Below are positions 1-17,769 of a stretch of 17,769 nucleotides of DNA, piece by piece. This stretch comes from Erysipelotrichaceae bacterium (GTDB lineage: Bacteria; Bacillota_I; Bacilli_A; Erysipelotrichales; Coprobacillaceae). The notes under the pieces are model-generated. The model made no database searches. It worked only from the letters and a program-made list of their open reading frames with translations, and was not told the origin of the DNA. The stretch lies in the NCBI GenBank assembly GCA_028698185.1, contig JAQVDW010000033.1:1-17769 (forward strand), in the 5' to 3' direction. How positions within the stretch are numbered: the first letter of the stretch is position 1; each line of letters starts with the position of its first letter. The translations under genes and the position numbers were made by a program.

Positions 1-55
1 AAATTTACACGAGTCGCAAATTCAAGAAATAGTACGAAAATGAAATATTAAAAAA

Positions 56-97
56 ACAGGCAGAAACCCCTTATTTATAGGGGCTTTTGCCTGTTTT
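56..97. terminator. Bidirectional rho-independent terminator-like hairpin
   Basis: Outer stem ACAGGCA (56-62) pairs with TGCCTGT (88-94). Inner stem CCCCT (67-71) pairs with AGGGG (79-83). An A-run (51-56) lies upstream and TTTT (94-97) downstream, so it could terminate on either strand. It follows an open frame that ends at a TAA at 49-51. Confidence 0.6.
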
Positions 98-185
98 CTA
101 GATTATCAAGTGTAAAACATGAGATATTATACTAATTTTTCAGTATAATTGCCACCCATTGATGGAATTAATTCCCATAAGCAAA

Positions 186-212
186 GGAAAAACACCCCGA
201 AAAAGAGGTGTT
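186..212 (-). terminator. Rho-independent terminator of the PfkB kinase gene
   Basis: The minus strand reads AACACCTC-TTTTTC-GGGGTGTT, an 8 bp stem with one G-U pair, followed by TTTCCTTT. The stem overlaps the TAA stop at 211-213. Confidence 0.55.
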
Positions 213-1167
213 AGCTGTTAATCAAAGCTTCAATTTCCGAGCGAGTCGGCATTACCATCAAAGCTCCTTTCCTAGTTGTAATTATTGATGCCGCCGCATT
301 GGCATATAGCAGCATTTCATGAAGAGATTTAGCATCAAAGTTATCCAGACCAACTTTCAAAACAAAATCGAGGACTGTTCCGCAAAAAGTATCACCGGCT
401 CCTGTTGTTTCGATGGTCGCATCGTTCACAAATCCCGGTACGGTTACTATCAAATCCTTGAAATATGCCCGAGATCCTTCTTTTCCAAGAGTGACCAAAA
501 TCAAATCAATGTCAAAACGCTCCTTTATCCATTCAACCGCCAGATCGTAATCTTCTATCCCGGTCAGCCAAACAATTTCATTATCCGAAATTTTTAGAAC
601 ATCGGCATACTTCATTCCTTCCAGCACCGCCTGCTTCGCCTTGTCAAGGTTATCCCATAACGGTTCCCTTAAATTCGGATCGAAAGAGATAATGCAACCA
701 CCGGCTTTGGCAATTTCCAAAGCCTTCAATGTTGCCTCTTTGACCTGGTCGTGCGTCATCGACAAGGTTCCAAAATGAAATATCCGCGAATTTGAGATCA
801 ATGATTCATCAACCTCTTTTGCTTTTAGCATCATATCCGCGCCGGGATTGCGATAGAAAGAAAAATCCCGATCTCCGTTTTCAAAGTTGTGAACAAAAGC
901 CAAGGTCGTATGGACAGAATCATCCAACAGCAGATTCCTGGTATCAATACCTAATCCGCTCACCCTTCTTTTCAATTCCTTACCAAGAGCATCGTTTCCC
1001 ACCTTGCCTATAAAAGCAGTCTTATTTCCTAAATTAGTCAGCATAGCCAACACGTTGCAAGGGGCTCCTCCAGGATTGGCCTCAAACAATTGATTGCCCT
1101 GTTTAGACATTCCGTTTTGAGTGAAATCTATAAGCAACTCCCCTAATGCTGTTACATCATACATCAT
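211..1167 (-). CDS. PfkB-family carbohydrate kinase, most likely fructokinase
   Basis: 318 aa ORF with ribokinase/PfkB signatures: N-terminal GELLIDF, GGAPCNV, NLREPLW, and the C-terminal TTGAGDTFCG ATP/anion-hole motif. SD AAAGGAGAA lies just upstream of the ATGATG start. Confidence 0.8.
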   Translation of the reverse strand: MMYDVTALGELLIDFTQNGMSKQGNQLFEANPGGAPCNVLAMLTNLGNKTAFIGKVGNDALGKELKRRVSGLGIDTRNLLLDDSVHTTLAFVHNFENGDRDFSFYRNPGADMMLKAKEVDESLISNSRIFHFGTLSMTHDQVKEATLKALEIAKAGGCIISFDPNLREPLWDNLDKAKQAVLEGMKYADVLKISDNEIVWLTGIEDYDLAVEWIKERFDIDLILVTLGKEGSRAYFKDLIVTVPGFVNDATIETTGAGDTFCGTVLDFVLKVGLDNFDAKSLHEMLLYANAAASIITTRKGALMVMPTRSEIEALINS

Positions 1168-1191
1168 AATTCTCCTTTCAACATATCTTAA

Positions 1192-1220
1192 ATTTTAGTC
1201 CATTTGGTCTGCATAGTAAA
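1192..1220 (-). promoter_or_regulatory. Candidate sigma-A promoter for the kinase gene
   Basis: Minus strand TTTACT (1220-1215), 17 nt spacer, TAAAAT (1197-1192). This is about 25 nt upstream of the start codon. Confidence 0.35.
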
Positions 1221-1242
1221 CCCTTTTATACTCTAAAATTTA

Positions 1243-1392
1243 TCATTCGTGTTTTTTTTGGCCTTCCAATATCAACAATATGCTGATTGCTATGAATATC
1301 AAATAGGCTACCAGGTTGATCTGGTAAATAAAATTATCAACGATAAATAAAACCAAAAAAATCACAATTCCTGAAATCATTTGCCAATTCAT
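1243..1392 (-). CDS. Small hydrophobic membrane protein (49 aa), not in the supplied ORF track
   Basis: Hand translation of the minus strand gives MNWQMISGIVIFLVLFIVDNFIYQINLVAYLIFIAISILLILEGQKKHE followed by TGA. There are two hydrophobic stretches long enough for TM helices. SD GAGGTG (1403-1398) lies 5 nt from the ATG at 1392. Confidence 0.5.
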   Translation of the reverse strand: MNWQMISGIVIFLVLFIVDNFIYQINLVAYLIFIAISILLILEGQKKHE

Positions 1393-1402
1393 CTTATCAC
1401 CT

Positions 1403-1424
1403 CAATACTCTTGCAAGAGTATTG
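1403..1424. repeat. Perfect 22 bp palindrome
   Basis: CAATACTCTTG/CAAGAGTATTG is identical to its reverse complement, checked base by base. It abuts the SD of the 49 aa ORF. Confidence 0.9.
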
Positions 1425-1437
1425 TCGTGTTTACTTG

Positions 1438-1464
1438 AAAAAAAAGCCCCTTTTCAAGGGCTTT
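1438..1464 (-). terminator. Rho-independent terminator of ppdK
   Basis: The minus strand reads AAAGCCC-TTGAAAAG-GGGCTTT followed by TTTTT (plus-strand A-run 1438-1442). It starts 7 nt after the ppdK stop at 1471-1473. Confidence 0.7.
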
Positions 1465-1470
1465 TCAAAA

Positions 1471-4137
1471 TTATTTGTCTTTTACCAAAATGTCTTCAGT
1501 AGAATGAGCAACCAAGATTTGTTCAGCCGCCGCCTGCGCCGCTGCCAACCGGGCAACCAAAACCCGATAAGGTGAACATGAAACATAATTCAATCCGACA
1601 TTGTGACAGAATTTGATTGATTCAGGATCACCACCATGTTCTCCGCAAATACCAAGTTTAAGATTTGGTTTCACTTCACGACCTTTGGTTGAGGCAATTT
1701 GAACCAATTGGCCAACTCCTGACTGGTCAAGAGACACAAATGGATCTACTTGGACCAATTTCTTTTCTTTATAATCAGGCAAGAAACTTCCAATGTCATC
1801 ACGTGAGAATCCATATGTCATCTGGGTCAAGTCGTTTGTTCCAAATGAGAAGAATTCAGCATGTTTGGCAATGCTGTCGGCAGTCAACGCTGCTCTTGGA
1901 ATTTCAATCATTGTCCCAATCTTGTATTCCAGTTTTGTAGAGCGTTTAGCGAGTTCGAGTTCTATCGCCTTTGTGATATTGCCTTTTACATAGACGATTT
2001 CAGATTCCTGACCAACTAAAGGAATCATGATTTCCGGAACGATGTTGCAACCAAGTTCATTTTGGACATCGATTGCCGCATTGATGATTGCACGCACCTG
2101 CATATTGTAAATTTCAGGGTAAGTTACCGCTAACCGGCACCCACGGTGACCCAACATCGGGTTCGCCTCATGCAAACTGTCACCTTTGACCTTGACTTCA
2201 GCCAATGTTTTTCCCAACTTGGCTGCAACAACCTGATATTCTTCATCCGTATGTGGCAAGAACTCATGAAGAGGTGGATCCAATAAACGGACAGTAACCG
2301 GCAGACCAACCATAGCCCGGTAGATTCCTTTGAAGTCTTCAATTTGGAACTTATACAATTCTTCCAAAGCAAGCTCACGTTCTTCCAACGTATCTGAAAG
2401 GATCATCTGTCTTACATATTCGATCCGGTCACCCTCAAAGAACATATGTTCGGTCCGGCACAACCCGATACCTTCAGCTCCGAATTTGATAGCTGTATCC
2501 GCGTCTTTTGGTGTATCCGCATTGGCGCGAACCCCCAACGTCTTGATTTCATCGGCCCAAGACATCAGTTCCGCGAAATCCCCAGTCAATTCTTGTTCTT
2601 CAACCGCCAAGGCACCGGCATAGACATTTCCGGTAGTTCCATCAATGGAAATTTCAGTGCCTTCAGGATATGTTGTCCCGGCAATTGTGAATGTTTTCTC
2701 TTTATAGTTGATCGACAAACCTTTAGCCCCTACAACGCAAGCTCTACCCATACCACGGGCAACTACAGCGGCATGCGAAGTCATACCTCCAGTAGAAGTC
2801 AAAATTCCCAGACAAGCGTCCATACCTTTGATATCCTCAGGAGAAGTCTCATGACGGACAAGGATAACTTTTTCACCTTTTTCAGCACATTCAACTGCTT
2901 TGTCAGCCGTCAAATAAACTTTCCCTGACGCCGCCCCAGGAGAGGCAGGAAGTCCACTTAACATAACCTCGCCCTGATCCAATGCCGCTTTGGTGAAGTT
3001 AGGGTGCAACAATTGTGAAATCTGATCAGGCTCAACCCGAGTCAATGCGGTAGGCTTGTTGATCAAGCCTTCATGCACCAAGTCCACTGCAATCTTCAAC
3101 GCCGCATGACCGGTTCTTTTCCCGTTACGGGTTTGGAGAATGTAGAGTTTTCCTTCTTCTACGGTGAATTCACAGTCTTGCATGTCGCGATAATGCAATT
3201 CAAGTCCTTTTACAATCTGAATCAGCTGATCATAGATATGTGGCATATCTTCAGCAAGACGGTCAATTTTCAGCGGAGTCCGGATACCGGCCACAACATC
3301 CTCACCTTGGGCATTGATCAGGTACTCACCATAGATATGATTTTCTCCGGTTGCCGCATTACGGGTAAACAATACTCCTGTACCGGAGCTGTCTCCCATG
3401 TTCCCAAATACCATTTCCTGCACGTTTACCGCAGTACCAAGGTCATGAGGAATATTGTTCAAGTTACGGTACACGACCGCCCTTTCATTCATCCATGAGC
3501 TAAATACCGCCAGAATCGCTCCCATCAACTGTTGTTTAGGATCTTGAGGGAAATCGCGGCCCAGTCTGGCTTTAAAGATTGCCTTGTATTCAGGAATGAC
3601 ATGATCTTTGAAATCGGCTGCAGTGATATCCAGGTCAGATTCATAGCCATTCTTTTCTTTCAATTCTGTCAGAACCTCTTCGAAAAGTTCCTTGTCCACC
3701 CCACAGGCAACATCGGAATACATTTGGATGAAACGACGATAAGAATCGTAGGCGAAACGGATATTATTTGTTTTGTTCGCCATCACCTCAACTGTTTCAT
3801 CATTAAGTCCAAGGTTCAATATCGTATCCATCATCCCTGGCATCGAGAATTTTGCACCAGATCTCACAGATACAAGTAACGGATTTTCCTTCCCACCCAA
3901 AGTTTTATCGGTTACTTTTTCAAGTTCACTGAGACATACATCAATTTGTCGCTTGATTTCATCGTTGATAATTTTTCCATCAGCATAGTACTCGTTGCAA
4001 GCCTCTGTGGTTACGGTGAAACCTTGTGGCACAGGTAAATTTAAGTTTACCATCGCAGCTAAATTAGCTCCTTTTCCACCAAGAAGGGCTCTCATTGTTT
4101 CGTTACCTTCTCTAAACATGTAAACATACTTCTTCAT
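1471..4137 (-). CDS. ppdK: Pyruvate, phosphate dikinase
   Basis: 888 aa, the expected length. The N-terminal ATP-grasp region carries GGKGANLAAM. The phosphohistidine motif GGMTSHAAVVARGMG and the C-terminal PEP-utilising motif GICGEHGGDP are present. SD AAGGAGGAA lies upstream of the ATG. Confidence 0.95.
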   Translation of the reverse strand: MKKYVYMFREGNETMRALLGGKGANLAAMVNLNLPVPQGFTVTTEACNEYYADGKIINDEIKRQIDVCLSELEKVTDKTLGGKENPLLVSVRSGAKFSMPGMMDTILNLGLNDETVEVMANKTNNIRFAYDSYRRFIQMYSDVACGVDKELFEEVLTELKEKNGYESDLDITAADFKDHVIPEYKAIFKARLGRDFPQDPKQQLMGAILAVFSSWMNERAVVYRNLNNIPHDLGTAVNVQEMVFGNMGDSSGTGVLFTRNAATGENHIYGEYLINAQGEDVVAGIRTPLKIDRLAEDMPHIYDQLIQIVKGLELHYRDMQDCEFTVEEGKLYILQTRNGKRTGHAALKIAVDLVHEGLINKPTALTRVEPDQISQLLHPNFTKAALDQGEVMLSGLPASPGAASGKVYLTADKAVECAEKGEKVILVRHETSPEDIKGMDACLGILTSTGGMTSHAAVVARGMGRACVVGAKGLSINYKEKTFTIAGTTYPEGTEISIDGTTGNVYAGALAVEEQELTGDFAELMSWADEIKTLGVRANADTPKDADTAIKFGAEGIGLCRTEHMFFEGDRIEYVRQMILSDTLEERELALEELYKFQIEDFKGIYRAMVGLPVTVRLLDPPLHEFLPHTDEEYQVVAAKLGKTLAEVKVKGDSLHEANPMLGHRGCRLAVTYPEIYNMQVRAIINAAIDVQNELGCNIVPEIMIPLVGQESEIVYVKGNITKAIELELAKRSTKLEYKIGTMIEIPRAALTADSIAKHAEFFSFGTNDLTQMTYGFSRDDIGSFLPDYKEKKLVQVDPFVSLDQSGVGQLVQIASTKGREVKPNLKLGICGEHGGDPESIKFCHNVGLNYVSCSPYRVLVARLAAAQAAAEQILVAHSTEDILVKDK

Positions 4138-4170
4138 ATATGTTCCTCCTTATTTCTTAACCATAAATTT

Positions 4171-4199
4171 ATTATACACCTGAAAACCCTTTCATTCAA
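4171..4199 (-). promoter_or_regulatory. Candidate sigma-A promoter of ppdK
   Basis: Minus strand TTGAAT (4199-4194), 17 nt spacer, TATAAT (4176-4171). This is about 34 nt upstream of the ATG. Confidence 0.6.
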
Positions 4200-4259
4200 T
4201 GATTTTTTACGGTAAAATATTTCAAATGTTGTCGCCTCAGTATCGAATTCATGAAAAAG

Positions 4260-4279
4260 GTGCATAAATTGTGCATAAA
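4260..4279. repeat. Tandem direct repeat GTGCATAAA x2 with 11 bp period
   Basis: GTGCATAAA at 4260-4268 and again at 4271-4279. It lies between the helicase terminator and the ppdK -35 element. Confidence 0.85.
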
Positions 4280-4307
4280 AAGAAAAGACAAACCATAAGG
4301 TTTGCCT
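4277..4307 (-). terminator. Rho-independent terminator of the DEAD-box helicase gene
   Basis: The minus strand reads AGGCAAACC-TTAT-GGTTTGTCT, 9 bp with one G-U pair, followed by TTTCTTTTT. It starts 9 nt after the stop at 4316-4318. Confidence 0.7.
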
Positions 4308-4315
4308 AAAAATCA

Positions 4316-5896
4316 TTAATCTTGGTTGTTTGATATTTCAATATTAACCCGACGGTTGCGGATTTTCTTTTTGGAACAGTTTTTAATCAATTTTTGCACT
4401 ACAAAACTGTTTACATCTACATAAGTGTTTTTGCGGTTGATTTCAATTGAACCTATGTCGCTTTTGCGGATTCTTCCTTCATTGCATAGGAACCCGACAA
4501 TCGCACCCGGATTTATTTTATCCATTGTACCACAAGTCATGAAGATTCGAGTCATGTCACCGCTGTTGTTGTGTCCAACTTGTTCGATTGTTTCACGGGT
4601 ATAATTGTACCCTGGATTTGATTCATTGAGCATGTACAACAAAGCTGCCGCGAAGTCATCTCTGATGTTCGGGTCGATTTCATTGATCTGTGATTTGAAT
4701 TTCTTGTGTTTTCCGGCAAAAATTGCATCCTCGACGTCGCTGATTAACGAAAGCACTTTGTTTTCGTTGATTTGAGTCAAAGTAGGAACTTCAAGTTTTT
4801 CGATTTTTGAGTTGGTAGAACGTTCAATCTGACGTAAAAAACCTTTCTCTTTAGAAACGACGATAGTGACCGCCTTTCCTTCGCGATTGGCTCTTCCCGT
4901 ACGACCAATTCTATGTACGTAAGATTCGATTTCCTGTGGCAATTCGTAGTTGATTACGTGTGTAACGTCATCAACGTCGATTCCGCGGGCTGCAACATCT
5001 GTCGCAATCAGGAAATTGATTGTCTTGTCCTTGAATTTTCTCAAAGTGTTGCTGCGGTGGTTTTGAGTCAGGTCGCCATGCATAGCCTCAACTTTGTAGT
5101 TGGCTTTTTGCATTTTTTCGCAGACTTCATCTACCGATCTTTTTGTACGGCAGAAAATGATACCCGATTTCACTCCATCAAGATCGATACAACGGCATAA
5201 AGCCTCGAAACGATCCTTAGGGCTCACTTCATAGTAATATTGCTTTACCGTTGAAGCAGTACGTGTTTTCGACTCGATTTTTACATGATCGTAGTCGGTT
5301 TTCATGTAGTTTTGCGCGATTTTCTTAATTTCCGCAGGCATTGTCGCTGAGAACAAAACAGTCTGATGGTCCTCAGGGACTGTCTGCAGAATTGTTTCGA
5401 TATCTTCCACAAATCCCATGTTCAGCATTTCATCAGCTTCGTCCAATACGACGTAGCGAACTTCATTAAGTTTCAAAACCTTACGGCGCATCAAGTCCAT
5501 GATTCTTCCAGGAGTCCCGATTACGATATCAATACCCCTCTTGATGGTCTTGATCTGTCTTTCGATATCACTGCCACCATATACACAAGTGACTTTTGCA
5601 TTGTTATATTTTCCAATCCGACCAAACTCATCGAAGATTTGCATCGCAAGCTCGCGAGTCGGTGAAATGATAATTGCCTGAGGATTTTTTGAATTGTTAT
5701 TATGGATTAATGAGAGTATCCCACCACCAAAAGCCAAAGTTTTCCCAGTCCCTGTTTGTGCCTGTCCTATAATATCTTTACCTTGAATCACTAACGGGAT
5801 CGCCTCTTCTTGAATCTTTGACGGTGAAGTAAATCCCATATCTTTTATTGCATTTAAGACCTCTTCCGAGAGTCCTAGTTTACTAAAATTTTCCAT
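4316..5896 (-). CDS. DEAD-box ATP-dependent RNA helicase with a DbpA/DeaD-like C-terminal RNA-binding domain
   Basis: 526 aa with Q motif GFTSPSKIQ, motif I AQTGTGKT, Ia PTRELA, II DEAD, III SAT and VI HRIGRTGRA. The C-terminal about 75 aa (MTRIFMTCGTMDKINPGAIVGFL...) resembles the DbpA RNA-binding domain. SD GAAAGGA is present. Confidence 0.92.
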   Translation of the reverse strand: MENFSKLGLSEEVLNAIKDMGFTSPSKIQEEAIPLVIQGKDIIGQAQTGTGKTLAFGGGILSLIHNNNSKNPQAIIISPTRELAMQIFDEFGRIGKYNNAKVTCVYGGSDIERQIKTIKRGIDIVIGTPGRIMDLMRRKVLKLNEVRYVVLDEADEMLNMGFVEDIETILQTVPEDHQTVLFSATMPAEIKKIAQNYMKTDYDHVKIESKTRTASTVKQYYYEVSPKDRFEALCRCIDLDGVKSGIIFCRTKRSVDEVCEKMQKANYKVEAMHGDLTQNHRSNTLRKFKDKTINFLIATDVAARGIDVDDVTHVINYELPQEIESYVHRIGRTGRANREGKAVTIVVSKEKGFLRQIERSTNSKIEKLEVPTLTQINENKVLSLISDVEDAIFAGKHKKFKSQINEIDPNIRDDFAAALLYMLNESNPGYNYTRETIEQVGHNNSGDMTRIFMTCGTMDKINPGAIVGFLCNEGRIRKSDIGSIEINRKNTYVDVNSFVVQKLIKNCSKKKIRNRRVNIEISNNQD

Positions 5897-5923
5897 TTAT
5901 ACATCCTTTCATTTCGTCTACTT

Positions 5924-5932
5924 ACTATAACA
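5924..5932 (-). promoter_or_regulatory. Candidate extended -10 promoter element of the helicase gene
   Basis: The minus strand reads TGtTATAGT. No good -35 element was seen. It lies about 28 nt upstream of the ATG. Confidence 0.4.
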
Positions 5933-5982
5933 CAGTTTTTCCGACAATAAAACAAAAACATTCGATTTCATCAAATAAAATT

Positions 5983-6006
5983 AAAAAAAAAGGACTCTCG
6001 TCCTTT
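5983..6006 (-). terminator. Rho-independent terminator ending the long asnS-containing transcription unit
   Basis: The minus strand reads AAAGGAC-GAGA-GTCCTTT followed by six further T. The stem overlaps the TAA stop at 6006-6008. Confidence 0.8.
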
Positions 6007-7379
6007 TACAAGCGGTTTCTTTTTGCGCCAATCAAGAAAGCTTCGATGTTCTTCTGGATTTCATCAATAACTCTCTGCCTTGTTTCAAATGGAGCCCATG
6101 CGATATGTGGTGTCAAAATCAGTTTGTTGCCGTCTTCGACTTCGAAAAGACAAGAATTTCCTGGCAGCGGCTCGTTTTCAAACACATCCAATGCCGCACC
6201 TGCAATCTCATCTTCATTCAGGGCCCTTACCAGGTCAGCCTCGTTGATGATCTTGCCCCGGCCGACATTGACAATGTAGGCGCTGTTTTTCATCTTTTTG
6301 AATGCCTGATAATCGAAAAGGTTTTCTGTAGACTCATTCAACGGTGCGTTGATAGAGATGAAATCACTTGTCGTCAGAGCCGTGGCAAAGTTAACCCTTT
6401 CGTAAGGTTGTTTAGAGTTCAACCCCGAGGTCGAATAGTATTGGACCTTCATCCCCAAAACGGTAGCGTACTTGGCCATTTCCTGACCGATTGCCCCCAT
6501 TCCGACAATAGTCAGAACCTTGTTGTCCAACTCATAAAAAGTGTTTGAAAAATGAGAGAATGAATTGAGGCTAGAATATTCCTTGCTTTTGACGAAATTG
6601 TCATAGTAAAGAAGATGGTTGTTCAAAGCCATCATCAAACTTAGACCATGACTGGCAACCGCCTTGGTCGAGTATCCTTTCACGTTGCAAGAGGCAATGC
6701 CCTTGTCTTCAAGGTAATCAAGATCAAGATTGTTGTATCCGGTCGCCGTTACACATATCAGCTTCAGCTGATCGAAATCCGCCAATGAGGTTTCATCCAT
6801 TATGACTTTGTTTGTGATGATTATGTCATGATCTTTGGCGACACCTTCTAGATTTACCAGGTTATGGTAATCGATAAAATCACCATAATCGTCAAACCGG
6901 CTCAATTCGATATCCTGGCCAATGCTGTTAGAATCAAGTATCCCAATCTTGAGCGGCTTCCAGTCAAAGGCGTTTTTCAACAGTGTTTCGTTGTCTTTGA
7001 CCAGCTGTCCTAGTCTGATTGCCTCATTGACATCAAGGTAAGGTGCTTCCTTCAAAATAGCAGTTGTTTTGCCCGAAGATGTCCGATACTCCAATGCGTT
7101 TTGCAGCATCAAGATACCCAGGGCCTGGTTAGTCGCTGATGCGTATTTTTCAAGATTCCCTTTCAATTCGAGCAGGAACCCAGGTTGACCATCTACAGCT
7201 TTTAGCAGCGCTTCTTCCAAGGTTTCGCTATGCAAAACCACCCTTTTGAATGTGTCATTGTAGATAAGAGGCAAGATATAATCGTACAGATCAATCTCAC
7301 AAGAACCATAACCCTTGGTAAAAGAGTAAAGTATGATCGCCCCCAATGACGAATCTTTCATCCCTTCAATTAAGCTCAT
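6006..7379 (-). CDS. Fusion protein: about 140 aa N-terminal helical domain of unknown function plus a complete HprA/glycerate-dehydrogenase-type D-2-hydroxyacid dehydrogenase
   Basis: 457 aa. Residues from about 143 to 457 match the D-isomer-specific 2-hydroxyacid dehydrogenase pattern: ATGYNNLDLDYLEDKGIASCNVKGYSTKAVASH, NAD-binding GMGAIG (293-298), NVGRG (R374), DVFENEP (E403) and TPHIAW (H425). Residues 1-142 are an extra module not present in canonical enzymes. The ATG is 1 nt after the upstream stop (TAA-A-ATG) and has no SD. Confidence 0.8.
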   Translation of the reverse strand: MSLIEGMKDSSLGAIILYSFTKGYGSCEIDLYDYILPLIYNDTFKRVVLHSETLEEALLKAVDGQPGFLLELKGNLEKYASATNQALGILMLQNALEYRTSSGKTTAILKEAPYLDVNEAIRLGQLVKDNETLLKNAFDWKPLKIGILDSNSIGQDIELSRFDDYGDFIDYHNLVNLEGVAKDHDIIITNKVIMDETSLADFDQLKLICVTATGYNNLDLDYLEDKGIASCNVKGYSTKAVASHGLSLMMALNNHLLYYDNFVKSKEYSSLNSFSHFSNTFYELDNKVLTIVGMGAIGQEMAKYATVLGMKVQYYSTSGLNSKQPYERVNFATALTTSDFISINAPLNESTENLFDYQAFKKMKNSAYIVNVGRGKIINEADLVRALNEDEIAGAALDVFENEPLPGNSCLFEVEDGNKLILTPHIAWAPFETRQRVIDEIQKNIEAFLIGAKRNRL

Positions 7380-7380
7380 T

Positions 7381-8844
7381 TTAAATTAACGTCACTTTGA
7401 GACGCTGTCCTCCTGTTTTTTTTACATCCTCATAAACGCTGATGCAATAACGGAATTTACGGTGTTTATGAGAATATTTCAATATATTGTAACTAAGATA
7501 ATGGCGTTTGTCTTCCTTGACGTAGCTTTGAGCCGACGATCCGGCTGAAACTACCGTCAGATTGCCATGGCGAATGCAGCTTGGCAGATGGCGGTGGCCA
7601 TGGAAAACATATTTGGCATCATATGATTTGAGCCAGTAAAGAAGCAAATCGGAATCGATCAGTGCTTTCGAGTTGTCAATGTAGCGGCCGATGAAAATGT
7701 TGTCAACCCATTTTTGTTTCAAAAACTCATCCCGACGGATTGGAAACAAGTGGTGGTGGAGCATCACGATCATGGTATAATCCCGCAAACCCTCTATTGC
7801 CTCTAGCTCCTCATCGATTTCCCGAAGCTGGATTTGCCCAACCGACCCTCTGGCGAAATTTCCTTCGACCATTGAATTGATCTTGACAATTATAATTTTT
7901 TCATTTTCAATAACACGAATGCTGTCACCAAGCAAATAGGCGACAATCTTTGTCTTCTGGGTCCTGAAAAGATTAAGTCCGTGAGTGATTATGTCATGGT
8001 TGCCCAACACAAAATCGACCTTGCCACCAAATCTTTTTTTCAATAGGTTCATGAAACTGGTGACCTGGTACATGTTGGTGACTGTCGGCGAATTCATCAG
8101 ATCCCCGGTAATCAGGAATTTTGTCTGATATGATGAATCTATTTTCTTGATTATCTGGTCGATTGACGAAAGCAACAACAGCTTGTGTTTTTCAGTAGCC
8201 TTGTTGTTCTTGAAATGAAGGTCGCTAAGGTGAAAGAAATATGAATCGGTATTTTCAAAACGGTAGTCGAAAACCGTATCATTGTCAATCATCTCAAACG
8301 CTTCTTCGATATGTTCCGGTTCCCTTATCTTGATAAAGCGGTACCGGTCGTCTTTGAAGACAAGTATTCCTGGCCATTTCTCTATATTCAATATCCCCTT
8401 GATTAGGGCGCTGTATGGCCTTTGGAAAAGCAGTTCGCTTTCAAAAAGAATCTTCCTGTTGGTGAAAGTCCTGATCTTGTCGCTTTGAAGCGACCGGACA
8501 TAATCCAGGTTGGAAAATATCTGGTTGACCTCATAATCCTCATCAAGACCAGAGAAAAAGACAACCTGGTACTTCCGGTTTTCGGAATATTTGAAAGCCT
8601 GGAGCTGATTAACCGCATTTTTGGAAAAGTGTCTTAAAGTGTCCTCTTCATTATTGTCGTTTAATATGTCCCGTTGAATGCCTTCGGTTATTTCATCAAC
8701 GATATCAAGATGGATGTCATTGAAGGTCAGCCATTCCTTGATGATAGTCCTTCTTGTTTCATCCATCAGGTAATCCAGGACAAAATAACGTGAATTGTTA
8801 AAGATAAGCTGATAATAGGCATTGATGACATCGTAATCATTCAT
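7381..8844 (-). CDS. Two-domain protein: uncharacterised N-terminal domain (about 1-200) plus a calcineurin-like metallophosphoesterase (about 202-470)
   Basis: 487 aa. All canonical MPE motifs occur in order: HLSDLHF (D208, H210), ITGDLMN (D248), LGNHD (281-284), LHHH (363-365) and HGHRH (415-419). I recognised no known motif in the N-terminal 200 aa. The start lies 12 nt after the asnS stop and has no SD. Confidence 0.8.
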   Translation of the reverse strand: MNDYDVINAYYQLIFNNSRYFVLDYLMDETRRTIIKEWLTFNDIHLDIVDEITEGIQRDILNDNNEEDTLRHFSKNAVNQLQAFKYSENRKYQVVFFSGLDEDYEVNQIFSNLDYVRSLQSDKIRTFTNRKILFESELLFQRPYSALIKGILNIEKWPGILVFKDDRYRFIKIREPEHIEEAFEMIDNDTVFDYRFENTDSYFFHLSDLHFKNNKATEKHKLLLLSSIDQIIKKIDSSYQTKFLITGDLMNSPTVTNMYQVTSFMNLLKKRFGGKVDFVLGNHDIITHGLNLFRTQKTKIVAYLLGDSIRVIENEKIIIVKINSMVEGNFARGSVGQIQLREIDEELEAIEGLRDYTMIVMLHHHLFPIRRDEFLKQKWVDNIFIGRYIDNSKALIDSDLLLYWLKSYDAKYVFHGHRHLPSCIRHGNLTVVSAGSSAQSYVKEDKRHYLSYNILKYSHKHRKFRYCISVYEDVKKTGGQRLKVTLI

Positions 8845-8856
8845 CGTTCTGGCCTG

Positions 8857-10251
8857 TTAGAACTTGAGATTACGAGGAGTTCTAGGGTATGCCACAACAT
8901 CGCGGATGTTAGACACGCCGGTCATGAACATCACCAGACGTTCAAAACCGATCCCGAAGCCGGCATGGTTGACCCCGCCAAAACGGCGCAGATCAAGGTA
9001 CCATTGCAGTGTTTCTTTATCAATGCCTTTTTCCTCCATCATTTGCTCAAGAACCTCATAGCGTTCTTCCCTTTGGGAACCTCCGACCAGCTCGCCGATT
9101 CCAGGAACAAGCAAGTCACATGCGGCAACCGTCTTGTTGTCGTCATTCAAGCGCATATAGAATGCCTTGATATCTTTTGGATAGTTGATGATGAAAATAG
9201 GCCCTTTGAACACCTGTTCGCATAAGTATTTTTCATGTTCGCTGGCCAAATCGATTCCCCATGAAACCGGGTTCTCGAATTTTACATTAGCCTCCTGGAG
9301 CAGGTCGATGGCATCGGTATAGTCAAGACGCTTGAATTCGCTGTTCAACACTGCTTTCAGGCGGGATACCAATGTCTTTTCCTTGTCGACAAAATCATTG
9401 AGGAATTCCATTTCCGCTGGGGCTTCCTCCAGAACATACTGGATGCAAAACTTGATACAGTCCTCGATGAGATCCATATCATCTTCAAGGTTCGCAAACG
9501 CGATTTCCGGCTCGATCATCCAGAATTCAGAAGCATGAGTCGATGTGTTTGAATTCTCAGCTCTGAAGGTTGGCCCAAATGTATACACATCGCGGAAGGC
9601 CATCGCAAATGACTCGACATGTAGCTGACCTGAAACTGTCAGTGAAGCGTGTTTCCCAAAGAAGTCTTTTTCATAGTTGTCATCACTTCGGGTAGTGACA
9701 GTGAATGTTTCCCCGGCTCCCTCAGCATCGTTACCTGTGATGATCGGAGTTTGGACATAGACAAAACCTTGCGATTGGAAAAACTCGTGGATAGCCATCG
9801 CCAGAACCGAACGGACTCTGAAGGTAGCCAGATATGTGTTGGCGCGTGGACGAAGATGAGGTATCTCGCGCAAATATTCCAAAGTATGGCGTTTCTTTTG
9901 CAAAGGGAAATCTTCGGCACATTTGCCTTCAATAACCAATTCCGTAACCTCAACTTCAAAAGGCTGTTTCCCTTCAGGGGTAAGTTTGAATTTACCAGTG
10001 ACCTTGATAGCCGAACCGGTAGTCAATTTTGCCGCATCTTCAAAATTATCAAGGGTTTCCTCCAAATAAATCAACTGGATGTTTTTAAAGTATGTTCCGT
10101 CATTCAAGGCGATAAAACCGATTTTTCCACTATTGCGGTTTGTTTTTACCCATCCCTCAAGCTCGATCATATCCAGACCTTCAAATTCTAATTCCTCGCC
10201 ATATAAAAACATTTCATATAGCTCTCTAACCGTTTTAAATTCAAACATCAT
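8857..10251 (-). CDS. asnS: Asparagine--tRNA ligase
   Basis: Class IIb aaRS with an N-terminal OB-fold anticodon-binding region ([22 protein letters not shown]). Motif 3 is [15 protein letters not shown] and the C-terminus is [11 protein letters not shown]. The track ORF begins at a TTG (10266), but AGGAG at 10260-10256 is followed by ATGATG at 10251/10248, so I place the start at 10251. Confidence 0.93.
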
Positions 10252-10287
10252 AACTCTCCTTTTCAAATGTATTTTTCCGCTGTTGGA

Positions 10288-10914
10288 TCAGCGTTTGCTG
10301 TGAATTTTTAATGCCAGCTCCTGGATTGCGGCAACAACATCGACAGGTTTGACCTCGATACCTTCGCGGACGGTGAAGTGGCTGTGGGTAAAATCGACAA
10401 TACCCTTGACTCCCAGGTCCATCAGCCGGTCAACAGTCTCTTGAATATTCTGGGAAATGGCTAAGATCGCAATCTCGCAATCTGGCGGAAAAGTATTCTC
10501 CAGATCATCGATATGGTGGACTTTTACCCCGAACAGCTCACCTTCTTTGTTGCGGTCCATATCATAGCAACCGACAATTTTGCCGACGGTATACTGCCAC
10601 CGGTTATATTTCAAGATCGCCGAACCAAGGTTCCCGACCCCGATAAGGATGATTGGCGATTCCAGGCCGACACCTAGTACCTCGGACAGACCATCAATAA
10701 GATGTTTGACACTGTAGCCCTTCCCCGGTTTGCCAAAATTCTCATCTTTTGAAAGATAAGTCAGATCGCGCCGGATTGTCGTGTCCTGGATTCCGGTCAC
10801 TTCATAAAGTTCGCTGGAAAGGACATTCTTTTTCCCTTCCAAGGCCATCTGGCGTAAAGCTTTGAGATACGTCGGAAACCTCGACATGGTCGCTTTTGAA
10901 ATTACTTTTTCCAT
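10288..10914 (-). CDS. rex: Redox-sensing transcriptional repressor Rex
   Basis: 208 aa. The N-terminal wHTH carries RFPTYLKALRQ, followed by the Rossmann fold ILIGVGNLGSAIL. SD AAGGAG lies 6 nt from the ATG. The gene overlaps the tsaD 3' end by 13 nt. Confidence 0.9.
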   Translation of the reverse strand: MEKVISKATMSRFPTYLKALRQMALEGKKNVLSSELYEVTGIQDTTIRRDLTYLSKDENFGKPGKGYSVKHLIDGLSEVLGVGLESPIILIGVGNLGSAILKYNRWQYTVGKIVGCYDMDRNKEGELFGVKVHHIDDLENTFPPDCEIAILAISQNIQETVDRLMDLGVKGIVDFTHSHFTVREGIEVKPVDVVAAIQELALKIHSKR

Positions 10915-11930
10915 TTCATGCTCCTTGATTCATTTTCTATATCTATATTTGGACTGATACCTAAACTCAAATCACTGAATTCATTATTATCATACATTAA
11001 CTTGGCAGCTAGCGCAATCATCATTGCATTATCTCCGGTCAACGACAGCGGCGGCAATCTCAAGGTTATTGAGTTTTTTGTGCATGCTTGTTCCATGGCT
11101 TCTCTCAAGCCGCGGTTGGCACTTACCCCTCCTGCTAGCATCAGGTGCTTAACCCCGTATTGTTCAAGGGCGTCCATTGTTTTGGATACCAGGGAATTGA
11201 TGACCACCGCCTGGAAAGAGGCTGCCAGATCATCCTTGTTGATTGGCATGTTCTTCTGGACATGCTTGTGGTTCAAGTTGATGACTGCGGACTTGAGACC
11301 CGAAAAGCTGAAATTCAAACTGCCATCGTCAAGCGGTTTGGGCAGTTCGTAGGTAATATTGCCCGCTGCCGCCATCCGGTCAATAACCGGTCCTCCCGGA
11401 TAAGGCAAATCAAGAACGCGACCAACCTTGTCATATGCTTCACCCACAGCGTCATCGAGCGTGGTGCCGATGATCTTGAATTCAAACTCGGATTCCATAA
11501 GAACCAATTCGCTGTGACCGCCGGAAACAACAAGACAGATGCATGGATAAATTATATCCTCATCGATGTTGTTGGAATAAATGTGGCCCACGATATGATG
11601 AACCCCGATCAATGGCAAATCGAATGTCAAGGCAAGCGCCTTGGCCGCCTGAAGTCCAACATGAAGGCTTCCCACGAGTCCAGGACCCTTGGTCACCGCA
11701 ATCGCATCGATATCAGTCATTGCCACGCCTGCCTTTTCAAGTGTTTCCTTCAAGACCACTGTCACTGATTCGACGTGCTTTCTGGAAGCGATTTCCGGAA
11801 CAACGCCACCATATTTTGCATGAACATCTATTTGTGAGGCCACAACACTGCTTAAAAAGTTGCGTTTGTCTTTCAAAACGGCCATTGCCATTTCGTCGCA
11901 ACTCGATTCAATCGCCAAAATCAAGCTCAT
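10902..11930 (-). CDS. tsaD: tRNA N6-adenosine threonylcarbamoyltransferase TsaD
   Basis: Kae1/Gcp family with N-terminal ILAIESSCDE and the metal-binding VHHIVGHI motif. The track start is a TTG at 11939. The ATG at 11930 (MSLILAIESS) fits the family N-terminus and sits 1 nt after the rimI stop. Confidence 0.92.
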   Translation of the reverse strand: MSLILAIESSCDEMAMAVLKDKRNFLSSVVASQIDVHAKYGGVVPEIASRKHVESVTVVLKETLEKAGVAMTDIDAIAVTKGPGLVGSLHVGLQAAKALALTFDLPLIGVHHIVGHIYSNNIDEDIIYPCICLVVSGGHSELVLMESEFEFKIIGTTLDDAVGEAYDKVGRVLDLPYPGGPVIDRMAAAGNITYELPKPLDDGSLNFSFSGLKSAVINLNHKHVQKNMPINKDDLAASFQAVVINSLVSKTMDALEQYGVKHLMLAGGVSANRGLREAMEQACTKNSITLRLPPLSLTGDNAMMIALAAKLMYDNNEFSDLSLGISPNIDIENESRSMKWKK

Positions 11931-11931
11931 C

Positions 11932-12366
11932 TCACTCAATTCCTTTCATCATTAGATAGGCATCATCGCCATTGGCATAATATTTCTTTCTTGTAGTCGC
12001 AATCTGGAATCCGAATTTCTGATACAGTTTGATTGCGTCCTTGTTCTTGGTGCGAACTTCAAGATTGATATTATCCAGGTCGTTGTCCTTCGCCTGTTCA
12101 ACCAGGAACGACAACAGTTTCGATGCGTTTTTTTGCCTTTGATATTTCTTCAATACTCCAATATAAGCGATCTCATAATTGTCCTGTTGGTCGTAATACT
12201 GGACAAAACCGACAATATTCTCGTTTTTTCCAATCAGATATAGCTCGCTGAATGGATTTATGTTTATCTCAAAATCCAACTGTTCGTCACTCAATCTTGG
12301 GAAAAGTTGATTATAAATCGTCAACACATCATCGAAATATTTGTTTTTGTACTTCAAAATCTTCAT
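11932..12366 (-). CDS. rimI: GNAT acetyltransferase, ribosomal-protein-alanine N-acetyltransferase RimI type
   Basis: 144 aa GNAT fold (YIGVLKKYQRQKNASKLL acetyl-CoA loop region) in the conserved position between tsaB and tsaD. Its start shares a TAATG overlap with the tsaB stop. Confidence 0.8.
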   Translation of the reverse strand: MKILKYKNKYFDDVLTIYNQLFPRLSDEQLDFEININPFSELYLIGKNENIVGFVQYYDQQDNYEIAYIGVLKKYQRQKNASKLLSFLVEQAKDNDLDNINLEVRTKNKDAIKLYQKFGFQIATTRKKYYANGDDAYLMMKGIE

Positions 12367-12956
12367 TAATTAAAAACTTCCTTTATATAATACGGCACGA
12401 GATTATCAGAATTTTCGACGTATTTTTCTCCTTTGGAATATTTATATATATTCTCTACCAAATCAACAGGCTTATCCTCTTGGCCAATCAGACCCAAATC
12501 ACCAAATATATCCAGTTCCGGATATCGGTTTTGATAATCGCCTATTTCACTTACATTAACCAGACAGTCACTGACAACTGTTTCACCTGATTTATACACC
12601 GCCAAATACGCTTTGTTAGAGCGGGCGTCGATAATGGCAATTCCGCTTGCGTCGTCCACCATGGCTTTCAAAGTGGATACGGTCTTGATCCTTATTCTTG
12701 TTGTTGCACAGATTGTCTTGGCAATCGTCAATGCCACCCGGACTCCGGTGTATGATCCCGGGCCGATGGTTATGACAAACTCATCAAAATCCAGGACTTC
12801 CATATGGTTGGACTTCAACAGTTCCTGGAGCTTTTCTAGAGCTTGTTCGCTCTGGCGCCGGTTTCCAAAATCCTGGAATTTCCCCAGACATATATCGTTT
12901 TCATACAATCCTACCGCGAGATATTTGTTCGCGGTATCCATTACTATGGTTTTCAT
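12366..12956 (-). CDS. tsaB: tRNA threonylcarbamoyladenosine biosynthesis protein TsaB
   Basis: 196 aa YeaZ-like ASKHA-fold protein (MDTANKYLAVGL..., ITIGPGSYTGVRVALT). It has an ATGA overlap with tsaE. Confidence 0.88.
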   Translation of the reverse strand: MKTIVMDTANKYLAVGLYENDICLGKFQDFGNRRQSEQALEKLQELLKSNHMEVLDFDEFVITIGPGSYTGVRVALTIAKTICATTRIRIKTVSTLKAMVDDASGIAIIDARSNKAYLAVYKSGETVVSDCLVNVSEIGDYQNRYPELDIFGDLGLIGQEDKPVDLVENIYKYSKGEKYVENSDNLVPYYIKEVFN

Positions 12957-13396
12957 ATCAGCACCTCAACCAGTTCGAGATACTTTTGGCCACGAGGATT
13001 GAAATTGAACCTGCGAGAGTTATCCCCAAGATACTCGATTGCAATATCAAGCCGCTGCTCCGGAAGAATTTCTTCGATGAAGCCCGACCATTCGATAATC
13101 GACACATCATCGCTGTAGATCAGATCCTCAAACCCAAGATCGATATCCTGTCCTTCGAGGCGGTAAGCATCAAAGTGATTGAGGTTCAACCGGCCTTGAT
13201 ACTGCTTCAAGATTGTGAATGTCGGAGAGGAAACAACTTTTTCAATACCTAGCCCCTTGGCAATTCCCTTTGTGAAGGTCGTTTTTCCGGCGCCAAGATC
13301 CCCATTCAAGGTCAGGACCATGCCGCGGGTCAGGTTTTCTCCCAGTTTTTTCCCCAATTCCATGGTTTGCTCAACCGAGTCACATATTATTTCCAT
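12953..13396 (-). CDS. tsaE: tRNA threonylcarbamoyladenosine biosynthesis ATPase TsaE
   Basis: P-loop GDLGAGKTTFTKG and PTFTI are present. I prefer the ATG at 13396 (MEIICDS...), which follows SD GAGAGGAA, over the longer track ORF starting at 13435. Confidence 0.88.
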   Translation of the reverse strand: MEIICDSVEQTMELGKKLGENLTRGMVLTLNGDLGAGKTTFTKGIAKGLGIEKVVSSPTFTILKQYQGRLNLNHFDAYRLEGQDIDLGFEDLIYSDDVSIIEWSGFIEEILPEQRLDIAIEYLGDNSRRFNFNPRGQKYLELVEVLI

Positions 13397-13932
13397 ACAT
13401 ATTCCTCTCTTAAATCCTGATATACATGATACCAATGTTTGGTGAATTCGGGATCGAAGGGACCTTTTTTGCCGACCGCCATTTCGATGAGCATTTCCAG
13501 CTGGCGATTCAAAATTTCATCGAGCCTTTCATCATAATTCATCAGCTCCTTATGTCGTTTGTATTCTTCCTCGTCAAGGACGCGATACCGACCATCCGGA
13601 AAAAGTTTCAAATCCAGGTCATAGTCGATATATTTGAGAGCTTCTCCATCGTATATTGTCGGCGAAGCGATGTTGCAGTAATAATGAACGCCATTCTTTC
13701 TGATCATGCAAATCACATTGAACCATTTATCTTTAGGGAAATAACAAATCGCCGGCTCACGAGTATACCACATCCGGCCGTCCGATTCGGTGACCAAGGT
13801 TTTATTATTGATAACGATAAAGTGATCGTCGGTTTCTTCCAAAACCAGTCCAGTTTGCCAACTGCGGTGGATGTTGCCATCATGTTTGTAACAGTGGATC
13901 AAAATTTTTTTGCCCGAAAGACTTTTTTCCAT
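13387..13932 (-). CDS. ntdP: DUF402/UPF0374 family protein (nucleoside tri-/diphosphate phosphatase Ntdp, YgaC-like)
   Basis: The overall pattern matches the YgaC/SA1684 family: KHDGNIHRSW, YFPKDKWFNV, YYCNIASP, IDYDLDLKLFPDG. I prefer the ATG at 13932 after SD GAGAGG. The track ORF starts at a TTG at 13953. Confidence 0.7.
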   Translation of the reverse strand: MEKSLSGKKILIHCYKHDGNIHRSWQTGLVLEETDDHFIVINNKTLVTESDGRMWYTREPAICYFPKDKWFNVICMIRKNGVHYYCNIASPTIYDGEALKYIDYDLDLKLFPDGRYRVLDEEEYKRHKELMNYDERLDEILNRQLEMLIEMAVGKKGPFDPEFTKHWYHVYQDLREEYVWK

Positions 13933-13953
13933 AAAATACCTCTCTTTAAACAA

Positions 13954-13964
13954 ATTATATTATA
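13954..13964 (-). promoter_or_regulatory. Candidate -10 region for the ntdP-tsa-rex-asnS transcription unit
   Basis: The minus strand has two overlapping TATAAT hexamers (13964-13959 and 13959-13954), 20-30 nt upstream of the ATG. No convincing -35 element was seen. Confidence 0.35.
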
Positions 13965-14054
13965 CACAAATTATGCCTGAAATAATAGTAAAAGCTAATA
14001 TAAATTGAGATATGGCCAATTCCGATCCTTTTAAGATGAACAATACATTTCATT

Positions 14055-14072
14055 TTGTGATTAAATTAACAG
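14055..14072. promoter_or_regulatory. Candidate Rex operator
   Basis: TTGTGAT-TAAA-TTAACAG compared with the published Rex consensus TTGTGAA-N4-TTCACAA, or the clostridial variant TTGTTAA-N4-TTAACAA. 12 of 14 specified positions match the hybrid. It lies in the divergent region between ackA and the operon that encodes rex. Confidence 0.3.
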
Positions 14073-14111
14073 ATTTTTTTAGGCAAATCGCATAGATTTT
14101 ATCATTATTAG

Positions 14112-14120
14112 TGTTATAAT
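14112..14120 (+). promoter_or_regulatory. Candidate extended -10 promoter of ackA
   Basis: TGtTATAAT lies 24 nt upstream of the ATG, with the SD AGGAGG in between. The -35 element is weak. Confidence 0.5.
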
Positions 14121-14143
14121 ACTAATGCTTAGGAGGATTTGTT

Positions 14144-15334
14144 ATGGCAAAAATTATTGCAGTAAATGCAGGAAGCTCTTCATTGAAGTTCCAATTATTC
14201 GAAATGGACAATGAAGAAGTAATTACAAGTGGAGTAATCGAAAGGATTGGTTTCGATGATGCGATTTTCACCATCAAATACCAAGACCAAAAAAATAAAG
14301 AGATTTTACCGATCAAAGATCATCAGGCGGCGGCAGACCTTCTGCTTGACACCTTGATCAAGAAACATATCGTATCAAGCCTCGATGAAATCAAAGGTGT
14401 CGGTCACCGCGTGGTTCAAGGCGGTTCTTATTTCGATAGCTCGAAGATCATGGATGATTATGTGGTAAGCAAGATTGACGAGTTGAAAGTCTTGGCCCCA
14501 CTGCACAACCCACACCATTTGACGGGATACTACGCATTCAAAAAAGCAATCCCTAATGCCGGCGCGGTTGCGGTGTTCGATACGGCATTCCACCAAACAT
14601 TAGAGAAACGTTGCTACATCTATCCGATTCCTTACAAATATTATGAAGAAAACATGGTTCGCAAATATGGAGCTCATGGTACAAGCCATTTCTATGTTTC
14701 TCATCGCGCCATCGAATTGATGGGTAATCCGGAACATTCGAAAGTTATCGTTGCCCACTTGGGAAATGGGGCCAGCTTGACTGCCGTTAAAGATGGCATC
14801 TCGGTCAACACATCAATGGGCTTCACTCCGCTGGCAGGAATAATGATGGGAACACGTTCTGGTGACGTCGATCCTTCAGTTATCGATTACCTGGTTGAAA
14901 ACATCGGTTTGACAATGCCGGAAGTCATCCACATGTTGAACAAGGAATCCGGATTATTGGGAATTTCTGGGGTTTCCTCTGACTTCAGGGATGTTCAGCA
15001 AGCGGCATTGCAAGGTCATGAAAGAGCAAAATTGGCCCTGGATATATTCTTTAGAAGGGTCATCGCCTATATCGGCCGGTATTTCATCGCCCTTGGTGGC
15101 ATCGATGCCATCTGCTTCACTGCTGGAATCGGTGAAAACTCCGCCTATGCCCGCAAAGAAATCTGTGATTTGCTGACTGAAGCCTTAGGCGTTGAAATCG
15201 ATCAGGAAGCAAACGAAAACGGACAAGGTGACCGGCTGATATCCACACCGAACTCAAAAGTGAAAATTTTCGTGATTTACACCAATGAGGAATTAGTTAT
15301 TGCTCGAGACACCAAAAAATTATTGAATCTATAA
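14144..15334 (+). CDS. ackA: Acetate kinase
   Basis: 396 aa with N-terminal IIAVNAGSSSLKF, plus VGHRVVQGG, AFHQT, HLGNGAS and TAGIGENS. SD AGGAGG lies 7 nt upstream. Confidence 0.95.
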   Translation: MAKIIAVNAGSSSLKFQLFEMDNEEVITSGVIERIGFDDAIFTIKYQDQKNKEILPIKDHQAAADLLLDTLIKKHIVSSLDEIKGVGHRVVQGGSYFDSSKIMDDYVVSKIDELKVLAPLHNPHHLTGYYAFKKAIPNAGAVAVFDTAFHQTLEKRCYIYPIPYKYYEENMVRKYGAHGTSHFYVSHRAIELMGNPEHSKVIVAHLGNGASLTAVKDGISVNTSMGFTPLAGIMMGTRSGDVDPSVIDYLVENIGLTMPEVIHMLNKESGLLGISGVSSDFRDVQQAALQGHERAKLALDIFFRRVIAYIGRYFIALGGIDAICFTAGIGENSAYARKEICDLLTEALGVEIDQEANENGQGDRLISTPNSKVKIFVIYTNEELVIARDTKKLLNL

Positions 15335-15359
15335 CATGTGCGAGTCACATGTTATTTTT
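15333..15359 (+). terminator. Weak terminator-like hairpin between ackA and the YoaK-family gene
   Basis: AACATGTG (15333-15340), loop CGAGT, CACATGTT (15346-15353), followed by ATTTTTA. The stem has only 3 GC pairs. It overlaps the ackA stop codon and ends at the next ATG. Confidence 0.35.
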
Positions 15360-16019
15360 ATGAACGAAAAATATTTCGATAATTACCTTACCAGTTATCT
15401 GTTGGCGACAATTGGGGGATTTTTGGACATTTACACTTACCTACTAAAAGGTCACGTGTTTGCGAACGCCCAGACCGGAAACCTTGTTTTGCTTGCCAAC
15501 AGTTTGACTGAATTTGATTATAATTCGACAATAACTTATCTTTCTCCCGTCATCGCTTTTGGAGCTGGTATTTTTCTTTCCAATATGATAAGACATCAGC
15601 TGATACCGCTCATCAAGATAAATTTCCATTTCATGGTAATCCTTATCGAACTGGCTGTTTTTGTGTCACTGCTGGCGATTCGTTTGGATGATCTGATATT
15701 CAACAGTATCATCGGGTTCACCTGCGCGTTACAGGTAAGCAGTTTTGCAAGCACCAAAAACCTTCCATACGCTTCGACAATGTGTACCGGAAATCTAAGA
15801 CTGATGGCCAACAACCTTTACTACGGTTTCGTTAAAAAAAATCCCGAATATATCCACAACGGTTTGTTTTATCTAAAAATCATAATCAGCTTTGTGATCG
15901 GGGCCATGGTTGCCGTTATCCTGATTGATTGGCTCGGCCCCATTGCTTTGACATACTGCATCTTTATCCTTGTGGCTATAATCGCGATCAACTTCTTGAT
16001 GCTAAAAAGACTCGAATAA
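15360..16019 (+). CDS. YoaK/DUF1275 family integral membrane protein
   Basis: A multi-TM hydrophobic protein with the family-typical N-terminal GGFLDIYTY...FANAQTGNLVLLA. I chose the start at the ATG at 15360 (MNEKYF). The track ORF begins at 15336, inside the hairpin. Neither start has a clear SD. Confidence 0.7.
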   Translation: MNEKYFDNYLTSYLLATIGGFLDIYTYLLKGHVFANAQTGNLVLLANSLTEFDYNSTITYLSPVIAFGAGIFLSNMIRHQLIPLIKINFHFMVILIELAVFVSLLAIRLDDLIFNSIIGFTCALQVSSFASTKNLPYASTMCTGNLRLMANNLYYGFVKKNPEYIHNGLFYLKIIISFVIGAMVAVILIDWLGPIALTYCIFILVAIIAINFLMLKRLE

Positions 16020-16030
16020 TCGAGTCTTTT
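16005..16030. terminator. Bidirectional rho-independent terminator shared by convergent genes
   Basis: AAAAGACTCG, loop AATAAT, CGAGTCTTTT: a 10 bp perfect stem with A/T runs on both sides. The stop of the YoaK-family gene lies in the loop, and the MazF-like gene stops at 16036-16038. Confidence 0.8.
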
Positions 16031-16035
16031 TAGCA

Positions 16036-16548
16036 TCAATCTATAAATTTCAAGAATCTTTTTTTTATTGCTTTACTGGATTCCAGAACTTCGACGAACT
16101 CTTTTCTTACATCCAATCGTTGCACATCAACCATTCTGGCATCACCAAATTGCAAGCGAACATAATCCGCTCCCCGGAATCTTTCGATCTTTATATCCAT
16201 TTCAAAGTGACTTGCCGGTGAATCATCTTTTATCGACGTGCAAGGTATTACAAGCATCTTGACCCCGTAATCGCGATAAACATAACACCAATGACCATCA
16301 CAAAGTTCTTTAGGGAAGCCCCTTCCAATATTGAAATAAGCCAATTGATAACGTTTGGGTCTTTTTTTAAGACTATAGAAAACCTCACCTTCATCCGACT
16401 GGTTTTCAAGATAACAGTAGAAAAAACAAAGCTGGTGGGTTTGCTCCAAAAGTGAATGCACATAGGTCGACGCATCATAATCGCTTTCTTCATGCAGTCT
16501 TTTAAGGCTATAATTCAACTTATTTAATTTCTCTTCATAATTTTTCAT
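16036..16548 (-). CDS. MazF/PemK-fold (CcdB/MazF superfamily) toxin-like protein with an about 70 aa N-terminal extension
   Basis: YQLAYFNIGRGFPKELCDGHWCYVYRDYGVKMLVIPCTSIK...YVRLQFGDARMVDVQRL aligns by eye with the MazF/EndoA pattern (VYFADL..G.EQ.G.RPVLVI...V.PLTS...LL.QIRTID..RL). I prefer the ATG at 16548, 8 nt after AAGGA. The maximal ORF extends to 16566. Confidence 0.5.
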   Translation of the reverse strand: MKNYEEKLNKLNYSLKRLHEESDYDASTYVHSLLEQTHQLCFFYCYLENQSDEGEVFYSLKKRPKRYQLAYFNIGRGFPKELCDGHWCYVYRDYGVKMLVIPCTSIKDDSPASHFEMDIKIERFRGADYVRLQFGDARMVDVQRLDVRKEFVEVLESSKAIKKRFLKFID

Positions 16549-16716
16549 TTTCATTTTCCTTTTCATATTTCTTGTGTTTAGTTTTCTTTACTTCATCTAG
16601 CAGCTGGATACTCAGCCACATAATAATACAATCCGACTTACTCTTATGGATAACAATAAACGATGTTGTCATATTTACCAATTGTGCTTTTGGGATGCTT
16701 GACAATCGCTACTGCA

Positions 16717-16762
16717 CCTGATTGCCCCGGTGTTTGCCACGGAATCAGGCAATGGTTTTTTT
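16717..16762 (+). terminator. Terminator-like hairpin with a T7 tract on the plus strand, with two mutually exclusive pairings
   Basis: CCTGATT (16717-16723) pairs with AATCAGG (16743-16749). Alternatively ATTGCC (16721-16726) pairs with GGCAAT (16748-16753). TTTTTTT follows at 16756-16762. No plus-strand CDS lies upstream, and the element is antisense to the leader of the MazF-like gene. Confidence 0.4.
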
Positions 16763-16879
16763 ACAATCCCCTCCTTTTGATATGTTTCTCGACGGTTGCC
16801 GCCGGATCTCAATTTCATAATATTGAGAATTTATTACCTCCTTCATCATCTTATTCCCAGATAAAATCAGGATTACTTT

Positions 16880-16913
16880 AAAAAAAATAAAAAAATCGAA
16901 AAAAATTAAAAAA
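16880..16913. repeat. Four phased A-tracts (predicted intrinsically bent DNA)
   Basis: A8 starts at 16880, A7 at 16889, A7 at 16899 and A6 at 16908, giving a 9-10 bp period. Confidence 0.85.
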
Positions 16914-17135
16914 GTGTGATTCATTGCGATCAACAAGCCAAATAACGGTGTCTTCCTCTTATTGATTTTGCTTATTGCAAGAAAAATAAAAGCTGGTTAT
17001 CCAAAAAATGATTCCCAGCCTGTAATGCGCATATTAAATTAGAAATAGAGTCAAAGCTACTGCAACTGTTGATGATTACCAACGGCAAGGCTTTATATGA
17101 CGCGAAAGATAGATTGAGATTTCCCGTTTTGAAGC

Positions 17136-17179
17136 AAAAAAAGAACCCCAATCAAGGACTTGCCTGTAAATGGGGTTCT
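17136..17179 (-). terminator. Rho-independent terminator of rpsO
   Basis: The 9 bp stem AGAACCCCA (17142-17150) pairs with TGGGGTTCT (17171-17179), closing a 20 nt partly paired loop. On the minus strand it is followed by TTTTTTT. It starts 10 nt after the rpsO stop. Confidence 0.7.
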
Positions 17180-17188
17180 CTATTTTGA

Positions 17189-17455
17189 TTATCTTCTTAA
17201 ACCTAAACGTTTGATTAATGCAGCATATCTCTCAACGTCTTTATTTTTTAAGTATCTTAATAAGTTACGACGATGACCGATTTTTTTCATTAATCCACGG
17301 TTTGAGTGGAAATCTTTTGGATGATCTTTGAAGTGACCATTCAATTTGTTGATGTCAGCAGTCAATACAGCGATTTGTACCTCTGGTGAACCTGTATCAC
17401 CTTCGTGTGTCGCGTAATCTTGCATGATTGCAGTTTTTTCAGCTTTTGTTAACAT
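17189..17455 (-). CDS. rpsO: 30S ribosomal protein S15
   Basis: 88 aa: [32 protein letters not shown]...[20 protein letters not shown]...LGLRR. SD GAGGAGG lies 8 nt upstream. Confidence 0.97.
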
Positions 17456-17540
17456 TTGCTAATCCTCCTCTATTTTATTCACGGCAAAAACCAAGGTCAA
17501 AGTCGAGTATTCTTCAATCCTAGTTAGAGCTGCTTAATAA

Positions 17541-17568
17541 ATTATACTAAATCCGTTGGATTTGTCAA
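17541..17568 (-). promoter_or_regulatory. Near-consensus sigma-A promoter of rpsO
   Basis: Minus strand TTGACA (17568-17563), 16 nt spacer, TATAAT (17546-17541). This predicts a leader of about 80 nt. Confidence 0.75.
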
Positions 17569-17769
17569 TGCTTTTTATGTCCGCCGCCTGCAAAATTATG
17601 AGATTATCCCCACAACCACAATCAATGTAACAATATTATAATAAAGGCTCTTCGCCACTATGTGTGGGCAAAGTTTTATTGATAAGCAACTAATTTCATT
17701 GAATTCATCACGTTTAACTTGTTTTTCTTGATACAAAAAAGGACATATGGTATTTTCTTAAGCGACAAA

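Follow-up and report, generated by a model that had tools for sequence, protein, structure and literature searches.

The stretch of DNA considered here, a window of 17,769 nucleotides (17.8 kb), raises the question of what two abutting genes at the tail of an asnS operon, one encoding a metallophosphoesterase and the other a D-2-hydroxyacid dehydrogenase with an additional N-terminal domain, do together. An earlier note, made from the sequence alone, had proposed them as an undescribed two-gene system with possible kinship to conflict systems. The readings to be weighed are an active anti-phage system, a metabolic pathway, two unrelated genes that share an operon tail, and a lineage-specific enzyme pair assembled from conflict-system parts.

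Locus layout and protein architecture

Gene 1 (7381..8844; 487 aa; NCBI MDD3810414.1, “metallophosphoesterase”) and gene 2 (6006..7379; 457 aa; NCBI MDD3810413.1, “DUF6521 family protein”) lie on the minus strand, as do all the features described below, and they meet in a TAA-A-ATG junction (7377..7383; TTA ATT TAA A ATG AGC) that suggests translational coupling. Upstream, asnS (8857..10266) belongs to the same transcription unit and is separated from gene 1 by a 12-nt gap; a terminator scan returned no site at the asnS/gene 1 or the gene 1/gene 2 junction. The operon ends in an intrinsic terminator (5978..6007) with an 8-bp stem, a 4-nt loop and a T-run, whose hairpin (6007-5988) overlaps the gene 2 stop, and the only other minus-strand terminator-like sites in the scan lie within tsaD (11604-11585) and downstream of the helicase gene (4307-4286). 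Both reading frames, their junction and the terminator after gene 2 are as the earlier note had described them. The remaining genes of the window are all housekeeping genes; rex, which encodes a redox regulator, shares the operon with the pair, and PPDK, pfkB and ackA lie close by. An Rfam scan of the window detected no RNA family.

Gene 1 comprises three parts. The first, a seven-helix bundle (residues 1-89; 8578..8844), has no family match and is the most divergent part of the protein, with ~20-30% identity between genera. It is followed by a degenerate thioredoxin-like fold of b-a-b-a-b-b-a topology (residues 90-190; 8275..8577; AF2 model, pLDDT 92), in which the CxxC motif is absent and the loop W157-P158-G159 shows little or no variation, being conserved also in the Bacteroidota relatives; structure matches to these residues in PDB and BFVD were to thioredoxin folds only, all of them weak (E 0.004-0.15). 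What the earlier note had called an unrecognised N-terminal domain of ~200 aa does indeed lack any match among Pfam and NCBIfam models, and can now be resolved into these two units. The third part (residues 199-487; 7384..8250) is a metallophosphoesterase domain with a beta region C-terminal to it. The domain matches Pfam Metallophos at residues 203-445 (36.6 bits, cut-off 21.5) and has the alpha/beta sandwich and all five metal-binding motifs of the calcineurin-like superfamily (DxH, GD, GNH[D/E], H and GHxH), with D208, H210, D248, N282, H283, H363, H365, H415 and H417 invariant across 40 homologues. Foldseek matches include Lmo2642, GpdQ, Rv0805 and SMPDL3A (E 1e-9 to 1e-11), and PDB sequence searches with gene 1 or its profile gave generic Mre11/SbcD/Rv0805-type matches in motifs I-III and nothing more specific, a match to PvuII being spurious. 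We also note that one of the top Foldseek matches of gene 1 was B. subtilis YydB (9a6c_B), modelled in complex with YydD, and that YydB was not recovered by sequence comparison.

Within this superfamily, the catalytic domain of gene 1 is of the DS-9A type. The best NCBIfam match is NF053862 (DS-9A; E 6.5e-19), ~35 bits above the next phosphoesterase model, and hhalign against a bona fide DS-9A protein, which itself scores 571 bits to NF053862, gave 98.5% probability (E 2e-15); at 27% identity over 225 columns, the alignment denotes distant homology. Gene 1 as a whole reaches 68 bits against the NF053862 (DS9_1) cut-off of 420 and falls outside the full-length DS-9 equivalog. For the first ~190 residues of gene 1 no alignment with DS-9A is obtained, and a PUA-like sensor in gene 1 is ruled out by the AF2 model, Foldseek and hhalign, the last of which aligned the catalytic domain only. 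Moreover, stand-alone 293-aa enzymes in housekeeping contexts score even better against the DS-9A model than gene 1 does, and a DS-9A match alone hence does not imply nucleotide or immune chemistry.

Gene 2 encodes a fusion of an MC3/LmuC-like domain with a D-2-hydroxyacid dehydrogenase. Residues 1-143 (6951..7379) match MC3 (PF20131, formerly DUF6521), the family of LmuC homologues, at 24.5-27.8 bits against a cut-off of 23.2, and the match recurs in 20 of the 22 gene 2 orthologues; D9, F20, K22, G23, Y32, P37, T83 and G124 are invariant. A word-index search with this N-terminus alone returned no matches, and an exhaustive profile search was used instead, which outside the fusion family recovered just two LmuC proteins, both from LmuA-LmuC-LmuB operons. 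Comparison with LmuC from such an operon gave an hhalign value of 95.7% (E 1e-8). The gene 2 N-terminus can hence be classed with the Lamassu middle components (LmuC; MC1-MC8 types), and, as far as these profiles reach, Lamassu is the only other setting in which MC3 domains are known.

The remainder of gene 2 (residues 144-457; 6009..6950) is a complete enzyme of the glyoxylate/hydroxypyruvate-reductase type, with a full-length 2-Hacid_dh match at residues 144-452 (PF02826 E 2.5e-50; PF00389 E 1.3e-17) and 359 bits to NCBIfam PRK08410, just under the equivalog cut-off of 389. Both Pfam domains, the GxGxxG motif and the Arg/Glu/His residues of the D-isomer-specific 2-hydroxyacid dehydrogenases are present, and G293, G295, G298, R374, E403 and H425 are invariant across 36 homologues. 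Judged by its homology to glyoxylate/hydroxypyruvate reductases, gene 2 is predicted to encode a D-2-hydroxyacid dehydrogenase that uses NAD(P) and is catalytically competent. Enzymes of this family are obligate dimers. The gene 2 orthologues that lack MC3 begin with MxKIVFLD exactly at the boundary between the two domains, and the MC3 domain is fused at the normal start of the dehydrogenase. The ~140-aa module that the earlier note had placed before a full dehydrogenase measures ~143 aa, the catalytic motifs that it had read as intact in both proteins consist of residues invariant among their homologues, and the N-terminal modules that it had set apart from housekeeping enzymes are, in both proteins, accretions and not standard components of the enzymes.

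Distribution and inheritance of the pair

About 55 species genomes contain the pair. All belong to Coprobacillaceae/Erysipelotrichales, and its place is almost always directly downstream of asnS, usually in the order tsaD-rex-asnS-g1-g2. In nearly every locus with both genes, gene 2 directly follows gene 1 with a small gap or overlap (from -4 to +9 nt where this is clearest), and since this tight spacing recurs in nearly all orthologous loci it is not due to chance. Adjacency holds across about 50 genomes at roughly 35-50% protein identity, and where either flank has been rearranged the two genes have stayed together. In a set of 39 genomes, the correlation between the identity matrices of the two genes is r=0.94, against 0.77 and 0.74 when gene 1 and gene 2, respectively, are compared with asnS (Mantel p=0.001). 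Mean identity is 47% for gene 1, 54% for gene 2 and 84% for asnS, the pair evolving much faster than its neighbours. Gene 1 has a dN/dS of about 0.03 and gene 2 one of about 0.07 (dS being saturated), and no positive selection was seen. The pair is inherited vertically, is under purifying selection and is conserved as a unit. Conservation does not extend equally to all its parts: at least two lineages (L021/L028 and L036/L051) have lost the MC3 domain while retaining the pair, and in the Beduini group gene 1 is present without an adjacent dehydrogenase, from which it follows that the adaptor is not indispensable. A mirror-tree analysis gave no specific signal of a contact between the gene 1 N-terminus and MC3 (partial r 0.58, against 0.84-0.88 with the dehydrogenase domain).

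The earlier note had proposed checking whether the pair moves between unrelated neighbourhoods, and had named beforehand, as an outcome that would refute its reading, confinement to one clade in fixed synteny with asnS or metabolic genes and with no mobility. This is the outcome obtained: the pair tracks asnS within a single clade, neither the window nor the inspected orthologous loci contain defence or mobile genes, a search for known defence systems with PADLOC gave marginal matches only, and scans of viral contigs and plasmids did not contain the pair, yielding distant relatives of the catalytic domain alone (two of them on viral contigs). The proposal of an undescribed two-gene system thus stands in part. 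The evidence supports a real, functionally linked unit for which we found no published description; the reading as a mobile or defence-island system does not hold.

Signs of mobility are, however, seen among other relatives of gene 1. Proteins of ~525 aa that combine a thioredoxin-like and a phosphoesterase domain (L070, L071 and L083-L100), found in Bacteroidota and in metagenomes from the environment, share homology with gene 1 that begins at residue ~78-91 and runs to the C-terminus (hhalign E 5e-61 and 7e-55), a stretch that takes in the WPG thioredoxin-like domain and all the catalytic motifs, whereas their first ~110 residues are unlike the gene 1 bundle. They are encoded by single genes in variable neighbourhoods with no conserved partner, never with an MC3 or dehydrogenase neighbour, and several adjoin tyrosine recombinases, IS91 or HigBA. 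We found no name or description for this wider family, which behaves like mobile single-gene systems.

A possible mechanism and its rivals

Vertical inheritance at one housekeeping locus across the family points to a domesticated enzyme pair rather than mobile defence, and domesticated is indeed what the pair looks like. We suggest that it is a lineage-specific Coprobacillaceae enzyme pair, put together out of pieces of conflict systems and then fixed at this site, in which the two proteins form a complex and the phosphoesterase is gated, a reading that we regard as about evenly poised between right and wrong. Gene 1 would be a regulated metallophosphoesterase, with the bundle and the thioredoxin-like domain as its regulatory or docking part. 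Two-gene systems that couple a related phosphoesterase to a HAD phosphatase differ in reported activity by study, MisA of Metis depleting NAD+ and PUA-Cal converting dADP to dAMP (PMC13092281; bioRxiv 10.64898/2026.01.15.699771; 10.1101/2025.11.05.686725); given these activities and its place in the DS-9A/PUA-Cal subfamily, gene 1 would most likely cleave a nucleotide-type phosphoanhydride or diester. Coupled translation would supply both proteins in a fixed ratio for assembly, the dehydrogenase dimer could stand in the scaffold place that LmuB occupies in Lamassu, and the phosphoesterase might be held or gated depending on the state of the dehydrogenase with respect to NAD(H) or 2-oxoacid. 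The pair probably forms a complex linking nucleotide or NAD hydrolysis to an NAD-dependent dehydrogenase. The analysis establishes the domain anatomy, the homologies, the intact active sites, the conservation of the unit, its vertical inheritance and the purifying selection on it; we infer complex formation, a nucleotide or NAD substrate, gating and a non-immune physiological role.

The same parts could belong to an active anti-phage system that has become fixed in the chromosome, acting through abortive infection or dormancy with the phosphoesterase as an effector that depletes NAD+ or nucleotides. We think this unlikely, and are equally doubtful of its sensory side, whereby the gene 1 N-terminal domains or MC3 would sense infection and the dehydrogenase would stand guard like the Metis HAD, lowering the trigger or reporting NAD(H) collapse. 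A DS-9A-type catalytic domain, an MC3 domain whose only profile matches outside the fusion family are two operonic LmuC proteins, an effector-to-MC3 gene order that mirrors LmuA-LmuC, and single-gene ~525-aa relatives beside recombinases, IS91 or HigBA are all in keeping with it, but the window holds no LmuB, PUA domain, HAD or NTPase sensor. The PUA-Cal-HAD paper places Calcineurin-CE domains in effector positions of predicted conflict systems, and the Metis report credits MisB with averting toxicity through degradation of basal trigger. Divergence faster than that of the neighbouring genes would also suit an immune function, but it goes with family-wide conservation at one locus, co-transcription with essential genes, vertical descent and strong purifying selection, and is accompanied neither by defence or mobile genes nor by more than marginal PADLOC matches and two distant viral-contig relatives. 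A more specific version is, in our estimation, quite improbable: an immune or dormancy switch in the family core genome, with an NAD+- or nucleotide-depleting phosphoesterase restrained by the dehydrogenase through an LmuB-free LmuC adaptor, and the dehydrogenase clearing or reporting a metabolite or NAD(H) danger signal, much as the Metis HAD phosphatase acts on m6dAMP. If true, it would represent the first case of an LmuC-type adaptor that works independently of LmuB, and also the first effector of such a kind to be guarded by a dehydrogenase.

The housekeeping context, with rex in the operon and PPDK, pfkB and ackA nearby, would instead fit a two-step metabolic pathway in which the phosphoesterase dephosphorylates a phosphorylated 2-hydroxy or 2-oxo acid (e.g., of the phosphoglycerate type) and the dehydrogenase, acting on the product in the oxidative or reductive direction, serves as a glycerate/hydroxypyruvate or glyoxylate reductase, and so would its vertical conservation and an intact, full-length reductase-type enzyme. 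The nearest relatives of gene 1, however, are DS-9A-type proteins and mobile single genes rather than known sugar-acid phosphatases, and we hold this pathway to be improbable. To our knowledge, no known pathway pairs a phosphoesterase with a 2-hydroxyacid dehydrogenase, and a search of related literature gave no match, which also counts against it. Its companion assumption, that the modules at the N-termini are lineage-specific embellishments that play no part in the mechanism, seems doubtful to a like degree: MC3 is dispensable in some lineages, but both it and the 200-aa N-terminus of gene 1 are kept under selection in most genera of the family. That the two genes are functionally unrelated and only share the operon tail is very improbable; the Beduini group and the environmental relatives of gene 1 show that it can occur without a dehydrogenase or MC3 neighbour, but the near-touching or overlapping frames in about 50 genomes, the survival of the unit through rearrangements on both sides and the r=0.94 between the two identity matrices all argue otherwise.

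The pair suggests that modules hitherto regarded as peculiar to anti-phage systems are separable from their parent systems: here a DS-9A-type phosphoesterase and an adaptor of the LmuC kind are joined with an enzyme of central metabolism and have become core genes in a family of gut bacteria that includes Thomasclavelia, Faecalibacillus and Catenibacterium, organisms common in the human gut. It may hence be a useful case for the study of immune-part domestication or of hard-wired immunity, and, should the dehydrogenase gate the phosphoesterase, it would make the turnover of nucleotides or NAD depend, in a new way, on redox or 2-oxoacid state.

Comparison with known systems

The conflict-system kinship that the earlier note had suspected is borne out for the gene 2 N-terminus, which is MC3/LmuC-like, and for the DS-9A-like catalytic domain of gene 1; the gene 1 N-terminus has neither a PUA domain nor an LmuA CTD. 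In Lamassu, LmuC/MC3 glues the non-catalytic domain of the effector to a dimeric scaffold. LmuC touches both protomers of LmuB and also the C-terminal domain of LmuA (bioRxiv 10.1101/2025.06.23.660979; 10.1101/2025.03.14.643221). The LmuA-to-LmuC order of Lamassu type II/ABC-3C (LmuA-LmuC-LmuB; DdmABC) is matched here by an enzyme gene followed by MC3, and in both cases the reading frames overlap or abut. LmuA, however, carries its effector domain at the N-terminus and its CTD at the C-terminus, whereas the catalytic domain of gene 1 is C-terminal; CTD1-12 found no match on the non-catalytic region of gene 1 at E up to 10, hhalign against a CTD7 LmuA was negative, and gene 1 is ruled out as an LmuA-type effector. 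The Lamassu operon also includes the SMC-like LmuB, whereas neither LmuB nor any other NTPase was found in the window when looked for, and no SMC/Rad50-like ABC ATPase is encoded in the orthologous loci inspected. Fusion of MC3 to a dehydrogenase likewise sets gene 2 apart from Lamassu, and we found no description of such an architecture in the literature.

DS-9/PUA-Cal-HAD and Metis MisA-MisB resemble the pair in being two-gene operons. In each, the first gene places a non-catalytic N-terminal region of ~200 aa ahead of a calcineurin-like phosphoesterase belonging to one subfamily (MLHHH and HGHxH are common to gene 1 and DS-9A), and the second encodes a small-molecule enzyme of Rossmann-type fold. 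The N-terminus is PUA-like in DS-9A and a bundle plus thioredoxin-like domain in gene 1; the partner is a HAD phosphatase in DS-9 and an MC3-fused 2-hydroxyacid dehydrogenase here, with no HAD within the window; and, unlike a DS-9 example on a Klebsiella plasmid adjoining Hachiman, the present pair occupies a fixed housekeeping site rather than a defence island. The glyoxylate/hydroxypyruvate reductases (PRK08410; PDB 5tx7, 2dbq, 5aov) are covered over the whole enzyme by gene 2 residues 144-452, with the NAD motif and Arg/Glu/His shared; unlike them, gene 2 carries a 143-aa LmuC-like extension and, within its family, is always coupled to the phosphoesterase gene.

The locus and its two proteins

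The two-gene arrangement described in the earlier note was confirmed. Gene 1 (7381-8844, minus strand) encodes a phosphoesterase of 487 aa (NCBI MDD3810414.1, 'metallophosphoesterase') and gene 2 (6006-7379, minus strand) a dehydrogenase of 457 aa (MDD3810413.1, 'DUF6521 family protein'); both exact proteins are already in NCBI, with an 'Erysipelotrichaceae bacterium' MAG as their source. The genes are joined as TAA-A-ATG, 12 nt separate the asnS stop from the start of gene 1, and a closing terminator-like hairpin on the minus strand (6007-5988; 8-bp stem, 4-nt loop, T-run) overlaps the gene 2 stop. A terminator scan of the window detected no such site at the asnS/gene 1 or gene 1/gene 2 junctions, and the only other minus-strand sites lie at 11604-11585, inside tsaD, and 4307-4286, after the helicase. 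The remaining genes of the window are housekeeping genes (rpsO, DUF1275, ackA, DUF402, tsaE, tsaB, rimI, tsaD, rex, asnS, a DEAD/DbpA helicase, PPDK and pfkB), and Rfam identified no RNA families in it. A 176-aa ORF between DUF1275 and rpsO (16036-16566, minus strand) has no Pfam or family match; a similar unannotated 169-aa gene occupies the same place in the orthologous locus L001. A 60-aa ORF between the DEAD-box helicase and PPDK (4134-4316, minus strand), which overlaps the 4307-4286 hairpin, has no family match, is not called in L001 and is probably not a gene.

Residues 203-445 of gene 1 constitute a calcineurin-like phosphoesterase in which every metal-ligand motif is invariant. The best NCBIfam model is NF053862 'DS9_1_antiphage' (E 6.5e-19), whose score of 68 bits is far under the 420-bit equivalog cut-off, yet ~35 bits over that of any other phosphoesterase model. 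DS-9 is a two-gene metallophosphatase and HAD system validated by DefensePredictor (PMC13092281). Similar systems are described in preprints on PUA-Cal-HAD, where a HAD-partnered PUA-Calcineurin-CE protein senses m6-dAMP and turns dNTPs into dNMPs, and on Metis, where MisA depletes NAD+ upon m6dAMP sensing and an operon with similar gene content, picked out in a machine-learning screen, is named as precedent (bioRxiv 10.64898/2026.01.15.699771; 10.1101/2025.11.05.686725). A genuine DS-9A taken from a Klebsiella plasmid as reference, with a HAD gene next to it and Hachiman adjoining, scores 571 bits against NF053862, and hhalign matched the gene 1 family profile to it with 98.5% probability (E 2e-15) over residues 195-438 only, that is, the catalytic domain. 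A match to the DS-9A model alone proves no immune role, because free-standing catalytic domains of 293 aa that lie in housekeeping contexts (L072, L075) score even higher (83 bits for L072). The Klebsiella locus (L079; K. pneumoniae plasmid NZ_AP021931.1, 94171-104443) is itself a defence island, comprising a restriction endonuclease, a 1040-aa hypothetical protein, DS-9A with its HAD, then Hachiman HamA and a helicase, and its DS-9A phosphoesterase recurs on 12 enterobacterial plasmids.

The N-terminal ~200 residues of gene 1 matched no Pfam or NCBIfam model. AlphaFold models of the full-length protein (pLDDT 85, pTM 0.87) and of this region (pLDDT 92) predict a bundle of seven helices (1-89) and, after it, a b-a-b-a-b-b-a domain (92-187) that lacks CxxC and in which W157 is invariant and P158-G159 almost invariant. 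Foldseek searches of PDB and BFVD with the N-terminal region returned weak matches (E 0.004-0.15) to thioredoxin-fold proteins only, which rules out a PUA-like identity.

Gene 2 contains a complete D-2-hydroxyacid dehydrogenase at residues 144-452 (Pfam 2-Hacid_dh_C, E 2.5e-50; NCBIfam PRK08410, 359 bits, cut-off 389), whose GxGxxG and R374/E403/H425 are invariant across 36 homologues. Residues 1-143 score above the gathering threshold for Pfam PF20131 'MC3' (ABC-3C middle component 3); MC3 is also matched by 20 of 22 diverse orthologous N-termini (best E 4.9e-9) and, in precomputed annotation, by roughly half of the 120 best full-length gene 2 homologues. An exhaustive profile search with this N-terminus against 1.84 billion representative proteins recovered only 45, nearly all of them the MC3-dehydrogenase fusion or its fragments. 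The exceptions, and hence the sole relatives outside the fusion family in that search, are two ~160-aa proteins, each encoded between a gene for LmuA (CTD7) and a third gene. They are the MC3-type LmuC proteins of two metagenomic Lamassu type II operons (L077:676-3809 and L078:5797-9454, the third gene of the latter being annotated LmuB), and the gene 2 N-terminal profile aligns over the whole domain with one of them (hhalign, 95.7% probability, E 1e-8). Two Lamassu structure preprints (bioRxiv 10.1101/2025.06.23.660979, 10.1101/2025.03.14.643221) report that the LmuC of V. cholerae is MC3-type and that LmuC touches LmuA at its non-catalytic C-terminal domain and LmuB at both protomers. Because of the PF20131 matches, the LmuA-LmuC operon relatives, the hhalign result and the MC3 nature of LmuC, gene 2 is, by homology, an LmuC-like adaptor fused onto the normal N-terminus of a dehydrogenase; extension-less orthologues begin MxKIVFLD, precisely at the fusion point. 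The earlier note had guessed that the extra N-terminal modules of both proteins are adaptor or sensor domains, and we judge this guess to have been right.

Distribution and inheritance

Gene 1 has ~177 homologues, most of ~487 aa, in an index of 5.8 billion proteins. A scan in which each species was represented by a single genome gave 68 loci, onto which the window proteins were mapped; the pair occurs in ~55 species genomes, exclusively of Coprobacillaceae/Erysipelotrichales, including Thomasclavelia, Faecalibacillus, Coprobacillus, Massilimicrobiota, Longibaculum, Stoquefichus, Catenibacterium, Sharpea, Kandleria and Eggerthia. The commonest order is tsaD-rex-asnS-gene1-gene2, and in nearly all loci with both genes gene 2 lies immediately 3' of gene 1, with small overlaps or gaps. 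Identity to the window is ~70% for asnS, ~48% for both the gene 1 catalytic domain and the dehydrogenase domain, ~35% for MC3 and 20-30% for the gene 1 N-terminus. Pairwise identity matrices from 39 non-redundant genomes correlate between gene 1 and asnS (r=0.77), gene 2 and asnS (r=0.74) and gene 1 and gene 2 (r=0.94; Mantel p=0.001 throughout). Estimates of dN/dS against the closest genome (0.033 for gene 1, 0.073 for gene 2, 0.014 for asnS and 0.038 for tsaD) are rough because dS is saturated. In that genome (L009) gene 2 is only 80% identical to the window and its neighbours 92-99% (tsaD 89%); gene 2 clearly evolves faster than any other gene at the locus.

The pair remains intact where its flanks differ: PFOR replaces asnS upstream at L007, L043 and L047, and either DEAD/PPDK or a SpoVA/GerA block lies downstream. 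In one Coprobacillaceae MAG (L082:2102-8001, equivalent to L020) asnS and the pair are set apart by 5.9 kb of ordinary genes (a glucosamine-6-P isomerase-like gene, DUF7832 and an OpuA-type ABC transporter), and the pair must have a promoter of its own there. The dehydrogenase is without MC3 at L021, L028, L036 (Kandleria) and L051, most simply through secondary loss, since these lineages nest among MC3-bearing ones. In the Beduini group (L031-L033; Beduini massiliensis and relatives) a 492-aa gene 1 orthologue (5962-7440) stands alone at another locus, with no dehydrogenase adjoining it, neighboured by an M14 carboxypeptidase gene and by a convergent 250-aa gene without family match, beside metH. 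A viral-contig scan yielded two distant catalytic-domain relatives only, and plasmid matches were limited to true DS-9A genes.

Two assemblies show irregular gene calls. In the MAG GCA_029782595.1 (L007:9437-11009, L008), where the gene 2 region is present on two contigs, the annotation splits gene 2 into two overlapping genes (MC3, 233 aa; dehydrogenase, 303 aa), probably owing to a frameshift. In Coprobacillaceae bacterium CR2/5/TPMF4 (L073; CP139560.1) every gene of the locus matches in fragments only, which, as asnS, rex and tsaD are fragmented too, suggests a frameshift-rich assembly and not decay specific to the pair.

Outside the Coprobacillaceae, two Bacteroidota proteins, L070 (5437-7050, 537 aa) and L071 (521-2095, 524 aa), can be aligned with the gene 1 profile over everything C-terminal to residue ~78-91 (E 5e-61 and 7e-55), the WPG thioredoxin-like domain included. 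The first is flanked by IS91-type transposases on one side and a tyrosine recombinase on the other; a trypsin-like peptidase and a HigBA pair lie downstream of the second. A metagenome scan produced 18 full-length matches (L083-L100), one of them the L070 contig itself. The resulting ~525-aa family, from Bacteroidota and environmental metagenomes, joins thioredoxin-like and phosphoesterase domains to a ~110-aa N-terminus of its own. Clustering of all neighbours revealed no conserved partner, the sole family recurring at several loci being the one that includes the L070 tyrosine recombinase; no MC3 or dehydrogenase neighbour occurs at any locus examined, and several of the genes adjoin tyrosine recombinases, IS91 transposases or HigBA. 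Since these loci share no partner, the thioredoxin-like and phosphoesterase layout is also found as a lone gene whose surroundings vary. Such a pattern usually marks a mobile conflict gene, and the ~525-aa proteins look like an unnamed mobile single-gene system.

Function and relation to known systems

These results point to a two-protein unit built from parts of conflict-system ancestry and fixed in a housekeeping operon, with vertical inheritance and purifying selection across the whole history of one bacterial family. The earlier note had proposed a candidate two-gene system with a possible role in defence and had itself named confinement to one clade in fixed synteny, with no mobility, as grounds for refuting it; a single clade, a fixed housekeeping locus and vertical inheritance are what we find, and by that standard the defence reading falls. 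We suggest that the two proteins would form a complex, presumably non-immune in role, in which the dehydrogenase dimer may fill the scaffold position held by LmuB in Lamassu while docking is aided by the LmuC-like domain. As MisA and PUA-Cal do, the phosphoesterase would by analogy hydrolyse a substrate of nucleotide type, such as NAD+ or (d)NDP, and its activity may follow the status of the dehydrogenase with respect to NAD(H) or 2-oxoacid. Established by the analysis are the anatomy of the pair, its homologies, conservation and linkage; complex, substrate, gating and non-immune role are inferred. Complex, substrate and coupling jointly form the most likely reading, to which we would give roughly even chances. 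A strict adaptor model is disfavoured by the loss of MC3 in two lineages, by the solitary gene 1 of another and by the absence of specific co-variation between the gene 1 N-terminus and MC3.

The ancestry of the parts and the fast divergence of the pair would also suit an abortive-infection or dormancy system that is active and hard-wired, the dehydrogenase serving as guard much as MisB is reported to guard MisA in Metis, but the pair behaves as core genes do, and we consider this unlikely. The closest PDB relatives of the dehydrogenase are glyoxylate/hydroxypyruvate reductases, and a plain phosphatase-then-reductase pathway is conceivable, if improbable; that gene 1 and gene 2 are unrelated neighbours is hardly credible.

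A literature search found no published description of an MC3-dehydrogenase fusion, of an LmuC-type domain without LmuB or of the thioredoxin-like and phosphoesterase family, and family databases gave generic matches only. With DS-9/PUA-Cal-HAD the pair has in common the subfamily of the gene 1 catalytic domain, but it contains neither a PUA domain nor a HAD partner and scores well under the cut-off. With Lamassu it shares the adaptor domain (MC3/LmuC) of gene 2, but the window encodes no LmuB and gene 1 lacks the LmuA C-terminal domain. Because defining features of both systems are absent, the pair should be filed under neither.

What the first reader, a model, noticed from the sequence alone, without database searches (positions are those of the whole stretch)
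6954..7379. N-terminal ~140 aa module on the dehydrogenase resembles middle components of ABC three-component conflict systems
Canonical HprA/D-2-hydroxyacid dehydrogenases are about 315-330 aa and begin at the equivalent of residue ~143 here. The extra module is MSLIEGMKDSSLGAIILYSFTKGYGSCEIDLYDYILPLIYNDTFKRVVLHSETLEEAL... Its pattern is a polar residue, then LGA, a hydrophobic run, an aromatic, then (L/I)LPL(I/V) and a hydrophobic-H/N motif. From memory this matches the winged-helix/helical middle components described for ABC-3C systems by the Aravind group, which normally sit between an effector gene and an ABC ATPase gene. Here the gene order is effector-like phosphoesterase, then MC-like module, and the expected ATPase is replaced by a fused NAD-dependent dehydrogenase. 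If real, that would be a new architecture. The resemblance is by eye and memory only.
Basis: inference. Interest (0 to 1): 0.7.

Follow-up and report, generated by a model that had tools for sequence, protein, structure and literature searches.

The report
Lamassu LmuC-like domain fused to dehydrogenase
The extra 142 residues at the front of this dehydrogenase are a true relative of LmuC, the small adaptor of the Lamassu (ABC-3C) anti-phage system, but here there is no ATPase and the gene sits in a two-gene cassette with a Metis-like phosphoesterase that is inherited vertically across a family of gut bacteria.

Summary
Window 6954..7379 (-) encodes residues 1-142 of a 457-aa protein (6006..7379, -). 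The rest is a complete, catalytically intact D-2-hydroxyacid dehydrogenase.

The module passes Pfam MC3 (27.8 bits against a cut-off of 23.2), as do all 10 relatives tested. Its AlphaFold model (pLDDT 90) matches, as its only good PDB hits, three chains of 164-171 residues from three Lamassu structures, taken to be LmuC (TM 0.62-0.77; every other hit 0.38 or less).

- There is no ABC/SMC ATPase in the window or in 44 related loci.
- The upstream phosphoesterase has no LmuA C-terminal domain. Its catalytic domain is closest to the Calcineurin-CE enzyme of Metis / PUA-Cal-HAD / DS-9, and its N-terminus is helical plus thioredoxin-like.
- Every detectable homologue of the module is the same dehydrogenase fusion.
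- The pair lies in conserved synteny (asnS-pair-cshA) across Coprobacillaceae and is under purifying selection.

The most likely reading is an exapted LmuC adaptor that docks the phosphoesterase onto the dehydrogenase. The docking, and whether the cassette serves immunity or housekeeping, are not shown.

The parts
6954..7379 (-). LmuC/MC3-like adaptor domain, residues 1-142 of the fusion protein. The model has six helices, a beta-hairpin (residues 96-109) and two further helices.
   Evidence: Pfam MC3 27.8 bits against cut-off 23.2; 10/10 relatives hit MC3; PADLOC LmuC E 4e-5. AF2 model pLDDT 90.1, pTM 0.86. Foldseek top hits 9uxh_D, 9ny5_C and 9hqu_D, TM 0.62-0.77. dN/dS 0.10-0.42.
6006..6953 (-). 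D-2-hydroxyacid dehydrogenase domain, residues 143-457 plus the stop codon. It is joined to the adaptor with essentially no linker.
   Evidence: 2-Hacid_dh_C E 2.5e-50 and 2-Hacid_dh E 1.3e-17; NF006263 358.8 bits over residues 144-450. GxGxxG (G293, G295, G298), R374, E403 and H425 are invariant in 43 orthologues. The closest solved structures are 2-hydroxyacid dehydrogenases and glyoxylate reductases.
7381..8244 (-). Calcineurin-CE-type metallophosphoesterase catalytic domain of the upstream gene, residues 201-487 plus the stop codon.
   Evidence: Metallophos E 8.4e-9. The best NCBIfam hit is DS9_1_antiphage, E 6.5e-19 here and 34/34 orthologues with best E 7e-22. hhalign gives 98.3% probability, E 1.1e-14, to the Metallophos domain of a PUA-like + Metallophos protein followed by a HAD gene on a Klebsiella plasmid. 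All five metallophosphoesterase motifs are invariant.
8245..8844 (-). N-terminal 200 residues of the phosphoesterase: a helical subdomain (1-89) followed by a thioredoxin-like beta-alpha-beta-alpha-beta-beta-alpha subdomain (92-187) with no CxxC motif.
   Evidence: AF2 model pLDDT 90.9. Foldseek hits thioredoxins, TM normalised to target 0.44-0.58, probability 0.8-0.99. No Pfam family, including Pua-like, at E up to 10 for the window protein or up to 1 for 34 orthologues. Conserved motif DLSFxDPF...WPGxLIF.
7377..7383 (-). Gene junction: the phosphoesterase stop codon (7381-7383) lies 1 nt from the fusion gene's ATG (7377-7379).
   Evidence: In 42 species the distance is -29 to +15 nt, and the genes overlap in 29 of 42.
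5988..6007 (-). Terminator-like hairpin (8-bp stem followed by a T-run) starting at the stop codon of the fusion gene. It probably ends the transcription unit before the DEAD-box helicase gene.
   Evidence: This is a consensus scan only.

Best explanation
Residues 1-142 form a domain homologous to LmuC / MC3, the globular adaptor of type II Lamassu (ABC-3C). Here it has been taken out of the Lamassu context. It is fused, with almost no linker, to the first strand of a catalytically intact D-2-hydroxyacid dehydrogenase.

The fusion gene forms an obligate, translationally coupled pair with the upstream gene. That gene encodes a helical plus thioredoxin-like N-terminal domain followed by a Calcineurin-CE-type metallophosphoesterase. 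The nearest characterised relative of that catalytic domain is MisA / DS-9A / PUA-Cal of the Metis system. The pair is vertically inherited at one core locus (asnS-pair-cshA) in the family Coprobacillaceae, and there is no ABC/SMC ATPase.

Proposed mechanism (inferred, not shown): in Lamassu, LmuC holds the effector LmuA against the LmuB dimer. By analogy, this adaptor domain would dock the phosphoesterase onto the dehydrogenase, an enzyme family that is normally dimeric. That would give one complex in which phosphoesterase activity on nucleotides or NAD(P) is held in check by, or coupled to, the dehydrogenase and its NAD(P)(H) or substrate state.

Shown: homology, fusion, intact active sites, strict adjacency, vertical inheritance and purifying selection. 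Inferred: docking, regulation, the substrates, and whether the role is immune or housekeeping.
For: Homology of the module:
- Pfam MC3 above its cut-off, and in 10/10 relatives.
- PADLOC LmuC.
- Confident model whose only good PDB matches are three chains of 164-171 residues from three Lamassu structures, TM 0.62-0.77, with every other hit at 0.38 or less.
- V. cholerae LmuC is itself described as carrying the MC3 motif (10.1101/2025.06.23.660979).

Real and conserved fusion:
- An exhaustive phmmer search of 1.84 billion representative proteins gave 22 hits. Apart from one spurious match to a repetitive 1772-aa protein, all are the same N-terminal module, on full-length dehydrogenase fusions, fragments or chimeric proteins.
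- 43 species carry a 457-486-aa fusion ORF.
- dN/dS is 0.10-0.42 for the module and 0.09-0.28 for the dehydrogenase.
- The dehydrogenase catalytic residues are invariant.

Pairing with the phosphoesterase:
- The phosphoesterase is adjacent in every locus that extends upstream, even where other genes separate it from asnS.
- The two genes overlap or lie within 15 nt of each other.
- The phosphoesterase catalytic motifs are invariant.

Metis-like nature of the phosphoesterase.

Role of LmuC as a central adaptor touching the LmuA C-terminal domain and the LmuB coiled coils: PMC12663957.

Vertical descent: pairwise distances for both genes correlate with those of housekeeping neighbours, r 0.65-0.91.
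Against: - No test of physical interaction was possible. A mirror-tree partial correlation between the adaptor and the phosphoesterase N-terminus showed no specific co-evolution (-0.05).
- The phosphoesterase has no recognisable LmuA C-terminal domain for the adaptor to bind, so any docking surface would be new.
- The Foldseek E-values are modest (5e-4 to 9e-3), and a profile of the module finds no LmuC chain in the PDB by sequence.
- Only 3 of 10 relatives reach PADLOC LmuC.
- LmuC's best-documented partner, the LmuB coiled coil, is absent. The domain could therefore serve another purpose, such as oligomerisation of the dehydrogenase.
Confidence: 0.55

Rival explanations
1. Housekeeping two-enzyme module. 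The phosphoesterase and the dehydrogenase act in ordinary metabolism, for example dephosphorylation followed by redox conversion of a 2-hydroxy or 2-oxo acid, or nucleotide/NAD(P) turnover. The LmuC-like domain is only an inherited structural or oligomerisation appendage with no immune role.
For: - The pair sits at a fixed core locus between asnS and cshA/ppdK in at least 40 species of several genera, with distances tracking housekeeping genes.
- In the window it lies 12 nt downstream of asnS.
- No defence genes are nearby, and there are no relatives on phage or viral contigs.
- Both enzymes keep intact active sites.
Against: - Both non-dehydrogenase parts have their closest known relatives in anti-phage systems: LmuC and the DS-9A / MisA-type phosphoesterase.
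- No metabolic pathway is known that combines these families.
- The phosphoesterase N-terminus evolves fast, 16-31% identity between genera against about 70% for AsnS.
Confidence: 0.35
2. Chromosomally fixed immune module, a Metis-like abortive-infection system. The N-terminal domain of the phosphoesterase senses an infection signal, and the Calcineurin-CE domain depletes NAD+ or (d)NTPs. The LmuC-dehydrogenase protein takes the place of the HAD partner as the restraining or co-effector subunit.
For: - The layout is the same as Metis / PUA-Cal-HAD: a roughly 190-residue N-terminal domain plus Calcineurin-CE, followed by an overlapping gene for a Rossmann-type enzyme.
- MisA is reported to deplete NAD+, and MisB to restrain it (10.1101/2025.11.05.686725).
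- The HAD protein binds the PUA-Cal hexamer (10.64898/2026.01.15.699771).
- The adaptor derives from Lamassu.
Against: - The distribution is vertical and family-wide, at one housekeeping locus, not patchy or in defence islands.
- DS9_1 scores 68 bits against a cut-off of 420.
- There is no PUA-like domain and no HAD gene.
- There is no experimental evidence.
Confidence: 0.25
3. Decayed Lamassu remnant. A Lamassu operon inserted upstream of a housekeeping dehydrogenase, lmuB was deleted, and the lmuC stub was accidentally fused in frame. On this view the N-terminal piece has no function.
For: - The gene order (effector-like enzyme, MC module, then the position of lmuB) mimics lmuA-lmuC-lmuB.
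- One orthologue keeps a Met exactly where a stand-alone dehydrogenase would start (RRMKIVVL in P0018).
- Such an event may well be the origin of the fusion.
Against: - The stub has been kept for a long time. It is present in 43 species at 26-41% identity with an invariant core.
- dN/dS is well below 1.
- It is predicted to fold confidently as a complete LmuC-like domain.
- The upstream enzyme also retains all its catalytic motifs.
Confidence: 0.04
4. Chance resemblance. The N-terminal extension is an unrelated helical domain, and the MC3 hit is a false positive.
For: The scores are marginal: 27.8 bits for MC3, Foldseek E 5e-4 to 9e-3, and 13-18% identity to the Lamassu chains. No LmuC was found by sequence in the PDB.
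Against: - Three independent lines agree. The Pfam hit exceeds the curated cut-off and recurs in 10/10 diverged relatives. A separate PADLOC LmuC model also hits.
- The structure search returns the three Lamassu chains, and only those, with TM above 0.6 across the whole domain.
Confidence: 0.03

Closest known systems
LmuC (DdmB) / Pfam MC3, the middle component of type II Lamassu = ABC-3C systems (lmuA-lmuC-lmuB; V. cholerae DdmABC)
   Same: The domain family is the same (Pfam MC3 above its cut-off) and so is the fold (TM 0.62-0.77 to three Lamassu chains of LmuC size). Its size is similar, about 140 against 164-171 residues. It is encoded directly downstream of an enzyme gene that occupies the effector position.
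   Different: - It is not a free-standing protein but the N-terminus of a dehydrogenase.
- There is no LmuB SMC/ABC ATPase, whose coiled coils are LmuC's main partner.
- The upstream enzyme lacks the LmuA C-terminal domain.
- It is vertically inherited in a core locus rather than mobile or patchy.
- Sequence identity to solved LmuC chains is only 13-18%.
Metis type I / PUA-Cal-HAD / DS-9 (MisA-MisB)
   Same: It is a two-gene cassette with overlapping genes. The first protein has a roughly 190-residue N-terminal domain followed by a Calcineurin-CE-type metallophosphoesterase (hhalign 98.3%, E 1e-14; DS9_1 is the best NCBIfam hit in 34/34 orthologues). The second protein is a Rossmann-type enzyme.
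   Different: - The N-terminal domain is helical plus thioredoxin-like, not PUA-like.
- The second gene encodes LmuC-like + D-2-hydroxyacid dehydrogenase, not a HAD phosphatase.
- It scores far below the equivalog cut-off (68 against 420 bits).
- It is chromosomal and core, whereas the related pair examined here lies on a Klebsiella plasmid beside restriction-endonuclease and Hachiman genes.
D-2-hydroxyacid dehydrogenases (PRK08410 / HprA / glyoxylate-hydroxypyruvate reductase type); CtBP as a precedent for a family member that acts through NAD(H) binding
   Same: Residues 143-457 are a complete member, with both Pfam domains, GxGxxG and the Arg-Glu-His catalytic residues. CtBP chains are among the PDB relatives (E about 1e-28). 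CtBP's role as an NAD(H)-dependent regulator is from general knowledge, not tested here.
   Different: - It carries a 142-residue LmuC-like N-terminal domain.
- It scores just under the PRK08410 equivalog cut-off (358.8 against 389).
- The invariant YYSTSG after the dinucleotide-binding motif lacks the usual acidic residue, which hints at NADP(H) use. That is an inference.

Membership tests
Pfam MC3 (PF20131), ABC-3C middle component 3 | Score at or above the curated gathering cut-off of the family model | tested here: met
   27.8 bits for residues 1-142 (24.5 for the whole protein) against a cut-off of 23.2. All 10 diverged relatives match, best E 4.2e-8. PF20131 is also precomputed on relatives in the public collection.
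LmuC (Lamassu middle component) | LmuC three-dimensional fold | tested here: met
   AF2 model pLDDT 90.1. The Foldseek PDB top three are 9uxh_D, 9ny5_C and 9hqu_D (164-171 aa; TM 0.71, 0.62, 0.77; probability 1.00), and every other hit has TM 0.38 or less. That these chains are LmuC is inferred from their length and the entry titles.
ABC-3C / type II Lamassu system | An adjacent SMC/Rad50-like ABC ATPase (LmuB) | tested here: not met
   Every gene called in the window is housekeeping or without a family match. In 44 related loci with up to 10 kb of flank, the neighbours identified are the same housekeeping genes. The only ABC ATPase seen belongs to an OpuA-type transporter inserted in one lineage. 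A LmuB encoded elsewhere in these genomes could not be excluded.
ABC-3C / type II Lamassu system | An effector protein carrying an ABC-3C C-terminal domain (CTD family) that couples it to MC and the ATPase | tested here: not met
   The phosphoesterase hits only the Metallophos families in Pfam at E up to 10 and no LmuA model in PADLOC. Its non-catalytic domain is N-terminal and thioredoxin-like, and no Lamassu entry is among the 50 Foldseek matches shown.
ABC-3C / type II Lamassu system | Defence-system genomics: patchy distribution, defence islands or mobile elements | tested here: not met
   The pair keeps a conserved position between asnS and cshA/ppdK in Coprobacillaceae, and its distances correlate with those of housekeeping genes. 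There is nothing on phage records or viral contigs.
Metis type I / DS-9 / PUA-Cal-HAD | MisA / DS-9A equivalog: PUA-like sensor domain plus Calcineurin-CE | tested here: not met
   The catalytic domain is related (68.1 bits; hhalign 98.3%) but far below the cut-off of 420. No Pua-like hit appears in the window protein or 34 orthologues, whereas the Klebsiella comparator hits Pua-like at E 1.3e-42. The fold is thioredoxin-like.
Metis type I / DS-9 / PUA-Cal-HAD | A HAD phosphatase partner gene | tested here: not met
   The downstream gene is MC3 + 2-Hacid_dh. There is no HAD gene in the window.
D-isomer-specific 2-hydroxyacid dehydrogenase | Catalytic and NAD-binding domains, the GxGxxG motif and the Arg-Glu-His catalytic residues | tested here: met
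   PF02826 E 2.5e-50 and PF00389 E 1.3e-17. G293/G295/G298, R374, E403 and H425 are invariant in 43 orthologues. Substrate and cofactor were not testable.

The most novel reading that the evidence does not exclude
The pair is a new kind of chromosomally fixed immune or stress module assembled from parts of two different defence systems: a Lamassu LmuC adaptor and a Metis-type Calcineurin-CE effector. In it a metabolic NAD(P)-dependent dehydrogenase dimer replaces the SMC-like sensor and scaffold. Effector release would then be governed by the cell's redox, NAD(P) or 2-oxoacid state rather than by DNA ends.
Probability: 0.2. Interest if true: 0.8.

Novelty: new variant of a known kind. Interest (0 to 1): 0.6.

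Why it matters
In the papers read here, LmuC is described only as the adaptor inside Lamassu, wedged between the LmuB coiled coils and the LmuA C-terminal domain. This case shows the same domain working without any SMC-like ATPase. It is welded to an ordinary dehydrogenase and paired with an enzyme of the Metis effector type.

That matters in three ways:
- It suggests the LmuC fold is a portable docking module, not an SMC-specific accessory.
- It is a concrete case of immune-system parts becoming fixed in the core genome of a common family of gut bacteria (including Thomasclavelia, Catenibacterium and Faecalibacillus).
- It gives a simple, testable two-protein system for asking what surface of LmuC binds effectors.

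If the cassette turns out to be defensive, it would link NAD(P) or redox sensing to a nucleotide- or NAD-degrading effector in a new way. If it is housekeeping, it documents the domestication of defence components.

Tried and rejected
- A word-indexed homologue search with the module alone found nothing. The exhaustive phmmer search was needed.
- PDB sequence searches with the module and with its family profile gave no LmuC or other meaningful hit.
- The idea that the phosphoesterase N-terminus is PUA-like, as in Metis, was rejected. There is no Pfam Pua-like hit in 34 orthologues and the fold is thioredoxin-like.
- The idea that it is an LmuA-CTD equivalent was rejected for lack of any Pfam, PADLOC or Foldseek support.
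- The reading of an accidental, non-functional fusion remnant was rejected on conservation, dN/dS and the confident fold.
- The genes inserted between asnS and the pair in four lineages were checked for a hidden ATPase or defence genes. They are GH4, NagB-like, an OpuA transporter, LytR-Cps2A-Psr and XRE HTH genes.
- A mirror-tree test for co-evolution between the adaptor and the phosphoesterase gave no specific signal.
- Phage records, viral contigs and the viral structure library gave no relatives.
- The original ABC-3C paper (Krishnan et al. 2020) is not held.
- The profile search with the phosphoesterase listed only orthologues, the top 120 of 213 hits, so its more distant relatives and their contexts were not seen, apart from the plasmid hit.
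Full report
**What is at the coordinates**

The window carries a run of minus-strand genes: asnS (8857..10266), a 487-aa metallophosphoesterase (7381..8844), a 457-aa ORF (6006..7379) and a DEAD-box helicase (4316..5896). The finding's interval, 6954..7379, encodes residues 1-142 of the 457-aa ORF, and the quoted peptide is exact.

Residues 144-450 align end to end with the NCBIfam D-2-hydroxyacid dehydrogenase model NF006263 (profile positions 2-308 of 311, 358.8 bits). Both Pfam dehydrogenase domains are present.

**Is the resemblance to ABC-3C middle components real?**

Yes.
- Residues 1-142 score 27.8 bits on Pfam MC3 (PF20131), above the curated cut-off of 23.2 (E 2e-6).
- They score E 4e-5 on the PADLOC LmuC model.
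- All ten diverged family members aligned in A1 hit MC3, best E 4.2e-8. Only three of the ten reach PADLOC LmuC.
- An AlphaFold2 model built on that alignment is confident (pLDDT 90.1, pTM 0.86). It shows six helices, a beta-hairpin and two more helices.
- Foldseek against the PDB returns, as its top three hits, chains of 164-171 residues from three independent Lamassu cryo-EM entries: 9uxh_D, 9ny5_C and 9hqu_D. Their TM-scores are 0.71, 0.62 and 0.77 with probability 1.00. Every other hit has TM 0.38 or less, and those are mostly winged-helix regulators.
- I take those chains to be LmuC from their length and the entry titles. V. cholerae LmuC is described as carrying the MC3 motif (10.1101/2025.06.23.660979).

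Sequence-only searches of the PDB did not find LmuC, so the relationship is remote. Even so, a curated profile, a second independent profile and the fold all agree.

**Who else has the module?**

- A word-indexed search found nothing.
- Exhaustive phmmer against 1.84 billion representative proteins found 22 hits. One, a repetitive 1772-aa protein, is spurious. All the rest are the same N-terminal module, on full-length dehydrogenase fusions of 457-463 aa, on fragments cut by contig ends, or on proteins that look like assembly chimeras.
- No free-standing close homologue and no other fusion partner was found, apart from the frameshift allele described under side observations.
- A scan of one genome per species found 44 loci. 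Nearly all are from Coprobacillaceae or other Erysipelotrichales: Thomasclavelia, Coprobacillus, Catenibacterium, Sharpea, Faecalibacillus, Longibaculum, Massilimicrobiota and Stoquefichus. One record is labelled Bacteroidaceae.

**Genomic context**

I mapped the window's proteins onto the ORFs of all the loci.
- The fusion gene is preceded by the ~485-aa phosphoesterase in every locus that extends upstream.
- The wider order tsaE-tsaB-rimI-tsaD-rex-asnS-phosphoesterase-fusion-cshA-ppdK is conserved, although cshA and ppdK were recognised downstream in only about a third of the loci.
- In four lineages other genes lie between asnS and the pair. These are GH4, NagB-like, an OpuA transporter, LytR-Cps2A-Psr and XRE HTH genes. 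None is a defence gene or an SMC-like ATPase, and the pair stays together.
- The stop codon of the phosphoesterase and the start codon of the fusion overlap by 4-29 nt in 29 of 42 species, and are never more than 15 nt apart. In the window the gap is 1 nt.
- A terminator-like hairpin follows the fusion gene.
- The window contains no ABC/SMC ATPase. Its other genes encode PfkB kinase, PPDK, acetate kinase, the TsaBDE proteins, RimI, Rex and S15.

**Is the fusion functional?**

- Pairwise dN/dS is 0.10-0.42 for the module and 0.09-0.28 for the dehydrogenase domain. dS is high, so these are rough values, but they are clearly below 1.
- The dehydrogenase GxGxxG motif and the catalytic Arg374, Glu403 and His425 are invariant in 43 orthologues. 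The last helix of the module runs straight into the first strand of the dehydrogenase.
- Distances for both genes correlate with those of neighbouring housekeeping genes (r 0.65-0.91). This fits vertical descent.
- A dead remnant of a decayed Lamassu operon is therefore excluded as a description of the present state. Such an event could still be the origin of the fusion: one orthologue keeps a Met exactly at the old dehydrogenase start.

**The upstream phosphoesterase**

- It is not LmuA-like. Pfam gives only the Metallophos families and PADLOC gives no LmuA model.
- Its best NCBIfam match, in all 34 orthologues tested, is DS9_1_antiphage (68 bits here; best E 7e-22). That is far below the equivalog cut-off of 420.
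- DS-9 is the two-gene metallophosphatase plus HAD system validated by DefensePredictor (PMC13092281). The same kind of gene pair was studied as Metis (MisA/MisB; 10.1101/2025.11.05.686725) and as PUA-Cal-HAD (10.64898/2026.01.15.699771). The Metis paper refers to an operon of similar composition from a machine-learning screen.
- The nearest plasmid relative is a Klebsiella protein with a PUA-like domain plus Metallophos. It is followed by a HAD gene and lies beside restriction-endonuclease and Hachiman genes. A profile comparison aligns the two catalytic domains at 98.3% probability, E 1.1e-14.
- All five metallophosphoesterase motifs are invariant in the Coprobacillaceae family.
- The N-terminal 200 residues differ. 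The model (pLDDT 90.9) shows a helical subdomain followed by a thioredoxin-like fold without a CxxC motif. Foldseek matches thioredoxins, and no PUA domain or Lamassu entry is among the matches shown.

**Most likely mechanism**

In Lamassu, LmuC is a globular adaptor at the centre of an A1B2C1 complex. It touches the LmuA C-terminal domain and the LmuB coiled coils, and helps hold monomeric LmuA inactive (PMC12663957).

Here the same fold is attached rigidly to an enzyme family that normally forms dimers. It is also co-translated with an effector-type phosphoesterase. I therefore propose that the module docks the phosphoesterase onto the dehydrogenase, so that phosphoesterase activity is restrained by, or coupled to, the dehydrogenase and its NAD(P)(H) state.

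Two facts make this plausible. The Metis preprint (10.1101/2025.11.05.686725) describes MisA as an NAD+ diphosphatase restrained by its partner enzyme MisB. CtBP, from general knowledge, is a precedent for this dehydrogenase fold acting through NAD(H) binding, and CtBP chains appear among the PDB relatives.

The docking step is inference. My only indirect test, the mirror-tree partial correlation, gave no signal, and no multimer prediction was available.

**Immune or housekeeping?**

This is open.
- For an immune role: both accessory parts come from defence-system families, and the cassette layout parallels Metis.
- For a housekeeping role: strict vertical inheritance at a core locus beside asnS, no defence neighbours, and no presence on phages or viral contigs.

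I weight housekeeping or domesticated function slightly higher (0.35) than active defence (0.25). The structural statement, an exapted LmuC adaptor in a conserved two-enzyme cassette, holds under either.

**Comparison with known systems and novelty**

- By the family's own criteria the module is a member of Pfam MC3 / LmuC.
- The locus fails the defining tests for an ABC-3C / Lamassu system: no ATPase, no CTD-bearing effector and no defence-type distribution.
- It also fails the tests for Metis / DS-9: no PUA-like domain, no HAD partner, and a score far below the cut-off.
- I found no description of this architecture in the papers searched. The original ABC-3C paper could not be read. Automatic Pfam annotation does already place PF20131 on these proteins.
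- I rate it a new variant of a known kind.

**Side observations**

- In one prevalent lineage a poly-A tract at the domain junction reads A8 where the in-frame relative L004 has A9. This splits the fusion into a free 148-aa MC3 protein and a 298-aa dehydrogenase ORF, and it is seen on many independent contigs.
- The invariant YYSTSG after the dinucleotide-binding motif lacks the usual acidic residue.

Noticed in passing
L046:6380-6520 (also L047-L049); compare L004:10372-10512: In one widespread lineage the fusion is split exactly at the domain junction. A poly-A tract reads A8 where the in-frame relative has A9 (tta aaa aaa aag). The result is a free-standing 148-aa MC3 protein (P0023; 43 contigs, 77 index blocks) and a separate 298-aa dehydrogenase ORF. 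It could be a real allele, a slippage-prone or phase-variable tract, or a recurrent assembly error.
   Followed up: partly
window 8245..8844 (-): The N-terminal 200 residues of the phosphoesterase match no Pfam family. They are predicted with confidence as a helical subdomain plus a thioredoxin-like fold without CxxC, with a conserved DLSFxDPF...WPGxLIF motif. This is a candidate sensor or docking domain of unknown function.
   Followed up: partly
window 5988..6007 (-): A terminator-like hairpin (8-bp stem followed by a T-run) starts at the stop codon of the fusion gene, while only 12 nt separate asnS from the phosphoesterase gene. In this organism the pair may therefore be co-transcribed with asnS.
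   Followed up: no
L038, L039, L043 (between asnS and the pair); L044:2720-8254: Four deeper-branching lineages carry 2-6 kb of other genes between asnS and the pair. Scans in L039 and L043 found a LytR-Cps2A-Psr gene and an XRE-type HTH gene lying divergently just upstream of the phosphoesterase; L038's 2.3-kb gap was not scanned. L044 has GH4, NagB-like, DUF7832 and OpuA transporter genes. In L038, L039 and L043 the phosphoesterase also lacks about 30 residues of the helical N-terminal subdomain.
   Followed up: partly
L045 (CP139560.1, Coprobacillaceae bacterium CR2/5/TPMF4): In this complete chromosome the phosphoesterase, the fusion gene, tsaD, rimI and ackA are all broken into several ORFs. 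That suggests a frameshift-rich assembly rather than specific loss of the pair.
   Followed up: no
window 6423..6440 (-), residues 314-319 of the fusion protein: The segment after the GxGxxG motif is an invariant YYSTSG and lacks the acidic residue that usually marks NAD(H)-specific members. This hints at NADP(H) or dual cofactor use. It is an inference from general knowledge of the family.
   Followed up: no
P0008, P0017: Two database proteins join the module, or the module plus part of the dehydrogenase, to unrelated sequence. P0017's unrelated tail carries a precomputed Pfam PF01551 hit; P0008's tail was not identified. They are most likely chimeric metagenome contigs, not additional architectures.
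   Followed up: no
L050 (NZ_AP021931.1 94171-104443): A Klebsiella IncFIA plasmid carries a PUA-like + Metallophos gene overlapping a HAD gene (the Metis / PUA-Cal-HAD gene pair). It lies between a restriction endonuclease gene and a Hachiman system, which is a typical defence island and a contrast with the core-locus setting in the window.
   Followed up: yes
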